A DNA stretch of 62,450 nucleotides, counting the filler, from Sphacelaria rigidula (Eukaryota): NCBI GenBank assembly GCA_964200075.2. It is 8 parts of 8 records of this genome, joined end to end, with 100 filler letters (N's around TTAATTAATTAA, not from the genome) between each part and the next. Parts side by side here need not be neighbours in the genome. Positions count along the whole stretch, not along the records: positions 39,097 to 46,814 come from CAXNAA020013684.1; 7 more parts are not named here. One strand, given 5' to 3'. This document shows, piece by piece, positions 1 through 62,450 of the stretch. Position 1 is the stretch's first letter. Each line of letters opens with the position of its first letter. Made by a program: the position numbers and the translations under genes. The notes below the pieces were generated by a model, which made no database searches, had not been told where the DNA came from, and worked only from the letters and a program-made list of their open reading frames with translations.

Positions 1-5
1 AATTT

Positions 6-95
6 TGTGACGGTTTAAGAGACAACTAACTAGACTACTGACCAGTCAGCGCTGACTGGTCAGTAGTCTAGTTAGTTGTCTCTTAAACCGTCACA
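6..95. repeat. Perfect 90-bp palindrome (45-bp arms, no loop) at the start of contig 1
   Basis: 6-50 (tgtgacggtttaagag...ccagtcagc) is the exact reverse complement of 51-95; the centre is agc|gct. Confidence 0.97.
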
Positions 96-208
96 GTACG
101 AAACGTGCTTTATAGCTCTATCCTTGCTATGGTTCACAACGACCGTGCTGGCAAAACTCCTGCTATCTCGAGTCTTTAATTCTGCCTCTGTCCGTCACTG
201 AAGGGCAA

Positions 209-1563
209 ATGATGGAGCATAGATTCAACTGCCGATCATAATTCTCCGACGGGGCTATTCGAGACTTCCCCACCAAATGGGGAGATGTGCTCGACGCCGT
301 CAATACACCCGTCGAAGCGATCGGGAAAATCGACGGCGGGATGCTCGGCACAACAATATTCACGTAAGGAGAAAAGACGTGTCTCGGAGTTCAAGCAGAG
401 TACATCAAGCTGACGGCAGGGACGTCGCTTTTCGACGATAGTGTCAGCGCAAAACTAAACGAGATCATGAGCCATCTCGATCGCAAGCTATGAAAGGCAC
501 GAAAAATGGCCAAGGTTGAAAACGTGGTCGTGGCTAACCTGGACCCCGCCGGAATAAACAAAAAGATAGAGGGAGGGAAAATGCTGGATCCAACTAACCA
601 TAGGTGGATTGAGCTCATGCACACGATGCTCAACTCTCTCTCTGAACTAGTATGGCAGCCCCTCAAGAATATCGTAGAAAAAGCTGTGGGTGCGACTTTG
701 ACGTACCTTGTGGCCTTTCTGCGGGCGAGGCGGAGCAATACGGACGCTCTGTACGAATGCGCGAAATCTTCGGGCGTTACGTATGCCGACATCGCCAACG
801 TTTGCACGCTGCTGCTGTTTAGCCTTTCATTCCAGCGCTCTCAAGTGCTCAGGGAAGCGACAATAACCGAGTTCATGGTCGTGCCCAACGCAACTCACCA
901 TGATTTCACTTTCAAGGACAGGAAATTCAAAACGGAATCATCGAGCGGGAGCCCGTCCGCACCGCCGGTCAGTCGTTTTATGTTGACCCCAGATCAGTCC
1001 ATGATCATGAAGTTCATAGCAACCGCCGGACACAAGCTTTGTAATTTGCAACGCCTGGGCGATGAGAAAATAAGGCTGTTTGTCAATACCAAGGGGCAAA
1101 GTTGGGCTCAAAAAGATATATCGTCCAGGTTTCAAATCCTGGGACGACAGTGGCTTGGAATCGAGAACTTTGGCCCACACGTCTGCAGGAGCTTTTGGGC
1201 CTCGAGCGCCTTGAACGTTTGCCAGATAGGGTCCCAGAACCTGGAAAGCTGCGGCAGCTTCCCGCAGGTTTCAACACCATTCTACGGAACAGCTACATGT
1301 CTGCATCGGCAAAAACAGCGGCTTATACAGTAGGTAACGACGTGCTTGGGGCGGTCTCTAACATGTCTTGCACAGGAAAAGTGATGGCACGAGCCAATCG
1401 TCCCAGTGGTAAAAAGATAAGCGCAAGACGGCTTCAGTCCATGACAGACGTCAATGCATCACTGACCAAGAACAGCGGTGCCGGCAGACAGTTGTTCCGC
1501 AACTTGACGAAAAAGAGGAACGTATCTCAGCTTCCGGTGGGGGAGGAATGGTTCCATTTTTAA
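209..1563 (+). pseudogene. Degenerate tyrosine recombinase (phage-integrase fold), intronless
   Basis: ORF 506-1333 has LSFQRSQVLRE (Arg, 836-838), FKDRKFKT (Lys) and GPHVCRSFWAS (HxxR, 1178-1189). A one-base frameshift near 1275 joins QVS to TILRNSY (Tyr, 1294-1296) in ORF 1102-1563. The same frame extends upstream to ATG 209 through in-frame stops at 239, 365 and 491. Confidence 0.8.
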
Positions 1564-1584
1564 AACACGTGTTTTTACCAAGGC

Positions 1585-2046
1585 TTGTTGAAAAGCACGA
1601 GAAAATGTAGTCGCGGGTGTCGCGCCACGCAAATATGCACTGGAACCCCTGTAATGTTTGCTGTTATCGTCGAAGTGATTCATTTTGCATTCACGTTGAC
1701 TCACAACACAAACAAGCGACCCCACGTTCGATGAACGCGGCACATTTTCGATTTTCGACGCGGCACATTTTCTGGTGAGCTGTACCTCATCTGCTTCATG
1801 AGCAACGGTTTCTTAGGATTGTTGAAAAGCATGAGAAAATGTAGGCGGGGGTGTCGCGCCACGCAAATATGCACTGGAACCCCTGTAATGTTTGCTGGTA
1901 TCGTCGAAGTGATTCATTTTGCGTTCACGTCATATACTCAATTGACGCACAACACAAACAAGCGACCCCACGTTCAATGAACGCGGCATATTTTCGATTT
2001 TCGACGCGGCACATTTTTTGGCGAGCTGTACCTCATCTGCTTCATG
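1585..2046 (+). repeat. Tandem duplication of about 230 bp just downstream of the recombinase
   Basis: 1585-1800 and 1819-2046 are near-identical (ttgttgaaaagca...ctcatctgcttcatg). Confidence 0.92.
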
Positions 2047-2412
2047 CACCGACTTTTCTTCTCTTGCTCCACAGACGCGTATTTCACAACGTTCATGATA
2101 TGCGACGAATATGTGTCATGTGCCTTGTGGCATGTGCCATGAGTCCCGTGCCATACTCGTGTCCACCACACACGTACGTGCGCTGCCCACGCTCTCCTCT
2201 CTCTATCGACCCATACAGAAGCGCAAAATTGAAACACCGTTGTGCTTGCCTCAAAGCCGTAAACAAGCAGTGGTGCCTATACAAGACGCTGAATGCTCCA
2301 AAAGTTTCACCGTCACAGCCGTACCGATACACATACACGCGCGCGAGAGAGGGCGAGAACCCTGCACCGTAAAAACATCCCAGCTGTTTTCTTCCAGCTG
2401 TAAATATATGTG

Positions 2413-2480
2413 TATGTATGTATGTATGTATGTATGTATGTATGTATGTATGTATGTATGTATGTATGTATGTATGTATG
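2413..2480 (+). repeat. (TATG)17 microsatellite
   Basis: Read directly from the sequence. Confidence 0.97.
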
Positions 2481-5400
2481 ACCACATAATTTCAACCTTG
2501 CTTACCAGTCCACGCTACGTTAGGACGCGGAGGGGGACTGCGGTGCGGTGGATTGAGCGCTGCTGGTCTCTCTGCGCCACTTTGTTGCTGCTGTGTTGGG
2601 TGTCAGGTGTTGTTTTTTCTTTCAATTTGCGTCACGTCAGTACGCTCTTCGTATCGACGCGTCAGCTCGTGCCAGCTATACTGCGACGAGGTTATATTTG
2701 TACAGCCACGTGTGGGGGCTCAGGGAGCAGGGAGGAATCGATAACTATCGGACACCGCTATGCGCGTGCTACGCCGTGCCACCGCACCGCATCCGTCTGG
2801 CAGCAGAGCTGGAGTCATCACGGGGCTACAATAGCAACAGCAGCAGCTGCACTGCTGCTGCTGCTGGCACTGCTGCTGCTCATGTTCGGGTAGTCGAAAA
2901 AGGCAACAGCCAGGCAGCGCGCGCGCAGCCGTTACACGGGGTTCCTGGGCCTCTGACCCCTGTTTTTTGCCCAAACCCAAGACTAATATGGATTCCATAA
3001 CTTCTCCAAGAAAGCGCGGCGGAATTACACTTCCCAACCCCTACTCTAATTCCCACATAATTTTTTTCATATATAGGAGAAGGCGATCCGTCGGTAAGAG
3101 CAGATTTTCTCTCGTGACAACCGATCGAAGGTGAGCCCTCGGTCGGTCTTCTATGGGAAGTCTGTTTGCGCGTATCTCCTCCAGTGGGCGCTCGATTGAC
3201 TCCAGGTCTTCTCTTGACGTGTTCGGCGGATGCATGTATCCCTTGCATGTATCATACCCCAACTCAAAGTATCTGTACGGCATACGTGCATAGCACCAGG
3301 TACTGCCGAAGGTGATGCGTATGTATGCTTAATCATTCCACAGTGGTCTAGCCCCTCCGCGGGATACGTCACATGTAAGTGAACACACGCACACAAAACT
3401 CTACACCCGCAAGCAAATGTAAGTAAGTTCCATTCGCCTCGCGAGGAAAAGCAGGAAATACGTGTAAAGAGGGTTCGTCTCTCGAGAGAGCATGGGCTTC
3501 TTCTGCTTTTTTCTGGCCGTACAGAAACATGTCGTGTCCGATCGGCTCGTCGTGTGTGACAAAATGTCCCAGACTGAAGCCCTTGAATGGGGGGAGTTAT
3601 TTTGGGATCATCACAATGGCACAGCTCGTGATACTAAATTACCTGCAGTAGGCTAGGATGGCTGTGGTTGTTTGTGGACGCACAGGAGACTTGATGACTA
3701 CGTCGTTTGCCGTTTTCGTATCCGACAACCCGGCCTATTCCAACTGCCGCCGCCTAGTTGATGCCCAACCAAAAATATGCACTGCCCTGCCCGTGTCGCG
3801 GCATGCATGTGTGATCAATGAGGACGGCCCCCTGCCCGCCGGCGCATCTTTGTCGAGGGCAGGTACATACGAGGGATCGCAACGAGGAAAGGAAGGGGTG
3901 GCCAGGTCGCACCAGCTTTTGTCTCTCCTCCATCGTAGAGGATTAGCTTCTTCAGAGGGACGAACATGAAGGGCGTAGCCTCCGATCGGGAAACTACCGC
4001 GCAGGTAGCGCGGGGGCGAGCCTGGCGTGACTCCAAGGACAGACCACCTGAGACAGTATCAAAACCAGCATCAGCGGGTAGCATTGCGGCAGATCGGGCG
4101 GCGACAGGAGTGGGTGACGCCGTGTTGCCCGTGACGCCGGGGGTTGCGGGTGCAGCGGGTTCAGTGGATTCTACTTTTTTCACGTCAGATGAGCCTGTGA
4201 CCCAGAAGGTGCACTTATTCATGCTCCGTCAGCCTCTCATTTGTTTTTCGTTGCTGCTTTCCCTTGGCATTTGAGGCGCGTGCATCATTTGTTGATCCAC
4301 TCTCTCTTTGTCTCTTGTTGGTTTCAAAGGACTTTAACGTGTGTCCACCGCTTGTTTGCGCTCTCTCACCTCTCCGGCAAGAGTCACTTGGAATTTGTAG
4401 TCGCTCGCCCGCCGCCTGTCACGCACACGTGTTATGTATTCATCGGGCTGGTCGCTCCTCCATCATCTTGTCCGCTAACTCACTTCCTTCCGTAAATGAA
4501 ACATGAACCTTAGTCAGTATCATCTGCCCATCTCTGTCACACACACGATCTCTTAACACCCCAACCTCCCGCGTGCCAAAAAACACTTGTCGCACATTCA
4601 TTCGAAGTTGTTGCTGCGTGGTGGTGTTTATTCCCGACCTCCACCGAAGCAGCTCTTTGAAACTCCCGTCGGGCGGGCGTTGCGCGACGTCAACACGTCA
4701 AACCAATGGTCGACCCTCACGGGCGTCCTCTCCAAGGTGAACAAAAAGCTCCCCGCGCGGCACCAAGTGGACGCAAGGACTCTGGCCAGACTTGTGACCT
4801 CTGAGTCCGCTGCGGAGCTTGCAAGGAACGGCGTGTGGGTGACGAGCTTTGGTGCTAAGTACATGCCGATTGTGATCGTCAACCGCGGCTACGCTCGAAA
4901 GGTAGCCCAAGGGGAAGAACAGGGCTGCTGCTCGTGCGGGCAAGGCGAGCGGAGCGGTTCAGACTCCTCCCGCTTCTTTGGATCCCAGGATTACAATGCA
5001 GGCAGACACGCTCTGGAGGCGAGCGCGCACAGCCTCAGTTGCCTCTGTTGGACGCCACCAGCTACAGGCCACCTACACAGCTGGAGAAGAGGGTTTGACT
5101 AGTACGCGATTACTATCTTGTCCAGGTCGCTGGTGTCATGTCGATTTTACAATTTGAGGTTGCGGCGGACTCCGGCGACATCTCGGCGAGAGCTGGCCTA
5201 AACTGTTGTACATGTTGTAGTCTGAACTGGTACATTTTGTCGGAAGTGCCAGACCGTATGTTAAGAGGGCGGCTGCGACTCTTGAGGAGGCCGACTTTGC
5301 GGCATGGAGGAAAGTCGCGCGGAACCTCATTCTGTTGTAGCAAGCATACGATGCGGTTTCCGCTCGCTGTGTATGACAAATCGAAATCGCGTAGGATGCG

Positions 5401-6113
5401 ATCTAGGATGGCACATCTACGCGATTTTGGCCGTAAGCCGCCGAAGATGCTCCAAACGGTGACAGTGCTCATGCTGGAAGTCTTGGGAAAGAAGCCAAGT
5501 CGCACTGGTGACCATAAGCAGCAGCCCGGGTTAGGGGCTTTATTACCGCGCATGCATTGTACGAAGTAGGGGATAAACGGAATAGTCAACGTCTAGGGCA
5601 ATATACGGACTCCTGTTAGGCATGTATGAATTCTTCGATTCTCCACGTGTGATGGGGTAGTAGCCATGCCAGGAAATAAATGAAGGCGCGTGTCTCCTCT
5701 GCTTAGTCCTGACCTGCCTACAAGCTACACCTGTCGTTTGGCGGGCGGGGGAACGGACTACAAGGACAGGACGTGAATATTCTCACAGCTGACCGCACAA
5801 CGAAGAACATAAATAAGCAATGCTCGGCCCTCTCTGGCCGGCTGCGGGCCTCCCTGGCATCAGGGACCTCACAACGTTTTTTGCTTGCCTTCTTGTTTCG
5901 AAATGTCTTTGTTGGGGCTGAAAATACATGGGACTGCTGGATCTGCACGCCGATGGCAACACCGCAGATGCGGGATTCGAAGACAACCGACAAGGAGGAC
6001 GCGAATAGCTCGCGGATGTCACTAATACAAGTGGGGAGATATTTTGATCGACGAAACACAAGCCAAGCCAGGCGCCCATAAAACGTCAACGAGGCACCGA
6101 AAACCACAGTGAA

Positions 6114-6432
6114 CAGGAGATTCTATGAAATGAGGTTTGAGGAGGCTAGCCAGTATGCGACAAAAACCCGAGGGAAGTACCGTCCGCAAATGCCCTCGAT
6201 CATTTTCGGGAGGGGGGCGTACTCATTTGTTGCTTGCCTTAGTCGTTTGACTATTGACCTTTCGAGACGGGGCGTGGTCAATGGTCAAACGACTAAGGCA
6301 AGCAACAAACAAGTACCCCCCGAAAATGATAGAAGGCACTTGCGGACGGTACTTGCCTCGGGTTTTTGGCGCATAGTGGCTAGCCCCCTCAAACCTCATT
6401 CATTGATCAACCTCATTTCATAGAATCCCCTG
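6114..6432. mobile_element. Foldback/MITE-like element with arms of about 145 bp
   Basis: caggagattctatgaaatgagg at 6114 pairs with cctcatttcatagaatcccctg ending at 6432, and the arms pair inward to about 6259/6276. No TSD seen. Confidence 0.8.
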
Positions 6433-7479
6433 CTGATGGCAGTCGAACCAAGTGTTTCATTTCTCCCTCTAATGCTACTTTACTGTACTCCGCCTGATTT
6501 CACCATACACATGGCATGCTCATACTTGGAAGTATGCGAAGTAACACCTAGCCAGCAAAAGGGCTGGACGACCTCCGAACCGTAGCAATCAAGGAAAGGG
6601 TTTCAAGACGCCCCGTGTGGCTTTATGCGTCCACCCTACTGTAATAGCTGTCCATGACGAATCGCACTTCACACTTTGACAGCAATTGACGACGAGCGTA
6701 GATATCGGCCGCATTCCGGGGCGATACCCTCCCTGCCTATACGCATCAAGGAATGAGCAAGACGTCGGGTCAGCAAAACCGTTACAATCTGCAGTACGAA
6801 AGTACCACCAGATACCAGACGTTGCAGGTCGGCAATCATCCAGATATGTCGTGGGATTGTAACGGTCATGATGTACCGATCGTCATGATTAGGCCTGAGT
6901 CCTCTGTGCCGGCATACTTCCTAGCATAAATCGTCTTTTTTGCTCGGATTAGGATACGAGCATATTGTCAGCATAATCAGGGCTGAGCTAGCATGATCCT
7001 CCGTTCAGCGGCATAATTCGGTAGAATAACACCGTTACCGACTATTTTAATGTAGAGCATGATTTCTACAACGAAACACAAAACATACAGCGTACAGTAC
7101 AGTGTACTACGTGTACAGCACACAGCCACGAGCTACGAGAGAGGGGAAAGAGAGAGAGGGCACAGAGGTACAGACGTACCAGGTATGGCACAGGTGCCAG
7201 CCAGCGACGATGCGCCTGGTTTCATCCCTACAACGCAACGGTGCCGTACCTTGTGGATAATGACCATTTATTTGAAGAAATCTCGAACACACATCGCCTG
7301 TAGAGGTACTCAGTTCAGGAGATACGACCGTACGTGCGCTGTCGACGCTTCATCGCTCTGAATCTTCGCCCACATGTCATGTGAAGCACACAAAACAAGC
7401 TCACATGGCTGAATCTGGGCTCGCGGCTTGCAGTAGCACACAACGGGCCGAAAAGAGGTCAGTTCCTGTTCCGATAGTT

Positions 7480-7720
7480 TGTTGTTGTGTGTGTTGTCGT
7501 CCCATTTATTCTGGGCGCCAGTCTACCCCTTTCGGGATATGTGGGCGCATCAGCCGGGGTCACACAGGAAAAGGTCAACACAGGAGCTTTTTTTCATTTA
7601 TTCATTTGTTTTTAGTACCCCACCTTCCTTCTGCGGTGCTTGCCTTTGTTTTTTTATCGCGGGAGGGGTTCAGCAGTCCCTTTCCTTCGTCGACCGTTAA
7701 GTCGAATTTTGTGTACCCAC
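7480..7720 (-). mobile_element. 3' part of a tRNA-derived SINE (family A), truncated at the contig end
   Basis: Reverse complement matches about 50410-50657 (gggcgcatcagccggggtcacacagga; aataaatgggacgacaacac tail). Confidence 0.8.
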
Positions 7721-7820
7721 NNNNNNNNNNNNNNNNNNNNNNNNNNNNNNNNNNNNNNNNNNNNTTAATTAATTAANNNNNNNNNNNNNNNNNNNNNNNN
7801 NNNNNNNNNNNNNNNNNNNN
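7721..7820. other. Artificial contig linker N44-TTAATTAATTAA-N44
   Basis: 100-bp spacer with stop codons in all six frames. Confidence 0.98.
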
Positions 7821-10424
7821 TGCTCCGTCCCGGCTTTGTAGGGGCGGACCCCCGATGGGGTTGGCGTCGGCTGGCGATGGCACTACAAAATACTCCACTC
7901 ACTGCGTAAGCTAGGCAACCAGGTTACCGACTTGTTTTTGCGCTCTTGCGGGTTTTTTTTGCGGTAACCATGATGGTAGTCGAGCTAGATCATGTTACGC
8001 GGCGTGGGAGAACCTCAACTCCGCACAAAGAAGATGACCGTACTATGTGGTGTTGACATGGTGAGACACCCATGAGGCAGTGTATAAGCCGTGGCTGTCT
8101 CTGGAAGTGGCGATACCAGCAAATGAAGCAACTCATTGTAGGCTGTCATACTAATGCAAGATAATCAGTACGCTTCGGACGGAACAATCTTAGCAGGATG
8201 CGGCTCACCCTTTATGCGAGTCACGGGGCACACCACGGCGCTTCGCGCTTGGTGATTAATTGCGAGCCTGGTCCTGCGAAAACCCGGCGTGCTCTATCTC
8301 GGCTTTGTAGGGATGCGAGGTCAATATTCAGGTGACTATGACATGTAATTTCATGAGTACACCCCCACCCCTCCGCAGAGTGCCCGTACGATTCGGCGGA
8401 CTGTTGTGCAAGTTCTAGGGGGACCCATTGCCTGCAGGTGGTACTGATCGACAGCTGAATGTAGTCTTACACCAGAGTGTGAGCTATATTCTGGTCTTGG
8501 TTTTTCTCGCGGGACCGCCGACGTGAAAATCGGTCAATTTCGCTTCCTCCTTTGTTCGCAGGAGGGGGGTTATTGATATTTTCTTTTTTTCCACGAAAAA
8601 AACAGCGGGCAAACCCCGGCTAACATGGGGAGCAGTTGCCTTCCTCGGACGGCGCGTGCGGCCACTGCACTGTACAGGTTTCATGACATGTTTTTGGATC
8701 CAAGCAAAAAATAAAATAAAAAGTTATCCCAATAATACAATCGGAGAGAAAAAACGTACATGGTGAATGCATAAAATATCACACAAATTCGTGGACCCCA
8801 AGTTTCCGAACGAAGGAGGTGTATGCCAACTCTATTTTAAATGTGCTTTGTCTTCCGAGTCCGATGAGCTTCGATTCAGGTTTGCTTCTTTGCTGATCGT
8901 ATATTTATAAAAGTGATGTAAGGAAATCATGTGCGATGCGTACTGTACAGCGAAGCGTCAGACAGTAGGAGTGCCCCCCCCATCATATTCCTAGGTGGGC
9001 GAGAGGGACACGAACAGTACAGCACTACAATACGACATGACGCACGGTGCATTTTTTACGTCATAGCAGTCCGTCACGCATTTGTAAAAGAGGCGAAAAA
9101 CAAGGGGAAAAAAACTAAATCGACGATATCAATTGACGTCTGACCGAGAAGTGATCATCGGTAACAATGATGGTGAGAGAAGTGATGAATAACTCAACAA
9201 TGATTGTATCTTAACGAGGACACTGATCGCAATATTAGGGATGATACTGATATTGCAATTGCAAATCATGCGGAGAGTACGTTTCACAGGTTGCTAAGGT
9301 TCTGTAACCTGAAGGCTTTCTCCCACGCCACCCCGCGGCTTGGTTGCTGGGTTGCTCCTCGCGAGAGACGGATCCTTTACGACCAATACAACTCGCACAT
9401 GCTCCGTACTACAACGAAACCCCATACTTACCAGGAGAGAGAAAAACGCACACCGTCTCTCCGCGGTAGCCGGTCTCCCTCGTGAAAGCCAAGTGTGCTA
9501 CTAATCGCTCAATCATACAACAACGATGATCATCAGTCAATACAAGTCAGACTCACACGTAGTTACCGATAAAACGATTCTGCAAACTATCTTCGTCTGG
9601 TCTCTCTCGCCATGCTGTACACGGCCGACACGGCCGCCATCTAATCCCTCCAACTGTAGCGCACGGTACCACTGTACTGTACCAACACCATGAAGCGGTG
9701 ACTGACGTCTGAAAATGTCTCACCTGCCGTCTCCCGAGACAATTATGGTGCTCCCCTTGAGCTCATCCTGAGGGAACGTGTCCATAACGGCCTGAACGAA
9801 ATTGTTCAGGTACGCCCCAGCCTCCCACACCTTCACCTGTTTCGCCATTGTCATTGGTTCACACGCAACATACCAGATCGATTGATCGATTGATCACATT
9901 GAACGACTGCGGGAGGAGGAATGGGGGGGTGTACTCATGATCTTGCATGCCATCGTCATATGACCATTGACCTCGTATCCTTTACAAAGCCGAGGCGGAG
10001 CACGCCGGGTTTTCGCCGGACTAGGCTCGTCGGGGAGAGCGGGGGGTACCACAGGAACGGGATCGAAATGCTCGCGGGTTTTGAGTCGCTATCGGGTACG
10101 GTACATTTGCGGCGGAATCACATCATTATTTTATTTGGTCTTTACAAAATACTGCCCTCGTTCACGTTTGAAAGAACATCAGAACACGTGAAGCTAACCT
10201 GACTTTACGAAAACGCTGGGGTGAAAAAATAAACCCAGGCTCGCTTGCTTAGCTTCTCGTGTTATATTGCACGTTTTTAGTCAACACAAGAGGGACGGGT
10301 ACGTCTTCGAAGGGGACTACACAAGACGTGTTATAAGGGAAACGATGCTCTGCTTCGAGCAACGCACGACTGTACTGACCGCTTGTAGGGAAAAGGAGCA
10401 AAACAACTGGTGAGAATTGTGTTA

Positions 10425-10978
10425 GTGTGTTGTCATCCCATATATTCTGTGCACCTACACATTTTCGGTGTTTGCGAGCGCACGAGCCAAAGTCACCCAA
10501 AGGTTCGTTTCCTTTTCTATTTGTCCACCTACGCTTGTCATCGCGAGGAGAAATTGATTTTACTGAGTTTAGCTTACTGACAAAGTTGCCGCTTTCCAAC
10601 TTCCTTTTTTTTCTCGTCTTTGTTCTCTTCTTTGTTCTCTTCTTTGTCTTTGTCTTCGTCTTCGTCTTTTCTCAGTCTACCCTGTTTGTCTGTTCTACCT
10701 TTTCTATTTGTTTCAGTTTTTTTTTAGCAAGTGTTCCACTTTCGTTTGTTTCGAGTACTGTACGTCTATCACGTGGATAATGACCACGGCTGGATCATAA
10801 CTCCTTGGGGATCAGTTAAAGCGCGACAATCCAACAATCAATCGATCAATCGACCACTGTTCTGCACGTTGTGAGAAAAATAAAACGATTCGGGTGACTT
10901 CACCAAGTGTCGATCGAACTCACGACCTAACCGTCAGGAGGTTTTCGAAGTTACCAACCGAACCACCGAGGCGACCGG
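10425..10978 (-). mobile_element. tRNA-derived SINE-like element with family-A head and tail but a different body
   Basis: The minus-strand head gtcgcctcggtggttcggttgg...ggtcgtgagttcgatc has A/B-box-like motifs and is followed by tttttctcacaacgtgcagaacagtgg, as at about 50365. The tail gaatatatgggatgacaacacac resembles the family-A tail. Confidence 0.55.
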
Positions 10979-11366
10979 CTTGCCTTCTCTATCTTACACG
11001 CTGTAGACTCTGTACAGCATGCGCAACCGGATTTCAACGTGTTCATGACGTCGCGTCTAGCAAAACAATCCCATACGACGAGTAGTACAAGTAGTACATG
11101 CATGGTGTTGGAAGAAACTACATATCCTAAGGTCGTCTCTCATATCATCCCGACACCTCATGCGCCACGAGATGAGCTGCTACGCCAACATAGCAACGCG
11201 ATGGAGAAGTGTTTCCAAGTGCACAAGCGCCGTTATCATGCAGTACTCTTAGACAGCAAGTATTCGTTATGCTCCAATGCAAAATAAGTGTGGAATGCGT
11301 ACGCGTCTTCTCCTCTGCCCTCATCACAGCAGCTTTTTAAGGGTTCTCATCCACATAACTATATTT

Positions 11367-12072
11367 AAGCCTGAAAAAAGTCACTGAAAAAGTTCGTTTC
11401 GATCGGTTCCCAGATTTTTTCTTCAGGACACGACATTTCAGGGCCATTTTTTGTGACAAGAAAACTCTCTGAAAATTGCGAGTTTTTTTTTACAGACTGC
11501 AATATTTTTCCAAATCTGTCAGAAAAAAAAGGTCAGTTTTCAGTGAGATCAAACTGTCTGTAAAGGGCCCTCCATCAAACACTCCTCTCACACCGAACCT
11601 GCTGCAACGGTACAGTCCGTGCTCCATCACACACTTCTCGCATATTCTCGCATACAAGCGCAGTACAGTCAGTGCAACAGTAGCCACGCATGTTGTATGT
11701 ACTGTTGTACGCACAGTACCAAGCGGCGGTCGGTTGAAGCACGAGATGATACTTGTGTCGTTTCGACCCCTACTACACCAGTGGAAGTCGCTACTGCGTG
11801 TGTGTGCGTGTGTGTGTGTGGTATTTTCATCCCATCTATTCTGCACGTGCACGAAAGTTCGTATTAGTTCACCGCAGGTGGTACAGTCACAAAATGCAAA
11901 TGATGACCACTCCCACCGTCTGCACGCAGACTAAATGATGACCTTGGATTTACAAACCACCAGGGTTTTTTCATGAACTAAAAGGTGGGGTTTTTAAAAC
12001 GGGCTTTTCTGAAGAAAAGTAACTGAAAAATGTCGGCCACCCGAAATTTTTTCAGCGACTTTTCTCAGTCTA
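11367..12072. mobile_element. MITE-like element with imperfect terminal inverted repeats (TIRs)
   Basis: aagcctgaaaaaagtcactgaaaaagttcg resembles the reverse complement of cgaaattttttcagcgactttttctcagtcta. No TSD identified. Confidence 0.55.
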
Positions 12073-13594
12073 TAAGAAGCGGCCTTGGAAAAAAGCCGGC
12101 GAACCGAACCGGTTCTGAATCTGATTGTGTGAGAAAAAATCAAGCGAGTGCCAAGTCATATGTGAAGGGGGGGAGGGGAAAAACTGCTATTATATCAAGT
12201 TTCGACGCTCAACGTTGAACCAAAGACGTCGAAGCCGAAACGCGGGTGCCCTGAGCGAGGGAAAGGAGACACGAACATTCCTGCAGAACATTAACCTTCG
12301 GCGATGGTTTATTTTATTTTTTTCGTAATGATATCAACCCCTTCCAATCCCATAGTCTCGAGGGATCCAATGAATCAACTCGTCTCTCTGTCTCAGTCTC
12401 TGTCTGCCTGCCCGCCTGCCTGCCTGCCTGTCTGTGTATCACCCTCCCCCTCCCCTCTTCCCATCTTCCCTCTCTCGGTACCTACCTGTCTGACATTTTG
12501 GTATCATCGTAATCGCGGATTTGTTGGATCACCGCTCACTCCCGCACCGCCGCAACGATTCTCGCCGTTTTTCTTATTATTTTACACACCCGTTCGGACC
12601 ATGCTTTCAACGACGGACATGAGATTCTGCTACAAAAGAAATAAGACCTCATGTCTCGGGGGTCTGAACAACCCGCACTCTTCCCTTCCGCCCTAGCGAG
12701 CTATCGATGTAAGCGCTTGTTACAAGGTTACTTTACTAGAGGGAGCTAGCTACTCGCACGCCCTATGCGACTTGTGCGCAAGAGTCGAGGTGGCCGAGGA
12801 GGAATGCTAGGTGGGGGGGGAGGGGGGTTGAGAGAGTCGCCATCAAAAGGCATGAAAAAGAACGGTTCGAGCTATTCCTTCCCACGGGAGATTGGAAGCA
12901 AACATTTACAATATATCGCCGTTTTTTTCTTGCCAAATCCGTTCTCCTTTGTGATTTTGTGGCACTTTGTGATTTTTTCGTATTTGGCCATTTTCTTGGG
13001 GCTCTTTTCGCTTATGTACCACCACTGATCACATTGAGGATCTCAATATATTTGTATCTGCTTCACATTCCAAGAAAAAAATAATAATCTGTACTCAATA
13101 CTTGGTGACTTACGGGCTGACCGGTTATCGGGGGTCCTGCCACGATTCAGCCCAGATTCTTACTCTTCGGTATTCTCGGTCGATCGTACCTGTCCCGATC
13201 ATATTTTTTGAAGAAATGTACATTTTTATTTTTTTTAATTTTTATCTACTCATTGCACTAGAGCCGAAAAACTGTGTTTCACGATCAATAACACCCTCCT
13301 GATAAACGGGGTATTTACTCGTATCGCCCGATAACACCAACTAGCACTGACTTGGGCGTAGTGTTTCGAGGATGATCTATTTATTGTAACAAAACCTACC
13401 GATGCTAGCAATTTCGAGTTCGATCGAAAGGTAGTACGCGAGGGGAACCCCGAAACACCCCTGAATAGTTACACCGCCCACTACTGTACAACATTTATCC
13501 GGTCAAGGGACGCTCGGGGCTTGGGGAATGAAAAAGTGGCGCGTTTTCCAATACCTATTTCATCATAATAGACAGGTTCACGAACAAAAACATA

Positions 13595-14218
13595 CAGTAG
13601 GTGGTCCGATATAGCTTCAGGGCAACACCGCTATTCAGGGCATTATCGCTATTCCTCAATAATGGTATTTTTGCCGCTATTGGGCGCGGTAATAGGGGCA
13701 ATTTTGCCGCTCTAGAGGAGAAATTGTTGTGTGTTGTATGTTACCGACAGCTGTTCGTGGAATCTAGTTCCCTACGCGCTGTTCCGTGGTGGTGTATGTT
13801 CTACTCCGGACGTGGTGTGTGGCCTCGTCGTAGTTTGGCATTTCCAAACGGTATATAGCAGTTTTATTGTTGTTCTTGTGTTGTGTATCCATGTAGAAAC
13901 GCTCCGATTTCTGCCCACCACGTTTACTGAGACGTCTGTATACGCTGCTCGTCCAAGCGACACGATTATTTTTTTGTCACAGCGTACCTTCGGTGTGACA
14001 AAAACTGAAACCCAAGCATCCACAACGCGCAGGAGTGAAGTGACACAGTAGCACGACGTAAAAGGGTCCGCTGAGTGGAGAATGCCGCTATTGCGGGGGC
14101 CAAACCCTCCCAGAATGCCGCTATTGAGGGATATGTTCTTGATAGCGGCATTCTACCGCTATATCGGGTCGGAGCGGCGCCAAGCGATTTTGATACCGCT
14201 ATATCGGGTCATCTACTG
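13595..14218. mobile_element. Tc1/mariner-pogo-type MITE with TA TSD
   Basis: TA|cagtaggtggtccgatatagc ... gctatatcgggtcatctactg|TA, with subterminal (g/a)ccgctat repeats. Confidence 0.85.
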
Positions 14219-14619
14219 TACCAATATATCAAGGGGTGGTACATCTCTCAGTTTAGGCACTCCTTTCCCTTCCCCGTCTCCCACAGGATAAATCTGAAGT
14301 ACGACCCCCCCCCCCCCCCCCCCTCCTCCCCCCGTTTTTTTTGGCCTTATAGAAAAATATATATTCACGTTGTCCAATGCACACCCCTTGCCCGAGGCTC
14401 TCGTACGCCTTGGGTCGGGGTTACGAGCTGGGCCAGCTTAAAAGCTGCTAAAACTTGCTTACACCACAGCTTCTCCAGTTTCCCGAATGAACCCGATGTA
14501 AGCACATCACCGTGAAGTGTAGACCAAACTGGTGACACACGGCACTGCCGCTGAATGGAAAAAAAAATGAAAAAAATGAAAAAAAATGTACTGCATAATA
14601 TATGACCTTGACGACAGAC

Positions 14620-14705
14620 AAAAAAAAGAGAATATGTCGGGATTCGAACTCATGACCTCCATAATTGGAGTCTCCCGTCACTTGATTTACATGGGTGCAG
14701 CAGCG
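14620..14705 (-). mobile_element. tRNA-like SINE head remnant
   Basis: Minus strand reads ggaggtcatgagttcgaatcccgac (B-box) followed by a T-run; no complete cloverleaf. Confidence 0.4.
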
Positions 14706-15539
14706 TCACGGAAAATGTTGAAGGCACGGCCTAATTCGACGAGTCTTGAGCTGAAGTTTCAGGAAAACCTTCTGCACCCAAGGAATTGATACTTCACGCG
14801 TCCAGCTGCAGATTCTCCTTTTTTTACTGGACCTATGGCATTATCTTGTTTTTGCTGAAATTTCAAATGCCCATAACTTTTTCTTTTTCCTTTTTTTATT
14901 TGCTGCTCCCGTGATGTTCTGCATTTCGATCATGAAAAGCTGCTGTCAAAATTTCAGCGTCCAGCTCCTGATATCGCGCCGTGCGTCGCCTGAGCGAGAT
15001 TCACACGTACTCTTGGCTGGCCCAGCTCGTAGGGTTTCAGGGTTAGTGTTAGTGTTAGATTGTTCGAAAAATATTAGCCATATATATGATATACGCTCAA
15101 AGCGATAGGTCCCCCATGTTCAAGACGTGAACCAATTTCAGTTTCAAAACTTTGACCAAGTCTGGCAGCCTCATCAATACTTGTATTCAGATTACCCCTG
15201 CCTCCCCTCCCGCCAATTTTTTTTTTGGGGGGGGGAGTGGGCGTGGTGCAGAAATTGAGATATGTACTACCCCCTGAATATCTGATTGTCTGAATATTTA
15301 CACGTGCACGCAATACTGTCGTCCTGTCACCGTAGCGTGGACCATCGTCACTACCTCGTCTCAAATAGCCCTATACTTGCTACGAGGATCACGGAACTTT
15401 GACTATATACAGCGAGTGGGCACGAGAGTGTAGATGCGAAACGCAACTGTGTATCTTCGGCGACACCCGCACCCACCCCCCGCCCCACAAGGAAGCAGGA
15501 GAAAAGCACAAGCGAATCACGATACAAACACAAAGACAA

Positions 15540-15639
15540 NNNNNNNNNNNNNNNNNNNNNNNNNNNNNNNNNNNNNNNNNNNNTTAATTAATTAANNNNN
15601 NNNNNNNNNNNNNNNNNNNNNNNNNNNNNNNNNNNNNNN
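15540..15639. other. Artificial contig linker
   Basis: N44-TTAATTAATTAA-N44. Confidence 0.98.
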
Positions 15640-15994
15640 GTATTCAGTGCGGAACATTATTTCTGGCGCCGTGCACTCGGCCCATGTCGCTCGTTTACGT
15701 TTCTATGCTGGCTCGCAGTTGCACATCATTGTGAAACTAAAAGATGCATTTCAGCATTCGTATGCTCAAGGTTAATGTCGGATCAATGTTTTGGTGCACG
15801 TCGCTGAGGATGACAATGGTGATGTCATTGTTTTGGTCGATTGGGAAGGGTTCGGTGCTGAAGAGCGTACGTGGAAGTCTCTTCGCAAGATTCATTCTTG
15901 TGCGCCTGAATTTGTTTTGAAGGAACTGCGTAAAATGCGGTTGACTCTGGCACTGACCAGTAAATTAGCGTCAGAGTATGGTGTTTCTTTGTGA
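15640..15994 (+). pseudogene. Ty3/Gypsy integrase C-terminus plus chromodomain remnant
   Basis: Translation gives SAHVARLRFY (post-integrase motif), one in-frame stop, then VIVLVDWEGFGAEERTWKSL (chromodomain LVxWxG..TW). Confidence 0.8.
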
Positions 15995-16198
15995 TCTGGT
16001 GCAAGCGATTTTTCTCGGTTTTTGTTGGTTATCGAGCTCGTTCGTTTGTCTTGAACTCGCTTTGGGCGTGCTGTAGCCAAATGATACCAAGCCGTGGGTT
16101 TCAGTATGATCGCATGCATGATTGGAGCAGTCGCAGGGGACAGGGGATCCTGGACTGATGACCCTCATCTGTGTGCCTCCTTCCTGTCTGGCTCTTGA

Positions 16199-16533
16199 TG
16201 TGGTCTGTTGAGGATCACTCCGTGATAATAACAAGTGAGAAGAAAGGACTTGTCGAGCACAAGGCGAGTGCTACTGGAGGAGTCCCTCGTGGATAGTAAT
16301 ATTGTCCAGGTCGTCTGGCAGAGGCTATAGAGCGATGACTCTAGTACTCGCCCTATTAATTCTTCCCACCACGAGCATTGACTCGAGTACTCGCCCTACT
16401 GTATTACAAAAACGACCCACGAGCAGCCGAACGAGTGCAAGTGCCACGAGTCACACTCGTGCTCGTCCGACGTTTGAAAGATTGTTTATCTTCAGCTTTT
16501 GGCTAAGTCCCGATAAAGCCTAGTCGAGCCACA
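16199..16533 (+). repeat. Possible 3' LTR of the Gypsy element
   Basis: Bounded by TGTGG...CCACA downstream of the chromodomain. No adjacent polypurine tract and no second copy in the window. Confidence 0.35.
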
Positions 16534-18613
16534 TCTGCATAAAAGAAAATAGTTATGACCAACAGGAACTGATGACTGAAGATTGATCCAGTGTGATGGC
16601 CAACCACAAACCAAGATCTCACGGCCTTTATTGCACACTCAACAATAATACCGGAGACTGCCTTTGTCGGCCCGCTGCTGCTGTCTACCGCGTTCTTTCT
16701 GTTTCTAGGCCTGGCTTGCTAGGTGAGTTAGGCCCCCTGCTCAATCAACGCCATGCCGCCAGCTGCGAAAACAAATGAGAGTAGCCACGCACTTGTGCAT
16801 GTCCTCATCCGCCTAGCTGGTGCATACCCGTAAGACAATCGTGTAGCTCATGTGACCACAGTTGAGTTGAATACATGTCGGTGAGACTACCCCTCCTGCT
16901 TTTCGGCACGGCCATTTCAGCCAACTGTTTTCATGGCGGTAGATTCTCGCCTCAGAGGTGAATACTGGTCACAGACCTTGTTCTGTGTTCCGTTTCGCTG
17001 CATCCCACTGCTCCCAAATGCGAGTTGAAACTGTTCCGAAACTTCGCGACGACGCCCCGATCGTACAGGCTGGCTCACGCTTATCACTTAAAGTGTGTCA
17101 TCAGTGAATGCCTTTCGCAATACCTACCCAATTATCACATAAATAATATCATATTGACCGCCATGGATAGCTGAAGAGCGTGACATAGCGGGATTTGTGT
17201 TCAAGGCCATACTGGTAGCGCCAAGAGCGAGAAGGTACCTCGACCATTGGCGCCCCTCAAATTGTTCTGAGATCAACATTTCGAATTCCAAGCCCAATTT
17301 TCACCTAATCTTCACATGCTTCAAACCGCAGTAACCGCCATCAGCTCGGCAATCTAACAGGAGAAACAGATTTGGAAAAAGTTACAAGATTGAATTATGC
17401 CCGAAACCATGATGTTTCGGTGATTTGAGGGTTTTGACGTCGTCTAATTTCCACTGATAATGCACACGAAAGACCCAGGGAGACCCCTTGACGGTTGTCC
17501 TTATATCTGATGTAGAAAAGCTCAGATCGCGCTCAAACTTGGCGACTCCGTAGGTATTGATGCTCCAAATAGAAAAGTTGTACTCTTGACAATATTTCGA
17601 AGTTTCTCGGTTCTCTACCGACTTCCGGGGATCCCAGAGTGACTGCCCCCGGAAGGCGGTATAGACTGCACCAATAGGACAAGAAAATGATGCATCCCGG
17701 GATAGGTCAAGAAACACATGTACAAAGTTTGGTCGAGAAACTCGCAAACCTCACACAGTCTTTCTTGCCTTGACGTAAAATTCGCCCAAAAAAGACGTTT
17801 CCACACTAAAACCACGTAGTTAGGAGTTTGCACGATTCAAGCTCCCATCCTCACGCAGACGCACACAACTCCACGCCGTTATTAAGAGTTACACCCTAAA
17901 ACTTGCACAAATATTCAATGAGCCATTAACCACCTTTTCATGGACGAGGTCTTTTTACTTCTTGACCCCTGTACCGTTTTTCGGGGGTCCGACGGGATCC
18001 AAGTAGTTTTTCCGAAGTAGTCTCCATTCTGAGACCCCGGACAACCGGCACTGCAATTTTTTTTTTTCATTTCTTCGCGAACGAGCTGTCGCCGCATAAC
18101 CCAAGGAAGAACCCCGCAAGGTTTCGTGGCCAAAACTCGATTGACTGCTGCTTGAAATTTGATGTCCATGCCACAAAAAGGCCGACAAATGTCATTTTAT
18201 ACTAAAATCAAGTAGTTTGCGGTTCACCGGGACACGGAAAAGTTCATCGCACAAACGCGCCAACCTTCACGCTGTGTTAGGGGTTGGATCCTGAAATTTT
18301 GCACGAATGTGCTATGGGCCAGCACGCAACTTCAGATGAACGAGTTTTTCTTTGTTCCTTCACCGTTTTTCGGGGGATCCGACACGATCAAATTTCCCCG
18401 GAGAAACCTGGCACCCCAGAAAAACGATAAAAAAGTAGAAACTAAAAAAGTAAAAAAACCTCTACCTTCGAAAATTTCGTAATGACGCATAGCACATCTG
18501 TGCCAAATTTAGATTCAACCTCCTGGAAACCGGCGTGAAGTTTTGCCGATGAGTGTTTTTAGTTGGATAAACGTGAACCAGCCTGTAGAGTCAGGGGTGG
18601 GCGAAAATTAATT

Positions 18614-19460
18614 CCGGTCTGGCCCGAAATATCAGCAGTATTTCAAAATTCGGCAATGTAAGCCTAAAGTGGATGGACCGCGATATAGTGACTGTGCAGC
18701 AGTTCCAGACGCGCTGAAGTGATTGAAAGCATGCCCGGGTTTGGCTGGGTATCCCCTGAGTGTTCAACTGCAGACTGATATTTTGCTCTGGCGTATGCAC
18801 TTTTTCGCCGCACTCTCGCTGAATCTAGCGCGCGCCATAAATCACACGCGGCACGTACAAGCCAAGCTGTTTCAGGTGGTTTGTCAGCGTATTGTGCAGA
18901 ATCCTCAGCTGTGCAGTGACCGACCGCTGGGCAGTTCGGTTCTTGAGCAGGATCTGGGCCACTCTCTCGTGGAGGGCTGCCACGTCGAGTCCTTCCCTGC
19001 CCCGCGCAAGTTCACAGCTGAGGCACGGGCGTTTTCTGCTGCCTGTGTTGGTGCCACACACGCGAAACGTGGAGCAACCAAACACCTCCGCATATTGCTG
19101 AGGTCTCCCTTGACCAATTTGCCATTCGTGCTGCCTTTGAGGAGCTCTTCAATCAACGCATGCCTCTCATTTTCATTGAGACTTTTTTCTGCGCACCTTC
19201 CCAGCAGCGCCTCCAGCAACGGACATGTCAATCCGAAGAGTGAAAAGTGTTTACCCGGCGATTGCCGCGCGAGAGCTCTGTTTGCCCCAGCTTCGCGTGC
19301 TGTTGTTGTGAAATGCAAGGATGTGCTGAAAAATGACGAATTTGACAGTCTCGTGATGACGTCGCAAAAACGATGGGAACAAAGCAATCAACAGAAGTTG
19401 ACACTGCAAGAGTTATTGTGCCGCATGTCCGGATCCTGCTGATATTTCGGGCCAGACTGG
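18614..19460 (-). mobile_element. Internally deleted mariner (DD39D/Soymar-like) element with an N-terminal transposase remnant
   Basis: TIR core gtctggcccgaaatatcagcag is a perfect 22-bp inverted match at both ends, with TA on the right flank. Minus-strand peptides LNENERHALIEELLKGSTNGKLVKG and GREGLDVAALHERVAQILLKNRTAQRSVTAQLRILHNTL resemble the HTH region of plant-type mariner transposases. The catalytic domain is absent. Confidence 0.75.
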
Positions 19461-22129
19461 TACAAGTAGATCGATATGCAGCAATGAGCAAGGGTCTGCT
19501 CGAGTCCGCAAGCAAGATGTTGACGTCTATGGATCGCATGGTGCCGTATGGAGTCCGAGAACACGACCTTGATGCATTGCAATTGGCTAGGCGTCCAATC
19601 AAACCAGTGTTGTGCCGGACATTCATTTTGTATTTTCATACCAGTTCAATATTTGACCGCAGACCCCCCGCAGGTGAACTCAGATGGAAGATGCAACATT
19701 TGGGAATCAGTATAGCTCGTTCTTCAAAAGACAAAACACCCTTTTTCATGGACATGTGGGTATTGAGTACCTGTATCGAAAATAGTCCAGGAGAACCCCT
19801 GACCAGTTTTGAGCCATATGAAATTGCATGTGCATGTAGAGCCAAAATGAATAGAATGAATATCTTCGCTGAGTAGTTTTCAGTTTTTGTGGGATACATG
19901 CTTTCATGATTTGCAAGTGGCGCACTCTGACAGCCGCCACTGCTGCGATACATGCAAGCAATATACGACTAATGTGCGGAAATAATAATTACTATTATGA
20001 TACATCCTCGCCTCTTATCTTAACTCTCGCAGCAATACTGGTACTTTCGAGGCAAGGCTGACCCACCTTGCACGCGTTTCGATCATGCAGCCATATCACA
20101 TCCTCTCCACTGTACCCCCTCGTTCACCGTCTTTATCAGGTCTTTACTGCTGCTACTGTACTCTACCGTATACACATGCGAACGTTTTTCATCAGTGGCT
20201 GAAAACAACGGTATGATACAGTCAGTGCGCCAGCTCTTTCCATCGAACACAGTGTACCACTGTCGGGGCAAGGCTGGCATGGCTCGAGCGCGGTTTGATC
20301 TTGCATACATGTCACATCGTCTCACCTGCGCTTCCTTTTTTTGTTCTCTCTGTAAAACTGGTGCTACTGCGGCTACTCCACCACGCTGCACACGTTCTTC
20401 GTCAACCGTGACTGGATAGAACGGTAAGAAAAAGTCAGCGTGCCATCGCTCTCCACTGAGCACACCCGACGTCCCCGTTTAGTGTTTCCATAATGACTGC
20501 ACAGCCAGTGTGAAGCTATGCTGGCAACAGATATGGGATCAGACAGGCTGCCAAGACTACGAGCAGAGTGAAAAAGACACTATTTGCCCATCTCTTCCAC
20601 GGTCAAGTGGTGTTGATCAAAATGGGGCGAGGTAGTCCATCTTTACTCCATCTTTGGTGGAACAGAAGTGACCATCCCGACCGATCGAAGTTATCGAAAT
20701 GCTCACTCCCCTCCTCTCGGGTCCCGTTTCCGGCTTCGAAGTTTCTGCCACGGCTGACTTGATGAGCTTACCGGCAGATCTGCAAACAGGCTCCCACTTC
20801 CTGTCTCAACCACCCCCCCCCCGCTCTCTGGAAAGCCCTAGATGTCCTTTGACTGCCAGCCAGAAAAACAGTCTCGAGAAGAGGCTTGCAGTCAAAGGGC
20901 TAAACGCCTTCATATTCATCGACGAGCGTCGCGAAGGTTTGGGCTAGACGCTGCAAAACCCCCATTTCTTCAGGACCGAATGTAACACGCAGCTATTATG
21001 ACCGCTTGCTCAACCGGTTAGAACATACGGAGTACTAAACAAAATGAGGGGCAAAGTAAACCGAGGCTTTGAAGAAAAGATGAGGTGGCGTGGGACGAGA
21101 GGAGGCGGAGTTTGTCCCCGGGCTTGTGTGTTTTGGTGTTTGCTAGCCCTCCCGCGCGGACCAGCCCATGGTTTTGGTGAAGACATTCTACTCTCGTCAT
21201 GCATCGCTTTCTACGTCTGCCAGGCAAGGCACACAACGTTCAGACCATCGGTGTTCGATTGCAAAGGTTTGGCAAGTTCATTCGAACCGCGTCAACCGAA
21301 GAACTTGGTTGAAGTTCGAAACGTGTCGGAGAGGCTGGAATATTCCACTGGCCTTGACTTGAATACTTCTGTACGTGGGCAGCCACGTTCTGGATACCTC
21401 TGTGCTGACATCGAATTCTCTTATCTCCGGCGCTGTTTAGTCGAACGGAACAAGAGGGTATGCTTGTTATCTGCAGACCATCAGAAATCTCTTGCAGATG
21501 GCCTGAGTGAAGTTTATTCTCGCTGTGAATTTCACAATACGGTGGGGGTTGGGCAATCTTCCGAATACCGGGACATTGAATCGTACTTTGCTTGTCTCTG
21601 AAGTATACAGACCGTAGCTGACACCGTCCATACATATCTCTTGGCTTTCACGCACAAAGTATGGTCGATACCTAGCAAACTCCAAGCAAGTACGCGGAAA
21701 ACGTGATGCCTCTCTTGAGCACAAATACGGCAAAGGTGTGCACCTCTAGTACGAGGTTCGGAGAGCTTAGATCTTCCAGCAAGAGAATTGTGTGACGAAA
21801 ACGCTGGGCTCTTGGTGTGGCTTTTGGTGGTCGTTCCGGCTGCCCTGCTCACAAGCACTTCGTACATGTTTGAAGTCTCTCCCTAACTCAACTTGCGTTG
21901 CATATCAAAGCCACCTAGCTACCAGTGCCTTTCAGTTCTACTGTGATGGACCATTCTTGCTACTGATATAATCAAAAGTGAAGTCGAAAGGACGACTCAT
22001 GAAGGTCGCACTGTGTACTGAGGTTGTGACCATATCTTTGGCTTCAAACGACGGCTCCTAGCAGGTACTGCTCGCATGCGCAAAAGCATCGCGCTGGATT
22101 GAGTACAGCATCAGTTATCTGCGGTCATG

Positions 22130-22613
22130 TTTCCGCATACAGATGGCTGCATGGTTGGTCGAGTTCGTCGCCTTCGCTGCGTCTTGTTTATTTAAGTATT
22201 GTCAATGATGACCTTATCGCCGGTGCAACACTGCGACCCCATGTGACAGTTCTCGTCTGTGACGGCTAACAGGGCACGGTTGTCGTCTGACACTTCACAC
22301 ACAAGTTGGCGGTGAACAGGACATGAATGGGGCAATCTGCTAACCCCTGTCGGCAAAAATATCTCTGATTGCTCGCTGCTCCCTGTTCGTACTCCTGCGG
22401 TCCTGCGTTGTTCCGTTGCGGCGACGGCGATGATGTGATACATTCGGTAGCGCACAATCTCGGTATCCCACGATCTAGACCGCCACCGTTCTGGAGCCCT
22501 CTTCTGGAACCCTCCCGCACCCCCATCTCTCATGACAGCATCATACCATGTCAATGTTCTAGAGACAAAACATGAGTCCACTCCGCAGTCCACACCATGT
22601 TCAACATTCTACA
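22130..22613 (-). repeat. Probable 3' LTR of the Copia element (left boundary approximate)
   Basis: On the minus strand a polypurine tract gggggagag (22622-22614) is followed immediately by TGT, with an aataaa near 22190. Confidence 0.5.
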
Positions 22614-22679
22614 CTCTCCCCCGAGCGTTGGTTTAAAGGGTTCACTGCCGCGCTCACGTCACCCTACTTGTTTTGACAA

Positions 22680-23110
22680 GACAAACTTGGTGACTAACGG
22701 CTTCTGCAGCCTCTTCGAGAAGATGTCTGCCATTTGGTCCTTCGTAGGCACGTACACCCAATTCCTTCGTCCAATTGTCGACGTTCTCACGTGTCTACTT
22801 GAGCTTGATGTCTACTATACATGCTTCGTATGCCTTCTGAATCCAGCCTTTGATGCCGCTCGAATGGCACCGCGGATATCACAAAGCCCTGAGACTATTC
22901 CCTCGGCCAACCGGTTCCATGTAGAATTCCCCTCATCAAGATTGCGTGTCCATTCTGCTCCCGATGACGATGGAGTTATTGACTTCTGTGACTCCAGCTT
23001 TCAGGCGATTGGTGATCCGTTGAATAGCAGGAGGTAATCGGTGATGCTTCTGTGGTCCTCTGTGTGTTGACCCCAGTCGGAATCCGAGTATCTGACCATC
23101 ATGTTGTCGT
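22680..23110 (-). pseudogene. Ty1/Copia RNase H remnant
   Basis: YSDSDWG..EDHRSITDYLLLFNGSPIA*K..QKSITPSSSGAEW, RHTKHV and YVPTKDQMADIFSK are canonical Copia RNase H motifs, here with stops. Confidence 0.88.
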
Positions 23111-23358
23111 TCTTACACTTTTCCTGTGCTGACTGCCGACGTTGAGCATGGTCACGAGGTAGCGGGGCACATGTTGTACAGTAATCAGCGGGCAAACTGG
23201 GCAAATTTCGCAATTGGTCTTTATGCCGATGCCTCAATTGCCACCGCCCATCACGGTGAACGTTTTTTCTCAAATTTTGGGTATTGGGAGATACTATAGT
23301 AGTCAGCGTCAAAAGTTTTCAGAATTCGTAGTCGTCCTTTTTTCTGAGTTTTTCTGGA

Positions 23359-23458
23359 NNNNNNNNNNNNNNNNNNNNNNNNNNNNNNNNNNNNNNNNNN
23401 NNTTAATTAATTAANNNNNNNNNNNNNNNNNNNNNNNNNNNNNNNNNNNNNNNNNNNN
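23359..23458. other. Artificial contig linker
   Basis: N44-TTAATTAATTAA-N44. Confidence 0.98.
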
Positions 23459-24845
23459 ATTTTGTGGATGCGGTTGATAAAAATCAAACTCTCTAGCTTT
23501 CACAGATGTTGCGACTTCGGTGCAGTTTGTTACCGTGACCACCTCTCAGACGGGAGTACGCGCTAGGGCAACGAAAGGTAGATACGATCCGGTTTGCCTG
23601 CCGTATTGCTGACAGCGTCGCGTGAGAGCCACAAGACCCTTGCTGCCGGCGGTTGATGGCGTGGGTCTCGAATATAACGACATGCGGTTGATCGTAGAGC
23701 ACTCTCGCCTCTCCTCCCAACTTGTGATAATCCATGACCTCCTGACATCGGAATAATTGTCACTTGTGGGAAGCTCCTCGTACTGTACCGAACTGTCCAC
23801 GCGACCAGCGTGTGCTGCAGATTGCCTATGCGCCACGCTAGCAACAGTTAGGTCACCACCATACAGACGTATCTTTTTTCACTAGCAACGGTGAGGTCAC
23901 CACCATACATACGTATCTTTTTTCACTGCTTACCCCCATCTGCGCGTCGGCCCAGAAAATTCTCAGATGGCCTGGAGTCGCGAGCGCCTGCGATCTAAAA
24001 GCTGACAAGCCTGCACATCAGGAATTTTCCCAAAAAAATGGATTGTACACTAGTTTCAAGGCAATGCTTAGAATAAATACCTCTTCGTAGTCGTATTCAT
24101 ATTCAAGTTGGCTTTTACAAAGCATCGCCAAACCACCAACGCTGAACGACCTGTTGCCAAGGAGGATGTTCTGCCGAAACAAAAGTGCAGCAACGCATGT
24201 ATGATTGGTGTGCGTGCGCCATTCCGGTGCATCTGTGACGTGGTAGGACATTAGGACGTGTCTTAGCGCATCATTTTTCGATCGAACACGTGCGGCAGAA
24301 AAAAAAAAGGTTCGATTCGATTGGACATGATTTCAACCATCGTCATGTATGTTGACATGACGACCCATCAGATCGTAATTTTTGCTTTCCACCGCAGTTT
24401 TTCAATCGAAAAACAATTTGATAAGACACGGCCTTAGATACCACAAGCCTTCGACCGCGACGGTATGTCACGTGCTGAATCGGTGTAATTTTCACTTGAA
24501 AAAAACATGTGTAATCCCGATAGACTACCCACATCGCGGTATAAAGACTACCCACATCGCGGTATAAGGGTTGAGCATGTATAGGAAGCGGGAAAATATT
24601 ACATCAAGGACAGGTCGACATCAAAACAGAGAGGAATATGCTAAAAGCATTCACCAAAACTGATACGAAGATGAGCGCGGACTGCTCTTGCACATGAAAA
24701 CTACGCCGTAGCTCTTCCGACACGAAAGTCAGAAGAAGTACAAACCAGCCAAACGAAGAGCGAAACAGAACAAGCCCAAAACAAGGCGTTTTATTATCAC
24801 CCATACATACAAAGAGCAGATACATTGTTGACATACAAGTCCTCG

Positions 24846-25142
24846 CTATACAGTAGTTGCCGGCTTGAACACGTTGAACCCATCGGCAGCGGTGCTCAAA
24901 ATCACCCCCGGAATCTGAGGGTGGAAATGCAACTCTTTGATATCCGTCTGCCCTTGATGAATGAACAGCAGTTGCGGTGGCAAATCCTTCAATCCGTCAG
25001 AGATTGCGCCACCCCCGGTCACCCCAGCTGCCTCATCGTCGGCTTCAACAGATAAATCCCAGACGGTCAACTGGTTGTCCGCACCCGACGCCGCCAGCAT
25101 AGATTCGTCAGTGGGGTGCCACTCGATTGAAGTTATTGGGCC
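24846..25142 (-). CDS. GRWD1: Glutamate-rich WD repeat protein 1 (RRB1 ortholog), last exon
   Basis: cag|GGC acceptor; GPITSIEWHPTDESMLAASGADNQLTVWDLSVEADDE...DLPPQLLFIHQGQTDIKELHFHPQIPGVILSTAADGFNVFKP..* is the characteristic GRWD1 C-terminus; 297 bp, phase 0. Confidence 0.95.
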   Translation of the reverse strand, partial: GPITSIEWHPTDESMLAASGADNQLTVWDLSVEADDEAAGVTGGGAISDGLKDLPPQLLFIHQGQTDIKELHFHPQIPGVILSTAADGFNVFKPATTV

Positions 25143-25379
25143 CTGGCAAGTGGGCGACGTGAGGGAGGAGGGAGTTGGGGAACGCGGGTGCTTCAGATCA
25201 GGTGAGGTTGCTAAGTTCGTGCTGACCTCAAATTGAAAGACGGAACAAAACGACACCGGAAGTTGAGCGATCCAACAGCTGCAAAATCCGCACGTCAGTG
25301 TCACCAACATATATTGTCTCTTCATTTGCCGCACTTTGAACCCCTCTCCTTCCTCGGGACGAGTCCGTGGTCTCAAGGG

Positions 25380-25625
25380 ATCAACCCATCTTTCCACCGT
25401 ACACGCATAACATTTGGGTCTTGCGGATTGGGTCAGCACTCCCGCCCCTCGTCAACTCTCGTCAAACAAACTAAGTCAGCCATTTCTGCTTACTCACGCA
25501 CCCACGCTTTCGACGGTGGGAATCAGATACTTTAAGGAAAAAAATCCCACGAATCAGGAATCGAACCCACCCTCTCTCCACCCCCACGGTGACAGTTGGA
25601 CTATTACATTGCCGGGAAGCAGCGG
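25380..25625 (-). mobile_element. tRNA-derived SINE (family B) inside a GRWD1 intron; 3' boundary approximate
   Basis: Minus strand reads ggcaatgtaatagtcc...gggtggagagagggtgggttcgattcc, then a T-run and ccaccgtcgaaagcgtg; homologous to 31278-31435. Confidence 0.6.
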
Positions 25626-25676
25626 CAAAGCAACAAGACGAGAGAAAAACGTCCGCCGTGACACCCCCACATTCAC

Positions 25677-25904
25677 CTGGTGCCACCGGAACTGCGCAAC
25701 GGGCTCCCCGCTGCCAAACGCCCGGAGGTCCCAAATCTTGAAACTTCCATCGTCCGAACCCGAAGCGAGAAGATACGTGACGTTTCGATTCCAGCTGATC
25801 ACGTTCACGTCCTCATCGTGCGCCTCAAGGCTGAGCATCGCACCGTTTTTCTTCCGGAGATCCCACACGGACACTGTTTTGTCCGCGGAGCCCGAAGCGA
25901 ACAC
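25677..25904 (-). CDS. GRWD1: GRWD1 penultimate exon
   Basis: aag|GTG ... CAG|gtgaat; VFASGSADKTVSVWDLR...AHDEDVNVISWN..LLASGSDDGSFKIWDLR..FRWHQ; 228 bp. Confidence 0.95.
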
Positions 25905-25930
25905 CTTTTCATGAGAGGAGCGGAAAATTG

Positions 25931-27643
25931 CCATGTTGTACTCTGTAGGTACGGGTACGTTCTGTGGGGTATGGAATTTCTGACAGAATTTATAAAACAG
26001 TCGGGTACCGGTATGAAAGTCTTACAGAAGTCACAGAACTTGTCGGGTACGGTATGGGAGGCTTACAGAAAACTGGTACCGGCAATCGGGTAACTCTTCT
26101 AGGGTATACCCGCCCCTCGGGTTAGGGTAAATGTTTTGTACGGAACTCACGGAACTGTCGGGCAAGGGTATGGGAGCCTTACAGAATTCACAGAAACTGT
26201 CGGGTAGGGTGTGGAGGTTGCACAGAAAATCTTACCCGCAACCGGGTATCTTATCAAGAGCATACCCGTGCCCCCCGGTAACGGTACGGGAGGCTCACAG
26301 AACTCACGTAACTATCGGGTACGGGTATGAAGATCTTACAAAGAGTACAGTACTTTCAGGTACTGGTATGGAAGTATTACAGAGTTTACAGAAATGTCGG
26401 GTGCGGTAAACACCCGGCAAAATACCCTGGGTATACAGAAAACCGTACCCTACACCCCTGTGGTGGGACCTACGTCACTACAACAGTGGCGAAATACAGA
26501 GGACAGTTCACGAAAACTCCGAACGGCTTCACGGGGTTGATGGAGAAAGACTACGCGAACAATCGCAACAGTACATGTGCACGGGGTCGTCAACATCTGT
26601 CGGCTTCACGTACACTACCAGAAAGCACATGAAGGAGCATTCACGGCTGCCTGTTCTCTGGAAGCCCTTGGGCACGCGACAAAATCGCCGACGGCTTTGA
26701 CGACTTTCGGTGGCAGCTCATACTCTGTGCTGTACATGTCGCCAACGGCCTGAGGTTTGATGACCACGACACAACCACCATCTACGTCGATGACGTGCGT
26801 CTTGCTACTTGGTCCTTTGGTGGCGCAGATGAACCGTCCCCACTCGAGTCTGGGGGTGATCCATTCTGACGGTCTGCAGTGCTGCTCATGTTTCATGTTT
26901 CCACTCAGCGGTACCTCGTATCCTGCCAGATCCCAAACTAACGAACTTCTCAACATTGAATTATTGTTTGAGTTTTGAATGAAGGAGTCGGGTGGGTTGA
27001 TCGATGGGAGGTACATGTTCAGGTCATGAGGTTGTGTTTGGATTGAACCTATATCCGTGCCTCCCCAAGGTATATACCTGTGCTCATACCTGCAATCGGG
27101 TATATATATATATAACGGTATACCCTAACCCCGGGTAGAGGTATGGAAGGCTTACAGAGCTCACAGAATTGTCGGGTACCGGTACTGGATGAAAGTCTTA
27201 CAGAAGTTACAGAACTTATCGGGTACGGTATGGGAGGCTTACAGGAAACCGGTACCGGCAATCGGGTATTTTGTCAAGAGCATACCCGCACTCCGGGTAC
27301 GGGTAAACATTATGTACAGAACTCACAGAACTGTCGGGTAAGGGTATGGGAGGCTTACAGAACTCACAGAAACTGTCGGGCAGGGTATGGGGGTTGCACA
27401 GAAAATCGTACCCGCAATCGGTTATCTTATCAAGAGCGTATCCGAGCCCCCCGGTAATGGTACGGGAGTCTCACCGATATCACAGAACTATCGGGCAAGG
27501 GTACGAAAGTCTCACAGAGTTTACAGAATTGTCGGGTACCGGTATGAAAGTCCTACAGAAGTCACGGAACTGTCAGGTACGGTAAATACGCAGGAAAACA
27601 CCCCGGGATAACAGAAACCCGTACCCTACACAACACAATCTTG
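25931..27643 (+). mobile_element. Composite hAT-type element (MITE-core-MITE), copy 1, inside a GRWD1 intron
   Basis: Outer TIRs ccatgttgtactctgta / tacacaacacaatcttg; 8-bp TSD gaaaattg/gaaaaatg. Two cgggta-rich modules flank a core of about 570 bp. An inverted homolog lies at 34451-37565. Confidence 0.8.
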
Positions 27644-28555
27644 GAAAAATGGCGCATGAAGGCGGATGAAAAGGTGTTGGTACATCAAACAGAGGTATAC
27701 ACTCAGACAGAACACTACAGGGAAGTATTCACATAGGAAAACTCACGATTGCCCACAAAGTGTAGGAGAGGCTGTCCACCTGTCTCGGGGTATGGCAAAT
27801 GCCTGAATAAGAGGAAACTTTGTCCTCTACCGCGGGCTTACTGGTAATTGGCCATGCTCGTGTAAAATAGGGGGTAGTTGAGAGAGTATGGCCAACGGGT
27901 ACCGTGCCCATCACACCACACAAACCCCACAATGTTAATATCTGATATCAGTATTGAAAGCCTCCTGGTATCGACATTGACCTAATTTGAGTTCCTCAAC
28001 AGGAGAGACGCGACCATTTTTCTTGATAAGTTCAACTTTCAGTGCAACTGCCAGTACTTGCATATAAAAAATCTAGATTGCCACCGACGCTGCTCGAAGC
28101 AACTTAGTTGGGCAAAGTAAAAAAAGGTACATGAGTGATGCTACGGTAGGGGTGCACAAATATTTTCTGAGGTTAGAATTGCTAGGAGCCCTTTTTATCT
28201 CATGCAAAACACGACTTATGGAAAAATGTAAGTACGCCAGAATTACTAATCCAATGTGCTGCGGGTATCCCAAATGAATTCGCAAACGGGGATGCCCTGA
28301 CCCACTTTCTTGTGCATCTAGAATCGTTAGGAGCCTCTGAAGTAGACAAGGTTTAGCGCAGAAAGTGCATCCCCACCGTAGCATTGCTCACATAAACCAA
28401 GAGCAGCAGTTTCATAGCAGTGCTAAATTTCTTGCACGGGCCACCGCAATTCGTCACACGAAGAAGCCACCCTCACTCTTGAAGCTATCTCCGATTCGCC
28501 TTTGAAAACACCAGACTAACCAATTCCACCCCTTCGCCGAAAAGTAGGTACCTAC

Positions 28556-28732
28556 CGTGCTCTCAGTAGGACTCCACTGCAGGTCCTCCACCGAACCCAC
28601 GTGTCCCACAAATGGCACCGGGTCGGCCGCCCAGCTCGATTCTGTTGGCCGTGTGACGTATATGCAGTTCGAACAGTCTCCGGTGGCCAGAGTCCCTTCC
28701 GTTGTTGGAGACCAGTCCATCGCGAATCCCTC
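28556..28732 (-). CDS. GRWD1: GRWD1 internal exon
   Basis: cag|GAG ... ACG|gtaggt; EGFAMDWSPTTEGTLATGDC...FVGHVGSVEDLQWSPTEST; 177 bp. Confidence 0.95.
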
Positions 28733-29243
28733 CTGTTGGGGGAAAAGCCGGCAGAGTATCAAGATAATGTTCAACTCGAGGGCAACAACAAAAATGGCAA
28801 TAGGGATGCCATTCGCGAGCATCACGCATCGAGGTCAGTGGGTCAGTCTCACGTATCGACTGTGCCAATCTTGCACACCTAATACAGAATTGCTGTGACC
28901 ATTCCTTGTTCAACACTGGGCGCGAAAGTATCTTTATCGGGTGTCATCACTTGCAAGGTAGGGAGACGGTCGTTGTCATCTCTGATGGGACTACGCAGCG
29001 ACGCCAGCTGTAGGCTGTCGGGAAAATATCGGCGAATAGCATACAAGACACTGCTCGTCGGTATTGGCGTTTTGCAGTCAACGCAACAACATGCCCCAAA
29101 CGGTACAATGAGTGTCGCGATCGACAATCCACTCCAAAGTCCTAGCAAAATCTCCGCCCACAAAAATATCCCCCACTCCCTCCGCTCCCCCGCCCCCCCT
29201 CTCATCGCTCGCCCCCAAACCCTTTCTCCCCCACCACACTCGC

Positions 29244-29555
29244 CTCTGTGTGTCCTCCAAAAGTGAACGCCGGGTCCACCTTTGAACTTCGCGGGGTACC
29301 CTTCGCCAGCGCCGTCACCTGTCGCTCCAGATCCCACACGTGAACATTAGATGTCTCCGACCAGGTTGCCACCACGTGCGGACGTTGCGGCATAGAGCGG
29401 ACACGGTTGACGCCGCCTGGATGATGGATACTGACGTGGTCAAGGGTGGGATCGTCGTCGGTTTCGTCTTCCCCTTCGTCGTCGGATTCTTCTTCGTTGT
29501 CGCTGTTGGTGTCGCTCGATTTTTTCGTTCGGTGAAGGTCTGACAGTTTCATTAC
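29244..29555 (-). CDS. GRWD1: GRWD1 acidic-region exon (first exon present; upstream exons not found on this contig)
   Basis: VMKLSDLHRT, an acidic tract, HPGGVNRVRSMPQ..VATWSE..VHVWDL..FTFGGHTE; 312 bp; ends at a GC donor (GAG|gcgagt). Confidence 0.9.
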
Positions 29556-30171
29556 CTTCTCATGAGAGCCGCGTTCGCACGGGAAGAATGGGGCGAAGAA
29601 GGGGTGATTTGGGAGGGGGAATCAATGTGTGCGATCGCGCTGTATCTGACGCGTGCGTGTGTCTAGCCCATGTAACGGAGCACACCTCTGAAGGTATCAA
29701 GGGTCGGACCGTCTGAAAATTACTTGCTTTTAGTGTAGTTAATTATTACCGTACTAATCAATCCTTGGGCTTTGTTTTCGGCATATCGCCCCAGGTACGC
29801 GCACAACAGGCCCGTGGAAGAGCGCAAAAATTACGTAAAGAACGTTTTGACCGGACGATCAATTTTTTTCCCTCTTCCGAGCACTCAGACCAAAGAAATC
29901 TTAGGTTCGGTGATTCTAAGCAGCCACTATTCGTCCAACCCTTGGAAGGTATCGTATGTAGGGCCAACATGTCCAATGCCATGCCTAAATGCACCGTGCA
30001 ATACTGCTGTACTGCACGACACAACCTGCGCAGTGACACTTCAACGAAAAACACCAGGGCATGCTGCAGAGAATAGCCTGGTAAGTGAAATTGGGCAAAC
30101 GAAATTATTGGGTAGATCGTAGATTGTACCCGAACATTAGGGGTGGATCATCAGAGGTGGGTAGGGTCGGG

Positions 30172-30228
30172 TATACCCTCCGGTACCCTCCGGTACCCTC
30201 CGGTACCCTCCGGTACCCTCCGGTACCC
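30172..30228 (+). repeat. 10-bp minisatellite (cggtaccctc), about 5 copies
   Basis: Read directly from the sequence. Confidence 0.9.
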
Positions 30229-31045
30229 TGGATTTTTAGTTGACGCTTCTTCCGTTGATACCCTGGATACTCTGGATGAGCACAGAATATTTCAGCAGTG
30301 CTGGCCATTGTTCTAACAACAGGTCCAGCCTCAAGGGACTCAAAGTGGAGTACGGGCTCCAACGAAGCCGCTACGTTTGATGCACAATTCTTTGCCCATC
30401 GAAAACACGTGCTCTGCCCAGCAGTTGGGTTAGGTGCTCCACCAGAGCAAGTTGCCAAGAGTCTAATCTGCCAAAGTACGCAACGGTATGTTGGTTGGCG
30501 CATGGATTCGGTTGAGAATGAGGTTTTGGGGCGGATTACAGTTACGGCCGCGGTCAAATCTCCCGTTCGTGGAAATCGCTAAAACGGGCTTCGATTTTAT
30601 GAACAGTGGCAGACTACCGCTCAGGTCTAGATCCGAAATAGGAGAAGCCTGAAACCGGGGCGCCTGAGGATCTAGCTACCAAATATATATGGTCAGCTGA
30701 GTTGGCCAGTAAGATGGCCAAGAATTGGTGGTGCATACTGCGTTCGGACCGTGCCTATTTCGGTCCAAAAGTGTCAGGTACGTCTGATTTTGTCATTTGT
30801 CATTTGGACAAAAAAAACACTCCCCGGGTGCACGGCGTTCAGAGAGCAAACAGCATGATACCGTCGGTATTGCAGAGGTGTACGTACTGCTAATATGGTG
30901 TACATGTACCACCATGCACCATCCTAAACGCTTGGTGGCCCTTCAAAAGGGACAAGCATGTACGAGAGGCTAACCCTACTATTACTCTGTGCGGTACAGT
31001 AGCTGGCAAGAGTCCGTGACGTCCGTTAGAGGCAACTGAAAGTTG

Positions 31046-31177
31046 CAAGGTTGTAAGGTACGGGTACGTTCTGTGGGGTATGGAATTTCTGACAGAATTT
31101 ATAAAACAGTCGGGTACCGGTATGAAAGTCTTACAGAAGTCACAGAACTTGTCGGGTACGGTATGGGAGGCTTACAG
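31046..31177 (+). mobile_element. Left end of another copy of the cgggta-rich hAT MITE, truncated at the contig end
   Basis: Starts with caaggttgt, followed by about 120 bp apparently identical to 25948-26067. Confidence 0.85.
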
Positions 31178-31277
31178 NNNNNNNNNNNNNNNNNNNNNNN
31201 NNNNNNNNNNNNNNNNNNNNNTTAATTAATTAANNNNNNNNNNNNNNNNNNNNNNNNNNNNNNNNNNNNNNNNNNNN
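31178..31277. other. Artificial contig linker
   Basis: N44-TTAATTAATTAA-N44. Confidence 0.98.
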
Positions 31278-31435
31278 CAAACCCAGTCGACTATTTTGTT
31301 TACTCTCATTCACACGCTTTCCACGGTGGAAATTATACATTACGAAGAAAAAACCCAATGCATCGGGAATCGAACCCCGTTCTCTCCACCCTAATGGCGA
31401 AATTCGGACCATTACACCACGGGGGCGCGGCTACT
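31278..31435 (-). mobile_element. tRNA-derived SINE (family B) 5' part, truncated at the contig start
   Basis: A-box tggtgtaatgg, B-box ggttcgattcc and a T-run; body matches about 25470-25620. Confidence 0.7.
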
Positions 31436-33106
31436 GCTAACACGAAAAGGAAGGGAACACACCCGACCTCTCCCCAGAACAGAAGAGAAGGGTCAACAAG
31501 TAGCGCACAGCTCGTCACTGCGCTTTCTCGCTGAAAACGTTGACACCCACTCAGCATTAGGACTTTCCAGCACATATTCAACCTATACAGAGCGACTGGT
31601 GCTCACTTGAGCCCAACACTCATGACCGACTGCTACTTCATACACCAATGCAAGACAATCATGTAGCAGAAGACGACTCGAGGCTGAAACAGATGGGAAA
31701 AAGGCACAGCGCGAACGCCTTGACCGCATTCTCGGTACCCCCACGCCGTCTCACCTTTTCTGCCCCTGGAGCCGTAGGTGAGCGCGGTGACCCAGGTCCC
31801 CGGCAACGCATACAGAGGAGTATCGTCACCTTTGACTGGCACGTCTCCCTTCAGCCGTCTTGATCTGCGAAGGCTTGGCGATTGGGCATCAGCTTCTCCA
31901 CTTTTGCAAGGAGATGTTTTCGCGTTGGGTCGCTCCTGCTTCACAGGCGCAATAGGTTTGCTCTAGAGCGGCAAGGAACAAGAGGGCGGCATGCGCACAG
32001 CAGATATTCCACAATGATCAGATGCAATCTAAAGTGTGGTATTCGTCTGCATGGTTCGCTGCAGGTGATTATTTCTTGCGTTCAAAAATATATCGCACCT
32101 TGACAGCAGGCCTGGTACTCTAGGTAAGATCGCGGGCAGTCGATGAACTTCAAACTGTGACACGCTGTGGATACGTCGAGACTCCCATGCAGCGCGGCGG
32201 GAAAACATAATGTGTGCTTAGATGGTAGTGGTCGATCATGGGAGGGCATCAAAACTGCTCGCAACCCAGTCGATCACCCCGGTTTCATACGTTGAGGGAA
32301 CGTGTTTCAGGTGACTGATCAGACCTCACAAGACCGATGAGACTTGGCAATATTACAATCGATAAGCGGTCCTGGCTGAAGGTCGAAAGGTAGATTCGCA
32401 TTGTCCCATGAACCGGAGAGACGGGGCGAACGAGAAAGAAGGAGGAAAAAAAGGTGGGCGAGATACAAGACAGTGACCAACACTGTCAATGACTTGCGAT
32501 ACAAGTTCGGCAATAAATAGTGTAGCGAAAACATGCATCTTGGTATGAGGAGAGATAACACCGCTGCGTCATGAGCAGTCCAACCTCAACTCTTTTTCAG
32601 CGTGAGCGACATCTTTCAATAGCAGGGATACTCTTTACGTGCACCGCTGAATAGAGCAGCTCCCATTATAGTTGCGCATCCGTGCCCGAGTTGAGCCCAG
32701 TATAAAACAGGCATTTGGAGGCAACCTCTTCCTCAGAGTTTCTCCATTTCTTCACCTTGGCCTCACAGTGGACTAGGTGCAATTTCTGACGATAACTTTT
32801 TAATGCGAAAATTCTGGAACAGAGGAGACAAATTGTCCTCGCAAAAAAGCCATTTTTTTTCCGCGTGCACACAGCGTTAGTTTCACCATGTATACACCAA
32901 TGCAAGAGCCGAATCATTCCTTGCGCTCATCATGCGAGCGCCGAATCACTTTTGGTTCCCCAAACCCTGGTGATCATCTTGGCTGTTTTGCTCTGAGTGT
33001 GTGGCTCGTCACTCAAACAGACACCCCGATTTTGCAATTATGGGCGTAGGCACCGAGATTGTTGCAGACCTCATATGATGAGTATAAGAAACGCTACGGC
33101 TCGTGC

Positions 33107-33469
33107 CAGAGCTCGGAAATGGTTTGTCCAACCATTAACCAGTAAAATGGTACACAATGGTTTGGTCATGGAGCGGCGCAGCCGCGAGCCAAAAAGCCTC
33201 CCACGGCAGAGGGGGGCCCGCCGGAGGCGCCCCCGGAGGGCTTCGCTGGAGACGCCGTGACGGAGGCACGTTTTCACGCGATTTGGCTCCACTAGAGCTA
33301 AAATGTACGAGAAATTTGGAGCAATTTCCAAGGGCTGTATGTAGTATACGTAGCCAGTTTCGGTAAATAATGGTTTGAAACTTTTGTCGAAAATCTTCAT
33401 ATAACCATCACCATTAGAACCCTTATAATGATGATAGCCAGTTATAACTGGTACTATTTCCGAGCTCTA
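33107..33469 (+). mobile_element. hAT-type MITE (TIR YAGAGCTCGGAAAT), copy A
   Basis: cagagctcggaaatggt ... actatttccgagctcta; inverted homolog at 33839-34197; TSD not recognisable. Confidence 0.8.
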
Positions 33470-33838
33470 GTCATCACGTGCTTCACTCACAGGGCCACAT
33501 GGCTGAAGGATATGCATACGTGGAGCGATGAATCGCGTCGAGTGATATTCAGACGACATCTACAATGTACATATTCGTACCCAAATCCGCCAATCCGTTC
33601 AAATCCGTCCATCCGACGAGAGAAAAGTGAATAAGTTGAGAAGACGAGACGGGTTCCGCCGGATATCCAGATATCCGTTGGAATGTTGGATCCGCGGATT
33701 CCACCCCGATCCTCTCAAATTATTTTATGCGATCCGTGGGCAATCTTGGCCACGGATCGCATCGACAGTTAGAGCATCGTTCTCCAGGAGCATTTGGCGC
33801 TGCATTTTGTATCATTTGCGTCTCGAAACAGGTTTGAT

Positions 33839-34197
33839 TAGAGCTCGGAAATGGTCCCAGTTATAAGTGGTCATCATCATTACAATGGTACTGATGGTAA
33901 TGGTTACATAGAAATTTTCGATAGTGGTTTCAAACCATTATCTACCGTTACCGGCTTCATAAGCCGTTGCCGGCTACGTACGCTAGATGCAGCCCTTGAA
34001 AATTGGCCCAAATTTAACGCATGTTTTAGCTCTAGTGAAGCCAGATCGCACAAAAACGTGCCTCCGTCACGGCGCCTCCAGCGTGGCCCCCTCTCCCGGG
34101 GGTGGGGCTTTTTGGCTCGCGGCTGCGCCACTCGATGACCAAACCATCATTCACCATTTTACTGGTTCATGGTTAGACAAACCATTCCCGAGTTCTA
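33839..34197 (-). mobile_element. hAT-type MITE, copy B
   Basis: tagagctcggaaatggt ... accattcccgagttcta; 8-bp TSD ggtttgat/ggtgtgat. Confidence 0.88.
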
Positions 34198-34450
34198 GGT
34201 GTGATGCTTGCATGGTGAGGGCGTAAACATGCTGCGAAATAGTTTGGAACCAAGAGCCCTGAATGCCCGTTACAATACAATACTCGTACTCGCACGATAT
34301 TGGGTCAAAGTCTTGGAAGTTGTTACACGATCTGAGCCAGCCTACAACCGGATTCGTAGTTTATAGGCCCATTATCACCTCAATTTTTGAAGTTGGTCCC
34401 TGAAATTTGGTATGGACGATGAAGAGGGCATAATTACAAGTGAAAAGACC

Positions 34451-37400
34451 CACGCTTGTGTTCTGTAGGGTACGATTTCCTGTGAACCCGGGTTGTTTTG
34501 TCGGGTATTTGGCATACCTGAAAGATCAGCGACTTCGGCAAGACTTTCATACCGGTACCCGACAGTTATACCATCTCTGTAAGACTTCCATACCCTTACC
34601 CGATAGTTCTGTAATCTCTGTAAGACTCCCGTACCGTTACCGGCTGGCACGGGTACGCTATTGACGAGACACCTGATTGCGGGTACGGTTTTCTGTGCAA
34701 CCTCCATACCCTCCCTCCCTGACAGTTTTTGTGACTTTTTTAAGCCTTCCATACTCTTGCCCGACAGTTCTGTGAGTTCTGTATAGAATCTTTACCCGTA
34801 CCCGGAGCGAGGGTATGCTCTTGAAGAAATACCCGATTGCCAGCACCGGTTTCCTGCAAGCTTCCCATACCGTACTCGACAAATTCTGCAATTTCTGTGA
34901 GACTTTCATCCAGTACCGGTACCCGACAGTTCCGTGAGCTCTGCAAGCCTCTCATACCCCAAACCGGGGTAGGGGTATACCGTAATAGATATACCCGATG
35001 CAGGTACGAGCACAAGTATTCACCTTGAGGAGGTACGGATACAGGTTCAATCCAACACAACCTCATGGCCTGAACATATACCTCCCATCGATCAACCCGC
35101 CCAACTCCTTCATTTAAAACTGCACACCAACAATAATTCAATGTTGAAAAGTTCTTTACTTTGGTATCTGACGGAATACGAGATACCGCTGAGTGGAAAT
35201 ACGAAACATGAGCAGCCCTGCAGACCGTCAGGATGTATCACCCCCAGACTTGAGTGGTGGCTGGAGCGGGGGCGGTTCATCTGCGCCACCAGAGGATCAA
35301 GTAGCAAGACGCACGTCATCGACGTTGATGGTGGCTGTGTCGTGGTCATCAAATCCCAGGGCGCTATCGACATGTACAGCACAGAGTATGAGCTGCTGCC
35401 GGAAGTCGTCAAGGCCGTCGGCGATTGTGTCGCGTGCCGACGGGCTTCCGGAGAACGGGCAGCCGTAAATGCTCCTTCATGTACTCTCTAGGAGTGTACG
35501 TGGAGCCGATAGATGTTGACGATCCCGTGCACATACCCTACTACTGCGATTGTTCGTGCAGTCTTCCTCCATCAACCCCGTGAAGCCGTTCAGAGTTCTC
35601 GTGAACAGTCATCTGTATTTCGCCACTTTTGTAGTGACGTAGGTCTCACCACAGGGAGGGGTGATGATAATAACAAGGTCGTGTTCTGTCGGGTAAGGTT
35701 TTCTGTATACCCGGGGTATTTTGCCGGGTATTTATCGTACCCGACAATTTCGTAAACTTCACAGAAACCGTAGGTAAAGTACCGTACCGAGCGTACCCCC
35801 GGTAATTACCAGGGTATCCTATACCGTGGTATGTGTGGGTATCGTAGGTATGAGTGTTGAAAATACCTGATTACACCTGATCGAGCAGGTACGGTAGGTA
35901 TTGAAGTCTCGAAATGCCGTTGTATCGTGGGTATCGTAGGCATGAGTATTGAAAATACCTGATTGAGCGGGTACGGTAGGTATTAGTATTTTGAAGTACC
36001 GTTGTATCGTGGGTATCGTAGGTATGACAAATGAAAATACCCGATTGGGCAGGTGCGACAGGTACTGGTTATCTCGAAATACCGTTGTATCGTGGGTATC
36101 GTAGGTATGAGTTTTGAAAATACCCGGTTGGTTCGGTATCGGTAGGGTGTAGATGTCCGAAATACCAATACCGGATACCTACCTTACCCTCTGTACCGAA
36201 TTCAAAACTGTCGTCCAGCAGTACGGAGAAGTGTTTCAGCGCGTGTCTTGGCGAAAAAGAAAACACGACAACATGTGGCGGTGGAATTGATTTGAGCGAA
36301 AATCACACATTTTTGTCGAGTTGGGTCCCATCGAATTTTCAAGATTTCGATTGAAAGAAGACTGTGCAAATTGTGAAACGAGCCTTCTAAGAACAGAGAT
36401 GCGGTGGGCCTACGCGTATCAGATAGAGGAAAACAAATCGACCGCACTTCAGACTACAAAATAGTGAAGTCATTCAAATTGATCCAAATACGCAAATCAG
36501 GGGGAATCTGGGTATATATTACTTGAAAACAAGACATACCTGGTTCGACAACTTCTGGCCTTTGCATAATACGTTGGGACCAGCTGCTGCACTGTGGGCA
36601 GTGCATCGCGTCCGGTATTACCGGGTATACCCCCGGTATTTACCGGGGTATCCCATACCGTGGTATGCGTGGGTATCGTAGGTATGAGTTTTGAAAATAC
36701 CTGATTGAGCAGGTGCGGTAGGTATTGAAATCTCGAAATACAGTGGTATCGTAGGTATCGTAGGTATGAGTTTTGAAAATACCTGATCGAGCGGGCCCGG
36801 TAGGTATTGGTATTTTGAAATACCGTTGTATCATAGGTATCGTAGGTACGACATATGAAAATACCTGACTGGGCAGGTACGGTAGGTATTGAAATCTCGA
36901 AATATCGTGATATCGTAGGTATCGTAGGTGTGAGATTCGAAAATACCCGATCGAGCGGGTACGATAGGTATTGAAATCTCAAAATACCGTGGTATCGTGG
37001 GTAACGTAGGTATGGCAGTTAAAAATACCCGATCGAACGGGTACGGTAGGGTATGAGATGTCCCGAATACCGGTACCGGGTACTCACCATACCTGCGGTG
37101 CCTGTGGTGAACTCTGCAAGATTTCCATACCGGTACCCGACAGTCCCGTAGTCTCTGTAAGACCTTCATACTCGCACCCGATAGTTCTGTGATCTCTGTG
37201 AGATTCCCGTGCCGTTACCGGGGGGCACGGGTATGCTCCTGATAAGATATCCGCTTGCGGGTACGGTTTTCTGTGCAACCTCCATACCCTACCCGACAGT
37301 TTCTGTGACTTTTGTAAGCCTTCCATGCCCTTACCCGACAGTTCTGTGAGTTCTGTGAAAAACTTTACCCTAACCCGAGGGGCGGGTATACCCTGAAAGA

Positions 37401-37565
37401 GTTACCCGATTGCCGGTGCCGGTTCTCTGTAAGCCTCCCATACCGTACCCGGCAAGTTCTGTAATTTCCGTAAGAGTTTCATACCGGTACCCGACACTTC
37501 TGTAAGTTCCGTGAGGAATCTCATACCCTGCAGGACGTACCTGTACCTTACAGAACACAACCTTG
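34451..37565 (-). mobile_element. Composite hAT-type element, copy 2, carrying a nested insertion
   Basis: Outer TIRs cacgcttgtgttctgta / tacagaacacaaccttg; internal TIR caaggtcgtgttctgt at 35674; degenerate TSD aaaagacc/gaaaggcc; core homologous to 26457-27027. Confidence 0.78.
35760..37106. mobile_element. Nested hAT-type non-autonomous element with two arrays of about 80-bp subterminal repeats
   Basis: TIRs cacagaaaccgtaggta / tacctgcggtgcctgtg; TSD gtaaactt/gtgaactc. It splits the host MITE, whose sequence resumes at 37107. Confidence 0.8.
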
Positions 37566-38005
37566 GAAAGGCCCACCCAAAGCTTTTCTTTTTTCACGAT
37601 TTAACGGCATTTTTCAGGCCCAATAGTCACTATGGCCTCATGGAAAAAATAAAAAACATAATTATTTTACGAGCTGGGCCAGCCCAGAAACGTATTTAAC
37701 CGCGCAGAGCAATATCTCATCACCGGAAACGAATTTGGCCGTGATCCGCATATCAAATTAATCGCCTCATTAAGGAGCAGATGCCCACGTGCTTTCCAGC
37801 GTGGGCCCATGCCTTCTCTTTGATACCCACCATTCCACACTGAAGCTGAGTCGCTTGGGAGTCGTATTCAAGAAACAAAAACGCATCTGAAACCGTAGGA
37901 TGTCGTGTTGTGCCGACAAAAATGCGGTGGGATTAGACAATTGAGGCACAAGTGGCCACGTCGGCCACTTGTGCTGTGCGTCGGCCGCTCGTGCTGATGG
38001 TGCTG

Positions 38006-38722
38006 ATGGACATCAATAACGAAAACACGCCGCCCAGCTCTTCTGCGAGTGGACACCTGTGGTCCAAGACTTCTGCACCCACTGTTCATGTAGAGAGGAA
38101 GTCTCGAAAGTATCGTCTCTCGCTGAGGTTCACACCAGCAAAGGGCGAGAGGCCCGAGCGGAAGAAATCTCCGCGTTTCGAAACACGGCAGCAGGCGGAA
38201 GCAGCTGCCGAGGGGTGGAGGTTAAACTGGGAGGAAGGGAGGAGGGGTCAGCCCATTCATGGCAACTTGCGAGGAGCGATCAGGAGCCCAGGTCATGAAC
38301 AATCAGTTGTTCCCTTGGGTGAGTCCTACGAGGCTGTGGTTTGATACCGCTGCTGCTGCTGCTACGTTCTGTATTGCGTATATGACGGTAGAAACCACCC
38401 CTCGATGGCAGCAGTTATGATCGGATGAAATCTTCACGCCTGAGGTTATGTTCAACAGGGAATGTCGGTCATTATTAGTGAAACATTCCTTGTGTTACAC
38501 GCAGTGCGCAGCGGTGCTACTTCACCTCCGTTTGAACTTCCGTTCGAAACGGTGTCCGTCAGCAAGTACGGTGTAGATATCTTCACAACGAAGGCGTTGC
38601 CTGTACGGCATTTTCGGGACGTGTACTCGCACGCTTCGCCTGCGTTTTGCACTCCGCGAGTGCACAAGGATCGTACTTTCACGACTGTCACTGCTTGTGC
38701 TGCTGCGCAGCCCCGTATGTAG
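38006..38722 (+). pseudogene. Spliced gene fragment with an AP2/integrase-arm-like DNA-binding motif
   Basis: RKYRLSLRFTPAKGERPERKKSPRFETRQQAEAAAEGW. A phase-compatible intron 38319-38504 (g|gtgagt ... cgcag|tg) joins ORFs 37952 and 38462; stops follow downstream. Confidence 0.45.
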
Positions 38723-38996
38723 GGGTGAAACTGCTGCTGTTGTTGCTGCTTCTTCCCGCTGATGAAGTAGGACGCAAGAGATCACCCTTCCGACGATGAC
38801 ATGTGGGGTAGCCTCAAACAAATGTCGCAGGTAGTCTGCATATAATGTGGTTCGTTATTGGATGATCATTTGTCGCGCCGAAGGGCGGGGTTTGGAATGG
38901 ACGGAATGGCTGTTGCTCTCCTGTACCTTCAACTGACGGAACCGTAACCCACGACGACGACATCCAATTTGCTGTTACATTCCACAGGGGAATCTA

Positions 38997-39096
38997 NNNN
39001 NNNNNNNNNNNNNNNNNNNNNNNNNNNNNNNNNNNNNNNNTTAATTAATTAANNNNNNNNNNNNNNNNNNNNNNNNNNNNNNNNNNNNNNNNNNNN
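38997..39096. other. Artificial contig linker
   Basis: N44-TTAATTAATTAA-N44. Confidence 0.98.
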
Positions 39097-42000
39097 ATCC
39101 GGACGGATGCAAGTCCGGATGAATCTTTTGAGACCGGATGCGACCTCCTTGGCGTCCTCAGCGACGCAGGCTGGCAGCTCTCAGGAAGACGGAAGTATGA
39201 CCCCGTCCACCTCTTCTTGGAGGTATCCATAACCCTGTGCCCTGAGGTCCCTTTGATAGCAAAACCGTCCTTACCAACTACACGGGTCGCTCGATCGCGG
39301 ACGATAACGGATTTCACTGGGGTCGACAAAAAATGTATACGTACGCTCCTCCTCTGCGAAAGATCGTTGGTCTGCTCATTCCTCTTCTTGCGAAATATTC
39401 GCGCCGGCCGCTGGTATGAGTGCGAAAATTGCCGAGTGACCATCCTTTTTTTCGACACATTTTGTATTTGACATTGGCGAAAACGAACCCAAGCGTGGGA
39501 AAATTGTATTCCATTTTTCCAGAGAAAAATAATCCAATCCAAAATATAATCATCCAGCCCCAACCACTTCCAACCAAAAAATAAAAACCCATATGCCAAC
39601 AAATATCTTTGCCCACGTGCCATAAGCTGCACTCACACGCAGCGCTTTTACAAAGTCTGCATAGTGCCGCGTTCGGATGCCGGGTTGCACTCATGATGGT
39701 TTATTTGTTTATGCCCATCATCCTCGATCTCGGTTGCATATCGGGGGAAGGTTCGGGGCACCGATTCTGTCGTCCCGAAATTTCAGGAAACGTTCGGAAA
39801 GCAAAACGGTAGGGGAAGAATTGAGAGCGAAGATGTTCGCCGCGTACGGCACTACACCAAGGGCCGCCTGTGCACCGTATACGGTGATAGCCCTCCGGCG
39901 AACAATGTTCACAGCCAAATGTTTTTGGGCGACTCTGATGGAATGATAAAACCCTTGTTGGGCTGTAAATTTCCCGTCGCAGAGATAGCCCTTCGAGGGT
40001 ATCAGGATGATGATGACGCTTCTTTTGCGCTGATGACAGTCTCAATGTTCTTCAGTTACAGTTGATGATGGAGTTCCTCATGTGTGCTGTTACTCACTTG
40101 AGGATAGAGTGATGCTACGAGAAAGGGGAGGCGTGGGGGGGGAGGTGATGGAGCAGAAGCTGGACGGCGTGTCACGTGTTTTTTTGTGGTCGATCGGAAC
40201 TTGCTGCTTTCAAGGCCGAATGCAATCGGCGCTTTCGACCTTGGAAAATCACGAAGGACCGCGGACCCCAAAGTCGGACGAATCAAAATTCCTTCCCGCT
40301 GCTTTGTACCCGGAATTAGCACGTTTGTGGCGTGCCGGCGATGATAACCCGGATTTCGTGAGCCTGTTTGTTCATGCTTGCAGCGCTAACGTCGCCGACA
40401 ACAAGGTGCGCCTTCCACGATTTGAAGAGAGTCACGGCGCATATCCATCCAACACTCCATGTAACGGTTGGCTCCCATTCGCCATACTGTTCCGGAGTAT
40501 TGCCCCATGGGACATGGGTGGAACCTGACCCACACTCGTCCCATCCTTCGCCTGTACCTCTCATATTCATGGCGCGCTTTACGCTTCCCGTCAGATGCGC
40601 ACCGATGTCGGCGAGGTGGGTGGGGAAGTACGAGGCCGGCTGGGCTACGGATGACGCAGGATCAACAACCCGGTAGGTTTAGTAGTGGTACATGAAGTTG
40701 TCGGCGGCGATTCACGTCATGGGAAATTCTCTGCGAGTGCATTTGCGCTGCAATTGTGGGGGCGTCGGCGGTTGAGGCTTTCGTGGGCGTGCTTTGCAGT
40801 CGCAAAATTCGATTCCCGACGAAAACGATAGCTGGCTGTGGAGCGATGCCGCAGCGTTGTCGATGGTGCTTTCGGCCCTTGATGTTGGTCCGCTATTGGA
40901 TTCGAACACGGCGAGTTGTTGGAGGAACTTCGAGGGATGGCGTGGGAATAGGCCCCGAGTTCGTCCTGTGACTCGAGTATAAACACTTGCGATGGTCGGG
41001 CTTCTGTCTTGTTCGGATAAATGGAGGAGGGATGTTCACAATGTCAGACCTTTGCCGCCTGAAACGTGGTTCATAGTGGATTTTTGCCGCGGGGCAAAAG
41101 CGATGGCGTTCCCCCGGCGACCCCAGATTGGGATTCCGCGCGATGATCCGCGAATGCATGGAATCCCGCTGTTTGAGTACGGTGAAGGCTTCAGGGCGTG
41201 TTCGCTCCGCCTCATGCTCGTGGGTGACAGGACACGAAGTACTCTGCGGAAGAATGCACGCTCGGAACGCTTTCCCCCGGCAACACGGCAGGAGGAATAT
41301 GACCACTGGCATGCCCTCGCTCGTGGATTACATTCCTCTTGAGGTGTCTCGGTCACGGCATAGTTACACGCAGCAAATGCGTCAGCACATGTCATCTCTA
41401 GGTAATATTCCTGCTGCAGCGAACATTCGCCGGCGCGGCGCACGCGGAAATATCCCAACTAAATTCAGCGTGACCATGGAGGATAATTTTGTTTGAGGAT
41501 ATTCGATGCTATTTCGGATACATGTCCACTCCGTGGCGATGGCGATGGGCTACACGCTTACGGAAGAGCAACCGTTACCTCTTACGCGCCACTACAAAAA
41601 TTCACCTTCGGCCATCCTTCGCCACGCTTCCTTTGGGAAAAAGTTGATTAAAATGCAGGGTGAATAAAAAAACGTCTTCAAAATCGGCAAAAGCACAGCA
41701 TACCGTGTTCAGCCCGACATCCTGACGCGAACGACGGCACCAACACGTGTACACACACCCACGCTGGCGCGCTATATGATGTATATGTTTGCAATAGGCG
41801 TCGCCGTCGAAACCATGAAAACCCCTAGGCACCGGAAGACCATGTGCCGAGCTCTAACTCGCATCGCGCTCATAGCCACTTCGATACTTGTCGTTCCCAC
41901 CGATAGTGTGCTGTCGAAGAGGTACAGATATGCCACAGGTATGTTGCCCCACGTGCGATACGCGGCGTAATCGCATCTTATGTTCATTTGGATAGTTTGC

Positions 42001-42540
42001 TACGGTAATTTCCCACTCTTCAGAGAAAATTTGCTGATGGATTTCTCGCCCGAGACTGGGCGTTCCAACGTGACACTTTGCGCACTAGTCGGACACAACA
42101 AAGGCAGCATGTGCACCAAGGGGTGGCACATTTGGGCCCGGCTCAAATGAGAACATAGCAACTAGCGATTTCCGGGAATGCCGTCGATACGCCCTCAAAT
42201 CGGCTTTCCCGCAGCTCAGACTTCGTGCACTATTCAGGCGAATGCATACGTGTACGCGCTGGTGCACCAACTTCGAGATTTTGAGCAGCTGGGCGGCCCA
42301 TGTGGTAGCAAACAGACACCGAGCTGTACTGCGACCCTTTCTGGATAATGACAATATGCTGAAAAGTCATCGGCGTAGTCTCTAAAGGTGCGCAGTTCGG
42401 GAGGCACTGCCGTACGCGCGCTGTAGCCGCTGCAAGGCGCTGGAACGTCGGTCATATGTTATGCGAACCACAGTCGGCAATCCCACGTCACTATATCTGG
42501 TGCTGTGCGGTGCAGCAACGCGCACTAGGGTGAAAAGCGG
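39097..42540 (+). pseudogene. Long degenerate coding-like tract of unknown product
   Basis: Chain of protein-like plus-strand segments (40082-40528, 40794-41342, 41776-41970) broken by stops and frameshifts; no recognised domain. Confidence 0.35.
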
Positions 42541-42850
42541 TGAGGTTCTATTCCTTCGTTTCTTGTCTTGGCGAAGCACTAGGTAGGATTGCGAGTTATC
42601 TGGCGTCTACCTGGGGTCAAAATTCTGGCACTGGGCCCACAGATAGGAGCAAGACGTTTGAGTGAAAAAAAATCGACTAACCAAAGTCTTGAGATACACC
42701 AAAATGCGGCGACCTTTCTTCAATCAGGTAAGAAAAACGAGTGGAAAATGAGGCGAAAAATAGATTTGAGTGGCCCAAACATTGCACTGCTGCAAGACAG
42801 ACAGCTGCTACAATGAATCACCGAGGATACAGCCGCTCCGTGCTGGCTTA

Positions 42851-45800
42851 CCGTAAGTTGAATAAGATACCACACTCACATAAGACACGACACCCCTGTG
42901 AAGAATATAGACAATGCCACACCCGTGTGCTATTTTTTTGGGTGCCGAAATAAACGATATTTTATAACACGGTGACATAAGATACCACACCCCTAGGGTT
43001 TAGCCGCACATCATCCAGGGAGCCCCTGGTTTATCACACGGGTGTGATCGCGCCTGAGCAAGCACACAAACGAGCGAACACAACCTGCGGGCCACGACGG
43101 TGGAGACCGGCAGTATCATGGAGAGAGATGCAGCATCTAACCCTGCTGGAAGTACCGCGCCTCACACTGCGGTGGACCAGACTCCAGCAGCTACTTCACG
43201 CTCCATAGCGTCGTCTTTTCAACCCGCTGCGCAGGAAAGTGCGGCCCCTGCCGAGAGTGCTTCAACAACCGTGCATGACACCACATGCACTGGTGAGGCT
43301 TGCACAGCAGAATCCCCAGCAGACAATCCGGTAGTACCCGCTGCACCTGCCTCCGCACGGGCTGCAGAGGGTCGCACAGCAAAATCTACTGCTGCTGAGA
43401 CTCCGACAGCACCCGCTGCGCCTGCCACCGCACGTGCTGCTGAAGTCCCAACCCCACCGCCCACAACAGAGAAGCCGGCCACACCTCCCGCCACCGAATC
43501 TACAAACGCGTCCACAGTTGAGAACCACGCAGCAGCACTCCACTGCGCTGACCCATCATGCAGCAGGAAGGCCTTGTGGGCTGAGCCAGGAAAGGTGAAC
43601 CGGGGTTTTGCGGCATGCACGCAAACTCTGGTGACATCTACATTCAATCAAGGTGTGCGGAGTGTCTCTTCTCAGCAGCGTTTCGGTGTACTGTATGTCC
43701 ACCTGTGTGAATATGTGTTTTTGAATTCACACGGCCTTGGCTGATCGAAATCAATTTCATGTGCGATTTTCACATGCTGCTATCCGGCTCGCATTTTCGC
43801 TCTTGTGAACGGTATCAAAGCAACACATTCGGTTACAAGCCAAGACTACCGGTATATTAGCTTGTTCTGTGAGTAAGTGCGTTTTGTGATCTCTCTTTTT
43901 GACTCCACCAAAAATAGTAAGGAAACGTTGCAACCACTTGCGCCAGTACCACCTTCAGGCTTCGCCCCGCTTTGTGCCAGATAACCAGGAGGTGTCGTTA
44001 CCTCCCCTCATCAGTCTGCATACCTTATTTTCTGTTCATCGTTCTGTGAGCTTTTTGAGTCCTGTTCGATAATCAACAACTTTCAGCATCTCTTGTCTCA
44101 TCGTCGTTCAAGCTCGCACATCATTACACACACTGCGCTCCATCGCGTGTGCGTTATTTTTGTCATTACATCGAAATTCATCCCTTTTTCAGGAGACCAC
44201 GGCTGCCTCAAGCTTCGACCACAGCAACCCGAGCGGCGCCCGTCGGCGACACTATGTTCCCTGGAGAGTCTGAAGAGTGGACAGATGGTTTCGGTGGGTC
44301 TCTCGACGGCGTGCCGGCGGAGGACAAAGGCAAGAGGAAAAAAGAGCAGCTGGAGTTGGAGCCGCCGGACTTTTCGATTGAGTTTGGTGGTGGCCAGAAG
44401 CGCAAGCGGTACGCGTTGGCTTTCAAGTTAAACGCGATTAAGTACGCGGCCAATAAAAGCCCAGGGGCGCTCGGGCCGGATGGAACTATCGGCATATCGT
44501 ATGCTACGAGGGTGCTGGGGATTCCTGAGAAGATCACACTTTCCGCCTGGATAAAGGACCGCGAAAAGTACGAGAAGGAGCTGGAACGGGCGGACAAGCT
44601 CGGGGCCAAAGGCAAGAAAAAAGCCCGGAGTATTAAGTCGTTGAACACCGGCAGGGTCAGGTCAAACGCGGAAGCCGAGCTCGAACTGCTCGACTGGATC
44701 AACGATCTTCGCACCGATGAGATCTCTGCCCGTGTCTCGACGAGGATGATCAAAAACAAGGCTGTTTCAACCAACCCGCTTTTTCTCGGCCCGAGGCCTG
44801 CAGCGAATGACCTGGAAGCCAGCAAGAAATACCGCAACAGGCAGACTCACTGGTGTAGGAGGTTTTTGAAGAAGTACCACCTGTCGTTGCGGGTGGTCAC
44901 TCGACAAGGCCAGAAACTGCCTTCCGGGTGGCCTGCGATTGCCATGAAGTCGGTGAAAGATTGGAGGGCGCTTCGTCACGGAGGCATCGACGGGGGAGAG
45001 CGGCGTACGGAGGGGGCAGGGAACAGTGGGCCGTCGGAACCACCTCTGCTGTTCTCGGACGAACAGTGCTACAACATGGACGAAACCCCTGTGTGGATGG
45101 AGCCAGCTGTCAAGCCAACGGTGGCGGCAAGTACGGTGGCGCTGTGTCATAAACTTGTGCTCTTCTTTTCACTCTAGCCTCCTGTAACTTGTTCTTGCCT
45201 TCTATCGTTTCCCTTGTCACTGTATGCAGTGGGCACTGTGTCAACATCTTCCTGCCGTAGGACTCAGTGTCCAGGCAGTAGCTCTCGATGGCATAGGTTT
45301 TGTGCTGTGGCTGCGCGAGAAATCCCTTGACGGCCGCCTGCATCACGACTGTACTGCGACATCAACACGTTACCTTGCACATGAGGAGGTATCACCTCCG
45401 ATCAACGAATCCACTTTTGTCTTCACGTTTGCTTTCTATTTTCTTCCCGTTTCTTCTACTCGTTGCAGTACACCGGTGACAAGGAGGTCGGTATCAAAAC
45501 CGGTGGCAAGGAAGGGTTGCCCGTCACTGCCGTTATTGGAGCGAACATGAAGGGTGACAAGCTACCGGGGATGCTCGTCTTCAGGGGCAAGGCCACGGCG
45601 CCGGGGAAAGCTCCGGCTGCCAACAGCATCGAGCGAGAGTTCAAGGCGTGCAAGGACAAGAAGGGGAAGGCATACCCTCGGGGTCTTGTATACGCCGTGG
45701 ACGACAAGGCGTGGCACACACAGCGGGTGTTCAACGACGTTTGGTTGCCCCAAGTGTGGAACCGCCGCCCCGGGCGGGAGGGGGCCGTGGGCAACTAACG

Positions 45801-46315
45801 TCAGCCGGACACGCGGTTAGTGTGGGACGACTACACCGTGCACAAGACGGACCTGTGCAAGGCTGCGATGGAAAAGTCAAACACGACGCTGTTTCTCATC
45901 CGCGGAGGTCTGACGCCCAAGATCCAGCCTTGCGATGGACTCATCGAGAAGCTTTTCAAGTCCAACATGTCCAAGCAGTACGATGACTACATGGCCTCCA
46001 GCGACGCTGTGCGCAACGACCGCGGATACCTGGACCCCCACGCATGATCATGAGTACACCTCCTCCCCCCCCCCCCGTCAAGGGGGTTGCTCACGCAGTG
46101 GGTTAAAAAAAGCGTGGGATGAGGTGGACACTGAGAGCATCCGTTCGAGCTGTAAGAAGGCTGGTCTGCTTCTTCCCTTCGACGGATCCGAAGACGAGGC
46201 GTTGGCCAACAAGGAGCTCAACGCCGATGCTCAGGGAAGGCCGTTGACAAAAGACGGCGACGCAGCGGCTGCGGGGAGGAGGCTGGTTCAGCGGACGGGG
46301 ATGAGCCACCATTGA
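42851..46315 (+). mobile_element. pogo-superfamily DNA transposon (left end present, right TIR not found)
   Basis: Starts TA|ccgtaagttgaataagataccacac, with the ataagataccacac motif repeated at about 42863 and 42978; the transposase follows. Confidence 0.75.
43118..46315 (+). pseudogene. Three-exon pogo DD35D transposase with an N-terminal Ala/Pro/Thr-rich region and EsV-1-7-like motif
   Basis: Exon 1 43118-43652 (frameshift near 43599). Exon 2 44193 to about 45130 has an HTH ([10 protein letters not shown]..), a CENP-B-type HTH ([26 protein letters not shown]) and YNMDETP. Exon 3 from 45469 has GDKLPGMLVFRG, VWDDYTVH, QPCD and KKAWDEV..IRSSCKKAG. There are 35 residues between the second and third Asp, an in-frame stop at 45796 and a short insertion at about 46040-46075. 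Confidence 0.9.
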
Positions 46316-46814
46316 AGATGGCCGACTAGTTGAAGGTGTTGGAAATCGACGACGATGACAGCACGGGTAGGGGCGCGGACGACAGCAGTGACCTGGAGGT
46401 TGAAGTCGTGGCAGACTCGTCGAGGCAAGATGTTGTTTGCGTAGACTGAGTGTCTTTGTTCGGGTGCGTCCTTTCCACTGCATGTGATGTCAATCTGTGC
46501 ATCCTTTCGTCGAGTGAACCACGGCTACGACAGCTGCGATTTGAGCAACATAGAGCTCAACGGCGTTTTTTATCCTGTCTTCAGTTGTTTGGACGGTCCG
46601 GTATCTCATCTTTTTTTGTAGGAAGTTGCTAGCTTGGATTGAGCTGTAAGCTCGTCTGACAGGCTTCGGTCATCTTGTTGATTCGTTCATCATGCAATTC
46701 GACAAAGTGTTCTATTTTTTCATCGTGCGGATACGGTCGTGACACTTTCTACGATAGCCCCCCCCCCAAAAGTGCATGGTTTTGGGAGGCAAAATCTTCA
46801 CGTAAATCGAAATG

Positions 46815-46914
46815 NNNNNNNNNNNNNNNNNNNNNNNNNNNNNNNNNNNNNNNNNNNNTTAATTAATTAANNNNNNNNNNNNNNNNNNNNNNNNNNNNNN
46901 NNNNNNNNNNNNNN
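46815..46914. other. Artificial contig linker
   Basis: N44-TTAATTAATTAA-N44. Confidence 0.98.
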
Positions 46915-47051
46915 CTGCATCCTCCTAAGATTGCTCGGCCCGAAGCCTACTGATTGTCTTGCATTTGGATGACAGCCTACAATGAGTTGCTTTACTATCT
47001 GGTACCGTCACTTCAAGAGACAGCTACGACTGATACACTGTCTCATGGGTG

Positions 47052-47161
47052 CACGGGTGGCCACTGGGGTGCCTGTAACCTCAAATTTGGGCGTTACAAA
47101 CCTTGTGCGACGTCTGTAACGTCCAAATTTGAGGTTACAGGCACCCCAGTGGCCACCCGTG
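47052..47161. mobile_element. 110-bp hairpin MITE
   Basis: Near-perfect arms of about 47 bp (cacgggtggccactggggtgcctgtaacctcaaatttgg...), short loop, flanked by TG on both sides. Confidence 0.8.
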
Positions 47162-47559
47162 TGATATCAGGGGAAACGACGGTTTCTGTCGGCTCTGTAC
47201 GCGCACAGAGTCGGGAAAATGCGTTGAAGAAGGATCAACGCGATCGAGGGGTATTGGAGTGACAAAAACGTCATCGGGTACCATCGCTGAAGGTGTGGGG
47301 AAAGGACTGTTTCGGGCTTGAACCTCATTTCATCGTACAACCTAATTTTTTGCAGTTTCTCTCGAATTTTGTTACATTATGTACTCCCGCCCCTCCCCCC
47401 CACGACGTGGGGGGGGGTATGGGGGGGTAGGGAAAACCTCATGAAACACCCGTTCGAAAACAGTGTGACTCCTCACGTATCCGACCGTTGGCTCCCACCT
47501 GGAGATTGCACTGAGCGTAATCGCACCAGCCTCCACACGAACCAAGCCGACGTGCGGAT

Positions 47560-47560
<1 letters not shown>

Positions 47561-47615
<55 letters not shown>
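47561..47615 (+). repeat. Poly-C tract (55 nt)
   Basis: Read directly from the sequence; lies downstream of the DIRS/Ngaro recombinase. Confidence 0.95.
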
Positions 47616-47616
<1 letters not shown>

Positions 47617-47944
47617 CCCTGGCCCCCCGTCCCCTCGTTAGGCCAACACCACCCCCCCCCCCTACGTTTCCACGCCCGGCAATGCAGTCCGCCCGTAGGG
47701 TCGTGTCCCCTCTGTGCATATGTAACCAACTACTCCACCTCGGCTCTTATCTCTTTCATGTAACGTGATCACACCACTCCTTCCTGATCCAGCTTGTCCA
47801 TCACCGTGTACTAGTTTCATTATTCATCACCACGTCTGACGTCCCCATCCAAATTGCTTATCCATCTGCAAACACACACTCATGTCGGCCACCTGAGTCG
47901 CCCTCCGCCGAGTTCTGTCACTACTCACCCCTCCACTCGGTGCC

Positions 47945-48510
47945 CTACCCGGGCTGCAGATCCCCGCGTCTACGCTTGTCGGCCAGGGCTTCTGACACTA
48001 AGCCGCAACTGGCGTCATTAGCCCGGACGTATGACTTGTATGCGTCCGATTTCCATCTACCCTCCTGTTGCAACACCTCTGGAGACACTCCCGCTGCCGA
48101 CAAGTGGGTGGCGCCACCAATCCGCAAAGTGTGCAACGCAAACTCTGCGGGCGGGAGCCCAGCCAACGCCACCACTTGCCGTAGCGCTGCCGCAGCATCA
48201 TACCGATTCCACACCAGTAATTCCCCGGAATCCCGCGTATCATACGTCATCAGCGGGGCCTCAGCGGGGTACGAAACCGAAAGGGACATTAGTTCAATCA
48301 CTAGCGCGACTGCTCCACCCCCGGCTCGAAATTTCAAGGCAGGACCCTCGCGAACGCGAGTTACTACCATTCCGACTCGTAACTGACCCCCTTTGGAAGC
48401 TCGAAATCGCACGTCCACCCTGTCTGCTATACCCCACTCAGGTCGACGCAACTGCGTCCGTCTTTTATAAAAGGTCACATCCCTCCTACGCAAACAGTAG
48501 AGTGGGTACT
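47945..48510 (-). mobile_element. DIRS/Ngaro-type retrotransposon tyrosine recombinase, C-terminal catalytic part
   Basis: YCLRRRDVTFY, VRFRASKGGQ (Lys), FALHTLRIGGATHL (HxxR) and EGRWKSDAYKSYVR (Trp, Tyr) are typical DIRS/Ngaro recombinase motifs. Confidence 0.9.
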
Positions 48511-49089
48511 GCTCATTGCTATTAAAAAAGAGGATAAAATACAAAACGCTGCTCGCTCCTGTAGTGCAGGACCAAACGGTCTCCTACTCTCTTCTTCGTA
48601 CAATATTAATGCTTTTCTCTTGCTTCGTTCGCTCACTGCCGTAGGCTCGATCGTCTGGGCCCCTTGCTGGAGTTCTTCACTTGAAGACTTCACTCCGTCT
48701 CTGTCGTCTTATCACTCTCCCGAAGCGTTTGCCGCCGTCGAACACTTGTCCTTTCTGCTCAGCTCCGTCAAAATCCTCTCAGAATGCGAAACCCGTGGGG
48801 AACAAGTTCAGAGCATCACTGCGCGACAGAGGGACATGGCGTGCTCGGGCGGGATGGCATACCTGATGCCTTGGCTGGGTGGTGCAGATGCCAAAGAGTG
48901 TGCAACCCGTCCACTCGTGAAAGGGTAAGGCTTTCCAGGACTCCACTTCCCGGTAGCCCCTCCGATATTGCTCCATCCTGAACCTTTCCTCGCTTTCCCC
49001 ACCCTCATTTTTCCCCCTGGGTGTAGACTCACGACGGTCTATCAGGGTGAGGAGGTGAGGTTTTGGTTAAAGGTTGGCGTCGCCTCGAA

Positions 49090-50110
49090 GTCTGGTGTTC
49101 AGGCAAACTAGGCGAACCTATCAGCGATTGAACATCTCAGGTGAGGCGGGTAGCGAGATGCGGTTCAACATCTGGCCAACTCTCTTACGCGTACGCATTT
49201 TGTTTCCTTTCATGACCACGTCCAGACTGCGTACCGTGATGGATCCTTCTTAAATTTCAGGTACCGTGTACTAGTGCTGCAGTTCCCTGCCGTTGCCGTC
49301 CCGACATTGAGATCTCACGCATCGGATCCATCACCAGTCTTACCTCGCATAGGAGCTGTTTGCGCTATTCTACGAAAGCGCCGAGTCCTATACTCGGTGC
49401 TGCTTCTCGTGAAACAGGTGCAAGTCAGCTTAGAGATGTGCGTGGTTTTGCGTCGACACGGCAACTCGGAGAACGACATGTCAGAGGAAAGCAGCGTGTC
49501 AAGCAATGTGCGCTTGATACAAAGAGTTAATGAGACATGCTTACCGTGCTTATCTCACCTGACGTCATGAATGGCAACATGTCCAGTAGCCATCCTCCCG
49601 GTCTTTCGACTGCGTCCTGACCGCGTGGGAGATCTGACGCTTCGGAAAGCGATGCCCTCTTTCAGTCACGTGCACAAATGGGTGACAACCTCCACGCTAA
49701 ACCCTTCGTCTCTGTTCAGCGAATCTTTCGAGGGACACCGGAAGTTAGCCACATTCCGCAGGGGCACGGGCTCCCCCGCTGGCTTGTTTTGATGGCTGTG
49801 GAAATCCATATGGGAATCGGGAAGCGAGATCAACTGCCCGGCAGATGTATTTGTGTGAATGCAACGTTACCTCAATCGTTGGCAAGTTGATCACCTCGTC
49901 CCACGGGTCTACCGCACGCCCCTACCTCATGGCCGTTTGACGACTCCTTGATCTCTTGGGCCTCCTGCAACTGCATGACGGTACATCTTGCCTGATATCT
50001 TTTGTCCCTTGTTGACAAAAGGAAGCGGTCACGTATCGTGAATAGTATGTTGCCTACTGCAAAATATTCATGAAATATGTGAACAAGTGCCAATTGGTCG
50101 GCTATCATTA
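49090..50110 (-). pseudogene. Ty3/Gypsy integrase remnant
   Basis: Frameshifted pieces LALVHIFH..IRDRF, DIRQDVPSCSCRRPKRSRSRQ (zinc-binding region), AVDLASRFPYGFP, EVVTHLC and DLPRGQDAVERPGGWL (integrase core). Confidence 0.75.
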
Positions 50111-50285
50111 TTTGCGGAACCGCCGACAGCTTCTTATCATCGACTCCCAGGTATCGCTTCTATTTTGTACTCAGATTGCCTCTCACTTACCGTTTCGGCA
50201 GTCGTTTTCCCCTCAGTTCAGATCGCACCTGTTCCCGCAAAGGGTCTCTTTGCTGGCGCTCAGATTGGATGCGTTAGTGTGTGTT

Positions 50286-50657
50286 CGCCCCGGTGGCTCA
50301 GTTGTTAACCTCGTAACCTTCTGACAGTTGAGTAGGGGGGTTCGATTCCCGGAGTGATCTGGAATTTTTTCTCACACCATGCTCAACAGTGGAGAGCGAC
50401 TATGTCGTGGGTACACAAAACTCGACTTAATGGTTGACGAGGGAAAGGGGCTGATGGAATCTCCCGCGAAAAAAAATAAAGGCAAGCACCGCAGAAGGAA
50501 GGTGGAGTATTAGAAACAAATAAAAACGAAAAAGCTCCAGTGTTGACCTTCCTCCTGTGTGACCCCGGCTGATGCGCCCACATATNNNNNNNNNNCATAT
50601 ACCGAAAGGTGTAGACTGGTGCCGAGAATAAATGGGACGACAACACAACACACACAG
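50286..50657 (+). mobile_element. Near full-length tRNA-derived SINE (family A)
   Basis: A-box tggctcagttg, B-box ggttcgattcc, body shared with 7480-7720, then aataaa and a CA-rich tail; contains a 9-N gap. Confidence 0.8.
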
Positions 50658-50929
50658 TGAGGATCTACAGAGCACGATCAATCGTCACTGTGTGCAGTTG
50701 GAGGTCTGCGGATGAACTAGGCGTTCCCCCCCCCTGCGGAGAGCCCTTCGCCTAGCTTTGTTCGTTCGCTGACTGTGCAAAATGACCAGGACTGACACCT
50801 GTTGCGGAAACTCGATCGGTGCTGTGCGGGCGATTTCGGGTCTACCCCTTGGGGAGCTACGTGACGCTACTCAGCAAAAACGTGGCATTAATTTGCTTCA
50901 AAATTGTCTGCAGTACTCGTAAACGAGGG

Positions 50930-51012
50930 GTAGTTGTAGCTCACCGTTGTGTAGTTGTAGTTCACCGTTGTGTAGTTCTAGCCCACCGTTGTGTACTTTT
51001 AGCTCACCGTTG
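50930..51012 (+). repeat. 21-bp minisatellite, 4 copies (gtagttgtagctcaccgttgt)
   Basis: Head-to-tail units without spacers. Confidence 0.92.
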
Positions 51013-52167
51013 ATGGTGACCAGAACCTGCTTCGGGTCCGTGGAGAACAGTCCAGTGTCGAGACAGCCCAGCAGGATGTCCACAAGTTCCCATTTCTCCG
51101 ACTCACCCACCCATTTTATGTTTGTTTGATACGCTTACCTTGGGAGTGGGTGGGTCTAGCGCCTTGTTGGGACGTGCTGCACGGGGAGGGAGGCGTGGCG
51201 GGGATCTACGCTAGATGTGTTTGGGCCGACGTTGATTACTCTCACGAGTATGTTACGGACCCATGGGTCGGGAAGTCAGAGGCAGGTGTGTGATTACAGA
51301 TCCAACTACGTGCATCGGGGGAACCTTACTCTGAGTAGGGATGGTAGCGCAGAAACTTCTGCCGCGCAAAGGTCAAGAGTACCGTCTCACACGTTGACCT
51401 TACGCTACAACATGACCGACATATAGTAACACCACCTTCTCTCATGTCTAGCAAAACCTGCATCGGCCGCGATCGGTGGAGCCACTGTCGATGCCCGATC
51501 TCACTCGCTACTCCGAGTTGGCTTTCGTTGCGCTTGGGGGTCGTCCCTGAAGCTCGCCATCGCAGGTTTCACAAGAAAGATGTACCTGGGGTGTACTTTC
51601 GTGCATCAGGCCACGGCGCTAGCAAATTATTCGCCTGAATAACACCATCAATGGACGAGCTATACGATTGCAGCATGAAAGTAGCTATTAAACTAGCGGA
51701 GATGGCTGTAGAGTAAAATTACCACGGCAAGTAGAGAAAATACAGCTAAAATGTGGAAAGTGAGAGGAGAAAAACGGCAGAAAATCAAGAGGTCCCGCGC
51801 GACAGACAGGGGAACAAAGAGGGAAAGATACCAATATGTCAGTCGGTGAAAAGAGAAATTGACGTGAATAATGCATCATGAGCTACGACTGCTAAATGCA
51901 GACGATGAGGGAAAGGAAGCATTATATTAGTATAAAACAGTGTAATAGCGAGAGAGGGAACAATTGACAGCAAGAAAATACCCGCTGGAGAGAAAAACAA
52001 CGTGGGGAGAAAGTCGCAAAAAATAGAATAGTAGCGGAGTAGGAAAGTGATTACTATTAGAAAAAGATATATATTGAGGAGGACAAGCGGAATAGAAGAA
52101 AACGTGTAGAAAAGGCCGCATATAAGAACATTACAATAGCGGAAGAAGTGACTCATGGTATTTAAAA

Positions 52168-52170
<3 letters not shown>

Positions 52171-52208
<38 letters not shown>
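52171..52208 (+). repeat. (AG)19 microsatellite within a purine-rich low-complexity tract
   Basis: Read directly from the sequence. Confidence 0.95.
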
Positions 52209-52210
<2 letters not shown>

Positions 52211-54632
52211 AGCGCAAGAGGAGAGCAGGAACGGAAAAACAAATAAGGGGAGAAGCCCCAGATCACTGACATGGTGTGATGCGGTAACAACGACCATAAA
52301 TGGGCGCCGGCATTGCGCCGGTGCGTTCGGGATAAGCACAATCGAGCAGCAAAAGTAGCAGGGGCAGCTAGGACGGGCGTAGTTTTATTATCGGTTTATC
52401 TGATGTTTATATGCAGCATTGAAGGTGCTGCTTTAAAAATCACCGTGGCAAAACGAGGCACACAGAGAAAAAAGACACCGGTGCAAAATTGTAGTGGCAG
52501 AAAAGTAAAAATAGTAATCATGAACTGTAAGCAGGGGTAGGTGGGGGAGGGAAAAAACGGAAACATATAACATGGAGTAACGAATCAAATCCCAAAAAAT
52601 AATCAAATAAGGCCCGTTATGAAAAACAAGTCAAATACATGAAATAATTCCTGAACCCCAAATAAATGAAGTCGTAAATATAAAAGAAGAAAAACATGGG
52701 TTACTGTGAAGAGAGGGATCAAACGCCGCTAAACGCTACAGCAGTAGTTGTAGGGTGGACGGAACAAAATGATCAAGGCCTGTGCCCGGCATATAATATC
52801 TCATACAATCGGTGTGTCTACTGCTGCCGAGCAGCCACCCTGGTTGCACTTAGTTTGCCGGTGTGGAGAAGCCGCGATGCCCTCGTAGTATCGTGGCGAA
52901 AAGTTGTTTGCCCCATAAAGTAAAGCGACGATACCGCTTGTCGAGTAGATGTGATGTGCCGAGTTGTAGGCCGATAGGAAGATACCAGTGTAGTGGCGAC
53001 ATGATGTGCCGAGAAGCGGAAGCGAATCCAAACGACTTGTCCCATGCAAATGACTTTTCACAATGACGCACATCAATCAATTCATACTAGGGCTTTTCGC
53101 CATTGCTGGGCGTAGTGCATTTTTCGCCCCCAAGGTGACTTCGGCACAGAAGCTCCGTGGTCGTCGGTAAGTAATTCATTCGAGCACACGAAGAATGACC
53201 CGAACAAGTGCTCAAGCAGTCCTGTGCGTGCGCTTAGAGTTCGTTGGTACAAAGATGTAGAGAGCGCAAACACGCTGCCACCGCATACAGTACACTGCAG
53301 CCACTGCGCGGCTATGTAGCTGGCTAATGTGTGTAAATATAGGGGCACCAGATCTAACAGCAGCTTTTTTATACAGTACGCAGCTGAACCATGAACATGG
53401 ATTACAGTCTCGCCATAACTCCAGGTGCCCACTACACACAACCGCCGGCTGTGTGTCAGTTATGCACACATGTGCAGATATTTAGCCTCGTGATACTCCA
53501 ATATCTAGTAATGGGTCAGCAGCACTTACCTCCAGCCTACAAGGCACGTTGTACACAACGTGCACGTTGTAACATCCAGGCCTACTGTGGGAAAATGTGC
53601 CTTGCACTGCAGTCAGTTAGAGGTGTGAACATATTACTCAAAATTCTCTCATTATCCGGTGCAAGCTCGTGCACAGGCGGACGCATTCTGTCTGCAGCAT
53701 TTTTAGCGATGGTGTGTGTGGATTAATTACCACGCCGTAGACGCGCACGGCCGTGTAAAAGGGTGCACGACAGGATGTACTTACAGTGCCGCTTTGGTAC
53801 GGGAAGTATCGAGTTCACGATACAGCTGCGTGTTCCCTGTTTTGTCCAGCCTGATGATTACTTTGAGAAACCACAGGGGTGCAAAGTTCGGTGCGGACAA
53901 AAAAAACACGCAATCGGTTGTCCGGCTACCTCAAGTTGAATAGAAAGCTTGAGTGTTGCACTACATAGTATGCAGACAAGACGCGAAACAGTGCAGCTCT
54001 ATAGCGATGCGACTATGCAGTACTGCTTATTTTCTCGATTGGACACCATGTTGTGGTCTAGCCACGAGGCGATAAGGGTATCACTCTCAAGCAACAGACC
54101 AGGTCAGGAGTTGCACGAAGCAAACGGCTAGCTAGCCGCAATGAATAACTGCAGTCGAGCGGAGTAACGTTCCAGCTCGTGGTTCACAGACCCTTGAGTC
54201 CGAACCAGCAATGCATCATAAGGCGAAACTAGACTCACTTTCACGTGCAGAGAAGGGCTCTTGACTTGCTTGCAAGCAGCATGTCTCCAAGGGGCGGCTG
54301 ACAGTTATTTTTATGAGGCGCTGCTATAATAGGCAGCTAAACGACTGCGCTAGTAGCTGGAAGTTCTGAGGGGCTAGGGGCCCGGGTGAAGCACGCCAAG
54401 TTGGAACACAACACCAATATACGAATGGAATAAAACCTACTGCACGTGTCACGCGTACTTGGAAACGCCTACTACATATAATAGCCGATCCTAATTTTTG
54501 GGGTGAAACATAAAATGAGGTTGAAGTCCCATTTCTCCATTGCAGGGAAGATACGAAAAAACACACAAAAAAAAGAGTATCTTCCCCCCCCAAACTCCGC
54601 GGGAGACCGCGAGAGTAGGTCACCTGCTGAAT

Positions 54633-54732
54633 NNNNNNNNNNNNNNNNNNNNNNNNNNNNNNNNNNNNNNNNNNNNTTAATTAATTAANNNNNNNNNNNN
54701 NNNNNNNNNNNNNNNNNNNNNNNNNNNNNNNN
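54633..54732. other. Artificial contig linker
   Basis: N44-TTAATTAATTAA-N44. Confidence 0.98.
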
Positions 54733-54885
54733 GTACACGCAGCCCAGACACGTGGAATGGCGGAAAAGTTGCGTGGATACCCCTTGGACCAGCGATCAAT
54801 TTGTTTCTCCCTTTTGGGCGATCAGGCCGAAGAAATAGTGAATTTGGTGATTTTGAGCCGTGATGATTGATTGGTGCTAACCGTG

Positions 54886-55167
54886 AAATCTTCGAAATAT
54901 TGTTCCATTTCTTCACCTATTGATAGCTACTGACAACTGCTATACGCCGTAGAAATTTGGATTTCGAGCACCGAAATTATGGGGTCCCACGTGAAAAACC
55001 AATTGCGGAACCATTTTGGCGTCCGTTCGGACACCCGAAATTCCCCAACAATGGTTTTTCACCTAGGACCGCAAAATTTCGGTGATCGAAATCCAGATTT
55101 GTACGACTTGTAGCAGTTGTCAATAGCTATCAGTAGGTGAAGAAATGGAACCATATCTCCAAGATTT
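54886..55167. mobile_element. Foldback/MITE-like element with imperfect arms of about 140 bp
   Basis: gttccatttcttcacctattgatagcta pairs with tagctatcagtaggtgaagaaatggaac, and pairing continues to the centre near 55027. Confidence 0.78.
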
Positions 55168-56964
55168 GGTGTGGATAAGAATATTTTGATTTTCCGGGTT
55201 TCTCATCCTCAATAGAAGATCCATCCCCAATTTGTAAGATCCCGTGTTAATAGCGGAATACGCACGCTGGATAATAGCCCCCCAGACGTCGGGAGCCTGC
55301 GGTATTTCCAGATTCCCCCCCCCCCCCTCCCCTTCCTCGCCGAATTCCGAGCGTTGGGGCTATAATGCTTTTTCAACACGTCGGGCAGGCACCCTTGCTC
55401 ACCCCCAAGAAAGGGCGAATACGGCGAAGAAAGGACGAATACGGTGGGGATCGAAACCGACCACCCCAAAAACCCGATCTTGCTGACCCAGTTGCCTCCC
55501 CACGTGTTGTGCGTTGAAGGATATGAGGCATTGCAGTACACGCATGTTTCTCATCACTATCGACACGTATGACACGTAGTTATCGGCGGAGAAATGCGTC
55601 GTGCAATAACAGCAGCTAGCTGGCGTACAGTACAGTAGTGGTACACCGTCAGCGTCCATGCACACCCCACGTGAATACCTTGTCATGAAGATTTTCAAAA
55701 TGCTGTAGTACTGGACTGATCCCCACGTGTGTGTGTTATTTTCATCTGATGGTGTGCGGCAACATGATTGCGATGGCAAAGAACGCAAACAAGCAAGGGC
55801 TACCGTTGTTCCGCGACAGCTCCGGCACGTAAGGTAATCCTTTGAAAGCGGTTGCTTCGTTAGCTTCTTTCTCGATCTCCACTGCTCTTGCTGGCATATT
55901 CTGTCCCGACGATTAACTTGGCGAAACAGCAACCACTTAGAGTAGCAAGGGGGATCATGACCCAAGTGAGCAAGTCTGAACAGGAACAATCCTGGTGGCT
56001 ACGGGCGCCCACAAACAGAGTGGGTGCGAGTACCCTTTGAATAATCGAAAAACATCCAAGTCAAATTCGTTTGCGTGCGCCCTAAACGTGTCGTGAACTT
56101 TGAACTTTGAACTTTGTATCATCGCTGCCTGCACTCTTTGTGTTGTGGCATGCCCTCTTCACCCGTACGTCTTGCCTCTTCGGGAGTCGGCACCGAGTCC
56201 CCAGACGATGTACCTATGCCCACGCTCATGTTCACGTGCGAACGGACACAGCTTTCCCAGATAGTCACTCGCTTCGCAGGCTTGTTACCACAATGCGCTG
56301 CAAGTACGAACACTTGAACTGTTGAGTACCTTTCGCTTTCTTCCGCGGGTACAGAGAACATGCGCGGTGTACATATATGCTTTTGGTCTTTTTCCATTTT
56401 AAAGGACAGAGGCGTTTGCGGTTTCATATTCAGAGTAGTTGAACGCCTGCAATCTTGCTGCAATCGCCACCATGATGCAGGCTGTGCGTCGATCATACCG
56501 GTGAGGTGCGGTACGCTGTGAGAGGGTACTACGTATATCATGCTTTGGCTGCTGAGGGCAAGGAAGCTTGCATGTTTTTGGGCTGAATGAAGCGATGTGA
56601 CAACCTCGGTGAGTGTTGGTCACTGCAGCAACGGAGGGCATGGTGTGTTGCTAATACTCAATTTAGCTGCAACTTCCGTACCGAACACGACGGACGGCAG
56701 CATATGCTGTAGGATACTCGCACCACAACTAGGGGTAGAGCAAGTAATTTATCTGCAGTATGATTTGTGGAATTGCTACATATACCCCCATTTAAAATGT
56801 TTTACGTGCTGGCCCAGTCTAGGAGCGGATCTGTAGGTTGCAGACCCATGCTTGCTTCAATTTTGAAAGTTGAGGGTCAAAGTAGGCGCGACCTATTTGC
56901 AGGTGGGGTATGCAGATAAGAGGGTACAGGTCGCGAACGCCTCCGAACCAATTCCACGACAAAC

Positions 56965-59191
56965 CAGGGATGCATATCCGACCGAGAATAAAGCTCGATA
57001 GATATTGTTACGAATTAATAGAAAATCAAACCACAAGCGCCGATACCGATATTTTCGTCGATATTCCGAAAATGACACTGTACGAATCGACTATCGATAT
57101 TCGATACGATACGGCTGTTTTGGTATGGCCGCAGCGTACAAGACCGAGCAGTACACTGGCACACTGACACCCTCACTCACTATTGTAGGTCGCTTAAGAT
57201 ACCACATCCCCTCGACAGATTTTCAAAGCTCAGTAACTCCTCACCAGAAGCAATGCCAGGGCTTAACTAGGCGGCGTTGCAACCATCTAGTCGAGAGAAA
57301 GTAATCGGGCTTTGGAAATCGCTCCTGAGGGTATGGTATCTCAAGCAACCTACGGTAGTTTCCAGTAGACAGCAGTTGATACATGATGTACAGCAGCGGG
57401 TAGTGTGCAAATTGACATCATAGCAGCGGCGACATGCGGTGATACAGCTGTCTTGCGATCTTTCGTCGTGCAAGAGGTAGTTGATCACAGCGGGCCGGGT
57501 GTGGTATTGATGATACTGTTTTCATTTGTACGGTGACTACCGTGATATCCTCTGTGAACGCCCCGGGGCGCGCATCAAAATCCGATCGTCAGAGGATCGC
57601 CCCGGGGTGTTTTCAAAGGTAGAGGGGTGATCTTCCGTAGAAAAAAAAACACCCCGGGGCTTTTCCGCCCCGGGGCGTGGGCCTTTTGTAGTTTTTACCT
57701 GCACAACATCCACGGCAGGTCTACGGGGACCTCTCTCGTCTTGGAACCCACGATGTCGGGCCTCAACGCTATCTACGAGCAAGCTTTTAAGAGGCGCAAA
57801 AAGGCCTGTGATTGGGGAAGCTTGCGTCGTCCGCAGAGTGGTGAGGAGAAGGAAGACGGGGATGACGGCCCCTCCAACAAAAAACAAAAGGGTCCGCTCA
57901 AACGAGTGTACCCTGAGCCCAACTTTGCCCTCTCGAGAGTCACCGGGCCAAAGGGGCGCTCCTCGTACCAGGAAAGACATGGAACAACATCAACAACCAT
58001 AACAACAACCACAACAACAACAACAATAACAAAGATAGCAACGACAACAACAACAATAGGAACGACACACAGCACAGTCAGCAGTAGCAGTAGCACAAAC
58101 ACGACAGGAGCTACAGGACAGCTGTAGCAGCAGCAGTGTAGATGTAGCAGCAGCAGTAGCGGAGGCAGCTGATTGAAAGAACGCCCCGTGGGGAGCCACG
58201 AAAAACGAACGAACGCCCGGGGGGCGCAAAAAAAAGGGGGGGCGAACAAAGAACGCCCCGGGGTGAACACAAAGGAAGAGGGTCAATTTTTTTTTTGCAA
58301 AAAAACATAGCGCCCCGGGGTGAAAAGGTTTTTGGCGTCAAATAACGATTTGGGGGGAGGGGGGGGGGAGGGGTTCTCAAAGGGGGGCGTTCACAGAGGA
58401 TATTACGGTATTCCGTGTGTTTCCATCGAATGAGCGCATACCTCGACTCTGCACATTCATGAGAAAAGGAAGAGGTGTCAAACCTCGAACATGCACAAAC
58501 TCAAATGCGAGCTCTCTTTTTTCAACGTTCTTCACTACCAATAACAGGAAACGTCGACAGCATGCGTCAAGTTTCAATTTTTGGATTCCAAAATATATGT
58601 ATATATATATATGTATCTCACCAACTGAGAAGAAAAAAACACTGAGCTTGAAACAACGAGAATGTCCAGACTAATGGATGGAGGGGAAAATTAATCCAAC
58701 ACTCGTCAAACATGAAGGAAAAGCGAAGCGACAGTACCATCTCCTCATGCTCCGAAGGACAGCTGTGTTCTACTATCATCTGCAGCTCTGCATTGATCGT
58801 GACCTCATATCTACTCCGCCACGCCACCCGTATGTTGCCGTTGGTAAACCTCCCCGCTTAATCATATCACCAAACTCTAAACCCACGAGGCATAAGCGGT
58901 GTGTGGTGTGTCAAGGGGACCTTGTGGAGTGAGGGATGAGGGGGGGCAGGGTTGTACATCAACTGGGGGTCTGTCGTTCGAGAAATACCACTCCCCCTCT
59001 GCGTTTACTGTGACGACGGCTTCGAGAAATTGAGCTAATGTGACAAAAAATAAACAAAAATATCGAGCGTATCGATATTCGATATTGATACATATCACAT
59101 GTATCGGTTTTCTACGCTCCGATACCGATAGGGCATATCGCCGATATTTATCGAAATCGTATCGATGATCGATATCCGATGTGCAACCCTG
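56965..59191 (+). mobile_element. hAT-type non-autonomous element (about 1.36 kb plus a nested insertion), copy 1
   Basis: TIRs cagggatgcatat / atgtgcaaccctg; perfect 8-bp TSD CGACAAAC; atcgat-rich subterminal repeats. Confidence 0.92.
57540..58408 (+). mobile_element. pogo-type internally deleted element nested in the hAT element
   Basis: TA|ccgtgatatcctctgtgaacgcccc ... ggggcgttcacagaggatattacgg|TA. The empty site with a single TA is visible in copy 2 near 61138. ORF remnant ..YPEPNFALSRVTGPKGRSSY; cgccccgggg subterminal motifs. Confidence 0.9.
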
Positions 59192-60337
59192 CGACAAACC
59201 CAATTTGAAATGTCGATGAGCACACGAAGCAACAGGCATACTCCACAGTAGCGCACAGCAGGGCTGTAACACCGATCATACTTTTTTGGTTGTAGGGCAG
59301 GATGCTGTAATCGTAGGCGACGATGAGTTTTTCGCTCTATACTACTGGGAATCGTAGAATCAATCGTTTTTTCTTGGGGCACTTCTTCAAGCCATGTTCT
59401 TGAAAAAACAAAAATATGTTGATAGTTGATAGTTGCTGCGGCATGGACAACATGATATTCGCTTGGTGTTCAAGTGTAATCCTGTCGTCATGAGAGTGTG
59501 CATTACGTAATGACAACCGTTCACACCCGCCGCAGCCCATGCGCAGGAATACAGTGTGTCCGCGCAGAAAACGGCTTTTGAATGCTCTGAGTACTATACA
59601 TGACCGTATACCCGCAAGTAGGAAAACTCGTGAAATCACACCATCATTGTACTACAAGTACCGTTGTCTGCTGTCCGCTGTGCGGACTGTACACTATGTA
59701 CAGCGGACGGCAGACAACAGCAGCAGTACATGAGTACTACTGTACAGGGCCTACAGTGCTCTCAACGCAGTTGACAACTGGTGCGATACAGGAATACTCC
59801 CACTACTCGGGCTGTTAATTGGGTAGCCTGCACAGTGCACAGACACAGTGTACAGACAGCGTGTTGTCTTGTACAACAGCAGTGCAGCACCAGTGTGATA
59901 TGGCCGTATTCTCGATGGCAAGCAGTTGATGCATACTGTTTACAGTCCGTGTAGTCAGAGCATCCGTACAGCCGAGCATGCGCGGTGCTTGGCTGGCCAA
60001 TAACACAAGACGACTGTTTTCTCGTCAATATCGAGCGGAGAGCTCATCGCCGCAGGCGTGTGTGGTCTCCTGCACTACGACAAGATGTTTTCTCCACTAC
60101 TCTGCTGTGGACTGCTGTGAAGTGCGACTGACCGTTGTTTCGTATGCCCAGCATTTCGATTTGAAATTGGGCTTATCTTGGGTTGGTTCTGGAGGCGTTC
60201 GCGACCTGTACGCTCTTATTTGCATACGCCACCTGCAGATAGGTCGCGCCGTCCAAGTATGGCAGGAAATCGATCAGTGCTTTTCCTTTTCCATATAGTA
60301 CCGTATATTGGAGGCATTTGTGCGGGAGAATATGCAC

Positions 60338-61711
60338 CAGAGTTGCACATCGGATATCGATCATCGATACGATTTCGATAAATATCGTCGATATGCTATA
60401 TCGGTATCGGAGCGTAGAAAACCGATATATGTTGTATGTATCAATATCGAACATCGATACCCTCGATATTTTTGTTTCTTTTTTGTCACATTAGCTCAAT
60501 TTCTCGAAGCCGTCGTCACAGGAAACGCAGGGGGGGTGGTATTTCCCGAACGGCAGACCTCCAGTTGTAGAGCGCTTGCGAGTATAGCTCTAGAGCGGTT
60601 GCACGGTGTGCAAATGGATGCAGTATCTACTCGTACGATAGGAGGCGATAGAGTTCCCGCTGGTGCCTCGTGGGTTTGGCGATATGATTCAGCGGGGGTG
60701 TTTACCAACGGCAACATACGGGTGGCGTGGCGGTGTAGATATGAGGTCACGATCAATGCAAAGCTGCAGATAACAGTGAGAAACAGCTTTCCTTCGGTGT
60801 GTGAGCAGATGGTACCGTCGCTTCGCCTTTCCTTCATGTTTGGCGAGGGTTGGATTAATTTTCCCCTCCATCCATTAGTCTGGACATTCTAATTGTTGCA
60901 AGCTTAGTGGTTTTTTCTTCTTGGTTATTGACATACAAATATATATATATATATATTGGCATCCAAATATTCAAACTTGACGCATGCTGCCGACGTTTCC
61001 TGTTATTGGCAGTGATGAACGCTGAGAAAAAATGAGCGCGCATTCGAGTATGTGCATGTTCGAGGTTTGACACGTTTTCGCTTTCTCATGAATGTGCAGA
61101 GTCGAGGTATGCGCTCATTCGATCGAAACACACGGAATAGTGGTGGCCGTTAAAATGAAAGCAGTATAACCAATACCATACCCGGTCCGCTATGACCAAC
61201 TACCTCTTGCGCGATGACGAAAAATATTCGTAAGACAGCTGTATCACCGCATGCCGCGGCTGCTATGATGTCAATTTGCACACTACCCGCTGCTGTACAT
61301 CATGTGTCCACTGCTGTCCACTGGAAACTACCGTAGGTTGCTAAAGATAGCACACCCTCAGGAGCGATAATCAAAGCTCGATTACTTTCTCTCGACGAGA
61401 TGGTTGTAACGCCGTCCAGTTCAGCCCTGGCATCGCTTCTGGTGAGGAGTAAGTGAGGTTTGAGAATCTGTCCAGGGGATGTGGTGTCTTCTGCGACCTA
61501 CAATAGTGAGTGAGGGTGTCAGTCTGCCAGTGTACTGCTCGGTCTTGTACGCTGCGGCTATACCAAAGCCGCCGTATGGTATCGAATATTGATAGTCGAT
61601 ACGTATCGTGTCATTTTCGGAATATCGACAAAAATATCGGTATCGGCGCTTGTGGTTCGATATTCTAAGAATATCTATCGATCTCTATTCTCGGTCCGAT
61701 ATGCCACCCGG
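60338..61711 (-). mobile_element. hAT-type non-autonomous element, copy 2 (inverted)
   Basis: Reverse complement of copy 1 without the nested element; TSD atatgcac/atatgtac. Confidence 0.9.
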
Positions 61712-61808
61712 ATATGTACCTTCCAGTAGCTACTTGTACTCTCATATTCCGCAGTTTTTAGTGGGCGGCGCTCCCGCGGGGCCCCCTCACCAGCCGGGGG
61801 GGAGCGTT

Positions 61809-61834
61809 GGCGGCGAGCGGCGCCGCTCGCCGCC
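61809..61834. repeat. Perfect 26-bp GC-rich palindrome
   Basis: ggcggcgagcggc|gccgctcgccgcc. Confidence 0.92.
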
Positions 61835-61939
61835 GATTGTTGTCCAGTTTATCGGCGAAGTCGATTAAGTGCAAAACAATCGATGTACTGGCCCCGTTAA
61901 CGGCCAGTTTAAGCTTTAGCTGGCCAGAGCAGCCAGTTC

Positions 61940-62450
61940 ACAGCCCTAGCAATCCCTCTTCTCCCCACATCCATCTGAACTCTACCGGATTTTTCTTATC
62001 TTTGTTACAGCCGAGTGCCGCGCATTTGTTGACGTTCGGTATCACTCTCCATTTCCTCGTGTATTCTAGCGCCTTGTCTATCTGTGTCTGTAATCATTCT
62101 GGTGTCCCTGAAATCTCCACAAAATCATCCGCGAACATCAATCCTGATACCATATCTTCACCCACCGTGACCCCTTGCTTCGCTGCTTCTATTGCTACAA
62201 TCAAGTCATTGATAAATTCCTTTGAATAAAGTGAGTGATAACGTACATCCTTGTGCAACTCATTGTAAGATATTGAAGTATTTCGATATTTCCACATCTA
62301 GCATCATCGCCCTTTTGGCACATTCTGTCATCTTCACCATTCTCCACATCTTACCTGTGATCCCAGCTTCCCGCAACTCTTTCCTCAACCCATTTCTCCA
62401 TACTGTGTCATAAGCCTTTTGCACGTCCAGAAAGAAACAGTACGTTGTTC
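61940..62450 (-). pseudogene. Non-LTR (LINE) reverse transcriptase fragment
   Basis: FLDVQKAYDTVWRNGL, VAQGCTLS, FINDLIVAIE, GLMFADDF and KWRVIPNVNKC, with stops and frameshifts; runs off the contig end. Confidence 0.92.

Follow-up and report, generated by a model that had tools for sequence, protein, structure and literature searches.

Few of the expanded families of brown algae are as large as that of the EsV-1-7 proteins, to which the developmental regulator IMMEDIATE UPRIGHT (IMM) belongs. The transposases of ordinary pogo elements start with helix-turn-helix (HTH) domains. Both protein types meet in the Ectocarpus transposon TcMar-2_Ec32, for which the portions consulted of a 2025 paper (Genome Biol 2025, PMC12477816) describe (i) a spliced transposase gene with an N-terminal EsV-1-7 domain; (ii) a length of 4378 nt, CCGTA...TACGG termini, 25-bp terminal inverted repeats (TIRs) and a TA duplication; and (iii) the MITEs TcMar-N1a/b_Ec32. 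Gene models with introns were, according to its methods, curated using RNA-seq, and the connection of EsV-1-7 with a transposase is made in one sentence. In the available text of a second study (10.1101/2024.02.19.579948), IMM is given five EsV-1-7 repeats, and brown algae are given about 100 to 335 EsV-1-7 genes that are often arrayed. Because a 2026 preprint, as far as its accessible text goes, lists no annotated Ectocarpus EsV-1-7 gene with another Pfam domain, the transposase fusion is the only known join of EsV-1-7 to a protein of known function.

A locus of Sphacelaria rigidula was compared with these systems. We consider it highly probable that the locus is a dead, 3′-cut copy of a TA-targeting, pogo-branch Tc1/mariner cut-and-paste transposon with a spliced EsV-1-7 exon, that is, TcMar-2_Ec32 or a close counterpart in a near relative. 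The observation is real and is ordinary for the lineage, and its interpretation has been in print for Ectocarpus since 2025. The window, by which we mean the whole 62-kb stretch of DNA analysed, consists of eight pieces joined by N44-TTAATTAATTAA-N44 spacers, with the element in the piece at 39097-46814. The features of the copy are collected in Table 1.

Table 1. Features of the transposon copy and its borders, in window positions.
Feature	Position	Strand	Remarks
TA dinucleotide, left flank	42849..42850	.	Would be one half of a TA target-site duplication; right-hand TA outside the piece
Left terminus beginning CCGTA	42851..42875	+	25 nt if the published TcMar-2_Ec32 TIR length applies
Subterminal 14-nt word, in three direct repeats	42862-42875, 42880-42893, 42977-42990 (span 42862..42990)	+	Family D1
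Exon 1 (predicted)	43118..43652	+	ATG, Ala/Thr/Pro-rich stretch of ~140 residues, then Cys/His motif; one base missing at 43599/43600
C-x4-C-x16-C-x2-H skeleton, presumably EsV-1-7 type	43544..43620	+	Codons: first Cys 43544-46, His 43618-20
Intron 1 (predicted)	43653..44192	+	GT..AG; 540 nt; GC 0.454
Exon 2	44193..45126	+	Internal Met 44254, HTH region, HTH_Tnp_Tc5 44668-44892, first catalytic Asp 45079-45081
Intron 2 (predicted)	45127..45468	+	GC donor (GCAAGT) in this copy
Exon 3	45469..46449	+	Rest of DDE_1 (45523-45768, 45817-45999), acidic tail, stop TGA 46447-49
Copy-specific insertion of 36 nt	46035..46070	+	Two in-frame stops, C run at its end; 12-codon gap versus P0001 and P0016
3′ non-coding part of element	46450..46740	+	GC 0.464
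Another repeat, of very high copy number, beginning here and running to piece end	46741..46814	.	Outside the transposase gene

The left border of the element was found as TA|CCGTA at 42849-42855, 268 nt upstream of the exon 1 ATG, in agreement with the original prediction that the exon lies inside the element and downstream of this junction. The exact 27-nt left end occurs once in the window. The 14-nt word of the subterminal repeats has five window matches at ≤2 mismatches versus 0.34 expected, with three of the five in the span listed in Table 1, and these repeats are putative transposase binding sites. On the 3′ side the element is truncated by the end of the piece at 46814, before which 3964 nt are present. 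If the published length of TcMar-2_Ec32 applies, the right end is expected at 47228 (42851+4378-1); as the piece spans 39097-46814, it lies outside. An inverted partner of the left terminus was not found within 42000-49000, the piece stopping at 46814, and no further copies of the element were found within the window. A TACGG at 46732-36 was rejected as the right end since (i) its flanking bases disagree with those of the reverse-complemented left end; and (ii) it would give a length of 3886 nt versus 4378. The repeat that starts at 46741 has a depth of >3e5 versus ~50 alongside, and loose ends with many differing flanks were found at 46740/46741.

The coding capacity of exons 2 and 3 was examined by Pfam and by comparison with related proteins, the nearest of which are from Ectocarpus and Undaria. 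Of the HTH, CENP-B HTH and DD35D transposase originally proposed, the catalytic part was confirmed: DDE_1 (PF03184) was matched over two segments (E 8.1e-6, 26 bits, and E 1.6e-4, 21.7 bits), compared with 72.9 bits for DDE_1 in the homologue P0001, and the second (45826-28) and third (45934-36) catalytic Asp show the DD35D spacing of 35. The DNA-binding part is putative: HTH_Tnp_Tc5 (PF03221) scored just under the cut-off of 22.2 bits (E 1.8e-4, 21.9 bits) and the first 'CENP-B/psq' HTH gave no Pfam match at E ≤ 1. The end of the feature had been set at 46315 and needs correction, the coding region running to 46449.

The predicted splice sites of intron 1 are a donor, AG|GTGTGC, at 43652|43653 and an acceptor, TTTTTCAG|G, at 44192|44193, and both are in phase with the frame of the transposase from 44194, just as had been claimed from the sequence. 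All five upstream-extending sequences, one of which has Ile at the exon 2 Met, keep the acceptor (TTCAG|G, within Phe-Arg codons) as well as an open frame from it to that Met position. For intron 2, the donor site corresponds to a Val codon (GTN) in five of five relatives that read through, i.e., to a GT donor, and the exon join was placed so that the length equals that of P0002 and P0003, which gives a predicted position. The GC content is 0.58-0.60 in exons versus 0.45-0.50 in introns, with 0.598 in exon 1 versus 0.454 in intron 1. A joint 43652->44193 was not present among the 15 joints listed of 31, which is uninformative on splicing (runs X6 and X8 are RNA only by guess); in these two guessed-RNA runs, contigs of low depth that match the window exactly read through both splice sites without splicing. 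Splicing of exon 1 to exon 2 is a prediction from phase, GC contrast and conservation.

The Cys/His motif of exon 1 is split by a frameshift, with its first two Cys in frame A (from ATG 43118) and its third Cys and His in frame B (from 43585), and the spacing of 16 is reached only with one base restored. We take the restored skeleton to be of EsV-1-7 type on the formula C-x4-C-x16-C-x2-H, which Macaisne et al. reportedly gave in 2017. A scan of the 62-kb window allowing one ±1 shift detected exactly one site of this pattern, at 43544 with shift -1. The original prediction that one base restored near 43599 yields the skeleton is therefore borne out by the two frames, by the scan and by the C of a variant contig described below. 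Such a pattern could also arise by chance in an upstream open frame, with the transposase starting at Met 44254 and exon 1 being a 5′ leader or non-coding element sequence. In random controls the bare pattern with one shift had a mean of 0.615 sites per 62 kb and at least one site in 46% of 200 sequences; a chance of ~0.007 (hand arithmetic) applies only if the search is confined to the 1.3-kb sense-strand interval from the element end to exon 2. Consistent with a chance origin, Pfam gave no match to the two motif halves even at E ≤ 10, the motif was found in 0 of the 156 related proteins retrieved, the models of P0001, P0003, P0005, P0010 and P0146 begin at the exon 2 Met, and the GC3 of exon 1 is 0.46 versus 0.69-0.79 in exons 2 and 3. 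A homologue search with the exon 1 peptide gave no candidate, and the Protein Atlas searched with half the motif gave no usable match. However, for many of the database entries the protein is an ORF call that ignores splicing and reads into introns, so that it could not reveal a spliced exon 1. Furthermore, the in-phase donor and acceptor, the acceptor-to-Met frame that stays open in all five upstream-extending sequences even where Met is replaced by Ile, the copy that supplies the missing base exactly where the frame needs one, and the curated family model with the same termini and an N-terminal EsV-1-7 domain, as given in the portions consulted (PMC12477816), argue against chance, which we regard as highly improbable. 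P0066 and P0132 have an upstream 'CADRFC' stretch that was considered as a motif remnant and rejected, its BLASTP comparison with exon 1 not being significant (E 0.53); Pfam on P0066 and P0041 returned nothing.

Other copies in the same organism bear on whether exon 1 belongs to the family. In the public runs, one diverged contig (X2; 43506-43692) shows an additional C immediately after 43599, at a depth of 110.7 of 110.7, and thus the Cys/His frame is intact elsewhere. Further variant contigs cover 43091-43299, and since several diverged contigs lie over exon 1 at depths like those of the remaining element, the exon recurs together with the element. This coverage speaks against an origin of exon 1 in a host EsV-1-7 gene, or in a capture beside the insertion that is specific to this copy, as do the ATG 268 nt inside the CCGTA end, the single motif where tandem repeats are usual, and the domain in the published family, as the consulted text describes it (PMC12477816). 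The abundance of brown algal EsV-1-7 genes noted above, and a left end for which the only definition is a 7-nt motif together with the published account, would favor such an origin, which we nonetheless judge extremely unlikely. Compared with homologues, the window copy of the preferred transposon family carries seven changes, of which six are disabling and the seventh is GT->GC at the second splice donor. The disabling lesions are (i) the base missing from the exon 1 motif at 43599/43600; (ii) two exon 3 stops, TAA at 45796-98 and TAG at 46327-29; (iii) the 36-nt insertion; and (iv) two exon 3 frameshifts, one extra A at 46105 and 4 nt missing near 46270. Other copies do not have the 36-nt insertion (46034->46071 skips 36) or the extra A and do have the 4 nt, and in other copies 46039->46106 is replaced by 29 letters. 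The copy is accordingly dead, as first proposed, and the proposal of a transposon family with a fused EsV-1-7 module is supported by the published TcMar-2_Ec32 features, the frame-restoring contig and the mapped lesions.

An intact gene of this family would have three exons. Exon 1 would encode an Ala/Thr/Pro-rich, probably disordered arm with a single, presumably zinc-binding Cys3His module of EsV-1-7 type at its end, and splicing would bring it in frame with exon 2. The first catalytic Asp would come from exon 2, together with two HTH domains for DNA binding, and the remaining DD35D catalytic domain and the acidic tail from exon 3. Terminal and subterminal repeats would be bound through the HTH domains, cut-and-paste at TA would be the task of the DDE domain, and the EsV-1-7 module, presumably acquired by the lineage, may be an accessory part that binds nucleic acid or protein. 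The placement of this module beside HTH DNA-binding domains hints at nucleic-acid or chromatin binding. In a wider reading, TcMar-2-like transposons would be a vehicle that seeds or multiplies EsV-1-7 exons in brown algal genomes or shuttles them between phaeovirus and host, and the transposase would show that the domain targets DNA or chromatin; if true, this would bear on how IMM works, but we hold it to be highly doubtful. The original suggestion that such a family could carry the domain between virus and host was left without support. According to the sources as consulted, phaeoviruses and brown algae share the domain, and its origin is presumed to be viral; a transposon would be a plausible carrier. 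Against this, neither an exon 2 relative nor a match to a degenerate exon 1 pattern was found in viral contigs (both weak negatives), and movement of the element or its exon between phaeoviruses and host is not claimed in the consulted text of the one paper that the literature searches found to combine 'EsV-1-7' and 'transposase'. Although compatible with the transposon family proposed here, such movement is in our estimation very unlikely. An exon 2 scan of metagenome contigs yielded no relative, and three metagenome loci with the degenerate pattern were rejected as chance matches, each having an internal stop.

When compared with pogo, Tigger and Tc5-type transposases, the window element shares DDE_1, a candidate Tc5-type HTH (0.3 bits below the Pfam cut-off), the spacing of 35 between the second and third Asp and a putative TA target, and differs by an extra predicted spliced N-terminal exon with the Cys3His module. 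The pogo-type models of Ectocarpus and Undaria (P0001-P0004, P0143 and P0146) are 49-59% identical over exon 2 and have the HTH-DDE_1 layout and acidic tail in common; counter to the window element, they have an internal-Met start or an Ala/Pro-rich N-terminus (P0002 and P0143) and no Cys/His motif. Thus, the module was either gained by the TcMar-2-like lineage or missed by those models. The Cys/His skeleton matches that of EsV-1-7 domain proteins (PF19114 / IPR043822; IMM and EsV-1 gene 7), but tandem repetition was found neither in exon 1 nor elsewhere in the window, the single motif being predicted to be fused to an enzyme. With respect to TcMar-2_Ec32, the window copy is a pseudogene (motif frameshift, two stops, the 36-nt insert, two more frameshifts and a GC donor) whose 3′ part meets another repeat at 46741, and it adds to the published account only a decayed copy and an exact exon structure with predicted splicing. 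The two are alike in the left-hand CCGTA terminus, the putative TA target, the predicted spliced gene and the N-terminal EsV-1-7-type module, and their sizes are compatible (3964 nt before the piece end of the 4378 nt published). Matched by description and not by consensus sequence, the window element may represent a sister family of TcMar-2_Ec32, and the copy fits every feature of that transposon that could be tested.

In the window, the C-x4-C-x16-C-x2-H pattern claimed for exon 1 once one base is restored was found at a single site (43544, shift −1) by a script allowing one ±1 shift. In stop-to-stop frames, the exon-1 ORF is open from 43058, with its first ATG at 43118; from this ATG it encodes about 140 Ala/Thr/Pro-rich residues followed by Cys 1 and Cys 2 of the motif. 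Cys 3 and the His were found to sit in a second frame that starts at 43585 and runs on to the GT at 43653, so that the first two Cys and the Cys/His pair lie in two frames on either side of the missing base that had been predicted near 43599 (lesion 1). The motif formula reportedly goes back to Macaisne et al. 2017. With one shift allowed, at least one site arose in 46% of 200 random 62-kb sequences (mean 0.615), and the bare Cys/His pattern is by itself weak evidence; inside the 1342-nt sense-strand interval from the element end to exon 2, the expectation was about 0.007 by arithmetic from the same scan. A Pfam search with each motif half gave no match. The stretch 43118-43597 is 26% Ala, with Thr, Pro, and Ser also abundant, and GC3 is 0.46 in exon 1 versus 0.69-0.79 in exons 2 and 3. 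This low GC3 counts against exon 1 being joined to exon 2, and it may stem from the Ala/Thr/Pro bias, from low complexity, or from a separate origin.

The position of exon 1 inside the element was upheld. The left end, TA/CCGTA, lies at 42849 with the ATG 268 nt downstream, and a 14-nt subterminal word is present in three direct copies within the first 145 nt of the element (42862-42990). This word matched 5 times in the window (≤2 mismatches; 0.34 expected), and the repeats are probably transposase binding sites. Diverged contigs from X2, a public run of the same organism, cover 43091-43299 (14 differences from the window) and 43506-43692 (3 differences and an added C), and the depths of exon-1 contigs are similar to those over the transposase; exon 1 thus recurs along with the rest of the element. 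All four ligand codons are retained in the X2 variant, and its added C brings the x16 spacing back.

The donor AG/GTGTGC at 43652/43653 leaves two codon bases, and the acceptor TTTTTCAG/G at 44192/44193 gives the third and lies in frame with the long ORF that spans 44059-45177, in keeping with the phase compatibility originally proposed. Unspliced contigs of depth 2-3 from two runs, which are guessed rather than recorded to be RNA, cross both splice sites, and no spliced read was found among the 15 of 31 joints listed. In an alignment of 8 sequences, three begin at the exon-2 Met, and in all five that reach upstream of it (the window and the related database sequences P0136, P0137, P0138, and P0009) the frame is open and alignable from the acceptor-spanning Phe-Arg codons to this Met. 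Since P0137, an unspliced ORF call, has Ile at this position (residue 36), translation cannot start there in that copy at least. GC was 0.58-0.60 in the exons versus 0.45-0.50 in the introns. The frame kept to the acceptor lends indirect support to a predicted join of exon 1 to exon 2.

Downstream of the acceptor, Pfam matches were detected to (i) HTH_Tnp_Tc5 in exon 2 (E 1.8e-4; 21.9 bits, just below the cut-off of 22.2); and (ii) DDE_1 in exon 3, split into two segments (E 8.1e-6 and 1.6e-4), with DDE_1 reaching up to 72.9 bits in full-length homologues. The second and third catalytic Asp are separated by 35 residues, and the DD35D assignment therefore holds. By tblastn with the related transposases P0001 and P0016, exon 2 spans 44254-45135 and exon 3 spans 45460-46446, which places the true stop at 46447-49 and not at the 46315 of the original prediction. 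Intron 2, as modeled, must be 45127-45468 for equal length with the related proteins P0002 and P0003.

Features mapped in the window
Feature	Position	Strand	Remark
Catalytic Asp codon	45079-81	+	read in sequence
Catalytic Asp codon	45826-28	+	read in sequence
Catalytic Asp codon	45934-36	+	read in sequence
Lesion 1	43599/43600	+	one base missing
Lesion 2	45127-45132	+	intron-2 donor GCAAGT, GC not GT
Lesion 3	45796-98	+	TAA; Tyr in 4/4 full-length homologues
Lesion 4	46035-46070	+	36-nt insert, two in-frame stops
Lesion 5	46105	+	one extra A
Lesion 6	near 46270	+	four bases missing
Lesion 7	46327-29	+	TAG; Leu in P0001
N runs	7721, 15540, 23359, 31178, 38997, 46815, 54633		piece joins in window

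The copy is dead, as had been stated: lesions 1 and 3-7 break the reading frame, and the donor change of lesion 2, where all five relatives reading through carry a Val codon (equivalent to a GT donor), may be tolerated. Public runs of this organism yield contigs in which the sites of lesions 1, 4, 5, and 6 are intact. A contig of run X8 matches the window without gaps over 43570-43720 and run X1 lacks an insertion at 43599, so the frameshift is not just an error in the assembly of this one record, an agreement that is not independent support because the source sample may be among these runs. Contig placement produces spurious joints at the C run at 46060-46075.

The 62,450-base window was found to comprise eight pieces of about 7.7 kb (GC 0.50 overall) with N44-TTAATTAATTAA-N44 spacers, the N runs recurring every 7819 bases, and features are therefore not traceable across the joins. 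The element sits in the piece 39097-46814, and the DNA past 46814 is unrelated. About 290 nt past the transposase stop, a very high-copy repeat begins (46741-46814; summed contig depth >3e5 versus ~50 alongside), with hundreds of differing flanks at 46740/46741. The next piece holds a near-perfect hairpin at 47052-47161 (50-nt arms, 96% complementary, 10-nt gap), a possible foldback or MITE-like element, and long G-rich and C-only tracts at 47400-47432 and 47553-47616, one with >60 C.

The exon-2 query matched 4 longer proteins, 28 of similar length, and 122 representatives, with Ectocarpus sp. CCAP 1310/34 and Undaria among the sources; the best matches were 94% identical across 63% of the query length and 77% identical across 99% of it. 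The Cys/His pattern was present in 0 of 156 related proteins. Many of these are unspliced ORF calls running into introns, in which a spliced exon 1 could not show. The Cys/His motif is missing from the Ala/Pro-rich N-termini of two Ectocarpus models, members of a subfamily with 51-53% identity.

Transcription of an intact element would start close to its left end, with the EsV-1-7 exon then spliced onto the HTH-HTH-DDE body. The resulting protein would bind to both the terminal and the subterminal repeats and act at TA by cut-and-paste transposition, and it would also mobilise the abundant MITEs whose ends match those of the element; its Cys3His module would probably bind zinc and might add a DNA, chromatin, or protein contact. 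The window copy is unable to make this protein, and could be mobile only if its right end, beyond the piece, is intact. The suggested virus-host route for the domain is unsupported: viral contigs gave neither an exon-2 relative nor an exon-1 pattern match, both weak negatives, and the portions of the EsV-1-7 literature available to us held no proposal of a transposon as a virus-host shuttle.

The Phaeoexplorer preprint (10.1101/2024.02.19.579948), in the sections available, gives PF19114 as the EsV-1-7 Pfam model and sets aside a mainly-transposon orthogroup during EsV-1-7 protein collection. In the accessible part of a 2026 preprint, none of the annotated Ectocarpus EsV-1-7 genes is said to carry any other Pfam domain. 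According to the text available from PMC12477816 (Genome Biol 2025;26:320), the MITE TcMar-N1_Ec32 (217 bp) is mobilised by TcMar-2_Ec32, an autonomous element of 4.4 kb, and intron-bearing gene models were curated with RNA-seq; an excerpt of a further file states 159 copies. Overall, the observation is confirmed, and the reading of a transposon family with a fused EsV-1-7 module is supported by this description, as far as it was accessible, and by the frame restored in X2. The element is probably a decayed member of this published, already known family or of a close counterpart: it agrees with the available description of TcMar-2_Ec32 in left terminus, TA, predicted spliced gene, N-terminal module, and size, the expected end at 47228 falling past the piece end, so that the length is compatible.
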